The notes below the pieces were generated by a model. That model made no database searches. It saw only the letters and a list, made by a program, of their open reading frames with translations, and was not told the origin of the DNA. A DNA stretch of 63,421 nucleotides, counting the filler, from Craspedostauros australis (lineage: Eukaryota), in assembly GCA_030167865.1 (NCBI GenBank). It is 5 parts of 5 records of this genome, joined end to end, with 100 filler letters (N's around TTAATTAATTAA, not from the genome) between each part and the next. Parts side by side here need not be neighbours in the genome. Positions count along the whole stretch, not along the records: positions 28,000 to 50,369 come from JALAGF010002769.1; 4 more parts are not named here. One strand, written 5' to 3'. Below, in pieces: positions 1 to 63,421 of the stretch. Each line of letters begins with the position of its first letter. The stretch's first letter is position 1. A program made the translations under genes and the position numbers.

Positions 1-2637
1 TGAGGGAAGAGAGCCCCTCGTTTCCGACATGTCGCTCACATTGCGCACCACAAACAAGAAGTTGACGCAATCATGCCTGATAATCAATGATCACGAGTTC
101 AACTCGTCTCGCATGGCACATAGCCATGGCCCAACTCTTCTGTGGACGACGAATGCCGGCAGCTTCCTGTGCTCGTTCGGTCCAGATGATGTGCTGACGT
201 TTCCCCAACCAGGCTGAGCGAAAAGAGAACTTCTCCCCATTCGTGTGAGTCAGACTCGAGATGACAAGTGATCGGGCAACGTGCGGGAATGACCTGCTCC
301 CACATCAGTGACTACGAAAGCAACGTGAAGGCCGATGCGATCTGCATCATCGTTCGCGCTGGTGGACGCTCACTGTGTCATTTTGAGTCATGTGACGCCA
401 CTAACCTTGCGTGTTATCTGCGCAGTCAAACAATTAATCGCATGGATCGTGGTGTGGACTCACATGACGACTCCTCATGCATTGTGACGTCATAGAAGGC
501 ATAGTTGTTCCGCCATCTCCTGTTGCTGTAGGACAAAACACTCGTTCTCATCAAGATGAAGAAATCGCTTTCGGGCATTTGGACAGCCAAGCCGCCCTGT
601 GTATCAATCATCGTACTGGCGAATACCGCTTCGAAGTTCACGCCAACTCCATCCACCTTCTCTTCCTATCGCCCTTGCCTCAGTTTGCAAACGGAACATG
701 TCATGTCACATTCGGCGAGCGGGATGTGTCTGCTCGCACTCGCAGGCTATTCTGGTCAGAACATACGTGCTTCCTGTACCACAGAGTACGCGCGAGGCGT
801 TGCCCTCTACCTGCGTTCGTGGTTGCGCTCACTGTTTCCGCTGTTGAAGCAAGACTGCACATTGAAGATCAAGCCCAGAAAGCGCGTACCTGGGCGATTG
901 GCCTCGCCACCGATGGTGGCAACATGCCCAAAGACACCCAGCCAACAATTGATGGCGCAGGCGCGGGCTAAGCCCCGTCGAGCTGTCCTGCACTGGGCAA
1001 TCAATGGCAACAGAAGTAGCTCCTAGTGTTCATAGCCTCTCCCACGGGACGTCGATCACACGTCTACAGTAGTACCTTTGCGTGTTGTGATGCCAAGCGC
1101 ACGGACTAAATGGACTACTAAGGCAGTCCCATTGGAAAACGACGCCGAAAACGTATTTACCGCGGTTCCCGTGGCCGAACGTCTGCAATTTATGTCATAG
1201 GAGCTGCTGTACGTGTGTTTGAATTTGCGTGTAATACGTCTCAGAGCGTGTGGGGAAGGCAGCCTCTTGCAGACGTGGAGGGAAGTTCTGGTTAATGGAC
1301 AAATAGAGCGCCATCGAATGCGTGTTCGCTGCGATGGAAACGACCGCGCGGAACGAGAAATTGGCACAGATCGTGTGGGATGAGCGCGAGGAGATGTGCA
1401 ACGCTGCAAAGAAAGCACAGAGCAACTGTGTGCATCGCATCGCATCGCATCCTATCGTGACGCGACTTGACGTAGCGTGGTGTGTCATTTAAGCTCTACT
1501 CGTGTGTACGGCAACGCGCCGTGGCTATTTTTCCCGCCAACACGAAGGGCGATTCTGGCCAAGCAACCTTTCGTTTGTGGAGAAAACACGCCGGAGCATC
1601 CATGGGTTGCACAATCCACATCCATCGCCACAGGCACGACCAGGGGAGTGAAAGACGCAACGAAAGACACAACGAAAGACACAACGAGGCACAACAAGCC
1701 GACGAGCAGCCACTCTCGCTCTCGCTCTTGTTGTTGTTGTCGCGACTGGTTTCACTGTTGTTTTCGCTCCAGCTTGCGGCGCAAACACATCAACAGGTGA
1801 TCCACTTCCATCGCAACGCGTGGAACATCACAAAGCACACGTCCCCACCAGCTCGTACCATAGATCGCATACCATCGTGAACAGGTCATACTCATCCAAC
1901 ACAATACTACTACATGTCGAGACAACACCTTCATCCTTGACGACGGCAACACCAAAAGTAACAGCAACACACAGACCATCGCTGGCATCATCTTCGGCAT
2001 CATCCTCTGGGCAGAATCGCGATTCTGTCTTGTGTTGATCCCTCTTCGTGTTTTGACCGTTTCTTGACTTCGGGTTGTGTCACTTCGAAGTTGTCGGTGT
2101 CAATCTTCAACACTTGCAGACCCCTCTGTGTTGGTGGGTCGTACGGCAACCGGTGCCATCCAAGTTGCTGCATAGATCGTGCCACCAAAGACGCACAAGA
2201 AGAGACCACACTTCAGCGAGCGTTCACTGCGAAGGGAAGCAAGGAAACGCAATGCGAGAGGAGCACTGGATCCACACAAGAGAAAGCACATAAAAACAAT
2301 CAAACGAAACCAACCAAACCAAACCAAACAGGCCAGAGCAACTCAGCAATCAACCACACAAGTATACTACTATAGGTAAGTATCGACTAACGTTCCCGCT
2401 CCGGGTGGAGAGGGTCATCACTGACATCAGCATGAAGGAGGGCCGCCTTCTGCCTCATGACTCCGGAAACTCAGCGAAGAGCAGTGAACTCCAAAGGGCG
2501 CTCGGAAGTGGCGTCTGCCAAGAAGCAGGTTTGCAAAGGCAGCCTCCCGCTAAAACTCCAGGCTGTCTTGGCTTACCTTCTTCGCCGCACGTTTCTGTCT
2601 CGGAGCTGTCTCCGTTGGGTGCGAGCTCTGCCTCTTC

Positions 2638-2708
2638 GATTGTCTCTTCGATTGTCTTGTTGATTGTCTCTTTGACTGTCTCTTTGATTGTCTCGTTGAT
2701 TGTCTCTT
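2638..2708. repeat. 12-bp minisatellite, about 6 imperfect copies of GATTGTCTCTTN
   Basis: Read directly; it accounts for the ETIN/ETIK/ETIE pattern in overlapping ORFs. Confidence 0.85.
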
Positions 2709-3173
2709 TTCCTCCGTGTCTGACTCTCTCAACTCCCCATTCCTGCTCAACCCATCTCATCTCAACCCACTCGTTCATACTCCGCGTACATTTGTGCATC
2801 CCTTTTCGTGTCCCTGTCCGCGCTCCTCTCTTGCATCTGTGATTCGGTTCCATTTCAGAAGTCCACTCTCGTGTAGTACCGTGCCCACGCTCGCACAATC
2901 GCCACGCAGCAAGCCAAACGCGCAAACGACTCCTCTGCTCAACCAGTAGTAGTACCACGCTTCACTTACACTCCACGGCAGTATCACGGTGCGAGCAAAG
3001 AGGACAACTTCAACAACCTCCATAATCTCGCAAGCAGCAGCCCTTCATCCTTTGTCTGATCACGATCGCCACGAGGAGGTAGCACGGCCAAGACGTCCGT
3101 CCACACTCAAGAGTATACAAGCCACACAAGGCATACAATCCAAGCACAACCCAAGCACAATCCAGGCACAAAC

Positions 3174-4271
3174 ATGAGAATCATTAAGGGAGACCTGATC
3201 GAGATGGCCCTGAGCGGCCGCTTCGATGTCATCATCCACGGTTGCAACTGCTTCCACACGATGGGGGCTGGCGTCGCCAACACCATCAGGGTGGTCTTCC
3301 CCGAGGCCTACACCGCAGACTGCCACTCGAAGTTCGCCTGCAGGGACAAGCTTGGAACCTACACTCACGCAAATGTCAACGACGGGGACCTGGTCGTCGT
3401 CAATGGCTACACCCAGTACGACTACAGAGTCCACGTTGACAACATCGGACGCAAGTACCGCAATGTAGACTACCACGCAGTGCGATGCCTCTTCGCGCAA
3501 CTCAAGCACGACTTTGCAGGCAAGCGGATCGGGTACCCCAAGATCGGCGCTGGTCTGGCCGGTGGGGACTGGAGGCACATCGCCCAGATCATCGACAGCG
3601 AGCTGCGGGGGGAAGATCACACGCTCGTGGTGTACCAGCCAGCCCCTCCCGTCTCCCCGGCGCCGTTCGCAGGCCGCGATGTCTACAGAACGAACCAGGC
3701 CATGCGATACGAGCACTTTCAGAAGGAGCAATCTCGCCAGCAGTTCCTGCATAGCCAACAACGACAGTACATTGAACTGCAACGTAACAACCAATTCCGT
3801 CGTTCGTCGGGCAGTCTTGGTCCGCCTTCGCCGCACGTCAATCCGTACCGTCGCAGATCAGCGCCTGCCGTCCAGGCCGATCACCTCGATCCCGCCCTCC
3901 TGTGTTCCAACCGCAGCAGAACGAAGGATGAAGGCGGTGGCAGCAACAGCGACAGCGATGGCAGCCAACATGGGGTCAACGGACCAGCCCATCCGCGTCA
4001 TGCAGAGCCGCACCATCATCATCGCAACAGAAGTAACAGCAACAGCGACAACAACAACGACAGCGCCCATTCAGCGCCAACACGGGACAGCATGGATATC
4101 TCTCCTCGCGGTCACGACGAGTACAATGAGAAGCGATGGCCAAACAACCAAGACGATGCCAACCTTCCTTATTCGCCGACTTCAGTCGCCAGTGGAAGAC
4201 ATCGCCTCCATCCTCAGAACAGCAACAACGCCCATCATCGCGTTCACCAGCACCAACAAGATGGAGAGTAA
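3174..4271 (+). CDS. Macrodomain protein (Poa1p/TARG1/DarG/T4 Tk.4-like ADP-ribosylhydrolase class), aa 1-155, plus a Q/N/H/S-rich disordered tail
   Basis: Intronless 365-aa ORF with motifs IIKGDL, IIHGCNCFHTMGAGVA, VVNGYTQY, VDYHAVRCLF, IGYPKIGAGLAGGDW and IIDSEL, typical of small phage/bacterial macrodomains. Confidence 0.88.
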   Translation: MRIIKGDLIEMALSGRFDVIIHGCNCFHTMGAGVANTIRVVFPEAYTADCHSKFACRDKLGTYTHANVNDGDLVVVNGYTQYDYRVHVDNIGRKYRNVDYHAVRCLFAQLKHDFAGKRIGYPKIGAGLAGGDWRHIAQIIDSELRGEDHTLVVYQPAPPVSPAPFAGRDVYRTNQAMRYEHFQKEQSRQQFLHSQQRQYIELQRNNQFRRSSGSLGPPSPHVNPYRRRSAPAVQADHLDPALLCSNRSRTKDEGGGSNSDSDGSQHGVNGPAHPRHAEPHHHHRNRSNSNSDNNNDSAHSAPTRDSMDISPRGHDEYNEKRWPNNQDDANLPYSPTSVASGRHRLHPQNSNNAHHRVHQHQQDGE

Positions 4272-4999
4272 AGTTGAGTTTGGAAAGTACACGCCCCATA
4301 GGCTCACACGCTCCACTACAAGTACAGGCACAGACGCAGTTGCAGATTCATAAAAGGTATTATACGAATGGAACGGCTGTGCTCGTGCTCCATAATTCAC
4401 TCCAATAGAATACTAGTACAACCCTGTTGCCTTGCGCTCTGGTGCCTAATCATACACAATATCTAATATAGTACCATTGCCTACGAACTGTGCTACATGC
4501 ACCATGGGCTTGCCGTGTGCTGGGCCGGAATGACACGTTGGTACGGACGCGTCTCCATGGGCAGAGTGGAGTGGAGCAGACTAGAGTATGGCGTGGATCA
4601 GTTGGAGCATGCTCTGCAGGACCTGCGCGTGTACTTGGAGGGAGTGCTCTACACTCCTTTGCTGCATTCACATCGTGCCCTTTAGTTCCTATCCTATAAT
4701 ACATTACTACTATAATGTAATGCAATGTAATGTAATACAATACCACTATACTCTCTTGATTTGACACCAGCGACCTAATGTCTGCCTTCGTGTCTGGATG
4801 AGGCATTCGCAATAACATCGCGTCATGAAGTCGTGGCCCACCAGGACTCCAGGCATACTTCAACTCAAACACGCAGCCGCGGCAAGTCTCAACCAGAGCA
4901 CTCGACTCCAGAGCATCTGTTTCTGAATTGAGGAACATAGAGAGTCAGTGTGCTAGTCGTATAGTACTCATGCAACAGAACCATTTGCTCTACTCTACT

Positions 5000-7900
5000 C
5001 TACACATTAGCGGATTGAGTGACGTTGTCGGTATCATTGGTGTTGTCAGGTGCATTCGATTGCCCGCTCTTCCGGCTGGACTTGCTGCTCCTGCTGGATC
5101 GGACCGGGACGTCATTCTCCCATCGGCCGTCATGGCGCACGGAGCCATCGTGTCTCGTCTCGCGGCCACGACCGTGCGCCTTGCCGTGATGCCACTCGCC
5201 TTGGTAGAGCCTGCCATCCGCCCATCGGCACTGTGGTGAAGGAAAGACGGAAGCAACCGAGTGGCAGATTCATCAATGATACGTTTTGTTTGAAGAGAGG
5301 CATTGTGCACAAGGACAATGAGCGATGGGGAGATGGCACGATGAGAAAGGATGAAGGAGATGGTACGATCAGACGTGGATGATACCACACAAGGAATGTT
5401 GGCACAGTGTCGCGTGAGTGCTTGGATGAAGGCATCGCAGCTCAGACAAACGTACAAGTGCGCTCTCTGGATTGGTATGACGCCACACAAACAGAAAAAG
5501 GGAAACAAAGAAACTTCGCCGAAGACACCCAAAACTGCTTGAAAAGTCGCAGACGTGAATGCAAGTGCAGAGCGCGAGCATCGCGGTCCGCACAGGTATT
5601 GTTGTCGGTATCCATCCTGTCCCGTTCCATTCCATCACGCATAATGCTCAGATGCCACGGATGTCGCAAATGGCCAGCCATAATGCTCACTGTCGGCAGG
5701 CAGCGGAGAAGAGTAGAGCATTGGCATGTGCGGTACATGCAGTACTCGCGCGCTCGTCTGATCAACAACTCACCTCTCCAAACCCATGGTACTTTCCCTT
5801 CTGCCATTCTCCTGTGTACTTGCTGCCATCTCGGAAGGTGTACGAGCCTTGTCCATGACGGAGTCCCTTGTGGAATTCCCCTTCGTACTTGGCTCCGTCA
5901 GGCCATGTGTATTTGCCTTCACCTTGGCGTTGGTCCATGTGGAATTGACCGGCGTAGACTGAGTGTGTGATATGGTGCAATGTGATTGATGCAGCGTTGC
6001 GTTGGGTCGTGGGTCAGGCGGTGGCGTATCATGGTCGCAGAAGGTCAGGATTCGTCAACAGCAGAGGGAGATGGAATCGAATTGGATGTGCACGTTTTTG
6101 TGCCATGGCGGACATGCAGAATGTCATTCGAACAGAGACGAGAGGTCCCAAACATCAGTTCAGTCGTGAATTGTGTTGTTGCCCGTGCCCGTGCCAGTGT
6201 CGTTGGCAAAGATCGCCACGCGGATGTGAACAAATGAGAGAGAGAGGGAGAGAGCAGTGTGTCGCAGCGGGTGAGCGAACCTTGCGACGCCAACACAAGA
6301 GGAGAGCGAAGATCACAGATACTGACCGACCAGTGATGCTTCACGATTCAATTTGTGATGTCAAAGATTCCAAAGATCTGCAACCAAACAATGTCACGAT
6401 TCAACTCCCATCACAAAATCGAGGCATCGGTCTCTGTGACAGTTCTTGTCCGCTCCAACCTCATTCCACAAACATCCCCAAGTGCCACAAGCGCACCAAG
6501 CGTGCACCAAGCATCCCAGGCTCCATCCATACCATCAGCGCCACCCACATAATCGCATGGAGTAGCACATGTCACATCGCATCACACCGCTTCATATCGC
6601 TCGATACAAATTGCAGGCGAGCGATGCAAGCAATAGAGCAGTCGTCGTACTCGTACTCCACCAATGTCACGTACCTCTCCCGTCCTTCCATTTGTACACG
6701 CCGTGGCCATGGCGCTGATCCTGGTGGTATTCACCCTGGAAGACGTCACCGTTGGAGAACATGGCGGATCCTTGCCCGTGCCAGTGGCCATGCTGCCAGT
6801 TGCCGGAGTACACTCTGCCATCGGAGTAGCACATGGTGCCCTTGCCCTGCGGCAGCTTCGTGCTCGTCAAGATTTGTCCATCAAACTCTCCCTGATCGCC
6901 GTACGGGTCGACGATCCACTTCTTCTTTGCCATTTCAACTGCGGTGGATGACGAAGAAGACGCAGAAGATATCCCCACCGGCGCTAATGACGATGATGTT
7001 GATGACGACGAGGCGCTGACCGCATCGTTATTTGGGAATGCTTGGGAGCGCGGGATCGCGTCCGATGGCGGATCCATGGCGCCCGTGCCAGGACCTGCGC
7101 GGTTGGGGTTGGATTGGGCGTTGCTGGACAGGGGCATGTTGGAGGCGGATGCCATACTCACGTTGCTCTGCTGGCTTGCGTCTGAGGCTTGGCGCAAGTT
7201 GAGCTTGTCCGGCCTTTCGCCTGCAGACAGCAACGACGAAGCCGTCTGCTGCTGCTGCTGCTGCTGAGAGTGGTTCTGGGGTGCGGCGCCCGTCGCGTGC
7301 GTGTTCCTGATGACCATCGTTTCCTGAGATGGCATCGAAAGGCTGGGACCACCGGAGTCGCTCCACAGCAGATGGCTGCTGCCATCGACGGACTCGGCTT
7401 GAGACACGCTCGACATCAGTTGGATACCATTCGGGTTGGAGGCATACATTTGCTGCTGCTGCATGGACATCATCGACGCTTGGCCACCCGCCATGGATGT
7501 CTGCATCAGTTGATGCAACACGGAGTCCACTCGATTTCGGAGGTTGTCGATTTGCTCCTGCCGGACGTTGGAACTGGCGGATGCGGAGTCGCTGTCAGGA
7601 TCATTTGACGCATTTCCCGTTGCTGCGGAGGGCGTGCTGTTCCTGGCATCTATCTGACCGCGGGCGTTGCCAAGTTTGGCATTGCTCGGCGATGATGCTG
7701 ACGGTAGCGGATCGCCTTGCGAGGACGGCATGTTTGAAGTGATGGGAAGGATCCGGTGGCCCTGTGACTGTCTCCGAAAGCGATGGTGGGTGTTCTGGAG
7801 GTGCAGACTTCGATCTTCGTCGTGCTGCTGCTGCTGCTGCTGACGACGATGCTGATGGCGGCTGTCACGTTGCGGACGCTGATGGCCGTTGTGTGCGACA

Positions 7901-10900
7901 AGCTGCAATGCCGTTTCCGCTCTGCTCACGCCGGTGTCTTTGACAATACCCTTGCCGGTGCCTTCCGAAATTGACGGGAGTTTGGACTGCAAGCCGCGGT
8001 ACCGCTGGTGCGCTGATTGCTTGTGCTGGTCGGGACTGCGTGACCCAATGTCGTTCTGATTGGTTGCGTAGCCGCGGCTGTGGTTGCTGGTGCCGATGAC
8101 AACGACCAACGGATCCAATGGCTCCAGAGATTCCAATGACCTGACGGATGGTGCGTCGCTGCTATCGTTGATGACAAAACGGTTCTGTGCTGAATCGTCG
8201 TTGAAGGTCCGGTCTGGATTGCTGCTGATTGGCTTGCTGATGGGTGCCGGAGCGTAGTCGTACGAGTTTGTATGTTGGCTGTCAAGGTGTTGTCTGTTGT
8301 GGCTGAGGGTTTGAACGTGGAGATGATCAATGTGATTCCCTTCAGCGACTAAGTTTGTGTTCGACGTTTCAGGTTGAGGCCTGTCTTGAATCCAAGCAAA
8401 TGGCTGCTCGTCGTACTCCTCACGTTCGTGGTGTCGGCTGTGCTCAGACGGTTGTTGGTATTCTTGCTCTTGTTGCTGCTGCTGTCGGTACTGCTGTTGC
8501 TGGTCTTGTTGATGATAATGCTGTTGTTGCGGTTGGTGGCGCTGGTAGTGATCGTAGCTACTGGTGTGATGGTGGATGCTGGTCGGTTCGTACTCTTGCT
8601 GCTGCTGCTGGTGCTGGTGCTGACGATGCCAATCGGGACGTTGCTGCCGTGCGTGTCCTGGAAAACCCAATCGATCAAATGAAGTTGGAGTTTCTCTCTT
8701 GGGCCTGCCGACGTACTCGCTGCCACTTCTTTGTGCGTTCGAACCAAGGTGTGCCTGTTCGGAAGCGTTTGTAGCAGAGTTCTCCTCCACGAATTCTGTA
8801 TGGCTTCTTCTCGTGGCACGACCACCGGTCCAGTCGTTGGGATGGTGTGCTGCCGACTTGTTGTGGAGTTGTGTCACAAAGTGAGCTGGATCGTTGATAC
8901 TGTTATGAATGTCGCGAGCGCTGAAGTGGCCCACGTGTTGGATGTCGCCGCCTCCGTGATGCCTGTATTGGTTGTCGTATTGGTTGTCGTATTGGTTATT
9001 GTATTGGCTGTGGCTGTGGCTGCGACCTTGTTGGTTGCCTTGTTGGTTACCTTGTTGCTTGGCGTCGTAAGCGTTGTTGTAGTCGCTGCTTTCACCGCCG
9101 TTGTGGTTGTGACCGATATCGCTGGTCACAACTTGATGCGCGTCGTCTTCGCGGCTGTCCCAAACGTGACGTACTTGAGTGTGTGGAGGGGAGGCTGGCT
9201 GCGTGCGTTCCTCGATGTTGATCGGATCAACGGGATGGTATGCTTGATAAGGTTGATATGCTTGATACGAATCGTCGGAGGAGTTGTGGTGAGGGTATTT
9301 TCCAGTATAGTCGTAGTTGGAGCCGTAGTCGTCGTTGTGTGGTATAGGTATGGGTGCATCAACTCTGTCGTTCTCTTGCAGTTGTCTGCTAGTAGGATGA
9401 GTGTGCCGATCCTCTCTTTCGTCTTGTGAAGATAGCTGTGGATGCTGGTGGTATTCTAATGAATGTTGCTGTTGCTGTTGCTGTTGTTGCTGTTGCTGTG
9501 GCTGTTGAATGGCCAATCGCCTGTTCTTGTGATGATCCTGAAGCTTCAGCGAGGCTCTGTACTCCTGAACGCGTCGTCTGCGAGCGAACAGATCGGTGCC
9601 TTTGGCAACAGTTGGAGCTGCTGCAGTGCTCGCGTTTGGCTCACCGTCGGCGATGCCAGTTCCGTTTGCGCTTGCGTCGATTGGAGAACTCCTGTCCGCG
9701 CGCAGTGCTTGGCTATCTTCAGTTGATTGGTGATCGGTCGGAAGCTCTGTCTGGTTGGTCTTCGAAGTAGTGGCGTCTGTCCAGTTTATGACCTCTGGCG
9801 CCGCTCTCTCGTCTCCCTGTTGCTGTTGCTGCTGCTGCTGCGTTGACTGCTGTTGTGAGTGTCGGCGATGTTGTGGATGAATATTCACTTGACGTCCGTG
9901 GTCATGCAGGCGATGATCTGAGGATGGGGGAGCGTCATGAATAGCGGGATGAAGTGCAGCAGTGGAATGGTCGTACGGAGGATGCTGTTGCAGACCCTGC
10001 TGTGGATGCTGGTCACCTCCAAACATGCCACTGTTCGCGCCATTGTGCCCATCGACATCGCCGCTATCACAATCACCGCCAAACGCTTCGCGTCTTGATG
10101 TGTTTGTTCGTGTGCCTCGTCCGGCGGGATTCGGTTGTGGGGCACGTTGTTCCATAGTTTGAGTCGAATCAGTCGCATCACATCCAAACGCATCATTTCG
10201 CTCCGTCCCAATCGTGTTTCGTTGTTCGCCAATCTCTCTGGAGATTCGTAGCTGTTCCGAGAGCAGAAATGCGAGACGGTCGGCACCTGCTGTGGATCTT
10301 GTGGATGCTGTTGCGTTCGATGCTGCGGCATCGGATCGTGCTGGTTCGGATACTTCGAAGAGGTTGTGGGCATGCATCGATGTCGAAGTTGCTGATGTCG
10401 GAGATGTTGGGAATGGAGGCGATGTGGAGGCAGATCGTGGTTCGGTTCTTGATGGCGACATGATCTGTGGTGTGAGATGGTCTGCTGTCGTGATTGGTGG
10501 TTGTGCTGCCTGCGTTGGTGGTTGTGCTTGGCTTGGTGTCAACATCAGCTCACTTTCTGTGTTTGGATCCTCGGGCTCCAACTGGCTCCGTGTAACAAAC
10601 TCAGACATTGCAAGTCGTTCAGCGTCATTCCATCGTTTCGGTTGGCCTGGCTCTTCCGAGTTCTGTTGCGCTTGTGATTGCTGTTGTGCTTGTGGCGCCG
10701 TGAGCGTTTCGTGTCCTGAGGCTTCGGTTGATGTCATTGCCTTCGGTGCTGCGCTGGACTTTGAGCTTGACTTCGAGTCGGACTTGGGCTTTGATTTGTG
10801 CCTGCTTTCGGATCTCGTCACGCTTTTGGAATCTGGCTTCACTGCGACTGTGGAGGCGTCATCTGACGAAGACTGCGAGGATGACGGTTTCAATCCAGCG

Positions 10901-13356
10901 TCAACATCACCATCGTTGTCGTCGTTGTTGCTGTTGCCATCATCCTTCTCCTCTGTCAAGTCAATCAGTTCTCGTCCTTCTTTCACTTCCACGTTGATGT
11001 TCAACTTAACGTTGACGTTCGCATCATCGCGCCCCTTCCCCGAGTGCGTCTTGGCCACCGCAGGTTCTGTTGCAACGTCCACTTCACCCAAATTAGCCTC
11101 GGCCGCACACTGAGCATTGTCCGCTTCATTAATATCAGATCCTTCATGGTTGGATCTCTTGCGGTCGATGCCTTGCCCTTTGGATTTATGGCGGTTGGTC
11201 GGCTGCCGAGTCTCATTCATTTCAACCTTGGTGTCAGCTTCGTTTTGGTCACGTTTGCCTTCTGCGTCAGTCATGTTCACCTTGCGATCCAAGTCTGAAC
11301 TGTTCACAGCACTTCCACGAGCATCCTTGGCTCTCCTCTTGCTCTTTCTTCGGTCGGCACCCCTGCCTCCCTTCGTCTTGCTTTCTGTTTTGGATACGGC
11401 TGCTGCTGCTGCTGCCCCTGCTGCCGCTGTTTCTCTTCCTTGAGCTTCTGCCTTGTCTTTGGTTTCGGCATTCGTGTTTGTCTTTCTGGATGATTTGGTT
11501 CCGTGGGCGTGGCTTGCATGCTCGTGCGAATCACCGCGATCGTTGCCCGGAGTGGATGATGCCACGTTGCGACTCTTGCGTGACTTGCCCTTGGATCTTT
11601 TCGACTTCGCCTTCTTCAGTTTCTTCTTTTCCTTGATCAGGTTGGATCTGTGGGTGATTAATCCGGCTCCTTCGTCGCGATCCTCGTCATGGGTTGCATT
11701 CGTACCCTGCTGGTCATGTCCATACGGACCATGGGGCCGGCTCCGATCGCCTGTCTCGTACCGCATGGGCGCAGTTTGGGATTTCGACGCCATGGGCAGT
11801 GCCTGCGCACAGTCGTACCCCGCCTGCACGCAACCGTTGGGCTTGCGATGTTCGTGCTGCTTCGATCTCGTCTGCGCCATGCGTTCTCGTCTTGTTCTGT
11901 GCCGACCGCTCGTGCCGGCGTGCCTCGTTCGTGCAGCCGAATCATGGTGGGAGTGTTGCGCATCCTGCTTCCTGCCGCACGGCTCGTCCATCACGCTCTG
12001 CACTATGGTGGTGGGGGATAGCAGATCGTCCAAGGAGTGATGGTCCCCGCAGTCCGTGTGGCATGCCACGCAGTCCAACGACTCGCTCGCTTCGTCCGCC
12101 ATCATCGACGCCGTCGCGGAATGGTGGTCCTGCGGCTCACCGGTCTGGTCAGGCCTGGGGCACTTGATCTTCTGCCATTGGGTCGTCACGTTGGATTGGA
12201 GGGATTGGTAGGCACCGTACGTCTTTGCGGACTGGTAATGCACCTCCTCCAGGGTCTGCTGCCCCAGCTCCTCCAGATGGGCGGACAGTTCGTGATGCCC
12301 GCCATCGATGTCGTACAGGGTGCGAAGATCCAGTTCCTGCTGCCGTCTCAGCAACTGCTCCTGACGTTGTCGTTCGGCGTATTCGGCCGCTTTGGCACGT
12401 TCGGCAGCCAGCGTCTCCGCCTCGATCTCCTCCAGCAGCCGCTCATGATCGACCACGTCGGCAGCATGTGGATCGGCGGTGAGGACGCGCGGGGTGATCT
12501 GCGATGGCAGCAGCATGCAAGCGAAGGAGAACGGTACCGTGACGGTGCCGCCCGCTGTAGGATCGTCTCCACGATTGTCGGCAGGTGCGCATGCGGGGGC
12601 CGGTGGAAAGAGGCAATCCTGCGCGACGCTTGATTTGGCAATGGTGGATGCCGCGGCGATGCAAAGCGATGAGAAGTTGATGTCATCATTCGCATGGTGA
12701 TGCTCCAGTTGTGCTGTTGGCCTGGCCAGCGCTTTGGTATTGCCACTGCAGGTGGCGGTAGGAGTGACAGTATTGGTTTCCGTATTGTCTGTGGTGGGTG
12801 GTTCTTCGTCTTGCTGAGCAAGGTTTGCCGTGGGGATTGGTGGCGTGCCTGATGCTTGGCTCGTCCGTGCCGCTATGGCCGCAGCCATTGCAGCGATGGC
12901 CGAAGCGTTGGAGGTCGCAAACTGTTCAGCCGAGGCAGCAACAGGAAGGCAGCTGCTGGCGTGCTCCTGCAATTTCTGATCGATGATTTCGTCTTGCGCA
13001 TCGTCATGAAAGGTCGGTGGTGACAGCGCAGCGATCGGTACATCGGGTTGGTCGCGGACGGGCTTTGCAGTCATGCTGAATGACGATGGCGACGATGGGC
13101 TGGACATGGTGGAATCGTTCGAATTGCGATGACGTTGTGCGGTGCTGGTGGTTGTAGATGTGGTTGTGGTTGTGGTGGCACAGTCCAGTTGCTGGATCGG
13201 GACGGCAACGGAAGACCGATCCGATGGGTCTCGATTTGATGGTTGCACCAACTGATTTGAATTGCGATAGTTGCCGGTGTTGATATTGTTGCTGTTGCGT
13301 CTGTTGTTGCTGTTGCTGGCGGTGTTGCGATTGCGACTGTGCAAGGTTTTCACCAT
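5000..13356 (-). CDS. Giant MORN-repeat protein (about 2,300 aa): long Q/H/S-rich disordered region and C-terminal MORN repeats; 3 exons
   Basis: Exons 13356-6675 (first ATG; the ATG at 13107 is an alternative start), 5958-5774 and 5230-5000. Introns 6674-5959 (GTACGT..CAG, phase 1) and 5773-5231 (GTGAGT..CAG, phase 0). Splicing gives continuous MORN repeats (YSGNWQHGHWHGQG, KWKDGR|VYAGQF, YHGFGE|CRWADGRLYQGEWHHGKAHG) ending at TAG 5000. Confidence 0.85.
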
Positions 13357-14391
13357 TGTCGCCACCAGCACAAGTCCCACTGTCACCACAGCGTTGGAAG
13401 TAGCCGTGGGAGTTGGTGTTGGCTGTTCCCAGTTGTGGCTGCGATGAGCACACTCTGACGAAGTCCCATACGCTCAACGTCGTTGACACACATAGACGTA
13501 GAGGACATGTGGAGTTCTTCTTATCGTAGATGCGAGCGTTGTTGACAGTGATTGATCGATAGCGCAGTGGATGGCGCAGCTTCCATTAAATCCTGCATGG
13601 TCGTGTGATGTGGAAGAGGATGATGGAGGTGGATGCAACGTGCGACATCCGTTTTGTGCAAGATGTGAGGGGAGATGTGTGCTTTTGTCCGTTGGCGAGT
13701 AGGCGTTAACGCACGTTAACTCTGAATAAATGATGCATCCGTTGCAGATCCAACGGATACTGTATGTACACGTTTGGGGTAGCGATGCCCACGACTGATC
13801 AACAAGAATCTCCACGAACAAATAGGGACTATGTATGTATCTGTCGAACATTTCTGAAGAACGCCACGATCCACCTCGATCAGACCTCGTGATTCTGTGC
13901 GAGGTCTGTGGAAAGATGGTTGAGGAGCTCGTGAGTGGATCGTACTTTTTCAAACATGACGAGACGATGGGCGAATGTGAAGCGTGGCGGTTGTTGGTGG
14001 CGGCAGCGGGAAGTGATGGTTGCGATGGTTGCGATGGTTGCTGTGATTGTTGGTGGCAGAAATGTTGTGCGAGGAAAGAGAGAGACGCGCACACGGAGCA
14101 GCAATCACACACCGCATTTTAGCGCCGCAGAGAACATGGCAGAGAGATGCAAGGAAAGAATTGGCAAGACTGGCAGCCGCGGAGGAGCCTGTTTGGAGAC
14201 GCGCCAAGGCGACAACAACAGGAACAGCAACAAGGGACAACAGAGACAACCACCAGAGCACCATCCATTCAATACTGTAGAGGACAAGTGGGTCCACAAC
14301 TGTTATTATATCTCGTATTGTATTGTATTGTATTGTAATAGAATACATTGTTATACAATATAACACAAGTTGTCTCACCGTGCAAGGGGAA

Positions 14392-14443
14392 CGCGACGAC
14401 CAAGGCGACAACCAAGGCGACAATCAAGGAGACAATCAAGGAG
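14392..14443. repeat. 12-bp minisatellite, about 4 copies of G(A/C)GACAA(T/C)CAAG
   Basis: gcgacgaccaag gcgacaaccaag gcgacaatcaag gagacaatcaag, in the spacer between the divergent MORN and TMEM184 genes. Confidence 0.8.
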
Positions 14444-14731
14444 GATCCTCTGACCTTGAAGATCATCGGAGATCATCGATCAGAGATCGGAATCGCAGGT
14501 ACAAGTATAGAGTGCACAGTGCAAAGTGCGGAGCAGATCTTGGCATCGCAAGAGACCTGGGCATCACGCAAACTTGGACTCGTATTCATACCACGACGGC
14601 GCCCTTTGCATTCATACTCATAGCGGAGTGGAGTGGAGTGGAGGAGATTGGAATAGTAGACTACAGTCGAGTACAGTACAGTCGAGTAGAGCCATATATT
14701 CTACTTGCGACAGTACTACTGCTACACCAAC

Positions 14732-17700
14732 ATGGAGACTCCATTCGGCATCATCGATGGCAAAGCCGTGGGTAACAGCAAGCATGGTGCCAATGCAAAC
14801 ACTGCAGGCAACAGACGCAAGGGAAAGGCAAAGACAGCCAAGCCAGGTCGCAACAGCAGCAACAGGAGCAACGTGGAGAGTGGCAACCTCTGGATCAGCG
14901 ACTCTGGCTCCATGTTCCTTCCGCAGCAGTTGCAGCCATCTCCTTTGCATCAGTCAGGACAGTCATTACAACCAACGCAATCAATGCAATCATTACAGCC
15001 AACGCAATCAATGCAATCAACGCAATCAATGGAACCTGGAAGATCTCAGCATGCCATGTCGCAACAGAAGCAACAACAGAGACAAAGGAATGAGGCCAAC
15101 CGATCGCGTCCAAGCAACAAGTCCAGCAACAAGTTCAGCAACAAGTTCAAATACGCAGAGTGCAACGATCAGAATGATGACGAAGACGATGAGATGGAAT
15201 CGCTGCTCAAAACCAACGACTCCTGGGATCGCCCACCTTTGGAGCGCACCAGCCTCGTGCGTGTGGCCTCCACCTCCAGCACAGCATCGACGCCCGTTCT
15301 CGACAACAGCAACACCAACGGCAACTTGGACTTCGGCGACAATCGCTTGAGAAAGCAACAGCAACACCATCAACGACAACAGAAGCAACAACAGCAGCAG
15401 CAACAGGGCCTGCCGAGACAGCGCAAAAGGGATCGTCAAAAGCAGCGCAGACGACGCCGTCGAAGATCAAAGTCGGAGGACAGCACGGACGATGCAAACA
15501 TCAACATCATCGAGATGGATGGCGACAGGAACAACCGCCATGTCCCCAACGACCAGCCCTCCGTGTGGAGGTACTGCTGCTTCTTCTGCTTCTGCTGTTG
15601 GAGGAATCTATTTCCACATTCGCGTCAGGGAGCGCGAAGGTGCTGCGATCAGACCATCGTCCGATCCACCCTCTTCGTCATGAATATACTCGCCAAGATC
15701 GTCATGTGGAGCAGTATGGTGGCGCTCTGCGTAGCCGTGGTATGGTATTCCTACGAGCTCAAGAACAACGGGTGAGTCTCTTTGTCTTTCAACACTCTGC
15801 AATGCCAATGGAGAGTATCATATTATTGTGAAGTGATGTGAAGTGATGTGAGGCGAGGCGAGGCGAAGTGCATTGGTTTGTGTTTCGCGACAGCGTGTGC
15901 GCATCACAAGTATGGTATTTGCATGTGCGCTATGCATGTGCAATGTCTACGTGCAATGTCTACGTACAACGTCTTGATCTTTCACCCTGCCAATCCACTC
16001 ACACAGCCCATCCATTCATGCACACACGCGTACAACACACTCTTTCGCAAATACACACACACACAATATAATTCACCATCAACAACCTCATGGCGCAGCA
16101 CTGACCCCCACCTCGTCGCGTGGTTCTCGGCAGGCGCCTTCGTGCTGCTTGGGTTCCCCATCTCCATCTTCGGCATCATCTCGCATCTCGCCAACTACAA
16201 CCAGCCCTCCGTCCAATGCTACGTGGTACGCATCCTCTGGATGGTGCCCATCTACAGCATAGAGTCATGGCTCTGCCTCAGATTTCACAGATACGCCATC
16301 TACATCGAAACCCTCAGGGACTGCTACGAAAGCTACGTCCTCTACAGCTTCCTACAGTTCCTCATCCAGGTTCTGGGTGGTGAGGAGGCCCTCATTCTTA
16401 TGCTCAAGGATAAGTCCCCCACGCGCGGCGTTCACATGTGGGGCCTCCAGTGGTTCGTCAAGCCATGGTTGATGGGGCAGCCAGTTAGAAAGACTTACCA
16501 GTCCACTTCCAGAACGCACAACGACAATCGCAACGACAATCACAACAACGACAATCGCAATGCCAATCACAACGACAATTACAACGAATTCGATCGTGAC
16601 CAACCCTACAACCACCGGACCAGCCAAAGCAGCATGGGTGATGGCGATGCCATCGCGGTGGCCGCTGAAGCGGTCGCCACCACCTTCCGCGACTTGGGGA
16701 ATGATCTCCACGTCGCCTCATCCAACAAGACGACGGCATCGCAATCCTCCGTGTCCCAAAACAGCAACCGGGCATTGAAGCGGGTCCACTGGAGCTCTCC
16801 ATTCTTCGTCTACTGCAAGTTCGGCGTGCTGCAGTACGTCCTCCTCAAGATCGTCTGCAGCATCGTAGTCGTCATACTCGAGCGCTACGGACTCTACAAG
16901 GAGGGCAATTTCACGCCGCAGGGCGGATACCTATACATATGCATCCTCACCAACCTCAGCCAGTGCTGGGCGCTATACTGCCTCATCTTCTTCTACTACG
17001 CCACCAAGAACGAGCTCGGCTCCATCCGACCCGTCGGCAAGTTCCTAGCGGTCAAATCCCTAGTCTTCTTCACCTGGTGGCAGTCCGTCTGCATATCCAT
17101 CCTATACCAGATGGACCTCATCCCGCACTACCGGGCATCCTCCTTCGCGCCCTCCGGCCTGGGGGAGGATGATGGCATGACCGCCACCGTCTTCACGCCC
17201 AGCGATTTCGATGTCACGTCCGGGGGAGTCCAAGAACAGGCGGCATTGGCCTTCGATCAGCACGGCGGCAAGGCCATCGGCCAAGGACCCACCGAGTGGA
17301 CGCCCGAAGACGTCGCCAAGGGCATGCAGGACTACCTCATCTGCATCGAAATGTTCATCGCGGCCATAGTCCACACCTTCGTCTTTCCACATTTGGAGTA
17401 CTCGGTCGAAGCCGTAGAAGCGCGCAGCCGAGCACTCAACCAAACACCGCACAAGCACTGGAACAAACGTCTAGGGCGCAAGTGGAAGGAATGGGACAAC
17501 AAGAGCGGATTCTCCTTGGGGACGCTCTCCACATTTTCAGAAAAGCAGCAGCTCCACCAGGCCCGGCAGCAGGTTCTTCCCCTGCTCTCCACGCCGGAAC
17601 GCCACGCTGACGGATCCTTTCTCCAACCGCGTCCGCATGGACCTGCCCATGAGGAGGAGTTGGAACTGGTGAATCGACATCGCATCGATTCCATCGACGC

Positions 17701-18265
17701 AGATGATTACCTCATGAACCATCCCATGGATCGTCTGCAAGAATCCAACACTCAGCCATCCGGGGATGAAGAAACCGGAGACGGCGGCCCGCAAGGTTCC
17801 GATGTAGACACCGTCCGTCGCCAGCATCTCGAGGCAACCTCAGTTGCCGGGTTGGACAGCGAGTTCAGCGGCGCGGAGGAATTCGTCTCACTCGCTTCCT
17901 CCGCCAACTTCGGTGACGACAGCCAACGCTTTGGCGGTAACGACGAGGATGATGATGATGATGATGGCGACTACGATGAATCCTCCTCCGGGTCAGAAGG
18001 CTCTCGAGAAGAGGACAGTGGCGAGGATATCCCGCTGATGCCCAACGCGCAGAAGCCCAATTTCGTCCGCGCCCTGCTGGACTCCACAATTCCGCAGGAT
18101 CTCAGAGACAACACCGTTGGCATCATCAAGGGCGATTACATCGTCGAGCGCAAGACCCTCCTGCATCATGCAGCGACGAGCGACAGCTACGATCTGTTCT
18201 CAAGGGTCATGTCATCGCGAAAGCCGCAGCAACCCCCGTCAGACACATTATCAGAAAGCAAATGA
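14732..18265 (+). CDS. TMEM184 / OST-alpha (Solute_trans_a) family membrane protein; 2 exons
   Basis: Exon 14732-15771, intron 15772-16098 (GTGAGT..GCAG, phase 2), exon 16099-18265. Motifs VVRILWMVPIYSIES, RDCYESYVLYSF, KFGVLQYV, KFLAVKSLVFFTWWQ and QDYLICIEMF. Confidence 0.93.
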
Positions 18266-18620
18266 GGAACTATGGACGGGTGGACACAAGGGTTTGGAAC
18301 AATACTCCAGATATGTCAGAAAAGAAAAGTCTGGCCATCGTCACAAATGGCGGACACGTTGTAGTGAGTACGGACACCCTGTAACTCTCTGCTCGTAGTC
18401 GTATGTTAGTCACAAAAAGTTCTGCACAGTGATTGATTGAAGCTTGGACCATGCTGTGATGTTGCAAGGATGGATTGATTGGGTTTGTGTGTATGTATCT
18501 ATGTAACTCCGTTCAGGGTCTCTGTGTTTGTGTTCATGACGTGACGAGGCGCGCCGTGAGGCGTTGCGGTGCAACCGCACACCCTTGCGCACACTCACAC
18601 CGCAGTGGGGAGGGATGACT

Positions 18621-21113
18621 CTAGAGCCTCAAGTTCTTCTGCAAGAAGAGCTTTCCGCCTTCCATGATCTCGGCATCTGCCACCGAAAGGCAAGGGGTCA
18701 ACGACCATGCTTCGACGTTGATCAATTCGCAGCGGGATCCGTCGCTGTAGTGTTTGCTCAGGGCAGGGCTGTGGAACGTGACGCATGGTGACGTCGTGGC
18801 CTCCATCATGTTGTCATCTTCGAAGCAGATGGCGAATCCCCATTGGTTCGGCATGATCACAGATGCCGGGTCGTCGGCGTCGTTGTTGTTGCTGCCATCG
18901 TTAGTCTTGCTCTCCTTCAGGATGTTCCGGTCGTCTCCCACGGTGGATTGCTGCTGGTTCGGAAATGACGGTGGCGAAAGCCGAATTGCCGTCGGCGTCC
19001 CCGACGTGCCACCCCCGATAGCGATCCTTCTCTTCTGACAGGTCTGCATGCAGCGGTTTTGCATTGCCCAACGGTATACCTCGATATCCAGCTCGTTGTG
19101 CAGCTGCTCCAGCAACGTCATGCCGCCGCCGCCGCTGCTCGGTGACGATGGGTCTGAGAATTCCCGCGGTCGCCGCAGCTTCCAAACGAAGGCATCGCCA
19201 GATCCGAAATGCCCGTGCTGGATATGCCATTGTGAGGATGTGAAAGCTCCAAACACTTCACCCTCCAGATTCTCCATCGCCAACACGACATGCTGCGCGC
19301 CACGGATTTGGCGCAGGAATGTTGCCGCCGACGCTCCGTCTCGCACCAGCGAGTACCTGAGCCAGAAGGACTCGCCACGTTTGGAGAATGGCAGATGCTG
19401 TTGCATTGACTCCATGATCTGCGGAGACATGATGTGGGGCTTGGCGGATTCATCGTCGGCGGACGTTCCCAGAATGTGGAACGGCGTGGGTGGCTGCGTC
19501 AACGATGACGACCCATCATCAGTGTCATCGTCGTGATTTGTCACAGAAAGGGTGGATTGCATGGAGGTGATGGGATGCGACCACGGGTCGTACAGCTCCG
19601 CCTTTGTTGGTTCTAGGTCGAGAGTTGCATTGTCGTCATTTGGGCGTTGAGATGCGGATCTTCCTGCTTTGCTTTGGCCATCGTGCTCGCCTGGTTCTGT
19701 GCCGTCAATAAGATCAGAAAGCTCGATCTCAAAACCCTGTCCGAGGGACGCCATTCGCGTCAGAAGTGGTTTGATTATGTTCTCCTTGCTTTTCAGTGGC
19801 TCACGTTTCCGTTGCTGCCGCTTTTCTGGATGGTGTAGAGCATCACGAGGCGCTTGAGCACCCGCAAGGGGCAGGCTTCCTTCATCGCGAAGAAGAGGCT
19901 TCTTGTGGCGCGCTGACGAGTTCATGCCACGCTCTTGGTGGCATATAGTCCGATTCCCATCGTTGTTGGCGTCTTCGTCGGCATCAGGTAGGTTTGCGGA
20001 ACCCTGTGGCAAGTCTGAAAACTCTACGGATTCAAAGACTTGGCTTAGAAGTCTGCTGCCTCTTCGCGTCGAACCTGAAGCTGCACTTGAAATGGAAGTT
20101 GGATCTGACAATGACGATGACGCCATTGGTCGTGTTTCTTCTGCTGTCAGCGAGGGATGGCGATAAAAGACATCATCCAGAATGGCCGTGGGCTCGATTG
20201 ATTCCATGGTGGCCACATAAAGCTGTCTGTCCGACGAAGACGGCTGTGCCGTACGTGGTGTTGCAATCTCGGATGTCGCTCTGGCCTCCTCTTTGCGGGC
20301 TTTCCTTCTATTTCTGATCCGTATGGCATGTTTCTTCATCTTCAGCCCTGCCTGTAGCACACTCCAAAACACGTGGGGCCCACGCAAAGTCTGCTGCGTC
20401 TTTCGTCTCTGCAAGCATTCCATGCGTCTTTGTGAACATCCCTTTGTATGCAGTGCTGATGATGATCTCATGCCAGATTCTCCTGTGCTATCCTCGTTGA
20501 AATGAACAGTTTTTGCATTTGGAACTGCATTGGGAGATGCATTTCGTGCTGTGATGGGCGTCGCTTCGCTCCCTTCGTTCGCGTCTCCGTTCTGCGATAG
20601 TGACGATGTTGCCTGATCCCCCTTGTTGTTTGGCAGCGAACTTTCCTTGCCAGCTGTGCTGCTGCTGCTGTTGTTGTTACTATTGGCGATATGTGTAGAT
20701 GTGGATGTGAATGTGGGTTTGGATGTGGATGGTGCCACAGCTGAATCACCACGTGCTTGTGCTCGTGCATATCCTCTCTCACGAGCGATGCCTCTTTCGC
20801 CTTGCTTCGTTTCATCGAATTGATCATCGATACCAACCTGAATGGAGGTTTCCGACATGAAGAATAGATTCGAATCATCCAGCGTCGTCTGAGCCTGCTG
20901 CACTTCCACATCTGTGCCCAGATCGGCCACCAAGGTCAAGAAGTTCGTCTCCAGCTTGGACAAGGACTTGCCTGCCCTCTTGAGATGTCTTCGCAGCTTC
21001 ATGCGTCCGTCCATGCTGTGCTCTTGGATCGTTCCTTGGATGCCATCACGCCCATCGCTTTGAACCTCGCCGCAAGCAACCGCCGACGCGTCTCCCTTGA
21101 CGATGTCTGTCAT
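18621..21113 (-). CDS. TLDc-domain protein (OXR1/NCOA7-like) with a long disordered N-terminus
   Basis: 830-aa ORF; the C-terminal part has FWLRYSLVRDGAS, GEVFGAFTSSQW, FGSGDAFVW, IAIGGG, SPCVTFHSPAL and INVEAW. Confidence 0.9.
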   Translation of the reverse strand: MTDIVKGDASAVACGEVQSDGRDGIQGTIQEHSMDGRMKLRRHLKRAGKSLSKLETNFLTLVADLGTDVEVQQAQTTLDDSNLFFMSETSIQVGIDDQFDETKQGERGIARERGYARAQARGDSAVAPSTSKPTFTSTSTHIANSNNNSSSSTAGKESSLPNNKGDQATSSLSQNGDANEGSEATPITARNASPNAVPNAKTVHFNEDSTGESGMRSSSALHTKGCSQRRMECLQRRKTQQTLRGPHVFWSVLQAGLKMKKHAIRIRNRRKARKEEARATSEIATPRTAQPSSSDRQLYVATMESIEPTAILDDVFYRHPSLTAEETRPMASSSLSDPTSISSAASGSTRRGSRLLSQVFESVEFSDLPQGSANLPDADEDANNDGNRTICHQERGMNSSARHKKPLLRDEGSLPLAGAQAPRDALHHPEKRQQRKREPLKSKENIIKPLLTRMASLGQGFEIELSDLIDGTEPGEHDGQSKAGRSASQRPNDDNATLDLEPTKAELYDPWSHPITSMQSTLSVTNHDDDTDDGSSSLTQPPTPFHILGTSADDESAKPHIMSPQIMESMQQHLPFSKRGESFWLRYSLVRDGASAATFLRQIRGAQHVVLAMENLEGEVFGAFTSSQWHIQHGHFGSGDAFVWKLRRPREFSDPSSPSSGGGGMTLLEQLHNELDIEVYRWAMQNRCMQTCQKRRIAIGGGTSGTPTAIRLSPPSFPNQQQSTVGDDRNILKESKTNDGSNNNDADDPASVIMPNQWGFAICFEDDNMMEATTSPCVTFHSPALSKHYSDGSRCELINVEAWSLTPCLSVADAEIMEGGKLFLQKNLRL

Positions 21114-21123
21114 GATGAGTAGT

Positions 21124-21197
21124 TGATGTCTGATGTCTGATGTCTGATGTCTGATGTCTGATGGCTGATGGCTGATGGCTGATGGCTGATGGCTGAT
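21124..21197. repeat. Compound 7-bp tandem repeat (TGATGTC)5(TGATGGC)5
   Basis: Read directly from the sequence; it lies 10 nt upstream of the TLDc start codon. Confidence 0.95.
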
Positions 21198-22202
21198 TCT
21201 GGAGTCAACAATGCTGCTGAACTCGCTTTCGTCACCCTTTCTGGTATGGGATCTACTCTCTCTCGCACTCGTCCTCTAACTCTTACTCACACTCTCTCCA
21301 CAACAGCAACAACAAGAACACCATCATTGTTGTTGTTCATGATTTCATGTCATTCCGCACACGCATCCATCCACATGATTCGAACTCGCGGAGAAGGAGG
21401 AACGACTCCAAAAAGTGGAAATCACATGAAACCGACCGTTAGGACAAGATTGGATGAGCTTGTGTCGCAGACGTTAAATAAACGTTAATATATAGTTTCT
21501 GTTGGGAACTCCGAACTGAATCTGACTTGGTCACAAAATACGAAATGGGACAAAGCAGAGCACAAGAGATGTGGCTGCTTGGATGAGGGACGGCACGAGA
21601 GAAGGGAGCTGTCACTTTGTCGGTGTTGTGCATTGCGGAATGACGATGGCGATGTCAGTGGTCGTGGCGGTGGTGGCTGCGAGGAAAGCGTTGCTTTGTC
21701 GCTCGCACACAGTCCGACCAATGTGCTCGCCTGTTTAAGATTGTTGTCGATACCGTCGTGATCCTGAGAAGGATCATTCTTTCTTCGTCAGGAATGCACT
21801 TGCGTAGGTATTTCCAGCCAAATGTATTTGCGGCACTGTCGGCATTTTGTCCAATATTCAGTTCAATCTTCGCGTAATACACGACAAGAGGATGAGTGAG
21901 AGGAATGCACTCGTACTTATGAAATAGTGGATTCTATCCGGCTTGCATTTGTGCACGTCGCCTGGCTTCTGTACAGTCACAGGTACTCATATGGCATTAA
22001 TGTTTTCAAAGAAGGACATGACTGGAGACGACCCGATATGGCCAGATGACTTGATTACCCTCGTTTCCTGTGGGTTAGTTTTGCATGTTGGCGATCATGA
22101 TAACGCCGTGCGTTCCGGCATGTCGGTTTTTCGCATTGCGGTGGGTTTCCAAGTAACGCTTTCTCCCCTACCGATTGACTGCTGACAAGGAGAGAGCGGC
22201 CA

Positions 22203-25200
22203 TTACCGTCCTCTCCGATTGTTCATGGGGCCGCTGTGTGGGGCACGGTCCCCGCCGCCATTGTGAGCTGGAACAACGCTCGCCATGAAGGTCGCCGGGT
22301 GCTCCCATTCTTCATCCTCATTGTGCGGCACGGCCTTGGGCTTTGGTGGTCGTTTGGAGTTTGTGTTGTTGCTGCTGGACGAGTTATTGACATTGCTATT
22401 CCCCGTGTTCGGACCCGCACCCGCGTCTGCGTTGTTCAATTCCTGGTCATCCCTGGCCCGCCTGCTCTCCTTGCGGTTGGTGCTCCGGCCGAAGAAGCGC
22501 CCAAGCGATCTCACGCGCTTGGGCTTCTCACCGGACACCTCGCCGTCTTCGTCGGATGAGGTGGCTAAGCCAACATCCGACGCGGAATTGGAATGTCCAC
22601 GACGCACAGGACGCACGCGGGTCCGTTGGCTCCCTTCGTCTGCTCCTGCTGCATTGCCGTCGCTGTTTTTGGCTCGGCTCCTGCTTTTCTTTTTAGACCC
22701 GCTTCGCTTTCGTTGACCGCTGGCTGCAGAATCGGGCGAGTCTACTTCACCTGGTGCCAGTTGGGCCGAAATCGGTGCCATCACAGATGATGGTGCTCCG
22801 CTGGCCAGTGGAAGATCACCAGTAGGTGGCCGCTCCGGAAGCTGCGCACGCGGTGGGCCACGCATCTCCGGTGGGAGGTGCTGATCATCCGGTTGGTCGT
22901 TGCCAGCAAGATCCCTGGGTCGATTTCGCTGTCCAATTCGATGCCGAGCTACTGGGATATTCACGCTATGAGCTCCAACACCAAGGTTCCCCAAGCTTGG
23001 CAACCCATTTGATGCTACGTTCGTCACCGCAACAGGGGGGCGGACGGGTGGAGAGGGTGACTCTGCTGTGTTTGTTGTTGGTGTCACATTGCCAGCCGCA
23101 CCCTTCATCACTGATCTCATTCCTCGGATGCTGTTGCTGCCGCCGTTGCTATTGGCATAGGCGGTGCTATTGCTTGCGATGCTCCTGTTGTTCCTACCGC
23201 TGCGATCGCGATCGGTGCTGTCTGCATTGATCATGGGACTGTTGGCAACACTGGCGTTGATGCTGGAATGGAAGTTGCCGTAGCCGTGCGCCGCCTGATT
23301 CGCCTGTGGATCGGAAGGCAATGGCGTGACGCTTCTGTTGCTGCGAAGGGACGTGGATGGTGATGGAGAGCGCATCATGTGGCTGGTTGGAGCAGCGTCC
23401 GAGCCAAGATACGATGCGCCACGCGAGAAATCATGTCTGTGCCGAGGGTGATGCTGTTGCTGCTGTTGACCTTGGTTTTGGCTTTGGTATTGCTGTTGAT
23501 ATTGCTGGCTTGGGTCTGTCTGTCGGTACTGCTGCGATCGTTGCGGATACTGCATATTGTCCACCGATGACACGGCGTTTCCGATTCTTCTATTGGCAGA
23601 GTCTGGAGTGTTGCCGTAAAAGTCGCTGTTGCTGTAATTGGTGAATTCGTTTCGCGTGAAGCGCTGGGTGTTTTGTGCTGGGAATGGCAGCTGTGCAGCG
23701 GCTTGCGACATGCGCGGTGGGATATGCGCAGATGGTTGCGCCTGTTGGGTGCGATGCAATGCTCGGGGCGAAACGTCTGAAAATCCTCTTCGATGGTGTT
23801 GGTTGTGATTGTTTGGAATGTGCTGGTGCGATGTGTGATACTGCTGTTGATGTTGATACTGATACTGACGCTGCGTGTTTGAACCGTGCTGTTGGTGGGT
23901 GCCGCCACCACTAACGCTGCGTGTCAACCGCAGGCTACGAAAAGTGCTCTCCGCATCCGCCACTGATGTATGATCCGCACTGATTCCGAATGCGACGGCG
24001 TCGATCGTCCGGGTTGCTCGCAGCGATGTGCTCGTGCGCCGGCTTGCAAAATTACGATTGGGGAATTGAGCGTTGGCACTTGCACCAGCATCTCCTGCTG
24101 TGTTCGCATTCGAATGCATGTTTGAATGGTCGTTACACGCATTTTGTTGGAGATGGTTGTAGCTGGAGCTACGATCGCGGTTCTGCAGGCTCATGTCCCC
24201 GTAGCTGGCTCGATTGTGAGTCATGGAGGCGGCTCGGTTGACGTGCATGCGTTCGTGATCCCTCCATTCGCCTTGGAAGCTGATTCCGCCGTCAGTTCGG
24301 AACTCAACGCCCTGACCATGTCGCAGACCATGTTTCCACTCTCCTCGGTACTCGCGACCGTCGTTCCATGTGAACACGCTGCGAAGATGGGAAAGTGGAG
24401 TGAAGATGAATGGGTGAGTGAGTGAGTGAGCGGGTGGTGATTGGATGGACGGGGAAGCCCAGACAGCCCGTGAAAGCAATAGCAGCGTACAAAGTATGCA
24501 GCCTGGCCATGAAGAAAGTTCGAACTCACCCGTATCCTTCGTATTTGCTGTTGACCCACTGTCCCTTGTAGCGATGGCCGCAGGCGTATATGTATTCCCC
24601 CGTTCCGGTGCGCTGACCACAATCGAAATCCCCCTTGTAGGAGGATTCATCCGGCCAGGTCAAGGTGCCATCCGCGCCATGGCGGCGATTCTGCTGAAAA
24701 CCACCCTCGTAAGTTCTGCCGTCCTCCCAGACGTAGGTGCCCTGGCCGTGGCGCAGGTTCCACTCGAAATGACCAAAGTAGGAGTCACCGTTGGCGAAGT
24801 GAATGCTGCCATGGCCGTGCCACTGGCCTTGACTCCATTCGCCGTCGTACATGGTGACCCCGGCCTGCTGGGTCTTGGACTCATTCATGTTGCCTGGTTG
24901 GCTATGCGGCGTGTCGCTGGCATAGTACTCCATACGTCCCGATCCGTGCGGTGCTCTGGAATCCGTCAAGACCTGTCCTGTGTAGATGCCCTCTCCGTAC
25001 AGATCGATCTTGTCCACGTACTCGGTCGCTGGTTCCCTGGTACTTGCATTGGCGGTTGAATTGGCGCTAGCATTGACAGGCGCGGATGCGTAAGCTGGTC
25101 GAGCGGTAGTACCGCCCGTGCTGCTATGGCGTCCAAAGGCAGGGGCATGGGCTCCAACATCGTCGGCATCGACTCGATCGTTGCTGTCATTGAAGTTGCC

Positions 25201-25419
25201 ATTGTAGTTGCCATTGAAGTTGGCATCATCATGGTCATAGTCACGTGGGTTTTTCAGCCGCCCAGGTCTTCCGCAAGACTCCTGTGAGTGTTGTTGCTGC
25301 TGATGGTGATGATTTCGTTCACTCTGGTGTGCATGTGCATGAGCGTGGGCGTGCCCGTGATCATGGACATGGCGAGAGCCGCTCGCTCCTGGTGGAGATA
25401 CCATCGCAGCAGTTGCCAT
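22203..25419 (-). CDS. MORN-repeat protein with a long Q/N/S/R-rich disordered C-terminus; 2 exons
   Basis: Exon 25419-24530, intron 24529-24379 (GTGAGT..GCAG, phase 2), exon 24378-22203. MORN repeats YDGEWSQGQWHGHG, YEGGFQQNRRHG and YEGYG|VFTWNDGREYRGEWKHGLRHGQG. Confidence 0.88.
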
Positions 25420-27322
25420 CCTCGTTGGGGTATGAGTTTGTATGGTGCGACTATGGTCTGGTATGATATGCTGCGAATATGGCACTATCCGTATGCCCTG
25501 CAATAGTATTGGGTATTCGTGGAGAAACCTCTAGTCTCTCTCTCTCTCTCTAGGGAGGAGAGTGTGTAGGTACTCTGCTCGAGTGTATTCGCATACAATC
25601 TCTTCTGGTCTGTACTAACCTGATCGTCTTGACCTAATCTGTGCACTTGTCTGCGTGGAATGCTCCAGCAGAATACTGTTGTAGTGGGTCGTCCAAGAAT
25701 CCTCCTATTCCGATCTTAGGACCGACTGCTCTTTTCCTGTTTGTAATTGTGCACTTGATGTGCAGAAATGCCGTCTGATGAAAATGGGAGTGTGCGTGCG
25801 AGTAGCCTGTACGACCTATTCTGCTAGTCGTATGCTATCGGTCGTGTATTTGTATCAGTATTAGTCTTGATGGCGGAAACTCCGTTGTGGACGATGGATC
25901 CGAGATGGATTGCGAGTCCGAGTACCAACACTAATGGTAGTACTAATGCTGGTACTACTGCTGGTACTAATACGAGTACGAGTGCTCTTGTTCGCGCTGC
26001 CGATCCTCTTCGCGGGAGTATCGGTATCCGTATTTGTATCCGTATTTGTGTCCGTATTTGTGTCTGTGTTCGTACTCGTACTCGTACTCGGAGCTGCGCG
26101 ATCAGAAAAAGAAGGATGATTGTGTTGTCGTTGTTGTCATGGATGCGATGTGAGCTGACGACCTCAGGGGCAATGAGTGAGTCGCGACCCGTTCTGCTGT
26201 CTTTGCGTGCTTTCGTTCTGAACTTTGATTGCTGATTGCTGATTGTTGGTTGTTGGTTGTTACGCACTCGTATAGTACTATACCGTGTCCAAGTCGTGGT
26301 CGTCTGCGGTCTCTTTCTGCTCCGTGCTGCCTTGCCGCCTTCTCCTGCCTCTGCTCTTTGCACCAAGAAAGTGGGTGTGGGCGTGGGTGTCGCCAAGTTT
26401 GTGCCGAATGCTTGAAACAATTGCTTGAAACAAATCCCTTGAAACAAGTGTACTTGAAACAAAACAAACGACAGAGTCCTTCTTTGTCACCAGCTCCGTT
26501 GTCGTCTCCCAGTTGCGCAGCAACCAACCAATTGCGAGCCAACAGAAGCGATAACCTCACCAGGGTCCTTGTGTGCGAGTACAAGCCACGAGTGCCCACG
26601 CGTGAACTATTCTCGCAATCACCACCACTCTTGCGCAACTGTTCCACACACCTCCATTTTTCGCCCACTCCGATCCTTCGTATTCTCACCATTCAGCCTA
26701 TTTGTGACTGCCACCAACGCGTGACACAAAGCGATTCTTCTTTGCTGGGCTGTCTTGCGGGTTTCATTTGGTGTCATGATTTATGCTGTTGGTCTTGGGT
26801 GCGACATGGGCTGTTTGTCGACCGGTCCCCATGACGTTGGCCATCTGGAATTGGGGTACCAGTGGACGAGCGGTGACGTCACGCGTTTTCGCAACAGCAA
26901 CAACCAACACCAACATCAGCCAATCGCAAGCGTCGCAGGCGGATAGCTCATAACAGTACCTTCACCGTCGTGTTTTTCTCTTTCCACCACTTCTCCAACT
27001 CAACCTTCGAGAGTCGCACCGGTATCCACATCAAAATCAGCGAATAGTACTCACGAAAATGGATACTGAGATGATGAGAGAGGCGCGCCATTTCGCAAGG
27101 GAACAAATCGTCTCCTCCTCTTTGTCTCTCCTTCCTTGTCCGAATACGGATACTCCCACCACGAGAGACCATTCCGTATCGTCCTCTCTCTTGCCGGATC
27201 TCCACGTTCTCCACTGTGCAGGTATTGCATGACGTGTGCTCTCATCCCGTTTAATTCAGTTCGATAATGCCAGGGGCTGTCTCTTCTGCCCTCACGCCTC
27301 CCTCTTTTGGGCGCTACACACA

Positions 27323-27354
<32 letters not shown>

Positions 27355-27589
27355 TCCTGCGAATCTGGTATGTGCTGCTGCGCCATCTGCGACGGGGCGA
27401 CCATTGGAGCAGCGTCCTGTTGTGCTCCGCTGTGGAGTAGAATAGGTCGCACATGCACGAGCCGGTTCGGACTCGTGCACATTAGAGGACTTTCGCATTC
27501 TGTTCCCCCAGTCCCGAGCAGTCCCACAAGGGAGTCATAACCTGATAGAGACACTTTTCAGGGGGCGGGATGCGAACTTCCCCCTCGGC

Positions 27590-27640
27590 GAGCAGAATAT
27601 CATTCTGTTCAGGCGTCGTAAACAGAATGATATTCTGTTC
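27590..27640. repeat. Inverted repeat: 17-bp perfect stem (20 bp with one G-T pair) and an 11-nt loop
   Basis: CAGAATATCATTCTGTT (27593-27609) is the exact reverse complement of AACAGAATGATATTCTG (27621-27637). Confidence 0.85.
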
Positions 27641-27899
27641 CCACAGTCCCGGCAAAAGATACCAATTCCAGGCGCAAACCAACAACAGCCATTCATTTTG
27701 TGCTACTTCCAAAGTTTTGGTCGTGGTTGTCGTTGTCGTTGTCGTTGTCGTTGACTTTTTGTGCAGATTTAGTGCCAATTCACGAATCTGGCCAAATCCG
27801 AACGAGCAAATTCACTAACCGGGTCGTTTTGGTGCCTGGCACGATGATTGGATGACTGAAATGGTCGGCGTATCACTGCGACAGCATTGAAAATGTTAG

Positions 27900-27999
27900 N
27901 NNNNNNNNNNNNNNNNNNNNNNNNNNNNNNNNNNNNNNNNNNNTTAATTAATTAANNNNNNNNNNNNNNNNNNNNNNNNNNNNNNNNNNNNNNNNNNNN
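27900..27999. other. Artificial assembly linker (N44-TTAATTAATTAA-N44)
   Basis: Six-frame-stop linker flanked by Ns; the same linker occurs four times in the window. Confidence 0.97.
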
Positions 28000-28826
28000 G
28001 TTGGCTGTCTGCTGGTGTATGAGTCACTATCGGTGCTGAGCGATTCTGTGTTCAGATGTGTTGGCATTGACGCCGCTGCTGGTCCTTTCGATTCGTTGGG
28101 GTTGGTAGGGGAGTCCTCGTTGGTGTGTAATGTCAGCCCTTCCATGCCTGTCTCGTTGTCGTCTGCGTCTTCGGCAGGTGCTGCTCCCAGATCGTAGTTG
28201 GATCCGAGGACTCGGTTAGCCGCTTTCCAGACTTTGACTGCTCTGGCGCTTTTCACTGTGCCGTTGCTGTTGAGATGGGCGCGGAACACTTCGTGCGGGT
28301 TGGTGGATGCCACGTTTAGCACGAACTGTAGGAGGCGCATTCTCGTGGGGTCTTTGTTGGGCAGTGTGATTGGCCCGAAAGCGGTTACTCTGCCGTCAGC
28401 CAGGTCTCTGAAAAAGTGTTCCCATTGCTTGGTTGTTGGATTCTCTCGATCTGCGGTTGCTTCGTCTTTATTGTACCATATCGCTCTTGCTCTCCATGCT
28501 GCCTTTGCGGCTCTGTCGATGGATCCGTCGCCGGTGGCTTTCTCGAATGGCTCTACTTCGACGCCTGTCTTGTTGGCTGCTGTCTTGAATGTATTGGATC
28601 GGGGCCTGTATGTGATGGACACGTCATCTGGATCGTCCTCCTCCATTCCGCCGTCGTACGGGATCGCTCTTTTTGCTTGTCTTTGGGCTCGGTGTTGGTT
28701 GCTTGCATCTATACTTCCTTTGGCTGGGGGTTTGTTGGGCTCCTTGGGCGGAGGCTTCAAAGTTGGTGCTACCTCGGGTTCGGTCTCTTCGCGATGGCTC
28801 GTGTTGGGTTGGTTGTTCGAAGTCAT
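28000..28826 (-). mobile_element. Orphan ORF truncated by the gap; possibly ORF1/5' end of a retroelement
   Basis: Intronless ORF of at least 275 aa with an A/C-rich leader (28830-28895). It runs into an assembly break and lies antisense, just upstream of the 5'-incomplete LRR gene. No catalytic motif is recognised, so the mobile-element call is inference. Confidence 0.3.
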
Positions 28827-29059
28827 TTTGCTTTGCTGTTGTTTGTGTTGTGTTAGGGGATTAATTAGTTTTTATTTTTCTTTGGTTTGGTTTGTCGGAA
28901 TTCCGAATCTATGGGCATCGTGTGTTCATGCTACTCTTGACATTCGTACTCACCCAAGCAAGCCCAACCATTGCTCTTCACACTGATACCATGCCTCCTC
29001 CTATCCTACACAACACGGCACCATGGCATGTTGTTGTACCACTCGAATACTCTCTCCAG

Positions 29060-31039
29060 GAGGCAAACCAATGCGGCAAGATCTCTGGTGACATCGAGGC
29101 AGTATTGAACTCCATCAACGGTACCAACCTCCAACTATTTTACTGTAAGTGCTGTGCTCGCGTGATGTCACAATGTTGGAGCATTGCATGCCTGCACTTC
29201 TCCTACTAGTCGTATTCTGTACTTCTCACTTGTTCGACAGCACAAATGCAACAGGAGATGGTGATGACATTCAACACTACTCCATTTCACTCAATCGCTC
29301 ACTCATTCACTCACTGTTTGGTTGGTTGTGAAACTGTGCACTTCTTCGCATAAACCTCGCTGCGAATCCTTCTTCCCGTTTATCTTCCTCCTTTGATCTA
29401 CCGTCATCTCGCTGTATGTGCGTGGATGTGGCTATCACCGCGGATATTACTTTGCATTCTACATGCTTCATGCGTGCCTGCTCATGAGTGCATTGTGCAC
29501 TGGAAACGAAAAGGCGCTTGCTGTGGATTCTCTGGCAGCATCCCACCGGAGGCCATCGCACGATTCAACAAACTTGAGATCTTCAGTGTCAGCGAGTCCA
29601 ATATCGGCGGCCGCATCCCATCTGAACTTGGAGGGTTATCATCGCTGAGGTTGATCAGCATGTACAACAATCAACTCACTGGACCCATCCCTTCGGAGAT
29701 CGGGGATCTGATGACGCTGAGACAGTTGGACATGGCCAATAATATGTTGACTGGTACCATTCCAACGGAGCTCAACTCCCTCCCAACGATTGCCAGATTC
29801 CACGCCACAGTCAACAGGCTGACAGGTGATGCACCCACATTCCCTTTGGCCACCGAGACCCTCACATTCATCGAATTGGTAAGACTTTGCGACACGTGCT
29901 CGATGCTTCACGTGTGTACTTTGTGTGATATTTGTGCAGCGGAAATGAGAGGATGGGGGCGTGAAGAGACATAGATGATGGATCTATTATAGATCACACC
30001 ATATCATTCCATGCCATACATGAAGAGGGATATACTGTGCCGGATCCAGCGAGAGTATTCTGACCATTCGATCATATCCTACTCTGCAATTAATTCACTC
30101 ACTTGTTGACCCGCCCGCATATCATGGTGGTTCTGATGGTTACAACTTGCAATGATTGAATCGTAACACAACAGCAACACGAGGACGACAACAACAACCT
30201 TACACTGGCCGTGGATGAATTCTTTCGCGAGGGGCGCGGAAGAGCGTTGGAAATAGTTATGTGTAAGTTCAAGAGAACCAAAGGATGTGCGCCTGCGAAT
30301 CGTGTTGATGCCGAACAACAGGAAAGTTCCATGCTCAAGTATGTAAATGCACACCTTTGTCATCCCTGCAGTCGTATGGTCTCTCGCTGTATCAACTGCA
30401 ACGTGTTCCGTCATATCCAGGTCTTCTGTTCTCACGCTCGAATCGCTTCCTCTGCTGTGCCATATTGTTGCACCCGCGCATGCGCACGCCTAACTGCAAC
30501 ACAATCAAACAAACAATAACATATCTACGTTGTTCTTCATACCGTGGTATATATGCCGCCTACCATACTGGGTACCACACTGCCTTGCAGGCCATGAATG
30601 CAATCTCAAGGGGTTCATTCCCACCTTCATCGGCGAGTCAGTCAATCTTGCTAGGCTGGTACTAACCGGGAATAGTGACCAGATCGGGACAGGTCTCACC
30701 GGCACCATTCCAGCAGAGATTGGAGGCCTGCAGGCACTCACGGATCTCCGGTTGTCGCGCAACTCACTTTCGCAAGCCATCCCCACCCAACTCGCAAATT
30801 TGCCGATGTTGGAAGGTCTGTCTTTGGACGGAAATCAGTTTACGGGCGAGATGCCTCCAGAAGTTGCGAGCATGCCAAGTCTGACCCAACTAGAACTCCA
30901 TGACAACCCAACGTTGACTGGGGATCTTGACACTTCTGTCTGCAATGTCGATGGAGCGGCAGCGAGGTTCTCGTTTCTTTCGTCCGATTGTGGGAGCAGT
31001 GGGAGGGTGGCGTGCACATGCTGCGATGACTGCTTTTGA
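29060..31039 (+). CDS. Leucine-rich-repeat protein of plant RLK/RLP-type LRRs with a C-terminal CxCCxxC cap; 5' end unresolved; at least 4 exons
   Basis: Phase-consistent exons 29060-29144, 29514-29878, 30175-30262 and 30591-31039. Repeats such as NNQLTGPIPSEIGDL, NNMLTGTIPTEL and GNQFTGEMPPEV; ends SDCGSSGRVACTCCDDCF. Confidence 0.82.
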
Positions 31040-31962
31040 AGCACCGAGAGGAGGATAGTCAAGGAAGCGTATCTCGTGAGGAAACGCTGAATGGATGAAA
31101 TATTGGGCAACAGGAAGTTGATGAATGGCGTCCGCTCACATCCAGAACGATCTGTGTGTGTGTGGACATCACTCAAGGATCTACCAAACCCGATGCGGTT
31201 ATCATTGTTTGCTCCGACGTTGCTACTACTTTGACACTACTACAGCAATCGCACTCATGGTCATAGCGTGGGCCAAAGTGTCGGGCACCTTCCTGCCACC
31301 TTGTTTACATCTTCGGATCCTTCTCTCATGCATCGAAGCAGGGATGGTTTCTTGAGTGCGGCTGTTGCCGCAGTGCATGTCCGCCGAGCGACTGACGTTG
31401 AATGCGCCAGCATGATACGGGTAGTCACAGCCTCATTTCCTCATTGGAATGGTATTTTGCCTTAGGCTGTTGGGGAGCATCGACACAACAAACTGGGGTG
31501 GGAGTGGATTGTGGGCACGGTTCAAAATTTCATTGCCGTGGACGGTCTACCAATACGCATGACTAGTCGTGGCGGTGTGGGTTCGCTCGTGGCGTGTGAT
31601 GCCAAGTCCAGTACTTGTAAGAGTACCTCACGGTATGTGTGAGTACGTGTACAAGCTCAAGTGCGGATAGTTCGCACAACAAACTGCCGTGGGTTGCTCT
31701 TGGATTGCATGACGAAGAAATGGGTCGTCACCCACCCAACCCATGCTGGAGTCAAGTTTTGCTGCAACCCTGATCTCTCACAGAATTGGGTGTTGTGGGT
31801 GAAGAAATAGCGGCGATGGCGACAAACGTTGCTGAGTCCTATTCTTTCGTGGACTCGCCCCATCCTCGTGGCAAACTCGCCGTGTGGGTTGGTTTGATCG
31901 CATCGCGCCGCGTGATCCGGCGACTATCCATAGTTTGGACCGTTGTGCTGATCCGCTCCGAG

Positions 31963-33183
31963 ATGGACGAACTTGAGAAGAGAATCCTGATGAGCACCAT
32001 GAACGAGGACAGGGAGATGGAGGAGGAAGAGCAGAGCTTCATCATCCAATGCCACGATGGTAGTTTCGAAGTCTCCAGCGAGAAGTGCCGCATGATCTTC
32101 GAATCCTGTGAGTACTTCCGCATCATGTTCCGTCACGGGATGAAGGAATCGCAAGAGCGTGTTCTCCAAAAACCTGATTGGGACATGGCAACTGCAGCGG
32201 CGGTTGTTGGAGTCCTCTCTGCTAAGGAGGATGACGGCGCTCCGACTCCACTTTCGACCATAGCGACGGCAATAAATCTGCAGGATGCGTTCCACCAGAT
32301 CCAGGAGGAAGTCAGCTTCTTCCCACCAAATCTCGTGAGCGCCGCTGGCATTGCACTGAGTGAGGAACAGCTGACGAAAGTCACCAATTGTGTCACCAAG
32401 GCCGAAGACTGGTTTGCGTGGAGACTGGAGACAAAGTGCCGAATCGACGAGAGGGCCTGGTTCCGCCTGATTGATTGCAACATCCTCATCCATGAGAATG
32501 ACGCTATTTTGACTGCGAAGAAACCCGTTCCTGGAATAGAGTCAACTCTTGATCTCGTCGCGCGTCTCCTCGCTCAGTCAGTCCCGGAGCCACTATACAG
32601 ATTGCGCCAACTCAGCTGCAGGTGCCTGCCACAGAAGTTGGCTCCTGCAATTCTGCAACTACGAGATGCCTTCCAGCATAAGACCACTTCCTCCACAAAG
32701 GTCTTCACCAACCAGAAGTTCAGCATCCGATTCGCCGAAGGCCCAGGATTTTCTGCCTTCAAGCATTTCAAGGAATCCATCGAAAAGGGCACAACCGTGC
32801 GCGTCCAGCTCCATCAAGGCACCAGCTTGGGATACTACTTGAACGGTTCCAACTCTTCCTTCGCATTCACTGTGATGGGCACCCTGAAGGAATTGCGATA
32901 CGTGCTCTCCCTCATCAAGAGCACTAATCCGGACGATCATCGCTGCTCACTCCGTATCACGGCACCCAAACCGCACATACTGGAAGGGTTGATCAAAGGT
33001 GTCTGTCTCTGCGAGAAGCACACGCTTGGAGTTTCGTTTGCCTCCAATGCATACTTCGCTGTGAAGACGCTCCAGGACATGTCAACTATTCTGGATTACC
33101 TCGTCCATCCGGAGGCAACGCCGAATGTGCCCATCACCAACTTCGAGCTGCACGATCTGGCGTATCCGAAGGGCGTGTTTTGA
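31963..33183 (+). CDS. Protein with an N-terminal BTB/POZ-like domain
   Basis: First plausible ATG at 31963. FIIQCHDGSF..CEYFRIMFRHGMKESQERVL resembles the BTB signature (SxYFxxMF...MxES). The C-terminal part is unassigned. Confidence 0.65.
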   Translation: MDELEKRILMSTMNEDREMEEEEQSFIIQCHDGSFEVSSEKCRMIFESCEYFRIMFRHGMKESQERVLQKPDWDMATAAAVVGVLSAKEDDGAPTPLSTIATAINLQDAFHQIQEEVSFFPPNLVSAAGIALSEEQLTKVTNCVTKAEDWFAWRLETKCRIDERAWFRLIDCNILIHENDAILTAKKPVPGIESTLDLVARLLAQSVPEPLYRLRQLSCRCLPQKLAPAILQLRDAFQHKTTSSTKVFTNQKFSIRFAEGPGFSAFKHFKESIEKGTTVRVQLHQGTSLGYYLNGSNSSFAFTVMGTLKELRYVLSLIKSTNPDDHRCSLRITAPKPHILEGLIKGVCLCEKHTLGVSFASNAYFAVKTLQDMSTILDYLVHPEATPNVPITNFELHDLAYPKGVF

Positions 33184-33495
33184 GGTGATAATGCGTCCTC
33201 GTACGTGTCATAGGGATGGTTCCAGAGAACGTCGTTGGCTCTTTCTCGTTGCCTACAAGTCTCACATTATAGAGTATCATATAATATAATAATATAGAAA
33301 ATTATGCGGAAAAATTAGGTGGCATGCCCGAGTACGCGTACAAGTATCCGCACGCATTTGAGCGTAGTGTGCGTACGTCCTCCACTCCACTCTGCAGTAT
33401 ATTCATTCCTTTATTCATTATGAATGTGAGTGTGTTACATGACAGTTGCCAGTCCTTGCCATTGTACGACGGCCCGTCAAGGTACAAATGCTTTC

Positions 33496-36400
33496 TCACT
33501 GTTTCTTTTGTGCGAAAAGTCGTTCCAGGTCGCCGCTGTGGTGCTTGATGGGTAGTTTTCGGGCCCGATTCTCTGCTGCGACGGAATCATCATCGACGGA
33601 AGAAAACGACGCGTCGTCGGAGACGGCCACTGCATTGGGGTCTTCTTCTTCGTCAATTCCACCAAAGAAATCGGCATCAAAGGCATTCAGCTTGTTTTGC
33701 AATCGCGTTGGGTTCAACCGCCTTCTCGGATCCAGGAAAGAATCGTCCTTGCTCACACCACGCACTGGCTCTCGTTTCTTCGTTGACTTATCGCTGTGGC
33801 TGTTGTTGCTGCCGGCATTGCTGTTGGATGATGTTGCATTCCATCGATCGTCGGTGGGTCGTCGTCCGCGGCGCTTGATGCCGCCGGAATCAGAGCGATC
33901 CAGAGCGCGCACATCGGCGGGCATGCTGTTGACGCTGCGATCATGCGACGATGAGGAGGATAATCCCGTTTCGTCCTTGGGTGGTTGCTCCTCGTGAAAG
34001 AAGGCCCCCAGCGACGGCGACGATTTCTGTTTTCGTTTCAACCCGTCCACAGATGTACCGCGTTTTGATGGATTCGGTTTGCCGAGCGATTTGCTGCTGC
34101 CATGGCGATGGCTCGAAGCATCGTTGCCTCTCTCGCTCATGGACGTGTTGGATCGTGATCTCGATCGTTCACGACGATTGCGGCCAGGGCTGGTGCTGCG
34201 TGTTCGCTGTCGCGCGCTGCGATTGTTTTCACTACGGCTGTCGCTGCCGCTATTGCCACGCCCGCTGCTGGTACTGGTATCGAGTCCTGAGATCGACTTG
34301 GAGCGCCTATACTGACTGCGTGGATTGGATCGAGAACCGCCTTGTGCTGGGGTATCTGCCAATCCTGATATGGACTTGGCACGTCGCATCATCTGCGCGC
34401 GGTTCTTGCGTCCGGCTCTCGACTGGCCCGAAACGCTTCGACCAGAACCAACGACGGTGGCTGCGGCGTCTGCGAGAGATGCCTTCGAGCGGACCATCAT
34501 GGGCGCGCTGCGTGCACCCATGCTGTAATTGCCTACGCTACGGTTGCCACTGTTGTGATCCTGCTCAACATCATTGTCCAAAAGAAAGGACCCCAACGAC
34601 ACACGCTGACTCGAACTTTTCCGCATGCCACTCTGTCGATTCTTTGCGTCCTTCGAACCGCTTCGGCTGCGGCTACGGCTACGGCTGCGACTGTGGCTGC
34701 GACGGCGTGCATGGGATGATCGCGTTCTGTCGTCATCGGAGCTCTTTGCAGCCTTTTCGGGAGTTGCATCTTGCGCATCCGGCGGCGTGTCGTCGTCCAA
34801 ATCGGGTGGCGCAGGCAAACCCTCCACGATGGGCTTCTTAGCTTTCTTCTTTTTGACGGTCTTCTTCTTGGCGCCGCTGGCTTTGGTCTTTTTGGTTTTT
34901 ATGGCATCGCCAACAGAATCGTTGGTGTTGGCCTTCTTCTCTTCCGCATCGCTCGTCTTTGGCTTGAGCTTCTTCTTCTTTTTGCTGGTGCCATCCTTCG
35001 CCACCGCCCCTTTCTTCTTCTTGCCTTTCTTCACGGATTTCGTTCGCTTTTCGTTGTAGAATCGACTCAAGGTGCTCCTGTTATCAAAGCGCGAACATCG
35101 ATCACCGCGGATGCGGGAGGATTGGTAGACCCCGCCGTGCGCGGACGATGCACCGATACTGAGATCCCGACTCCTGGATCGGGCCCGTCGGCCTTGCACC
35201 GACGCATCACGCGATCGCCGATCGGAGCGCTCAGTGGAGGGCTTGGAGACCAGCAGGGAGGAATCGCCCGGTGTCCACTTGCTGCTTTCCAACATGGCGC
35301 TGACGGATAACTTGCGTCGTGTTGGCTGCGGTGTGCGGAAGGATGTGATGGCGGTCGATCGGTGCCTGTTCGATATGTGGGCGGAACCGGCATCGTCGTC
35401 AATGGCGTCATCGCCGTCGTGATAGTCACGACGACGCAGCTCGTGATTGGAGGACGATAGCACATCTCTGGCAGAGTGTTGGCGCCTGGGTTTGACAGAC
35501 ATGCGTATCTTGGATGTCGGCGATGCAAATCCAGAATTGGATCGTGCCGTGGCGTCATCCTGGTGACCTCTCCGTGTTGGCGACATGTCACCATTCGTGT
35601 ATCGCGATGCCACCGACGTCCTTCGCTTGACGGCCGCTGAGCTATGCGGTGGCTGTTGCTCTTCAGAACGCCACGACGCATCATCTCCCGCAATTGGATC
35701 ATTGGTTGGAAATGCTTCGCTGATGATATGATCCTGCTCTTCGTGGCTTGTAACATTGAGCGGATCAACTTCCTTCGCTTTCTTTTTCTTCTGCCGTCGA
35801 TGCTGGAACATGTTTTCGAGTGTTTTGGCAGATGTCGTCCATTCCAGCGGTTTGCGATCCATCTTTGCATCATCCTTATCCGGCGGCGTCTGCTTATCCT
35901 GTCCGCCCTGCTCTTTGACTTTCTTGGAAAAGATGGTGTTGATGGTGTTGAAGGACGTCGTCCATTCCGGTGGCTTGCGCGTGGACGGTTCCTTCCTGCC
36001 CCCTGCCGATTCTTCCTTCTTCGACTTGAGCTTCTTCGAGAAGAAAGTGTTGAGCGTGTTGAAGGATTCCGTCCATTCCGGAGGATGTCGTTGAAAGCCC
36101 TTCTTGCGCTCTGCAGGCTGTTCGTTGGTGGGCGTCGGCAGATCGTGGATCGTGTCGGCATCCTCTTCTTCGCTCTCGTGCTGTTCGGCGGGTTCCAGAT
36201 TGTCGGAAAAGATCTCGGGCGGCACGGGTCCCGCCTTGCGTGCAGGCCGCCGCGAGGTAACACGCCTTCGGGCCGAACGCGACGTGCGTCGGCGCGAGGG
36301 ATTGTTGTCGTCGTTCACGGACCGGCGTCGCAGACGACCGTTGCCGCTCCTGGATCGTTGTCGTCTTGATGTGGACGGCGTACGACGCTGTGATTCATCG

Positions 36401-37575
36401 GTGCTGCTGCGCGCGCTGGGTCGCGTACGACGACTGCGTCTTGCGTCGCGCCGTGATGAATCTCCGCGACTACCCGTCGCGCTGCCTCTGCGGCGACCGC
36501 TGCTGCTCTTGGATCGACTGCGCAAAGTCCCATCGTCTTTCCTGCTGTCGTTGGCATCGCCTGGGACGACGGTGCCGTTGATGATGTTGTCGACGCTCTG
36601 CAATGAGAGACGCCGCCTGCGTTCTCTGGATGTGGACCGGCTTCGTCTGCGTGGTCGGGAGTGGCTGGAGCCTCTGTGTCTGCGATGGTGGTGGTGATGG
36701 ATGGGAGTTCGCGGCAGCGTGCCGCGCCGTTTCGACGGCGTCGCCTCTTCGTTGCGATCCGATGCGCGTTGCGGAGATGGCGACAGCGGGTGCTTGTCCG
36801 CCGTCTGTGGTTGGTTTGCGTCTATCAAGGCCTCATCAAAGTTGGTATTGTTGATGATGAGCGGCTCTTCGATGGCAGCTTGCAGCCTCTTGGCCAACTT
36901 GGAATCGTTGCCTCCTTTGGACCCCAGCGAAGATTTCACCCCAACCTGCATGCTGGGCATGCGCTGCGGCGCCTTCGGTGGTCCATGCTGCGACGTCTGA
37001 TGCGACGAAGATGACTTGGACGGTGCATCCAGGAGCACATCCTGGGATTCACCTGGCGATACGGATGCATCCGGCGACGTCGATGACGACATGGATTGAG
37101 TGGGAGACGTGGGCTCCGCCTCTCGCGATTTGCTCGATGGTCGTTGCATGATCCTGGATGACAGCGGTCGCTCCTCGCCGTGGCTGCTGTGGTGATCGGC
37201 ATCATTGCCGGGCAGGGAGATCTCATCTTCCTCATCCTCCTCCTCCTGATAGAAGGACGGCGAAGAGGAGTTGAAGGACGTCGACGACTGATGATGCTTC
37301 GAGCGCATCTGCCGCTTCGAGGCGCTCTGCGTGCCTGCGCCTTCGTCGTACTCCAGGTCCGTCTCGCCTTCCTCCTGCGACAGACTAGCGTCCATGCCAT
37401 AGTCGTGATCATAGTTGCGATCATCGTGATCGTGGTTGTCATTGGTATTGGCATGGCCTGGATGATGCGAGGGGGCCAACATCTCCGAATGCTCGGTCAG
37501 ATCCACATCATTCAGCACCTGCACCAGCGACATGGACGATCCGTTCAGGTCGACTTCCTCATCGTACATCTCCAT
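33496..37575 (-). CDS. Hypothetical 1359-aa R/S/K-rich disordered protein with internal repeats
   Basis: Uninterrupted 4-kb ORF with RS dipeptide runs, poly-K patches and three PxEWTxSxxT motifs. Confidence 0.75.
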   Translation of the reverse strand: MEMYDEEVDLNGSSMSLVQVLNDVDLTEHSEMLAPSHHPGHANTNDNHDHDDRNYDHDYGMDASLSQEEGETDLEYDEGAGTQSASKRQMRSKHHQSSTSFNSSSPSFYQEEEDEEDEISLPGNDADHHSSHGEERPLSSRIMQRPSSKSREAEPTSPTQSMSSSTSPDASVSPGESQDVLLDAPSKSSSSHQTSQHGPPKAPQRMPSMQVGVKSSLGSKGGNDSKLAKRLQAAIEEPLIINNTNFDEALIDANQPQTADKHPLSPSPQRASDRNEEATPSKRRGTLPRTPIHHHHHRRHRGSSHSRPRRRSRSTSRERRRRLSLQSVDNIINGTVVPGDANDSRKDDGTLRSRSKSSSGRRRGSATGSRGDSSRRDARRSRRTRPSARSSTDESQRRTPSTSRRQRSRSGNGRLRRRSVNDDNNPSRRRTSRSARRRVTSRRPARKAGPVPPEIFSDNLEPAEQHESEEEDADTIHDLPTPTNEQPAERKKGFQRHPPEWTESFNTLNTFFSKKLKSKKEESAGGRKEPSTRKPPEWTTSFNTINTIFSKKVKEQGGQDKQTPPDKDDAKMDRKPLEWTTSAKTLENMFQHRRQKKKKAKEVDPLNVTSHEEQDHIISEAFPTNDPIAGDDASWRSEEQQPPHSSAAVKRRTSVASRYTNGDMSPTRRGHQDDATARSNSGFASPTSKIRMSVKPRRQHSARDVLSSSNHELRRRDYHDGDDAIDDDAGSAHISNRHRSTAITSFRTPQPTRRKLSVSAMLESSKWTPGDSSLLVSKPSTERSDRRSRDASVQGRRARSRSRDLSIGASSAHGGVYQSSRIRGDRCSRFDNRSTLSRFYNEKRTKSVKKGKKKKGAVAKDGTSKKKKKLKPKTSDAEEKKANTNDSVGDAIKTKKTKASGAKKKTVKKKKAKKPIVEGLPAPPDLDDDTPPDAQDATPEKAAKSSDDDRTRSSHARRRSHSRSRSRSRSRSGSKDAKNRQSGMRKSSSQRVSLGSFLLDNDVEQDHNSGNRSVGNYSMGARSAPMMVRSKASLADAAATVVGSGRSVSGQSRAGRKNRAQMMRRAKSISGLADTPAQGGSRSNPRSQYRRSKSISGLDTSTSSGRGNSGSDSRSENNRSARQRTRSTSPGRNRRERSRSRSNTSMSERGNDASSHRHGSSKSLGKPNPSKRGTSVDGLKRKQKSSPSLGAFFHEEQPPKDETGLSSSSSHDRSVNSMPADVRALDRSDSGGIKRRGRRPTDDRWNATSSNSNAGSNNSHSDKSTKKREPVRGVSKDDSFLDPRRRLNPTRLQNKLNAFDADFFGGIDEEEDPNAVAVSDDASFSSVDDDSVAAENRARKLPIKHHSGDLERLFAQKKQ

Positions 37576-38132
37576 GTTGTCTGCTCTACGTTGCTTCGTT
37601 GCTTCGTTGCTTCTTTGGTCGTTATGAGTCTGATATTATATGATTGAGTTGCTGCGTTGATGTTGTGGTGGATTCAGAGCAACAACACAATAACAACAAC
37701 AGACAACAACAATGATCGTCTTCTTCTATTCCCAATTCTCACACTGCTTTTGTGGAGAATGCTCACAACACCACGTAACACGCAGCAAGCACGAAGAGGA
37801 CGTGAGTGGAACAATCGCTCGCACGAAATTATTGTGCGAGTGTGATCCTTTCGCGTGTTGAGGTACTTTTGTCACGTTTCCTCACCTCATTCACGAGTCA
37901 TGGAACCCAAACGGCCATGCATCGGACAAACTGCCCACGACCAAAAATTAACCACAACGTCACGGATCACTAATTCGCAGACTGAACGCGCAATGGCCAA
38001 TGTCCCCCTATCATTTATGACACCCGCAATGCGCAAAGCTACGGCGTCACACCAATCATGGCCGTCGTACTCTAGAGCACGAGGATCGATCTACTCCACA
38101 CACGAGTAGCTCTCTGTAGGTACTGTATTATT

Positions 38133-40538
38133 CTATCCATCCAACACAAAGCCCCCCAACTCGTCTGTCATGCCCGCACTGTCGATGCTGCCTCGCCGCA
38201 CCGGCATCTTGGGCGAATCCGCCTGGATCGGCGAATTATCCAACCGGGCAGCTGCCGGTTGCCATGGACGACGTACGTTGCGCGCAGATGTGTTGACATG
38301 GTGGTGAACAACGTCGGAATCGAATTGCCGTGCCGATTGTGCCTTTCGGAGGAACCAATCGGCTTCGACGGTGGTCTCCACAACGCTGCGCGTGGATTGC
38401 TGCCGCTTGGTGGCAGTCTTGTGCAGCAGGATGGATGGCGACAGCGTGGGCATCATGGGTGGCGGATTCGATGGACGGCGTTGCTTGGATTTGGAGCCCA
38501 CTTTCTTCTTCCCGCCCACGGCTGGCGGTGCACTTTGCAAGGTTGGCGCGGAGGAGGACGGTTCTGGATTCGGTGAAGATAGCGCCGCGTCAGTCTTGCT
38601 GCTGCTTTTCTTGCGACGCCCCGCCTTTTTGGTTTTCTTGCCAGGCGATTTCTTGGATTTCGTGCTGCTCGGCGATGACGCTTCGTTCAGTATCTGCGCG
38701 GCCTGTTGTTGGCGTGACATACGACGTTCGAGCGCATTGGCGGGCTTCGTCGAATGCGCCGATGCTTTGACTTCCAAACTCTCCTGAAACAAATCTTCGA
38801 GCGTATCCAACGACTTGCAATCATCCTCCACAACCATTCGGCGCGACGATGCGTTGCTGCTGCTGCGAGGTTGTTGTCGTTTGTGTCCCACATGGCGCGG
38901 GGATTGGTGTCTCTGTTTGCGCGCGCGGCCATCATCGCAGCTTCGCGATCGTTGGGCAGGTCCCGATCGTCGTGATCTTCGTTTCAGTTGCTGTTGTTGT
39001 GCATCATGCGACTGCTTCAGCGGCATTTCGTACACGTCGATCGGTGCGTCATCCTGCTCGCGAGGTTCGGAAGAGGTGGCGTTGATTGGCTTGTATGCAC
39101 CGGGCGGGTCCATCGGTTGGCGTTTCGACGAGGAAGAACTGGATTGGCGTTGCGGTGCTGTGCTCGAGGCTTTCACTTCGACGGATGTATCGTTGGGGAT
39201 GCTCTCACTCGCAGTCACGTCTGTATCAACGACTTCGCTGCGTGCCGCATCATCCTTCACGATCTTCTTTCGATTGCGAATATGCGGCGTCGATTGCTGG
39301 GAATTGACATCTTGAGCACGCGTCTTGGAGTCATCGTCATCATTGTCACTCCACCAATGCGCAGACTCTGGAAAGTCTTCTCGTGGCGGCGGCGGCGGCA
39401 ACAGTTGTTTCTGAAGCTGATGCTGATTGCCTCCACCGTACAATGCCCGCAACGCGTCGTCGCCCACAAGCTGCCGTGACGATCGTGGCTTGCGACCACG
39501 TTGGGGTACTTGCGATGAAGATCTGCGTCGTTCACAACTCGGCGAACGGCTGCTGGCTCTCGCGGCACGTCGCACGGCGCTGTCGATCGAAGCATGGCGT
39601 CCCGATCGTTGGTTTTTTCCTTCGTTGCTGCGAGATCGGCGTCGTCTTGCATTGGGACGTGGCGGCGTTTGTGCGTTGCCATTTGGCTGTTCGTCTTGTT
39701 GCGACCGCGAGTTGGATCGATGGCGACGGCTGATGTGCTTTGACTTTTTGACCGGCGATCTGGATCGCGACGTGATGGATCTTCTGGACGAGTTGCTTGC
39801 CGTGATGTAGTCGTAGTCATTGGCGGAAGATCGCGATCGACTGGAGCTGCGATCCCGGATCCTGGACCGATCACCGTTGTGGCTTTGGCTGCGTCCCTGA
39901 TGCAAGGGCGGCTGCGCCAGCTTTGGCATTCTGTCCACAGACGAAGCAACGGATGCATGCGGCGATCCAGTTGAAGTTGCGGTGGTGGCTTCCTCTTCCT
40001 CTGTCTCGTTGATGTTTCTGTAGCTGCTGCGTTGGTAGGCTTGGATCTTCTTCGTGATCGCTTGGGGAGACATCATCAAGTCGATGGCCTGCTGCACCAG
40101 TGCGTTAGAAGAGGAGGCCTTCTTGTCTGCCTTCTTGTCCTTGTTCTTGTCCTTGTTCCTGGTCTTATCCTTATCCTTATCCTTCGCTTTCGATTTAGCT
40201 TTCGCTCTGTCTCTGGATTTCTCAGTGCTTTTGCTGCGACTTCGACGGCTGCTGTTGGTGCTGTTGCCGCTCCTTGACTTGGACTTGGCCGATGACTTGG
40301 TCTTGGACTTGCTGCCTTTCTTGTCGCCGCCGCTGCTGCTCTTTGGTGGCTTCTCGAATGTCGCTACCGTGCGTGTGGATGCAGGATGTTTGAGGTTCGT
40401 CTGGCTGAGGTTGGTGCTGTTCTTGAACACGGCCAACGCGTGCTCGTTGGCTTGCAGGATCATGGCCGCCGATTCTGCGCTAGTCGGACTGCGAGTATTG
40501 ATGGAGGTGTTTGTTGCGATGCCTTGCTGCGCATCCAT
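38133..40538 (-). CDS. Hypothetical ~800-aa K/R/S-rich disordered protein
   Basis: Long ORF, first ATG at 40538. C-terminal SPKMPVRRGS is a PxxPxRxxS-type motif I recall as frequent in diatom hypothetical proteins. Confidence 0.7.
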   Translation of the reverse strand: MDAQQGIATNTSINTRSPTSAESAAMILQANEHALAVFKNSTNLSQTNLKHPASTRTVATFEKPPKSSSGGDKKGSKSKTKSSAKSKSRSGNSTNSSRRSRSKSTEKSRDRAKAKSKAKDKDKDKTRNKDKNKDKKADKKASSSNALVQQAIDLMMSPQAITKKIQAYQRSSYRNINETEEEEATTATSTGSPHASVASSVDRMPKLAQPPLHQGRSQSHNGDRSRIRDRSSSRSRSSANDYDYITASNSSRRSITSRSRSPVKKSKHISRRHRSNSRSQQDEQPNGNAQTPPRPNARRRRSRSNEGKNQRSGRHASIDSAVRRAARASSRSPSCERRRSSSQVPQRGRKPRSSRQLVGDDALRALYGGGNQHQLQKQLLPPPPPREDFPESAHWWSDNDDDDSKTRAQDVNSQQSTPHIRNRKKIVKDDAARSEVVDTDVTASESIPNDTSVEVKASSTAPQRQSSSSSSKRQPMDPPGAYKPINATSSEPREQDDAPIDVYEMPLKQSHDAQQQQLKRRSRRSGPAQRSRSCDDGRARKQRHQSPRHVGHKRQQPRSSSNASSRRMVVEDDCKSLDTLEDLFQESLEVKASAHSTKPANALERRMSRQQQAAQILNEASSPSSTKSKKSPGKKTKKAGRRKKSSSKTDAALSSPNPEPSSSAPTLQSAPPAVGGKKKVGSKSKQRRPSNPPPMMPTLSPSILLHKTATKRQQSTRSVVETTVEADWFLRKAQSARQFDSDVVHHHVNTSARNVRRPWQPAAARLDNSPIQADSPKMPVRRGSIDSAGMTDELGGFVLDG

Positions 40539-41952
40539 CCCTTGCAGTCTTCTGAGAATCGCAGGCTTTGCAGTTGTCTCTGTGCGAGTGTCTGTTGTGT
40601 GGTATTGTGTGGTATTGTTTGGTATTAGTATTGTTATGACCAATGGTACCAGTGAAGCCGAGCGGAGTCGATTTCTCTGGTTCCGATCACTTCACAGAAA
40701 TCAGGATTGCTTAGCGTTCCGTGTCTGTGTTGTCGTTCTGCGATTGTGTGCGCTCTCTGGGTCGTATTTGGATCCCTCTGCTCTGCTCTTCGAATATGAA
40801 TATATGTGCATGTGTATCTGAATGAGCACGTGTATGAGAATGATGGTGAAGTTTGGATGTTGTCATGTGTCCCCCATGGAGTGTGTTGGAGGCTGCGATC
40901 GTACTCGAGGGGGCTCTGTGGTTGAAGATGGAGGAGTGTGTGTTGCTGCTTGTCTCTCTCTTTGGTGCTCAGGCGCTGTGGCAGAAGCAACTGCAGTGGT
41001 CGCAGTTGGTGTCTCTGCTTTGGGTGGCCGCGAGCGAGGGGCATGCATCAGATCGGCGTCGCAACGATGGGCATCCACATCGGTGAGCGGCGACGATGAC
41101 ACTGGATCAGTGTGCGAAGACTGCTTCTGATTGCGTATTACTTGTGCCACTTCCGGTTGGAACATGGTGTCAGATAAGAGCAAAGTGATCGCTTCTCTCG
41201 TTCTCTCGTTCGCTTCATTTCATCGTGACGATTTGGTGAGCGTTGCTCGGCGATGCTTTGTCCCTATTGTTGACCACCTCATTCATCCCATGGCGCATCA
41301 TCACGCGCAACCGCCACCTCTTCAGCGAAAACAACCTGCGCGAATTCCGTTGTGATAGTCCCTTTGCCAATTTTATTGCTGTTGATCGTGACAACAACGT
41401 CTGAGCAAAAGTATCAACACCACCAACAGTGCTCACAATTCACGAACGGACATCATGACGGCCAACCATTTCCAGCGCCCTCGTGTTGCAAGCGAGTCGT
41501 AAAGGGAGAGAATAGGCGTAATGACATTCGCTCAGGCCATACTGAATGACTCTATTGCTTGTGAGTGACAACTTGGAATGTTCTTCGCGAAAACGAGGGG
41601 TGGAATTCGTGAATCGACCGGTTCGATCGCAACACGTCACACCTGCATTTTGGCGAAACGCACCAATATGCAACGACTATGAAGATAAATGTAGGGTCTG
41701 TCCGTGTATACGGATGGATGAGACACATCATCATTTCCGGCCAAGCGTTTCTCGACAATTCCGGTCGTCCTCATTTCGCGCCACAAATCTCCACATCAAC
41801 GCATCGTTTTTCTTCTTTGGCAGAACACAGAGATCCATCACCAACAACCAACATCCTTTCACATGGATTGATTGAAGTGGGAGCGCATTCATCCAGCAAC
41901 AGAATAGGAAGGTCACCCATTACCATACACACGCTGCTTTCGCAAACGAACG

Positions 41953-43920
41953 ATGGGCAAGTCACGCAATTCCAAAAAGCGACAGAAGTCTGCGCAAACA
42001 CAGACTCAGCAATTGTCTGATGCAGCGGTGGATTCCAGCAAAGACAAGAAACGAAGGAAGAGGTCGAGGAAAGAAGCCGATGACTCTGCGCCCTCCGATG
42101 GAACAAATGCAGCCGCGCAGCACAGCGAAATCAGCAGTGATATCAGCAGTACCACAGTGAGGACGGATCCATCGCTCAAGGTGAAATTGATCGGATCTGC
42201 GGATAACAGTTGCGGTGTTCCTCCACCTCTGCGGATAGATGAGAAGAAGGACGCAGACGAATCAAATTCCAGTCTTCCTTCGAAAGAAGACACCCCGGAA
42301 CGTAAAGTCGCACAGATATGGCATGAGCTCATTCAGAATGGATGGCTGCAAAGCCGGCAATCCACAACCGCCGAAGATCGCGCTGTGCCCACTCCTCTGC
42401 AAAGCCAGTGCTGGTCCATCCTCCTGCAACGCAAGCAACTCGTTGGCATTTCTCCCACAGGGACCGGCAAAACGTTGGCGTACGCCGTCCCCACGGTCGT
42501 ATCCGCAATGCAAGATATCGGTTCCTTTGTCTTGATTCTCGTCCCAACGCGCGAACTGGTCAACCAGGTGGCCAAGGCCTGCAGCAAGGTGGCCAAGACG
42601 ACGGCCGCGCGCAACGGCAAATCCAAGTGTCACATTGTTACCATCTACGGTGGCGCCGATAAGCAGGAACAGGAAGAGCTACTCTTGAAGCATCGCAAGA
42701 AGTCGCGCGTTGTGGTATCGACGCCTGGCAGACTGGCCGATCTTTTTGGCGACGAAAGCATTGCCAAGGCCTACCGCAATCCCAAGTACATTCTGTTTGA
42801 CGAAGCCGATCAACTCGCCAAGGAAGATTTGGCCGAGCAGATTGACGATGTGTTGGGGAAAGTGAACAAGAAGGACGCGGTCGTCGCGTTGTTTTCGGCA
42901 ACGTTTCCCAAAAAGATCCGATCCAAATTGGCCGATTGGTTGGCAACGCCGTACATCATGGTGCAAACGCAAAGCATCAAGGATGGTGCGCCCATCGCGG
43001 CGTCCAAGTCCGAGGATGGCGAAAGCATGGCGCAGCAGCATTCGCTGGACGGATGTGCCGCGATCCCCGCCAACATCGAACAGATCGTTCATGTGTGCGC
43101 CGAACATAAGAAACCCAAAAAGCTGATGCACACCCTGCGCACGGCCAGCAAGAATTTCCATCACGCACGCACGCGCCCACTCGGCATCGTCTTCTTCGGA
43201 CGTATCGAAAAGTTGAAATACGTCTCCAAACTGTTGCAGAAGGACGGCATAAACTGCCTCGAATTGCACGGCCAGCTGCCCAATCGCGTGCGCCAACAGA
43301 ACTTGCAAAACTTCTCGGCCGGAAAATGCCCCATCATCTTGGCCACCGATCTCGCGGCGCGTGGTATCCACGTCAAGGCCGTGCGGTTTTGCATCCACTA
43401 CGACTTTCCCGGCAATTTGGAACAGTACATCCATCGTTGCGGACGCGCGGGTCGTGATGGCAAGCCGGCCGCAACATACGGATTCTTGACGCGCAACTTG
43501 CAACCGCTGGCGGCCTCGTTAATCGAGCTGTTGCGCAATTCCAACGCGGCCGTCGATCCCAATCTCATCGCTTTGGCGCAAGATGGAACCAAATTGAAGA
43601 CGAAGAAGGACAAGTCGAAAAAGATGGACAATGGCAATGCCGATGATGTTGTGGGGGATAAGAACACAACACCGAAGCACGACAAGAAGAAGAAAACGAA
43701 GAAGATGGAAGCAAAGCCGGCAACGACAGAATCCTCGAAGAAAGCTGCGCCCAGCAACATGAACAAACCCGACCAGGCCCAGAAGGCGACCAAAGATGAC
43801 GCAGATGACGACATCGATGAATTTGACAGTCTGAAACCAAACCGCATCGTGCTGAAGCGTGCCGCTCATGTTAGCGACGCTTCCGATTCCAGTGACGATG
43901 ATGACGACGACGACAATTGA
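41953..43920 (+). CDS. DEAD-box ATP-dependent RNA helicase
   Basis: Q motif PTPLQ, I SPTGTGKT, Ia PTREL, Ib TPGRL, II DEAD, III SAT, V LAARGIHV, VI HRCGRAGR; K-rich termini and an acidic tail. Confidence 0.96.
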   Translation: MGKSRNSKKRQKSAQTQTQQLSDAAVDSSKDKKRRKRSRKEADDSAPSDGTNAAAQHSEISSDISSTTVRTDPSLKVKLIGSADNSCGVPPPLRIDEKKDADESNSSLPSKEDTPERKVAQIWHELIQNGWLQSRQSTTAEDRAVPTPLQSQCWSILLQRKQLVGISPTGTGKTLAYAVPTVVSAMQDIGSFVLILVPTRELVNQVAKACSKVAKTTAARNGKSKCHIVTIYGGADKQEQEELLLKHRKKSRVVVSTPGRLADLFGDESIAKAYRNPKYILFDEADQLAKEDLAEQIDDVLGKVNKKDAVVALFSATFPKKIRSKLADWLATPYIMVQTQSIKDGAPIAASKSEDGESMAQQHSLDGCAAIPANIEQIVHVCAEHKKPKKLMHTLRTASKNFHHARTRPLGIVFFGRIEKLKYVSKLLQKDGINCLELHGQLPNRVRQQNLQNFSAGKCPIILATDLAARGIHVKAVRFCIHYDFPGNLEQYIHRCGRAGRDGKPAATYGFLTRNLQPLAASLIELLRNSNAAVDPNLIALAQDGTKLKTKKDKSKKMDNGNADDVVGDKNTTPKHDKKKKTKKMEAKPATTESSKKAAPSNMNKPDQAQKATKDDADDDIDEFDSLKPNRIVLKRAAHVSDASDSSDDDDDDDN

Positions 43921-44386
43921 ATCCCATCCAGCTTTGGTGCTCACGAAAAATGGATTACTCTACTCTATTGCGCATAGATTCAGTTTCAGTCATGTGTATG
44001 CGTGATTGAAATCGTCATTGTTTCGATACGAACAAAACGGTTGATTTCCACACCCATCTCCACTTCAACTGATGCCAGCCTCTTCCTCCATCATTCATCG
44101 TTGTTGTGACAGCAACATGCTTCGATGATGGTACAAGACATGCTGCTGTGCTCATGTCATCATCATTCCTGACACTTCACAGCATTCCCATTCCATCGTC
44201 TGCAGACCGGGGCGTCGTTGCACGGCCAGCAGCTGTCGCAAGGTGGCAGTCGCAACACACAGAAGTTCCGCTGTGATTGCGCCGCCACCACAAGGGTCTC
44301 CTTCGAGATGCGACACTGACCCAACCAGCAGCCATCGACAGAGTCATCAAGTAGAGCACTCCGCGAGCACAATCATACACGCGAGT

Positions 44387-46189
44387 ATGAACGTCGGTGA
44401 CAACGATGGCCATGATAGTGCTGATGATGCTACCAAACTCCATCATGATCAATCCAAGAGGATGATGAATGTGAAGAATGGACGGAAACCAAACACAGCA
44501 CAACGCAGACACAAACACAAACAACAGCGTTCTCTGTCATCGAAGTTCGTGATCGCCATCATCGTTCAGATCCTTACTTCAGCTATGTTCATGTGGAAGC
44601 TATCTCAGACTGTCGATCCAACGCAACACCCATCACATCCGTCTCAACATCAACATCAATATCAACGTGCCAATAATCGCTTTAATCGATCAACGACGGG
44701 GCTGCCCAACACGAGTGCTACCGTGGCTTCTGCGGCTTCAGCTTCAGCTTCAAGCGCTGCCGAGATTGAGAAAGCACCAGAATCTGTCCCTATCCCCGTT
44801 TCCGCACCTTCACCGCAAGCACACGCAAAAGTAAAACCAAACAAAGCACAAACAACGCACGCAAAGAAGATGCCACGGTTCATCATCCATGTTGGACCAT
44901 CCAAGACGGCGACCACCACCATCCAAACCAGCCTGGCGGATCTGTCCAGAAGCAACATCCTCAGGCAAGATCACTACATGTACTGGGGACGGTACCATCT
45001 GAACGGGCAATTCAGGGGGAATCGGATGGGATATCTCAATGACATGTGGAACATGACGTGCATGCATGACGATTACACCGCATACCTGCACAAGAAACGT
45101 CAATTGCAATCCGCAGGCAATGTAACCAATGTAACCAATGCAACAGATGCAACCAATACAACAGACGCCGTCACACCATCGCCACCTCCGATTCCAATTC
45201 CGCATTGCGTCAAGAGGATGAAGAACCTACTAAATGCACTGAGGCAGCGTGGCCTGTCCACCATCATGAGCGACGAGAAGTACTCCTACCTGCAGCGTTT
45301 CAGGCGCGGCATCTACGACAACCCCGTCTTCTTCGAAAACATCAGGGACCTCTTGGCTGGCTGGAATCTGACCGTTGTCGTCACGTACCGCCGCGTCTTC
45401 GAATGGATGCTCAGCACCATGAAGGAGATGAACGGTAGCGCGGCTGAGGAGAACAACGAATGCACCCGATGGCCAAAGGATGGCGGCGAAGCGCATCCCC
45501 GAACCTGGCCGTTGATCTACGAATGGATCCGATCGAGCTCCCGTCCCTTCTTTGGACATCCACGCCATCGCAAGACCATGACGCTGAGGTACGTCCACAT
45601 GGATGGGACGGTCCAGAACTGGGGAGAAGGTGGCGTCGCCGTCCACGCCCTCAACCTCCATTCCAAGCAGCACATCACGCAGCAGCTCATGTGCGACTTC
45701 ATCGACGATGCTCCCAACTCCTGCCACCATCTACGGAACCAGACGGTCAACGTCGCACGCAATGTGCGCAACATGGCGTGGTTCAACTACAACGACATCA
45801 TCTTCGCGGCTGCCGAACGTGGTCTCATCAGTGCAGACACGCAGACTCAGCGCACCAGAATCGAAATGGTAGATGAGATGGTGCGATATCACCGCGACGT
45901 GCTGAACAAGACGATCGCCGATCTTCCGTTGAATTGTCCCAATGATGGACATCTGGAGTATTTGCTCGCGATATCACTTGCCACGGAAGCGAAGCTGATG
46001 CCGGAATGGTACGCATCTCCTGAGGGCGAGGCGATGCACCGCTCGTCCTTTCAGCGCATCGCGTACGAGAGACGCGAATTCTGCAACATCGATCTGGACC
46101 GATTGTTCCAGGATGTGACATCATGGGAGGGTTTGCTTCAGAGCATGAAGAAGAAGAAGAAGAAGAGGAAGGAGGGGAGACAGAAGTAG
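44387..46189 (+). CDS. Type II membrane P-loop protein, sulfotransferase-like
   Basis: N-terminal TM (FVIAIIVQILTSAMFMW), P/A/S-rich stem, then FIIHVGPSKTATTTIQ (5'-PSB-like loop), IMSDE and VVVTYRR. The start codon is uncertain (44387 or 44462). Confidence 0.68.
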   Translation: MNVGDNDGHDSADDATKLHHDQSKRMMNVKNGRKPNTAQRRHKHKQQRSLSSKFVIAIIVQILTSAMFMWKLSQTVDPTQHPSHPSQHQHQYQRANNRFNRSTTGLPNTSATVASAASASASSAAEIEKAPESVPIPVSAPSPQAHAKVKPNKAQTTHAKKMPRFIIHVGPSKTATTTIQTSLADLSRSNILRQDHYMYWGRYHLNGQFRGNRMGYLNDMWNMTCMHDDYTAYLHKKRQLQSAGNVTNVTNATDATNTTDAVTPSPPPIPIPHCVKRMKNLLNALRQRGLSTIMSDEKYSYLQRFRRGIYDNPVFFENIRDLLAGWNLTVVVTYRRVFEWMLSTMKEMNGSAAEENNECTRWPKDGGEAHPRTWPLIYEWIRSSSRPFFGHPRHRKTMTLRYVHMDGTVQNWGEGGVAVHALNLHSKQHITQQLMCDFIDDAPNSCHHLRNQTVNVARNVRNMAWFNYNDIIFAAAERGLISADTQTQRTRIEMVDEMVRYHRDVLNKTIADLPLNCPNDGHLEYLLAISLATEAKLMPEWYASPEGEAMHRSSFQRIAYERREFCNIDLDRLFQDVTSWEGLLQSMKKKKKKRKEGRQK

Positions 46190-47004
46190 AGCAGAGCAGA
46201 ACAGAACAGCAGACTGCGCCACCATAGATCGTTGCTACAATAACATCATACTCCACATGTATTTGAATATTCTACGATGTAATTGAATACTGTGGTGGGG
46301 TACTGGCTTTGGTGGTAGTGAGACTATCATCCACCAACACGACTCGCGAACAACCACTCATGATGGTTCGGTTGGTCAACTGGGTCGATTGCTGGAACGA
46401 CAACGACATTCATTCGTGACGTCATGTGCAACAACCGCCATCTGCCGCTTCGATTTTCCGCCAATTCCATCCACCAATTTCCGTCGGAGGCAGAGAAGAA
46501 GAACAAGAACAAGAACAAGAGACATCACCATCAGCTCTCTCTCTCTCTCTCTGCGCAACCATCCTTCATGACCAACCAATCACCAAACCAGACATCCAAA
46601 ACAGAAGCAAACAGAAGCAAACAGAGACAAACAGAAGCAGAAAGCGAACGACACATCACCACCCTCCCTCCCTTTTCTTCCCTTTTCTTCCCTTCTCTCT
46701 CCTCTTGTTCCTCCTCCTTTCGTTCTCATTTCATTCTCGTTCTTCTTCCATCTCTTCTTCGGAGCCACTTTCGCCATTCCATCGCACTCCATTCCGCGCC
46801 ACCAACCAATCGACCAACTTGTTGGGCTCCGCACATATCTCTCAACTTGCGATCTTGTCCGACATCTTCCATCACATCCTCATTTGAAGACAACGGCATA
46901 GCACATCACAAGGCAGCGTGCTGTAGAGAAATAGAGAGAAGTAGTGGAGACAGTGGAGACATCGCACACCAGAGACGCAGAAAAGTGGCAGAGAACGCAA
47001 CAAC

Positions 47005-48407
47005 ATGAGATCGATTGCTTCCAACCTGGCCACGTTGGTGGCTCCATTGGTGATTCCGCTGATGGTCACAATCCCATCGATGGATGCATTCATCATTGTC
47101 ACGTCACCAATGGTCGTGCATCAATCAAGCCATCAATCAAGCTATCACAGACACGATGATCAACCCAGAAGCATCATCATCAACAACAACTGTGCGACGA
47201 GCACAGCGATGAATGCTGCCAAGGCAACGGCAGATGAAAATGGATGGGATATTCCAGATCCATCATCGCTGCCACCGCTGTATCAATCATCATTGAATAG
47301 CAATGCCAATGGAAATGCCAATAACAAGGGCAAGGGCAAAAGTCGCAGCAAACCCATCAAGCAACTTCCCAATGGAGGCACCATCACCATGGTGGGATCG
47401 GGACCAGGCGATCCCAACCTCCTCACGGTCTCGGCGTACAAGCTGCTCACCGAGGCAACTTCCAACACGCTCGTCATCTGCGATCGACTGGTCAGCAAGG
47501 AGATCCTGGATCTGATTTCGGATGATGCAGAGCAGAAGATCGCGCGGAAATTGCCAGGATGTGCGAATCTGGCGCAGAATGAGATCTACAAGTGGGCGCA
47601 TGAAGGGTTGCAGAAGGGAATGGAAGTGATCCGATTGAAGATCGGTGATCCGTTCGTGTTTGGCCGTGGTGGCGAAGAGGTGTTGCAATTCCGAGACTAC
47701 GGCATCGAACCCAGCGTCATTCCGGTGAGTGTTCACATGTGCGAGCATGATATCACAAGGCCTCGCCACTTGTATTCCAGTTGGTCGAGCGCGGTTGGAC
47801 TGCCATTCATTCACTCACCATCCATCAATCTCATCAATGCTCACATTATCGTTCACATCAACGTTCACATCAACGTTCTCCTTTGTGCTGTTCCATACCA
47901 CCAATATTCACATTCCACGATCGCTCTCCATCGCAGGGCGTTTCGGCAGCATTCTCGGCACCATTGCTGGGTTCCATCCCTGTCACCCACCGTGGTGTCG
48001 CCAACCAGGTCGTCATGTGCACCGGATACGGACGGGAAGGAACCTCGCCTGATCTCATCCAATACCATCCAGAACAGACCATCGTCTTCCTCATGGCCGT
48101 GGGCCGTCTCACAGAGCTTTCGGAACGGCTGCAGCGACTCGCGGGATACCCAGCAGACACAGCAGTCGGAATCATCGAACGAGCCGGCTGTCCCGAGCAA
48201 CGAACGGTGGTTGGTGATCTGAGCAACATCGGTGCTATCGCCAAGGAATACAATGTGCAGGCACCGTCGACGATCGTGGTTGGGAACGTGGTTCGGGTGT
48301 TGTTGGCAGACGACGATGAGATGGAAGGCGGCGAAGCGAGCGTGCTGCAAGGCCTCATCTCGACCTGCAATGATACCGCGGCAGTATCTCCGGCGTTCGC
48401 AGCTTGA
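47005..48407 (+). CDS. UPM1: Uroporphyrinogen-III C-methyltransferase (SUMT; CobA/CysG-A/UPM1 type), predicted plastid-targeted; 2 exons
   Basis: Exon 47005-47724, intron 47725-47936 (GTGAGT..GCAG), exon 47937-48407. Motifs MVGSGPGDPNLLT, DRLVS, VIRLKIGDPFVFGRGGEE, IP|GVSAA, IPVTHRGVA, TIVFLMAV and APSTIVVGNVV. A hydrophobic signal ends SMDA-F, matching the ASAFAP-type motif. Confidence 0.95.
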
Positions 48408-48950
48408 GTTGTGTTTGCGAGACGCATTGGTGCGACCTATGCCATACTTGCACGAACACAAGTGTAGTACTCGTATATGCGAGTAGAGTACGAGCCACAT
48501 GGGTACATGCTGACAGTTTTGCATTCCGTCATCATCATCGCATGGCACAGCGTAGAGAGTCGGCTGATTCCCCGCAGAAGTAGTGTACCATGCCATACAA
48601 CTACGATACGAATAAATAGAGACGAACGTTCGCATGACATGGTGCGGAACATGAATTGCAACTGCCTATGGCAAGTACGAGTATGAAACCAGCCATCCGT
48701 TCATTCATACGCAAGAGATGACCACTCGTCGACAACACTATTGCGACTCGAAGAAGGTCTTCGTGTAGTAGAGAACGGTGATTCATTCGGTTACTTCACT
48801 TTACGACTATGTATGGTACGAGTATGGTACTGATCCCACTCTTGTGACATCCAGAGGGGTTCAGCAAGTGTACGTGTATCACACCTCATCTCGTCTCATC
48901 TCAGTTCGAGTTCTAATAGGGACTACCACGACATATTCATAGTGTCTTGC

Positions 48951-50135
48951 TCACAACTTACACTCCTCGCACTCCTCCAACCCTTCGAACCAATTCACCA
49001 GGTACGTGTTGTAGATGAAGCATCCCAGACAGAAACCGACGCTCGATTCCAGCCAGGTGGCGACGTTGCATGTCAGCACCACGCTCGCGATCAAAGGCTT
49101 GTACAAGTCCTTGTCCATCTCCTTGCGGAGCACGAACAACGTCAAGCATGTGCATGCCAACGTGAGACCGATCAACCAAGCAAAGCGCTTTGGTCTGGCC
49201 GGTTTCCAGTACGGTCCCTCGGGATGGAGCAGGATGGAGAGAAGGGTGCCAGCGATGCCGATCGGTGCCAGCGGCGTCAGACCGAACACCATGCTGCTCA
49301 GGAACTCCCATGCCACCAGCGGGAACAGCACCTGGACGTAGATCTTGTCGTTCCAGAAGAATACGTTCATCAGGGCGATCCACGTGATGACGTTGAGGAG
49401 ACCAGCTCGGGCGCGCACCGCGTGCTCGTCCATGTAGATCTCATCCGGCTTGTCGGGGTTGACGTTGCTGTGTCCGAGGTCCCACCAGTTGCCGTACTTG
49501 CCACGGATGATGAATCTGTCCATGTTGGACATGGGCTGTGCCTTGTCCATGCCGGTGTGACCGTGAACGCCAGCTCCACCAGCAGCATCCTTGTCCCCCC
49601 ATGGGAAGTTGTCGCATTGGATGTCGTTGGGCAGGAGGTGACGAGCGTTGGTCACCACTGGCACGCTCTTCAGCAGGTCATCCGAGCTGACGTTGGCGTC
49701 CATGCCAAACTCAGGTCCCACCTGATTCCGGAGGATCATCAGGGCAGGGATGGTCTTAAGGCCGAACAGATCTCTCATGGTCGCGGTCTTCTCCAGGTCG
49801 TACGGCATCACGTCGATCCCGGCCACCTTGTTGCAACTTTGGCGGAAGTTGTCATGGCCGTCGCGGTCGTTGCTGACGAAGATGACCTTGCATCGCTTGT
49901 GTGGTTGGAGGGTCTTGAGTGCGGCAGACACGACGGTGGGTGCGAATTCCTTGCAGTGGGGACAGTAGTTGGCACCGATGAATACGGCGATGTAGTCGTA
50001 GAGGTCTGTGTCGAATGCCTGTTGGGTTGGGATGAGAGTGATGGGACATTCCTCAGCATGGCACTCACTTTGATTTTGCTGGATGGATGGACCAAAGAGG
50101 GCGATGCGCCAGTCCTGGTTGTTGTCCTCGCTCAT
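48951..50135 (-). CDS. Nucleoredoxin/tryparedoxin-type thioredoxin domain fused to a DUF4395-like multi-pass membrane domain
   Basis: 394-aa intronless ORF. N-terminal half: GANYCPHCKEF, VIFVSND, IPALMIL, FPW. C-terminal half: MDEHAVRARAG, PKRFAWLIG, LESSVGFCLGCFIY, about four hydrophobic segments and terminal ECEECKL. Confidence 0.85.
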   Translation of the reverse strand: MSEDNNQDWRIALFGPSIQQNQSECHAEECPITLIPTQQAFDTDLYDYIAVFIGANYCPHCKEFAPTVVSAALKTLQPHKRCKVIFVSNDRDGHDNFRQSCNKVAGIDVMPYDLEKTATMRDLFGLKTIPALMILRNQVGPEFGMDANVSSDDLLKSVPVVTNARHLLPNDIQCDNFPWGDKDAAGGAGVHGHTGMDKAQPMSNMDRFIIRGKYGNWWDLGHSNVNPDKPDEIYMDEHAVRARAGLLNVITWIALMNVFFWNDKIYVQVLFPLVAWEFLSSMVFGLTPLAPIGIAGTLLSILLHPEGPYWKPARPKRFAWLIGLTLACTCLTLFVLRKEMDKDLYKPLIASVVLTCNVATWLESSVGFCLGCFIYNTYLVNWFEGLEECEECKL

Positions 50136-50369
50136 GTTTGCGTGGTCGATTGTTTGGTTTGGTTGGGCTGTGTGTGTGTGTATTGATGTGTTTGCGTTTG
50201 CAGTTGTGCTGGGGTTGTTGTTTTTATGAGAACGATGATGATCATGGACACAGAGAGGGTATGAACATTGCTGAATGGAAGAGATCTGACATGAACTATC
50301 GCGAAAGTGCCAACGATTGGCCTATCGCGGTACAAATCAACAAACATAAACACACGTGAGCGCGAGTAG

Positions 50370-50469
50370 NNNNNNNNNNNNNNNNNNNNNNNNNNNNNNN
50401 NNNNNNNNNNNNNTTAATTAATTAANNNNNNNNNNNNNNNNNNNNNNNNNNNNNNNNNNNNNNNNNNNN
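50370..50469. other. Artificial assembly linker
   Basis: N44-TTAATTAATTAA-N44. Confidence 0.97.
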
Positions 50470-52183
50470 CACGTGTTTCGGTTCTCCTGATGGGGTGATC
50501 ACAGACCTGCTGGTCATCGATGTTTCTCCTGTGACGTCGTTGTTTGGATTGTCACGATGTCATGTTTGATGTTGGGACATCCTGTTTTTGCGTCGTCATG
50601 GTTTTTCTTGTTAGAGGAGGACAGGCTTGTTTTCTTGTCAAGACTGAGATCAGTCACGTTTGTCTTGAGTCACAGGTGTGATCAACAAGACTCAAAGGTG
50701 TGATCAACAGGAGTTGATTTCAGTCGTGATTGATAATTTTGGGAGGTGCGGCAATCATGGGTATCTTGACAAAGTCGTNNNNNCGATTCCTAACACCCTT
50801 CCATTGTCGCATCGACAACATATCATTCTGACTTCATACTCCCTTGACTCTCATCACCATTACTTCTTTCTCTCTCTCTCTCTCTCTCTTATCACCTTTA
50901 CTTCTCTCTCTCTCTTTCTTTCTTCACCTTCACTTCCCTCTCTCTCACCATCGTCATCAATCCATTGCTAACCGCAATCAGATGATGTGGCTCTTGTGTT
51001 TTCAACCCGATGTTGTTCATCAGTTGAGTTTGGAAGCGGATCTCATTTCCAGCTTCCTATAGTGCGACGTGCTCTGCCTCCGTTGAGCTGAGTGTCACAC
51101 TGTGCTGTGCCCTCGATCTTCAGATGATCGGCACTCCTTGTAGTAGGACGATATGTCCTCCCATGCTGATGCGATTGTCCTTGTTACCACCGAATTCGTT
51201 GTTGGTGTAGATCACAATCTTTCATGCATCGTTCTCCAATTGACTTGGCTTCATCCGTAGTCCATATTCTTTCCTGCGTTGGCGATGTCGGGTTGCGAGT
51301 GCTCCATTTGATATAGCAGCATACCTACTCCACTTCAGTATCTGCTGTGTTGGTCTCTGTCCACCTTGGGCGAATCGCTATCCCTCTTGGATGCTTTACC
51401 CTGGTGTTCCTGGTGTACCGTACCATTGCAGTTGCATCACGTCGTGGTTGGATACGATCTGTTGCCACTGGAGCTGTCATTGTCTCCTGTGCAGTTGCGT
51501 AGCCATCGTCATTTCCTGATTCTGATGCTTCGTTCGTCACCCTCATTGGGTATTAGCATATTGTGATAAGCTGCCAGCTCTGTCGCCGTGTTGCCTTGCA
51601 ACCATGTTGTCGATCGCCTTCATCCTCTTCTGGATAGCATCGATTCTGTATGCTGCAGCTTCTTTGTCATGGGAGTTATTGGTGGCCTCCTGCCATTCAT
51701 CCTCCATTCATCTGAGGTTCCTCCCTTCCAGCTCTGTCATTCGATTCTTCATCCGACATGCCCGCATTTCTCATTGCTTGTGTATCGACGTATCTTGACT
51801 CACTGTATCTAGAGTCTGCCTTCCGTGGCTTTTGCTCTCATAGCTGTGTCCTCTCCAGATCCGAGTCTCTCTCGTCGATTTCATTCTCATCGCACACCGA
51901 TCTCATATCTGTGCTTGTGGTATCTCGCCGATCATTCGGCGTCCGGTTCCTCTTGATCATCTGCCATGCTCATGCTGTGGCCATATTACTGAACCGTTCC
52001 ATCATGGCGTCTCGCCATTCATTGCTCTTCTCGGAATCCATATGACTCCGTCATTCGTCAATTGTGGTTGGATCCAGCATCATTGCGTCATTTGCTTGCT
52101 CGGATCCCTCTCTGTTATGTTGATAGTTCAATGCTTGGTTCACAGTGATGAAGTCACCCAAGCTCATCCTCTCATGAGTGGTG
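50470..52183 (-). mobile_element. Decayed Ty1/Copia LTR retrotransposon (RT and RNase H remnants, purine tract, probable 3' LTR)
   Basis: Minus-strand translation gives EWRDAMMERFSNM..*AWQMIKR..PNDRR (RT start, ~52030-51925), RY*SGVGMLLYQMEHSQPDIANA (~51343-51275) and IYTNNEFGGNKDNRISMGG..GVPII*RSRAQHSVTLSSTEAEHVAL* (RNase H, ~51215-51057). The purine tract GGAAGGG is followed by TGTTAG at 50795, the likely LTR start. Confidence 0.9.
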
Positions 52184-52283
52184 NNNNNNNNNNNNNNNNN
52201 NNNNNNNNNNNNNNNNNNNNNNNNNNNTTAATTAATTAANNNNNNNNNNNNNNNNNNNNNNNNNNNNNNNNNNNNNNNNNNNN
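52184..52283. other. Artificial assembly linker
   Basis: N-TTAATTAATTAA-N. Confidence 0.95.
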
Positions 52284-53359
52284 GTTGGCATGGCTTGGGT
52301 TCTTGGCGTGACATGCTTCTTCTTCCACTCTCGATCCCACTTCCACATGAGCTACATACTTGCTCTGTAGATGAAGTTGACTTGGAAGGAAGGGAGGGAG
52401 GAGGTAGTGTCAATTGGCAGTGTTGTCAACAAGTTTCTGAATGAGTTGTGTTGAGAGTCGAGCATGGATTGCCACACAAGAAACCAACGCTCCTCCTCGT
52501 TGCCAACAACGCGAATAGACCACAGATCAAAGTACTCAAGTTTTGGCATTATCGTCCTTATTTTTGAACAGTGGCCACTGTTTTGACAGAAATAAACAAG
52601 AAGAGACAAGAATCATGAGATGATTCGCGTACAAGAGATGCAAAAAGAGAGAGATCTTGACAATCGAATCAATCATTTTGGTTCAGATTGGGCAAAAAAG
52701 CGAAAAACCATGTTGGTACCATGAGGAAACAAACAGTTTGACGAAACAGTGCGAGAAACAGGGAAGGAAGAAAGCGAATCGTGACGTCACATGGGCATTG
52801 CAAAGACCTAAATCCCCACGAAAGTGGCTGTCTCCATTGCGTCCAGACAAGTTTCAATAGCGGGGCTCCCCCTGGAATTCGGACAGCCCGGCGTGTCCCA
52901 GTACCCAAGTTCTGGGGCCACTCGAACCCCTCTATTATGAGCAGAGCAGTAGGCCGTTCAGTTAGCACGACAATTCTCCGCATGCAAATTGTCCGTTCAA
53001 GACAGTCTGTCTACACATGCGTAGTCGCGCGAGAACGGTTCTCCAAGGGGTCTAACTTAGGCACAATTCACAAACAATCATGGTGACCACGCAACCACAT
53101 CACAATGGCCAAAACGACACACACAACCAAGGGGCAGAGCGGAAGAAAGTCCGTAATAGAAAACACAAAGCAAACACAGAGAGAAGATACCTCGACGCAG
53201 GCTTCAAAGACCGGGATCCAGACACCCTTCATTGCGCATTCTTCACAAAGGATAGGGCGCGCTGCATCAGCATTGAACGTCGTCCCATTCGTACGACTAG
53301 AAAGGCTGATCTCCAATCGCACACGCCTCCTACGCTAGGCCGATGTTGAACCTCCGAAC

Positions 53360-54859
53360 ATGGACAGCCAGCCCAAGCGTCATCGCTGCCGATGGCGACT
53401 GGCTTTCGTTGGTCTCGCGCTGATCGTTTCGATCTGCCAGAACTTCTCCTTGCGCGTCGTCTCCCTCTCTCCCACGGTGGCCTATCAGAGCATCGCGCAG
53501 CAAGCATCCGATGGTCTTGGGTTGACCTCCGCATCCAGCTCTGAGGTGGGAGGACCAAGAGCGCTGAGCGGGGAGAGGATACTCATGACGGTCCTGTCGT
53601 ACGATCACGGCCAGGCCAGACGTCTGCATCGTCTGCTGGAATCAGTCCGATCCATCTGCGAAGCTGGTGCGTCTCTCGATGTCCTCATCCTTTCGACGAT
53701 TCCATGGCCTTTGGAGCGGATCCGGTTGGCGGAATCGACGTTGCAATGTCATCGGGGTGGAGTGGATATCGCTGACACTCCGTCCATCACCCTCGAAATC
53801 CAGCTCTACTCTCCACGCCGTGCCAAGCGGTTGGTGAATGTGCACAAGCAGCTATTTTATGACAGATTGGAGGGTGCGGCGTATCAACAGCATCCCTACA
53901 CGCTGTATGTTTACACCGAGGAGGACCAATTGATCAGTCCGCGGCATGTATCCGCCTACTTGAGAGAGACGCGCCAATTGGAAGCCTTCTTGTCAGCCAC
54001 AACAACAAGTGCGCGCACGGGTACAGATACAGCGATCCCAGCTGCACGAGAGGCCGATGCAGATATCGACACGAACGATGGCGTGCTTGATTCCGAACTA
54101 GCAGGAACTGGCACCAACTCGCTCACCGCTGCAGGACCTCAATACCAGGATTATAGCATCGGCTTCATGCGATTTGAATGGGAGCTGATCAAGACGGGAA
54201 AGGAGGACGACAAAGACGACCACCCAGCTCGATTCCCTAACCAAATGATATGGGAGCACAACTGGAATATATCATCCACCGAGGCGTTCCTGGAGCAACA
54301 CGTGATCGCAATCACCAATGCCAACGGCGATATGCGATATTACTTCAGTCCCAAGGGTGACCACCATCAGGGGATGTACATGGCCACGCCTCCCTTGTTG
54401 CGAGCATGGAGAGACCGGCCACCGAGCTGTCGCTTCAATGAGACCGTGTCATCGGGCAATCCCAGAGAACACGGCAGCAGCCTGCATCTGTACAATCGCA
54501 ACAAGGGTTGCAACGTCACGCAGCTCTTCCCGCTGTCATCCAGCTTTCATGACCTTCTGGTCCATCACATGAGCAACCACCAGCACCTGATTCTGCACAA
54601 ATTCTTGCCCAAGTGGAAAACGTTGCATATGATCACCGCGCAGCAATTGGACGGCATGGTGTTGGCAGCATCGCATGTGGTTGGGCGTGGCTCTTCACAC
54701 GAACATGTTGGTGGTCGTCAAGATGAAGACAAGCAAGTGGTCACCATGAAGGACATGGAATCGGCAGAGAGATACGAAAATGATGAACGCTCACCACCTG
54801 ATCTCTCATACTACCATGAGTATGTGAAGCAGCGTCTGTCAGTGGACATTGAATCATGA
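53360..54859 (+). CDS. Hypothetical type II membrane/secretory protein, possibly GT-A glycosyltransferase-like
   Basis: 499-aa ORF with an N-terminal anchor (LAFVGLALIVSI), ILMTVLSYD, a DxD-like YVYTEEDQLI motif, HQGMYMAT and late LVHHMSN. The fold assignment is inference. Confidence 0.6.
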   Translation: MDSQPKRHRCRWRLAFVGLALIVSICQNFSLRVVSLSPTVAYQSIAQQASDGLGLTSASSSEVGGPRALSGERILMTVLSYDHGQARRLHRLLESVRSICEAGASLDVLILSTIPWPLERIRLAESTLQCHRGGVDIADTPSITLEIQLYSPRRAKRLVNVHKQLFYDRLEGAAYQQHPYTLYVYTEEDQLISPRHVSAYLRETRQLEAFLSATTTSARTGTDTAIPAAREADADIDTNDGVLDSELAGTGTNSLTAAGPQYQDYSIGFMRFEWELIKTGKEDDKDDHPARFPNQMIWEHNWNISSTEAFLEQHVIAITNANGDMRYYFSPKGDHHQGMYMATPPLLRAWRDRPPSCRFNETVSSGNPREHGSSLHLYNRNKGCNVTQLFPLSSSFHDLLVHHMSNHQHLILHKFLPKWKTLHMITAQQLDGMVLAASHVVGRGSSHEHVGGRQDEDKQVVTMKDMESAERYENDERSPPDLSYYHEYVKQRLSVDIES

Positions 54860-55069
54860 TGGAGGTTAGGTTGCCCCCAGTACGAGAGTATGGTTTGGTG
54901 TTTGTCCAGGGGATGAAAGGGAGTGCACGAGTTGTTGACTGGTATGTAGTTGTGGTAGAGTAAACGTACTTGTGCTCCTATGTTAAGTGATCAAGGTATT
55001 AGAATTTGGCGGAGACTACGGTAATGGCCACCTCTCACTCACTCGCATGCTGGTAGTGTTGGATGTGAA

Positions 55070-56728
55070 TCATCGCCTCCGCTTCTTCCGCTTTGGGACC
55101 TTGATGATGATCTCCTCGTCCTCTTCATCTGACGACGCATCGTTCTGAACTTCGTCGTCACCGTCGCTCTCTTCGTTGTCATCGCCGTCGTCGCTCGCCT
55201 CGTCGCTGTCTTCGTCATCGCTGCCACCACGGCGCTGTGGTTGCCGACCCCCCATATTGTCAGCGGACGCATCGCTGCTTGCATCCTCGTCGCTATCGTC
55301 GTCGTCATCATCATCATCATCATCATCATCACTACTTTCATCGCTGTCACTATCATTCTTGACCGACGTGGATGGGTTGAGCATACCGTTCATACCTGCG
55401 TCGCTGTAGTCGTCGTCATCGTTGCCTTCATCGTCCGAGTTGACGTAGTCTTCAACGACGTCATCCTCATCGCGATCGTACTTGTCCGGATTTCCCATCG
55501 GAACGTTGCCTACATCCCACGATTCGTCGTTGCCAAACAGCACGCAATTCAGACGTTGTTTGAGGTAGATGCAATGCAGCTGCCGCTGATCGTTGGTGTC
55601 GTAGATGCGCAGCATGCGATCCAATCCCACAATGGCAAGTCGCGGCAATGTCGGGTGCTTCTTCATTTGTCGGATGGACCCAGCGGGACCGACGTAGCGA
55701 TTCATGACGTTGCTGAAATTGGTTTTCAAATCTCGCTTCATCTTGCGGATATCCAACGAGTACGCGTACCCGGCCGCATCGCCAACGACCAGATCGTACG
55801 GGCCGGTTTGACAGAGGCTGGTGATGCGGTATTCGAACAACCCTTCGGGCGTGGCGGCGACGGGTCGACGGACTTTGGACTGCTCGCGGACATCGTACAG
55901 CCGCACCTGCTTGTAGGCCGTGCCGACCGCCATGATGTTCGCTTCCGTCTCCGGATTCCAAAATGCGACCGCGGATGGCCACACGGGTTGTTGCAGCAGC
56001 GTTTGCGGATCCGGCGGCAGATTCTTCGCCTTGAATACCTGCTTGCCAGTTTGCGCATCGATCAGCGTCGTCTCGCGCTCCCTCCCGCCAACGGCGATGC
56101 GGTTGTGCACGTGGTCGCAACAGAATGCCGTGGCCAGATGTTTGTTTTCCCATTTTCCGGGCGTGTACGATATCGTCGACGATCGCTTGGATTTGTGGTA
56201 CGCGTTGTACTGCTGCACGACGGTCGCCTGCTTGTTGGTGTTGAGAATGCACACGTTTCCGGCCTTGTCGGCGGCGCACAACCTATCCTCGCTGATGTAC
56301 CCCAACCCCAGCGGGCGTGCAATGCCGTCCTCCTGGCATTTCGCAAAGACGTTGGTGGAAGCGTACTCGCGTTCGTACAGCCCGAACGTTTGCAACCCAT
56401 CGTCCTTCTTCGGCTCCTGCTTCCAAAGCTCCACCGTGCCATCCACGCGCAGATTCGCAAACGATGTGCGTTGTGACGTTGCATCAGTGCCATCACCGCT
56501 GCTCCCTGCATTCGGTGAACTCACGAACACCATGTCGACAACTCCTCGTCTTCTCGTCTGCTCTTCCGTCGCATCGATGCGTGAGACGCCATCCTTGGCA
56601 ACGCGCGCCAGATCGCTCTTGAACTGATCATCACCTTCACCGATGCCCATAGCCTTCATCTTGTCGCGGGATATTTCAGGAATCGTTTCCTTCAGCAAGC
56701 CGCACTCATCGCCTGTCATCAACCTCAT
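55070..56728 (-). CDS. WDR74: WD40 ribosome-biogenesis protein Nsa1/WDR74
   Basis: TGDECGLLK, AVGGRE, FKAKNLPPD..LQQPVW, VRLYD, GSIR..HP, GLDRMLRIYD and IYLKQRL; acidic tail and terminal NLS-like KRKKRRR. Confidence 0.9.
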   Translation of the reverse strand: MRLMTGDECGLLKETIPEISRDKMKAMGIGEGDDQFKSDLARVAKDGVSRIDATEEQTRRRGVVDMVFVSSPNAGSSGDGTDATSQRTSFANLRVDGTVELWKQEPKKDDGLQTFGLYEREYASTNVFAKCQEDGIARPLGLGYISEDRLCAADKAGNVCILNTNKQATVVQQYNAYHKSKRSSTISYTPGKWENKHLATAFCCDHVHNRIAVGGRERETTLIDAQTGKQVFKAKNLPPDPQTLLQQPVWPSAVAFWNPETEANIMAVGTAYKQVRLYDVREQSKVRRPVAATPEGLFEYRITSLCQTGPYDLVVGDAAGYAYSLDIRKMKRDLKTNFSNVMNRYVGPAGSIRQMKKHPTLPRLAIVGLDRMLRIYDTNDQRQLHCIYLKQRLNCVLFGNDESWDVGNVPMGNPDKYDRDEDDVVEDYVNSDDEGNDDDDYSDAGMNGMLNPSTSVKNDSDSDESSDDDDDDDDDDDDSDEDASSDASADNMGGRQPQRRGGSDDEDSDEASDDGDDNEESDGDDEVQNDASSDEEDEEIIIKVPKRKKRRR

Positions 56729-57563
56729 GTTGGCGTCCCTTCTTGATGATGTGGAAATATGCGTAGAGCGCGTGCAGAGTCACTGCTTCTGCAGGGCGAG
56801 TAGTTGATGCCTTGCCTTGCCTGGCCTTGTGTTGTCTTCCCTTGCCTCTTCTTTGCACAATTGACACGAAACAGCAGCGCTTTCAAGTTGGATCTTTTGC
56901 GATACTGGAGCGGAAAGCTGAACTGTTCGAAGTGTTGCCGATGAGGTTGTTGCTGATGGCCAACTGCAGCCCATGATCGTGAACCATCAAGTTCCAGTTT
57001 TGCGTTCATTTGTTTTCGCGCGTTTTTTGGTTGGTTGTTCTAGTTTGACGGTCGGCGGACGAACCAAACGCGGCGAATCAGTTTCTAGAGAGTTGCAGAA
57101 GAATAGACTTGCGTCTACCTTCGTATCATTCATCTGACGTAATCACGAATAGCTTGACACCAACTTGACACGATCGCAGCCACGACGACAACAGCCCAAG
57201 CATCCCACAGTCAAGTAGCTTGTGCATTGTGTTGCGAGGGTGGAGCCTTGGGGCCGCTGCACTGTCAATGGCGTACTTGCACAAGTACAGAATACATAGA
57301 GTAGAATAGTGTGCTTTGCCCAGTACCCACTAGCAGAGAGTACGGAGAGAGAGCATCTGCAAAACTGTCCAACTATGTAATCGTACTGTTACGGACAACA
57401 CCTGATCCATTGAAGATCTGTGAAGGATGAAAGGGCCTATGAGCGAACCCGACGGGATGGGTCGATCAAGCGAGAAGCTACAGGATGCCTTCATGGCAGT
57501 GCCCACTTCGCTTGAACATCCACCACGACAATCGGACGTGGAGTCGGCAGAGGCTGGCTGTGC

Positions 57564-58664
57564 TCAGTAACGAGCATTACGAGCATCCATCTTTGCGAAT
57601 TTGTAGGCGACCTTCATGGCCTGCCTTGTGATGGTCTTGGAAGCCTCGGCGACGAGATCATCATCGTACTCAAAGATGTACGATATGTCGTCGCCATCGG
57701 CACCCTTGTCCTCTTCTTCTGCTGCTGCGGCCTCATGTTCGTAGGATTCCTTCCATTGGCGTTCCTGCTCGTCAAACACCGCATTCATCACATCCTGGCG
57801 TCGTTGCTGCGTCTGACGCTTGTGCGCTGACGAGATGCGCGCTTCCAAACCGCGCAAGGATTGCTTCTGCTCAGGCGTGAGGCTGCCACCGTGTTGCTGC
57901 TGGCGGGCCAACCGCGCAGCGTGTCGTTGAATTCGCTTGAGTTCCGCCGCGGAGTACCACGATGATTCGCGTTCCTCGTGGGTGTAGTCGTTGTGATGGA
58001 TGGCCGTCACCATGGTTGGTCCGATGTGAGAAAAGGTGACTTGCTTCGCAGATGCGTCGCGGCAACCGCTCTGCGAATCCGAGTCTCCGAAGGGGTCGTG
58101 CGCCAGGGATGGGCAGAATGGAGGCACGCCACCGGTCTGGTCCTGTGCGTGGTACTGCTGCAGCTCGGACTCTGTCGGAGTTCGGAAGAAGGAGTGGATG
58201 ACGCTGCGCACGCCTGCGGCACTGTTGCGCGTTCGCAGCGGCGTGCCTGTCGCTGATGCTGCCGCCATCGCGGAGAGCAGCGTTGTGGACGGGATCGACT
58301 GACTCAGCTGCTTCCGCTGGTAGATCTGGAGCGGAGAAGATTCGTACTCCGACTCCACAGATGAGTAGCTCTCATCGTCCAGCAGGCTCAGCAGCTCGAG
58401 GTGGTTCTGCTTGCGAAGGGATTCTCGGCTGGTCGTGCTGCACGTACTGATGCTTGCAGTGCTGCTGCAGGTGCTGCTTCGCCGGCGTGCCATGGCAACA
58501 CGTTTGCTGAAGTCCTGGATTAGGATCTCGTCTGGCGCCATGATGATCTCGCAATCTTGTTGCCGCTCCTGTGGCTGCTCCTGCTCCTGTTGCCGCCCCT
58601 GTTGTTGAGGGAAAGGTTGTGGAGAAAGCGGTGACATGACGGCGGTGGAAGAAGAGGGAGTCAT
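57564..58664 (-). CDS. Hypothetical protein of a family I recall as expanded in diatoms (KxVxF..WYS..RGLE..EQxRQ..A-x-x-DA motifs)
   Basis: ORF from ATG 58664 contains KQVTFS, DYTHEERESSWYSAAEL, LRGLE, VFDEQERQW and AKMDARNA. Confidence 0.7.
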   Translation of the reverse strand: MTPSSSTAVMSPLSPQPFPQQQGRQQEQEQPQERQQDCEIIMAPDEILIQDFSKRVAMARRRSSTCSSTASISTCSTTSRESLRKQNHLELLSLLDDESYSSVESEYESSPLQIYQRKQLSQSIPSTTLLSAMAAASATGTPLRTRNSAAGVRSVIHSFFRTPTESELQQYHAQDQTGGVPPFCPSLAHDPFGDSDSQSGCRDASAKQVTFSHIGPTMVTAIHHNDYTHEERESSWYSAAELKRIQRHAARLARQQQHGGSLTPEQKQSLRGLEARISSAHKRQTQQRRQDVMNAVFDEQERQWKESYEHEAAAAEEEDKGADGDDISYIFEYDDDLVAEASKTITRQAMKVAYKFAKMDARNARY

Positions 58665-59832
58665 TGAGACCTGCGGTGGCCGGTTGATGGTCTTTGGTGA
58701 TGCCGTGGTGATGCTTGATTTTATGGTGATGTTGCTGTTTCTTTCGACTTGCGCTTGATACTTGCATTCAGGGCTGTTCAGAGCAGATGAATTTGGTCTT
58801 GGATTCGGGTTGTGACTACAACAAGCGGCAGGATGGGCGCAAGAGAGAGGAGAGACCCGCAGAGAGGAAACTGCCCCGGCGATGGATGTGTGAAGGAAGC
58901 GAGAGGTCGAGATCGCGTCTGCCACCACGTTTTGTTGAGGTACGCGGATACGCTCCTACTCGTGGTACGAACTATGTGCCCTTCCATCCCAATCATCACA
59001 CAGTACAACCTCGGGGATGCAAATTTCAATTTCGTTCACCACCTCTTCGTTGACGCAAAAGCTGGAGGGACATGGCAAACGCTCGTTTTGGCGTGTTTGA
59101 CGCAGACAACCTCATCGTTTCTCAAACGAAGGACGGAATTTGTGGAGTCCCAACGCGAAGTCAGGTGGCGATCGGTGAATGGATCAACCAAAGCGTATAC
59201 AGCATAAGAAAGTGTCCTGGTCCAATACCACATAAGTTGAAAAGACGCTTCATGTTCAGCACAAACGTGAAGGGTGCAATAGACTGCTCGTGAAAGCGCC
59301 GGCTCACTTCCTTTCAATCATCATTTATGCTTCGATCAGCCGCCAAAGCGGTCAGAGCATCCACGCAAGCGCGAAAGTCAAGGAGGAACCTGCGCCATTG
59401 CTGGTGTTGTTGGCGTTGTGGTGTGGTTGTTAGCGCAGGGAGCAGGGGAAATAGTCGTCGCTCAAAAAAAAGGATGTTTTTATGCACTTGTTCACGGGCA
59501 TTTTCCCCGCATCAGACTGATACGACCAATGCTGTCAGGACAATGCAAAACAAACGCAAGTGGTATCGATAGTACTCCAATGGGAGTTGTTGTTGGCGTT
59601 TGTGCTCCTTGGTTTTGGTGGTGACTGGTGTGGTCGTTTGGTTCTGCGTTGGTTTCTGCGTCGTCCATGTCCTTCACACAGCACCGAGTGTTTCTCGGCG
59701 TTGGGCCCGCTTTCGTTGTCATTCGACGGGCGCGACACCCACAGTCACGCACTCGGTGTCTCTGTTCCATCCACGCAAATCGCCAACACAAATAGAGGAA
59801 TCGACTGCTCGTGGTTCCTGGTCATCCTTCTG

Positions 59833-59932
59833 NNNNNNNNNNNNNNNNNNNNNNNNNNNNNNNNNNNNNNNNNNNNTTAATTAATTAANNNNNNNNNNNN
59901 NNNNNNNNNNNNNNNNNNNNNNNNNNNNNNNN
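59833..59932. other. Artificial assembly linker
   Basis: N44-TTAATTAATTAA-N44. Confidence 0.97.
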
Positions 59933-60219
59933 ACCTTAATTACTCCACACATCAATAGTCCCACACAAGTCAATCAACCACAACACGAACAAATGCGCAC
60001 TTAATCAGCAAAACCAGCACAGTTGCCAACAACACAGGAGTGGTGCTTCTCGGGTTTGTGAGTTGCTTCGCTCTCCGCACTCCAACACTGGTTGCCCCGG
60101 TCATGCTATTCAGTCCAAGCCACCGTAGCGTACGTGTTTCATTTCAGCTTATTTTCCGACCTATGGTAATTTTCATTTTTTACCGTTGCTCCCTGGCGCC
60201 GACCTCGCACACTGCAAAG

Positions 60220-60837
60220 TATGGCAACGCAAACAACAAAAACGCGGAGATTTCACAAAAAACAACGTGCATGCCCATCCGCGGACGATGGAGGGTGCAA
60301 CCGAATCCGTACTGCATCACAGACCGATTCTACGACAACCTCGTGCTGGAGTCCTACCCCAGACTCGAGGTGCGCAAGAGCGATGCTTGGTACGATCCAG
60401 ACGAGGTGCTGCAAATGGTCACGTTGCGAATGAATTGCCGGCTCTGGGGACGCAATCGATCGGGCATCAACGATGCTACCGGCGTCGTGCTGAAGCGCGG
60501 TGGACGATTATCGCACGGATCCATACTGTGGATCGACCAATCGTCCTCGATTTCATCGTCAACCACGGCGTCCTCGCCGTCGTCAGGGGACGGGCTGATA
60601 CGCAATGTTGCACCATCGCGGCAAAGCAGATCGGGAATCAGCGATATGTTCCGCAGAGCCCAATCGATGCTGGGATTGCCTTCTGTTGTGGCATCCTTCT
60701 CCGGGTCATCGTCGCCAATGACGACAGCGGGAGCAGCAGAAGAAACTGGATCCATTCAGTCGCGTTCGTGGCGTCGTCAGAAAATGGAGATGTACGACGA
60801 TGTTGGCAATGAAGATGAGGAGATCTTTGGATACTGA
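60220..60837 (+). CDS. Probable 3' exon of a hypothetical protein; 5' part unresolved
   Basis: Coding-like stretch GRWRVQPNPYCITDRFYDNLVL..CRLWGR..GRLSHGSILW..VVASFSG after a possible AAG acceptor at 60219. Confidence 0.55.
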   Translation, partial: YGNANNKNAEISQKTTCMPIRGRWRVQPNPYCITDRFYDNLVLESYPRLEVRKSDAWYDPDEVLQMVTLRMNCRLWGRNRSGINDATGVVLKRGGRLSHGSILWIDQSSSISSSTTASSPSSGDGLIRNVAPSRQSRSGISDMFRRAQSMLGLPSVVASFSGSSSPMTTAGAAEETGSIQSRSWRRQKMEMYDDVGNEDEEIFGY

Positions 60838-60917
60838 TCATGTCCGACGCAGCGATGACGTCGTTTCGGACACTTCCAGAATACTGCAACTAGAACCACT
60901 CGCAGAGAATCGCAGAG

Positions 60918-62046
60918 CACACAACCGTGTGAAGGGTGTACTGGTCTCATGGTGTCAGGTTATCCTCGCGTCTGCACTTGCGTTTGCCTCTCATGCAGTT
61001 ACGCATTCAGACACAATCCCTCTTGTCGTCTTCCACCTTGCCCACCATCCCGATTATGAACTTTTCTACCGTACTGAATTCGATGACCTGATGCTCTAGT
61101 TCGGCTGGTGTGAGTCGGAGACACTTCTCCGTCGTGCTCTCGTCTTCGTGTTGTTGATTAGTCTTGGAGCCACCGACTTGACTCCTGTTGCTGTCATCAT
61201 CGCCATCAATACAGCAACCGGGTCATCGATGTGACTCTCTGTGCCATGAACAACATGGATGTCGCTGGTACGCGTCAGCGAGATCCTGGAGGTTCAATAG
61301 TCTCTCTACGGAGCGACGAAACTGGGACAGGCACCTGCACGGGTACAGACGCTGGCACGAACGCATTCAATTCTCAACGCCCATGGCAGAAGCAGTTCAT
61401 GCAAGCAGGGATCACATCAGCCGTGTTTGGATTTGCTCCTCCCGCTCCGCCGGGGCTGTATGCTGGGGTTTCCAAGGCGCGACAATGGATCCACGAGACC
61501 ATATGCCGTAAATCGGAGTATGCATCGTCCGAACACTGTTGTGCAGGTGAACATCCAAGCATCACCAACGATGGCTCGTCAGCACCCAAGTGGAATGTGG
61601 GTGATGGCTGGTATGATCGCATCGAGGATACGAAATCGACTTGATATGTCTCCCCATCAGCGAGGTTGGGCATTGAGGATGCTGCAAAAGGAGGCAGATG
61701 CAGGAACAGGACAGCCAGTGGGGATATCAACCGAACGCATATGGCAGCAACAGCAACATGGGGATACAACGGAAAGTCCATGGATAACTGTTGCATACCA
61801 ACCGACCCTTCCTCACACAACAAACCTCAACAGTACGAGAGAGTGATAGAGATCGTGTCGGTTGCGGGTGATCGACAGTGCGTGCTCACGGTACTGGACA
61901 GCGACAGCGACGGCCACAGAAGATTACGAGGCGAGCATGGTATGGTGGTCATCGACAGTCGAACGGACACGGTTCTCTTTGATGAGATCCTCAGCAGCAA
62001 CAGCGACAGCAATAGATGGACAGGGACTTTCAGGCTCTTCCTATGA
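60918..62046 (+). pseudogene. Decayed trypsin-like (S1) serine protease gene
   Basis: HPDY..EFDDLML* (Asp region), LCA..QRDPGGS (GDSGGP site without Ser), QAGITS..FG.A...PGLYAGVS...WIHETIC and C-terminal LTVLDSDSDG. In-frame stops at 61097-61099 and 61642-61644. Confidence 0.72.
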
Positions 62047-62212
62047 TGGCCCGTGTATCCCGACTCGCTGTCATATCGACACATCACATAACCGAGCTAG
62101 ATCCATTAGATGGCGATTATTTCATGGAGTATTCGTTTAATGATTCCAAATCAAGGTATCTCCTCGACTTCATGACGCGTTCGCTTCTCTCAATAGCTGC
62201 CGTGGTGGCGAT

Positions 62213-63421
62213 TCACTCCTCTTCCTCAACATCGCTGTTGGTCTCAGCCAGTCTGGACGATTTGATGGACCGCACGCCGTCCTCCCATGTTGCGCGATCC
62301 ATGTAAGCATCCAAATGAAAACTTGTCTCTTCATTCAGCACCTCGTACAGCTCCATCATTGACATGCGACTGTACGCGTCATCAATACCGTCGCTATCTG
62401 GTCTCCCACTGCAAAACGCCTGGAGCTCACTCAGTAGTTGGGGCTGTGGAATCAGCTTCCTGAAATCTGGATGAGTGAACATATCTTTCTCATTTTCAGC
62501 CGCCATCCTCATTGCCGCATCTTTCAATAGGTCACAGTTGTGTTGATCGGCGAATATCAATGCATCAATCATGGTGTGCTTCGTGAGATGCTTGCGGACC
62601 AACTCCGCTTCAAGAACAAGCTTGAGTCGCCAGAAGCCGAACGCATTGGCCACAAGGATCAGCTGTTGTAGATCGTCCTGCCCATTGAGGGTGGGGGCTG
62701 GTTGGTCCGTGCCATCATCGTCGGCGTCGTCATGAGTGGTGTTGGTGTTGAAGGATATCTCACCTGCGTAGATGCATTGGAGGACATGTCGGACGTGTTT
62801 TGATTGAAGGTTGGGAAGAGGGATGGTCGTTTGCAAGAGTTCAGTCCCATCGTGAGCGCCATCACCAGTGCATTGATGTTGGATTCCGGAGTCGATCAAT
62901 GTCTGAATGGATGGGACAGTGACCACGAGGACTCCAGAGTTTGCCTTGATTGCTTGTTGTTCGTCACCTTGTTCACACAGGAAGGTCACGTCTGTCTTGG
63001 CTTCAGTGAGAACAGCGCTGCGTCGATCTTGGTCGATGCTGATGCTGGTCGCTGTGCGGGTTTGTGGGTTGTAGTGTTGTGATGGTGTGGTGATGATGTT
63101 TGTGTGGCTTTGTTTGTGCATTCGCAGCTGCATCTGCAATTGTGAGTTTCGGAAATTGAGGCTGGTGACACACTTCATGAGTAATCTCGTCAGGTTGATT
63201 TCTTCGTATGTACCCACCACATCGAAGGGTGTTTTGTGGTTGTCGTTCTCGATGTCCATGTCGGCTCCGCATAACTTGACGAGGTACTCCACACACTCCA
63301 GATGGCCGTTGAAGCATGCCATATGAAGAGGAGTGGTGCCTTTGCGGTCTTTGCAGTCGACATCTGTCTCGCAGGATTCGACGAGGTACTCCACACACTC
63401 CAGATGGCCGTTGGAGCATGC
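62213..63421 (-). CDS. Ankyrin-repeat + BTB/POZ protein with a BACK-like helical region; 5' end lies beyond the window
   Basis: Ankyrin units GTTPLHMACFNGHLECVEYLV and NHKTPFD. BTB features TDVTFL, VLQCIYAG, LILVANAFG..LKLVLEAEL and ALIFADQHNCDLLKDAAM. Confidence 0.88.
   Translation of the reverse strand, partial: ACSNGHLECVEYLVESCETDVDCKDRKGTTPLHMACFNGHLECVEYLVKLCGADMDIENDNHKTPFDVVGTYEEINLTRLLMKCVTSLNFRNSQLQMQLRMHKQSHTNIITTPSQHYNPQTRTATSISIDQDRRSAVLTEAKTDVTFLCEQGDEQQAIKANSGVLVVTVPSIQTLIDSGIQHQCTGDGAHDGTELLQTTIPLPNLQSKHVRHVLQCIYAGEISFNTNTTHDDADDDGTDQPAPTLNGQDDLQQLILVANAFGFWRLKLVLEAELVRKHLTKHTMIDALIFADQHNCDLLKDAAMRMAAENEKDMFTHPDFRKLIPQPQLLSELQAFCSGRPDSDGIDDAYSRMSMMELYEVLNEETSFHLDAYMDRATWEDGVRSIKSSRLAETNSDVEEEE

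Follow-up and report, generated by a model that had tools for sequence, protein, structure and literature searches.

A thioredoxin–DUF4395 fusion protein of Craspedostauros australis, a candidate single-chain thiol-redox membrane module

In bacterial VKOR–Trx fusions a CxxC-bearing membrane domain of four helices exchanges electrons with a thioredoxin-fold domain of the same chain, and in the DsbD/CcdA/ScsB proteins a cytosolic thioredoxin feeds the cysteines of the membrane protein. In YeeE/YedE (TsuA) with YeeD (TsuB), and likewise in MerT, MerC and MerF, a small membrane protein with cysteines hands a thiophilic cargo on to a thiol partner in the cytosol, to which it is sometimes fused. Among proteins of the thioredoxin type, WCGPC and WCPPC are the usual reducing motifs, the latter being the typical active site of tryparedoxins and nucleoredoxins.

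A mycobacterial operon is also relevant here. According to bioRxiv 10.1101/834739, the operon of Ms5788A, the 159-amino-acid hydrophobic protein Ms5788, cysA2 and Ms5790 is de-repressed at low cysteine, as determined experimentally, and its poly-cysteine leader, represented in M. tuberculosis by the Rv0815A leader, is a cysteine attenuator. Judged by its architecture, size and hydrophobicity, Ms5788 is probably a DUF4395 protein. A connection between this family (PF14340) and sulfur metabolism was proposed in 2014 (Lyubetsky et al., Comput Biol Chem 49:7, cited in PMC4833913), and a full-text literature search for DUF4395 returned passing mentions, one title on sulfur metabolism and one leader-peptide study.

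The gene and its two domains

The gene described here lies in a stretch of 63,421 nucleotides of C. australis DNA, filler included (assembly GCA_030167865.1; below, the window), in the part taken from JALAGF010002769.1. A preliminary description of this DNA had claimed that a single intronless reading frame joins a thioredoxin domain to DUF4395, and such a frame is present on the minus strand at 48951..50135, where it runs without interruption from an ATG start to a TGA stop, encodes 394 amino acids with both Pfam domains in one frame and, after the preceding stop, has no in-frame start further upstream. Codon arithmetic placed the three cysteine pairs exactly where they had been reported (CPHC at 49964-49953, CLGC at 49031-49020 and CEEC at 48971-48960). 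Orthologues align with the window protein end to end with 97–100% coverage, and P0002, P0027, P0072, P0083 and P0139, MMETSP-derived sequences from transcriptome assemblies, each hold both domains in one ORF, in support of a single transcript. An RNA run (X1, of presumed kind) gave one contig of 534 bases, spanning 48800-49309 only, which does not bear on transcript structure. A long ORF on the plus strand (48942-50186) was rejected as a gene, being the antisense mirror of the real minus-strand gene. The features of the locus are as follows.

48951..50135, minus strand: complete, intronless coding sequence of 394 amino acids plus TGA stop (48951-48953), from the ORF call
49722..49997, minus strand: Thioredoxin_8 domain (tryparedoxin/nucleoredoxin-like), residues 47-138, from Pfam, PDB sequence search and Foldseek
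49953..49964, minus strand: active-site CPHC, C58-C61, at the N-terminus of helix 59-76, from sequence and AF2
49746..49748, minus strand: cis-Pro loop of the thioredoxin fold, P130 (TIP), proline in 114 of 114 non-gap rows
49545..49589, minus strand: low-confidence linker, residues 183-197, pLDDT below 50, length differing among orthologues
49428..49544, minus strand: conserved juxtamembrane segment, residues 198-236, with near-invariant and invariant columns
49002..49433, minus strand: DUF4395, residues 235-378, four long helices and a short helix (291-303), from Pfam and AF2
49176..49193, minus strand: P-K-R-F-A-W motif, residues 315-320, in the predicted basic cytosolic loop before TM3, from the family alignment
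49146..49148, minus strand: C330, in TM3, kept in 101 of 108 rows
49068..49070, minus strand: C356, in TM4, five residues before W361-L-E363, kept in 98 of 105 rows
49020..49031, minus strand: CLGC, C369-C372, the CxGC that never varies in the family and from which helix 370-382 starts, from alignments and AF2
48960..48971, minus strand: CEEC near the C-terminus, C389-C392, beyond the Pfam model, from the orthologue rows

Both Pfam matches predicted in the preliminary description were found. The N-terminal domain matches Thioredoxin_8 (PF13905) over residues 47-138 with an E-value of 2.2e-13 and 50.8 bits (cut-off 27), a PDB sequence search matched it to tryparedoxins and 2lus, and Foldseek aligned it with the tryparedoxin chain 1o81_B (E 2.9e-6, TM-score on target 0.82); NCBIfam profiles gave only thioredoxin-type matches to the window protein, all below threshold. 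Instead of WCPPC, the domain carries YCPHC. Conservation was counted over the 115 eukaryote-type rows of alignment A2, using the non-gap rows of each column: the active-site motif is CPHC in 47 rows, CPFC in 44, CPSC in four, CPYC in two, others in eight and a gap in ten, with C58 kept in 102/103 and C61 in 101/105 rows. As CPHC and CPFC are not usual reducing motifs, they count against a reductant role of this domain. Conserved residues of the juxtamembrane segment are R207, G215, W217, G221, H222 and Y234-M-D-E-H, and the closest bacterial proteins have a counterpart of it, PWW..G.

The membrane part matches DUF4395 over residues 235-378 with an E-value of 1.5e-22 and 80.7 bits (cut-off 24.5), covering positions 1-128 of the 130-position profile. 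Its AF2 model (pLDDT 94.5, pTM 0.88) has long helices at 237-261, 264-284, 314-335 and 342-366, a short one at 291-303 and a further helix, 370-382, which starts at CxGC; these four long predicted helices and the hydropathy agree with the earlier estimate of about four transmembrane segments. The motifs PxRFA and LE...GxCxGC, named in the preliminary description, proved to be real and family-wide in alignments of 35 and 72 sequences. The second of them, W-L-E...G-x-C-x-G-C, corresponds to residues 361-372; K316, F318, A319 and the C, G and C of CxGC are invariant in the 35-sequence alignment, and the two cysteines of CxGC are the only invariant columns in the 72-sequence alignment. Structural searches with the membrane domain gave no Foldseek match in the PDB at E 1e-3 or better and, in a wide VIA-align search, only generic four-helix bundles with Z ≤10.4, below the level that the tool takes as meaningful for helical bundles; these results do not imply a novel fold. 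A PDB sequence search matched only the thioredoxin part and nothing in the DUF4395 part, and ESM Atlas gave no usable match to residues 228-394 once PF14340 clusters were excluded.

All three cysteine pairs, together with C330 and C356, are conserved in 93% or more of some 105 orthologues, in keeping with their proposed importance: C369 and C372 are each kept in 103/104 rows of alignment A2, C389 in 104/104 and C392 in 104/105. For the further membrane cysteines the earlier proposal holds in part, as C330 and C356 are conserved but C328, the first cysteine of ‘ACTC’, is not (threonine in 60 rows). C330 is common only to the eukaryote-type proteins and the closest bacterial subfamily; at the position of C356 the consensus of the broad family alignment is likewise cysteine. 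The second pair is CxxC in the closest bacterial subfamily. Most canonical bacterial members have C-x4-C there (CPGGxC, CxxGxC), and in a few proteins the pair is missing.

In agreement with the claimed absence of a signal peptide, there is no hydrophobic segment before residue 242 (no 19-residue window above 1.2 on the Kyte–Doolittle scale), and because the N-terminus lacks a signal peptide the thioredoxin domain is placed in the cytosol. The mean number of lysines plus arginines is 2.0 at the start of TM1 and 3.8 in the loop 304-317; the other two loops have 0.8 and 1.4. A four-helix N-in/C-in topology is predicted, with all fused partner domains at cytosolic termini, and it would put the thioredoxin domain on the same, cytosolic, membrane face as CLGC and CEEC, as a single-chain thiol relay had presupposed. 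Complex prediction between residues 1-182 and 198-394, run without a supplied alignment, returned a score of 0.02 and a mark of 0.34, from which no verdict follows.

Fusion partners, phylogeny and bacterial neighbours

The thioredoxin–DUF4395 fusion is not unique to the window, as it occurs in 110 of 120 homologues among the matches listed, from many diatoms and one dinoflagellate. Among the 80 DUF4395 family representatives scanned, an N-terminal Thioredoxin_8 domain is present in seven, a C-terminal glutaredoxin in seven, Aminotran_5 in two, and Pyr_redox_2 and an N-terminal HMBD in one each; the named sources of fusions are diatoms, Breviolum, Tetraselmis, Heterosigma and Cantina, the glutaredoxin being joined to DUF4395 in Tetraselmis and Heterosigma. 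In the Cantina protein (P0303) the Pyr_redox part proved to be thioredoxin reductase of the high-Mr type (2zz0_A, E 3e-165), and the Aminotran_5 partner is a SufS-like cysteine desulfurase (8d8s_A, E 5e-26), whose PDB relatives include chains named selenocysteine lyase. These algal fusions of DUF4395 to glutaredoxin, to high-Mr thioredoxin reductase and to SufS-like cysteine desulfurase are new here, and they make the Rosetta-stone argument, by which the fusion marks DUF4395 as a thioredoxin partner, stronger than was originally claimed. The thioredoxin-reductase fusion keeps CxGC, is missing the second cysteine pair and ends in ‘...TSC’, as would a selenoprotein read up to its UGA (Sec reading).

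In a quick tree the DUF4395 domains fused to Thioredoxin_8 all fall in one clade (SH-aLRT 99), which groups beside the glutaredoxin and desulfurase fusions, the whole group being sister to the bacterial CxxC subfamily. A separate matter is the C-terminal C-K-L of the window protein, which was considered as a PTS1-like peroxisomal signal and rejected because both the glutaredoxin and the desulfurase fusions retain the string CxECK[LM] at an internal position.

Bacterial DUF4395 genes were found in 52 of the 151 Actinomycetota genomes searched. The preliminary description had placed a thioredoxin and a sulfurtransferase gene beside them and a Cys-rich leader upstream, and both are borne out. At 29 actinobacterial loci a thioredoxin adjoins DUF4395 in six, a rhodanese in five and one or both in nine; DUF1416 was seen at one locus, CysE- plus CysK-like genes at one, an ArsR-type HTH_20 at six and Rrf2 at one (L113), all of these counts being lower bounds of uncertain quality because the ORF calling was crude and overlooked even the DUF4395 gene at 8/29 loci. 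A leader ending in a poly-Cys run stands directly upstream of DUF4395 in three of 16 actinobacterial loci examined (L089, L090 and L091), in each with the order poly-Cys leader, DUF4395 and rhodanese, followed in L090 by DUF1416. A frame-shifted reading of the L089 leader ends in ‘...VAVERSRAL’, which resembles the out-of-frame mutant of bioRxiv 10.1101/834739.

A locus search with alignment A4 reached the closest bacterial subfamily only, where DsrE_2 is nearby in 4/80 loci and rhodanese in one, most neighbours being unrelated housekeeping genes. The Mycobacterium copies of this subfamily lie between RNase PH and Ham1, the Enterovibrio copies beside T6SS genes, and TPMT genes adjoin DUF4395 in L039 and L046. 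A Cys-less protein of about 77 amino acids, which adjoins DUF4395 in 12 gammaproteobacterial loci, had no match in Pfam up to an E-value of 0.05. Neither metal-efflux ATPase nor mer genes were seen among the bacterial neighbours scanned.

Proposed function and alternative readings

DUF4395 is thus recurrently fused to, or found next to, thiol-redox and sulfur-transfer enzymes, a single clade of it having joined four thiol or sulfur enzymes in independent fusions, and a redox partnership between thioredoxin and DUF4395 is well supported. The comparison of algae and bacteria suggests that the family is a client of cellular thiol-reducing systems and part of sulfur supply. For the window gene itself we see roughly even chances that it encodes a single-chain, cytosol-facing thiol-redox module whose membrane domain handles reactive sulfur. 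A tryparedoxin-like, cytosolic thioredoxin domain would be tethered by a flexible linker to a four-helix DUF4395 domain with both termini in the cytosol; CxGC would sit at the cytosolic end of TM4 and at a helix N-terminus, like a classical redox CxxC, and a mobile C-terminal CxxC would be able to reach the CPHC of the thioredoxin domain. That domain could then act as a dedicated reductant or thiol-disulfide exchanger, regenerating the cysteines of the membrane domain at each turnover, with the C-terminal pair probably shuttling between the two. We infer that these cysteines are redox active, with such a direction of electron flow and such a shuttle, and that the substrate is reactive sulfur: the membrane domain would most likely handle sulfane sulfur, persulfide or thiosulfate-derived species, in the service of sulfur or cysteine supply, and the cytosolic thiol system would release or resolve the sulfur bound on it. 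Several points count against this sulfur module. The neighbours in the closest bacterial subfamily are for the most part unrelated housekeeping genes, and only 9/29 actinobacterial loci have a thioredoxin or rhodanese. There are hints of metal handling (HMBD, ArsR-type HTH_20, Rrf2 and TPMT), four helices are few for a transporter, and, sulfate being abundant in sea water, sulfur scavenging is not obviously needed in diatoms.

Taken more widely, DUF4395 may tentatively be seen as an unrecognised class of membrane thiol protein, in which cysteines would covalently hand over a chalcogen (sulfane sulfur, thiosulfate-derived sulfur or, in algae, selenium) and be reset by cytosolic thioredoxin, glutaredoxin or thioredoxin reductase, wired in at least three separate ways in algae, with the diatom protein as the thioredoxin-wired form; we hold this to be possible, if rather less than probable.

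An electron relay across the membrane, of the DsbD/CcdA/VKOR kind, appears unlikely. In such a relay electrons would run from thioredoxin through CxxC/CxGC and C356/C330, and the acceptor would lie in a lumen, in the cell exterior or within the bilayer (e.g. quinone); two more conserved cysteines do lie within TM3 and TM4, C330 close to the predicted outer end of TM3, alongside the conserved buried acidic residues E277 and E363. However, the 13 residues from C356 to C369 amount by arithmetic to approx. 19 Å along a helix, C330 has the restricted distribution described above, no extracytoplasmic client is encoded nearby, and such a relay would not account for the association with cysteine desulfurase and rhodanese or for the cysteine attenuator. 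The VKOR- or DsbD-like relay that the preliminary description had drawn is not supported: the redox pairs are all predicted to be cytosolic, Pfam profiles of DsbD, VKOR and DsbB gave no match at E up to 1, and neither VKOR nor DsbD appeared among the fold matches listed. The chain of three CxxC pairs that it also proposed would be plausible.

We likewise consider it improbable that DUF4395 binds or passes on, from cysteine to cysteine in the manner of MerT, MerC and MerF, a metal or metalloid with affinity for thiols (Cu(I), Hg, Cd, Zn or a species of selenium or tellurium) which thioredoxin, glutaredoxin or thioredoxin reductase reduces or releases, as for example in reductive selenite uptake by selenium-requiring algae. 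The one family member with an N-terminal HMBD heavy-metal-binding domain is in favour of this, as are the thiopurine/selenium-type methyltransferase genes at L039 and L046, the selenocysteine lyase relatives of the SufS-like partner and the selenoprotein-like ‘...TSC’ end of the thioredoxin-reductase fusion. ArsR-type HTH_20 genes at six of the 29 actinobacterial loci point the same way, but ArsR-family regulators also sense persulfides, the poly-Cys attenuator links the mycobacterial operon to cysteine supply and not to metals, and the scanned neighbours included neither mer genes nor a metal-efflux ATPase.

Very unlikely, finally, is a Zn(Cys)4 or Fe–S site, with a structural role or as a redox switch, in which CxGC and CxxC clamp the C-terminal tail to TM4. 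Partners of the thioredoxin type would then do no more than maintain or regulate this site, and the real activity of the membrane domain would be unrelated to thiol chemistry. Such a site would suit the rubredoxin-like spacing and acidic flanks of the two pairs, a second pair that is CxxC in some members, C-x4-C in others and absent from a few, as in accessory metal sites, and the Rrf2-type regulator at L113, but a catalytic dithiol fits better than a four-cysteine metal site because the thioredoxin-reductase fusion keeps CxGC without the second pair, and it would be unusual for a single domain to need four different thiol or sulfur enzymes for its maintenance.

The family is conserved across diatoms and other algae and common in the Actinomycetota searched (52/151 genomes), and the set of fusions makes this domain of unknown function testable, since likely reactive residues, a membrane face and electron donors can be named; the Ms5788 operon of M. 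smegmatis offers a tractable assay system. If a thiol-driven sulfur or selenium relay is indeed at work, it would be a new component of mycobacterial cysteine and sulfur supply and of trace-element and sulfur handling in marine phytoplankton.

Comparison with described systems

TsuA and the Mer proteins differ from the window protein in that their partner is TusA-like or MerA, not thioredoxin, and no relation in sequence or fold was detected; the Sulf_transp profile gave no Pfam match in the window protein at E up to 1. DsbD, CcdA and ScsB have six to eight helices and send electrons to periplasmic domains, whereas the window protein has four helices and no DsbD profile match. The VKOR–Trx fusions are alike in joining a four-helix, CxxC-bearing membrane domain to a thioredoxin-fold domain, but in the window protein the thioredoxin domain is N-terminal and cytosolic, the cysteine pairs are predicted to face the cytosol and VKOR gave no Pfam match at E up to 1, nor were there VKOR chains among the fold matches listed for the membrane domain (Foldseek and VIA-align), and nothing was found that points to a quinone.

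Tryparedoxins, nucleoredoxins and plasmoredoxin resemble the window thioredoxin domain most closely, being its top sequence and structure matches and sharing a CxxC that heads a helix as well as a conserved cis-Pro loop, although tryparedoxin and nucleoredoxin have WCPPC where the window family has YCP[HF]C, and the window domain is tethered to a membrane domain. Thioredoxin-glutathione reductase offers a parallel to Cantina P0303, itself a relative of the window protein: 4la1_A and 2x8c_A align to the reductase part, and DUF4395 occupies the N-terminal position of the glutaredoxin, although the acceptor is in one case a soluble glutaredoxin and in the other a membrane domain. This shared position suggests, by analogy, that DUF4395 is a fused electron acceptor in P0303.

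Ms5788 and the other bacterial DUF4395 proteins with cysteine leaders are stand-alone, with thioredoxin encoded by a separate neighbouring gene, unlike in the window. They are of the canonical type, whose second pair is C-x4-C, and in the quick tree that branch does not fall within the clade that holds the window domain. Nevertheless, the Ms5788 operon has the same order of leader, DUF4395 and rhodanese as L089-L091, and its membrane domain appears to be of the same Pfam family as that of the window protein.

Gene structure and distribution of the thioredoxin–DUF4395 protein

The single intronless frame joining a thioredoxin to a DUF4395 domain, as proposed in the preliminary description, was borne out: one open frame of 394 codons runs from ATG to TGA, with matches above the curated Pfam cut-offs to Thioredoxin_8 (PF13905; residues 47–138, E 2.2e-13) and DUF4395 (PF14340; residues 235–378, E 1.5e-22, profile positions 1–128 of 130). 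CPHC and CLGC lie exactly where they had been placed, and the terminal CEEC is present.

48951–50135, minus strand: thioredoxin–DUF4395 gene
49964–49953, minus strand: CPHC (C58–C61)
49031–49020, minus strand: CLGC (C369–C372)
48971–48960, minus strand: CEEC (C389–C392)
47005–48222, plus strand: ORF matching Pfam TP_methylase positions 1–115
47781–48407, plus strand: ORF matching Pfam TP_methylase positions 116–211

As had been stated, a signal peptide is absent, because the N-terminus (MSEDNNQDW...) is acidic and the first 241 residues contain no hydrophobic stretch. The start site is common to the orthologues, which in the alignment keep a DWR motif a few residues past the methionine. The neighbouring, convergent gene encodes a tetrapyrrole (uroporphyrin-III type) methylase split over two overlapping frames (47005–48407, plus strand), as would result from an intron or a frameshift. 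Methylases of this class serve the formation of the precursor of siroheme, used by sulfite reductase; in a eukaryote, such adjacency is weak evidence. Paired 44-base N runs flanking the string TTAATTAATTAA at 27900–27999, 50370–50469, 52184–52283 and 59833–59932 have the appearance of scaffold-gap linkers; because one of them is only ~235 bases upstream of the start codon, the promoter region is incomplete in the assembly.

The window is eukaryotic, the top BLASTP homologue (66%) coming from a Staurosira transcriptome, and among the matches listed the close homologues with names are all diatoms. Both Pfam domains occur together in 110 of the 120 homologues listed (148 found), PF14340 alone in six (237–282 aa) and PF13905 alone in four, these single-domain proteins looking like truncated gene models. 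Named sources of the fusion are Staurosira, Seminavis, Nitzschia, Cylindrotheca, Skeletonema, Cyclotella, Pseudo-nitzschia and Amphora; the dinoflagellate Breviolum minutum belongs to a more distant homologue cluster. As several transcriptome orthologues marked complete hold both domains, these are on one transcript in relatives and not on two. Public databases already hold these proteins under automatic names (e.g. 'nucleoredoxin-like', 'DUF4395 domain-containing protein'), so the gene in the window counts as an ordinary member of a family conserved among diatoms.

Conserved cysteines and predicted topology

All six cysteines of CPHC, CLGC and CEEC were kept in at least 101 rows of the homologue alignment, in which the thioredoxin active site reads CPHC in 47 rows and CPFC in 44. 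The further membrane cysteines that had been noted stood in part: C330 and C356 are conserved, but C328, the first cysteine of ACTC, is not.

Residue conservation in the 115 eukaryote-type rows of the alignment of Thioredoxin_8–DUF4395 homologues (numbering of the window's protein; rows in which the residue is kept)
C58: 102/103
C61: 101/105
P130 (cis-Pro loop): 114/114
R241: 115/115
E277: 109/113
K316: 111/113
C330: 101/108
C356: 98/105
E363: 105/107
C369: 103/104
C372: 103/104
C389: 104/104
C392: 104/105

Across the family (alignments of 35 and 72 sequences), only CxGC is invariant, with PKRFAW and WLE almost so, in agreement with the motifs PxRFA and LE...GxCxGC named in the preliminary description, and the consensus has a cysteine five residues ahead of WLE. 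The second cysteine pair, which falls outside the Pfam DUF4395 model, reads CxxC in the clade of the window's protein and in the closest bacterial subfamily; most canonical bacterial proteins have C-x4-C instead (e.g. CPGGxC), and a few members lack the pair. The string E-C-x-E-C-K-[LM] (residues 387–394, and in the relatives P0147, P0150 and P0181) forms the very C-terminus in diatoms and the dinoflagellate; in glutaredoxin or desulfurase fusions it precedes a linker and the partner domain and is still kept. Being kept in both positions, it is part of a functional motif, and a C-terminal sorting signal can be ruled out.

The full-length AF2 model (pLDDT 90, pTM 0.73) is confident except for the linker 183–197, and the membrane domain alone gave pLDDT 94.5 and pTM 0.88. 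The approximately four transmembrane helices anticipated appear as four long helices (237–261, 264–284, 314–335 and 342–366), with a short helix at 291–303; TM4 is broken at G367-F-C369, and a further helix (370–382) starts at CxGC. By PDB sequence and Foldseek matches the thioredoxin part resembles tryparedoxins and plasmoredoxin; for the membrane part Foldseek gave no significant match in the PDB, and VIA-align returned only generic helical bundles. Basic residues are concentrated at the start of TM1 and in the loop 304–317, with fewer in the two short loops, and this distribution, together with the signal-less N-terminal thioredoxin domain, argues for an N-in, C-in topology. In this prediction CPHC, CxGC and the C-terminal CxxC, whose sharing of one membrane face had been posed as a check, are all cytosolic; C356 falls in the middle of the membrane and C330 nearer its far side.

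Fusion partners and bacterial relatives

A full HMMER search with residues 228–394 yielded 205 cluster representatives at E ≤ 1e-3; of its 140 newly returned proteins, 80 were scanned with Pfam, those omitted being mainly short fragments. DUF4395 was without a partner domain in 63 of the 80; seven carried an N-terminal Thioredoxin_8, seven a C-terminal glutaredoxin (one of them also with Aminotran_5), two Aminotran_5, one Pyr_redox_2 and one HMBD. Tetraselmis and Heterosigma are the sources of the glutaredoxin fusions, and in P0181 a single chain unites DUF4395 with glutaredoxin and a SufS-like cysteine desulfurase. In P0303 from Cantina marsupialis (full-length, 716 aa), a high-Mr thioredoxin reductase (human TrxR1, E 3e-165) follows DUF4395. 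This protein ends in '...KKTSC', presumably as expected of a selenocysteine-containing reductase of this type if the ORF is cut at the UGA codon. In two actinobacterial proteins (loci L101 and L106) the C-terminal part matched thioredoxin-like profiles weakly (E 2e-3 and 7e-4). A quick maximum-likelihood tree, built from 90 domains, placed all Trx_8-fused domains and six shorter proteins in one clade (SH-aLRT 99), which joined the glutaredoxin and desulfurase fusions (SH-aLRT 88); the sister group was the closest bacterial subfamily (its own clade SH-aLRT 99), with canonical bacterial proteins outside.

DUF4395 was found in 52 of 151 Actinomycetota genomes, including four unpublished ones with a match each (G006, G023, G153 and G125), in only 3 of 251 Pseudomonadota and, among 14 control genomes, in Thermus thermophilus, Corynebacterium glutamicum and Lactococcus lactis. 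The thioredoxin and sulfurtransferase neighbours that had been expected were recovered at some of 29 published actinobacterial loci (1.5-kb flanks, crude ORF calls): thioredoxin at six (L081, L090, L091, L113, L114 and L115) and rhodanese at five (L086, L089, L090, L091 and L092). DUF1416 adjoins at one (L090), CysE- and CysK-like genes at one (L081), HTH_20 regulators at six, Rrf2 at one and LmeA at six. At L099, L100, L104 and L108 unusually long HTH_20 (ArsR-type) proteins (353–399 aa) lie directly upstream, the remainder of which matched no Pfam family at E 1e-6. The Cys-rich leader was likewise seen, as a short ORF directly upstream that closes with an unbroken run of six or seven cysteines, at three of 16 loci examined (L089, L090 and L091). 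This arrangement matches that of the published M. smegmatis operon, whose expression goes up under cysteine scarcity (bioRxiv 10.1101/834739).

One Mycobacterium genome (G001, the genome of L058) has three paralogues (L081, L086 and L087) in different settings: with thioredoxin, CysE-like and CysK-like genes; with rhodanese and LmeA; and between RNase PH and Ham1, this last copy being nearest to the eukaryotic clade. Mycobacterium copies of the closest subfamily share the last setting. Conserved context is otherwise scarce in that subfamily (80 loci kept of 327 confirmed; 62 representative neighbours of 896 ORFs scanned with Pfam), with DsrE_2 at four loci, TPMT at two, and rhodanese and AhpC/TSA at one each. 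At 12 gammaproteobacterial loci (among L001–L013 and L021) a Cys-less protein of ~77 aa, often in two tandem copies, lies immediately beside DUF4395 (e.g. L001:6544-6780; L002:6545-6781 and 6954-7184), in some followed by DsrE_2; it matched no Pfam family at E up to 0.05.

A proposed thiol-resetting role

These data fit best with DUF4395 cysteines that would alternate between an oxidized and a reduced state (or a sulfur-loaded and a free one) and be reset by cytosolic thiol systems, because one membrane domain has repeatedly and independently been joined to thioredoxin, glutaredoxin and thioredoxin reductase, and because all three partners are predicted to be cytosolic, beside the invariant CxGC at a helix N-terminus. 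The desulfurase fusions, the rhodanese, DUF1416, CysE/CysK and DsrE_2 neighbours and the cysteine attenuator point to reactive sulfur as the cargo. A 2014 paper, by its title, ties PF14340 to sulfur metabolism. That DUF4395 instead handles metal or selenium is unlikely, a trans-membrane relay appears equally improbable, and a four-Cys metal site is the least probable of these readings. In full-text literature, mostly outside the subscription journals, we found neither a functional study of DUF4395 nor any reference to its eukaryotic fusions; the novelty lies in the comparison, through which a conserved diatom family acquires a testable mechanism.

In the proposed cycle of oxidation and resetting, the C-terminal cysteine pair would normally shuttle between the partner and CxGC. 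The absence of this pair from the Cantina protein fits such a role, since the reductase's own mobile tail could do the same job, and DUF4395 here occupies the place of the glutaredoxin domain of thioredoxin-glutathione reductase.
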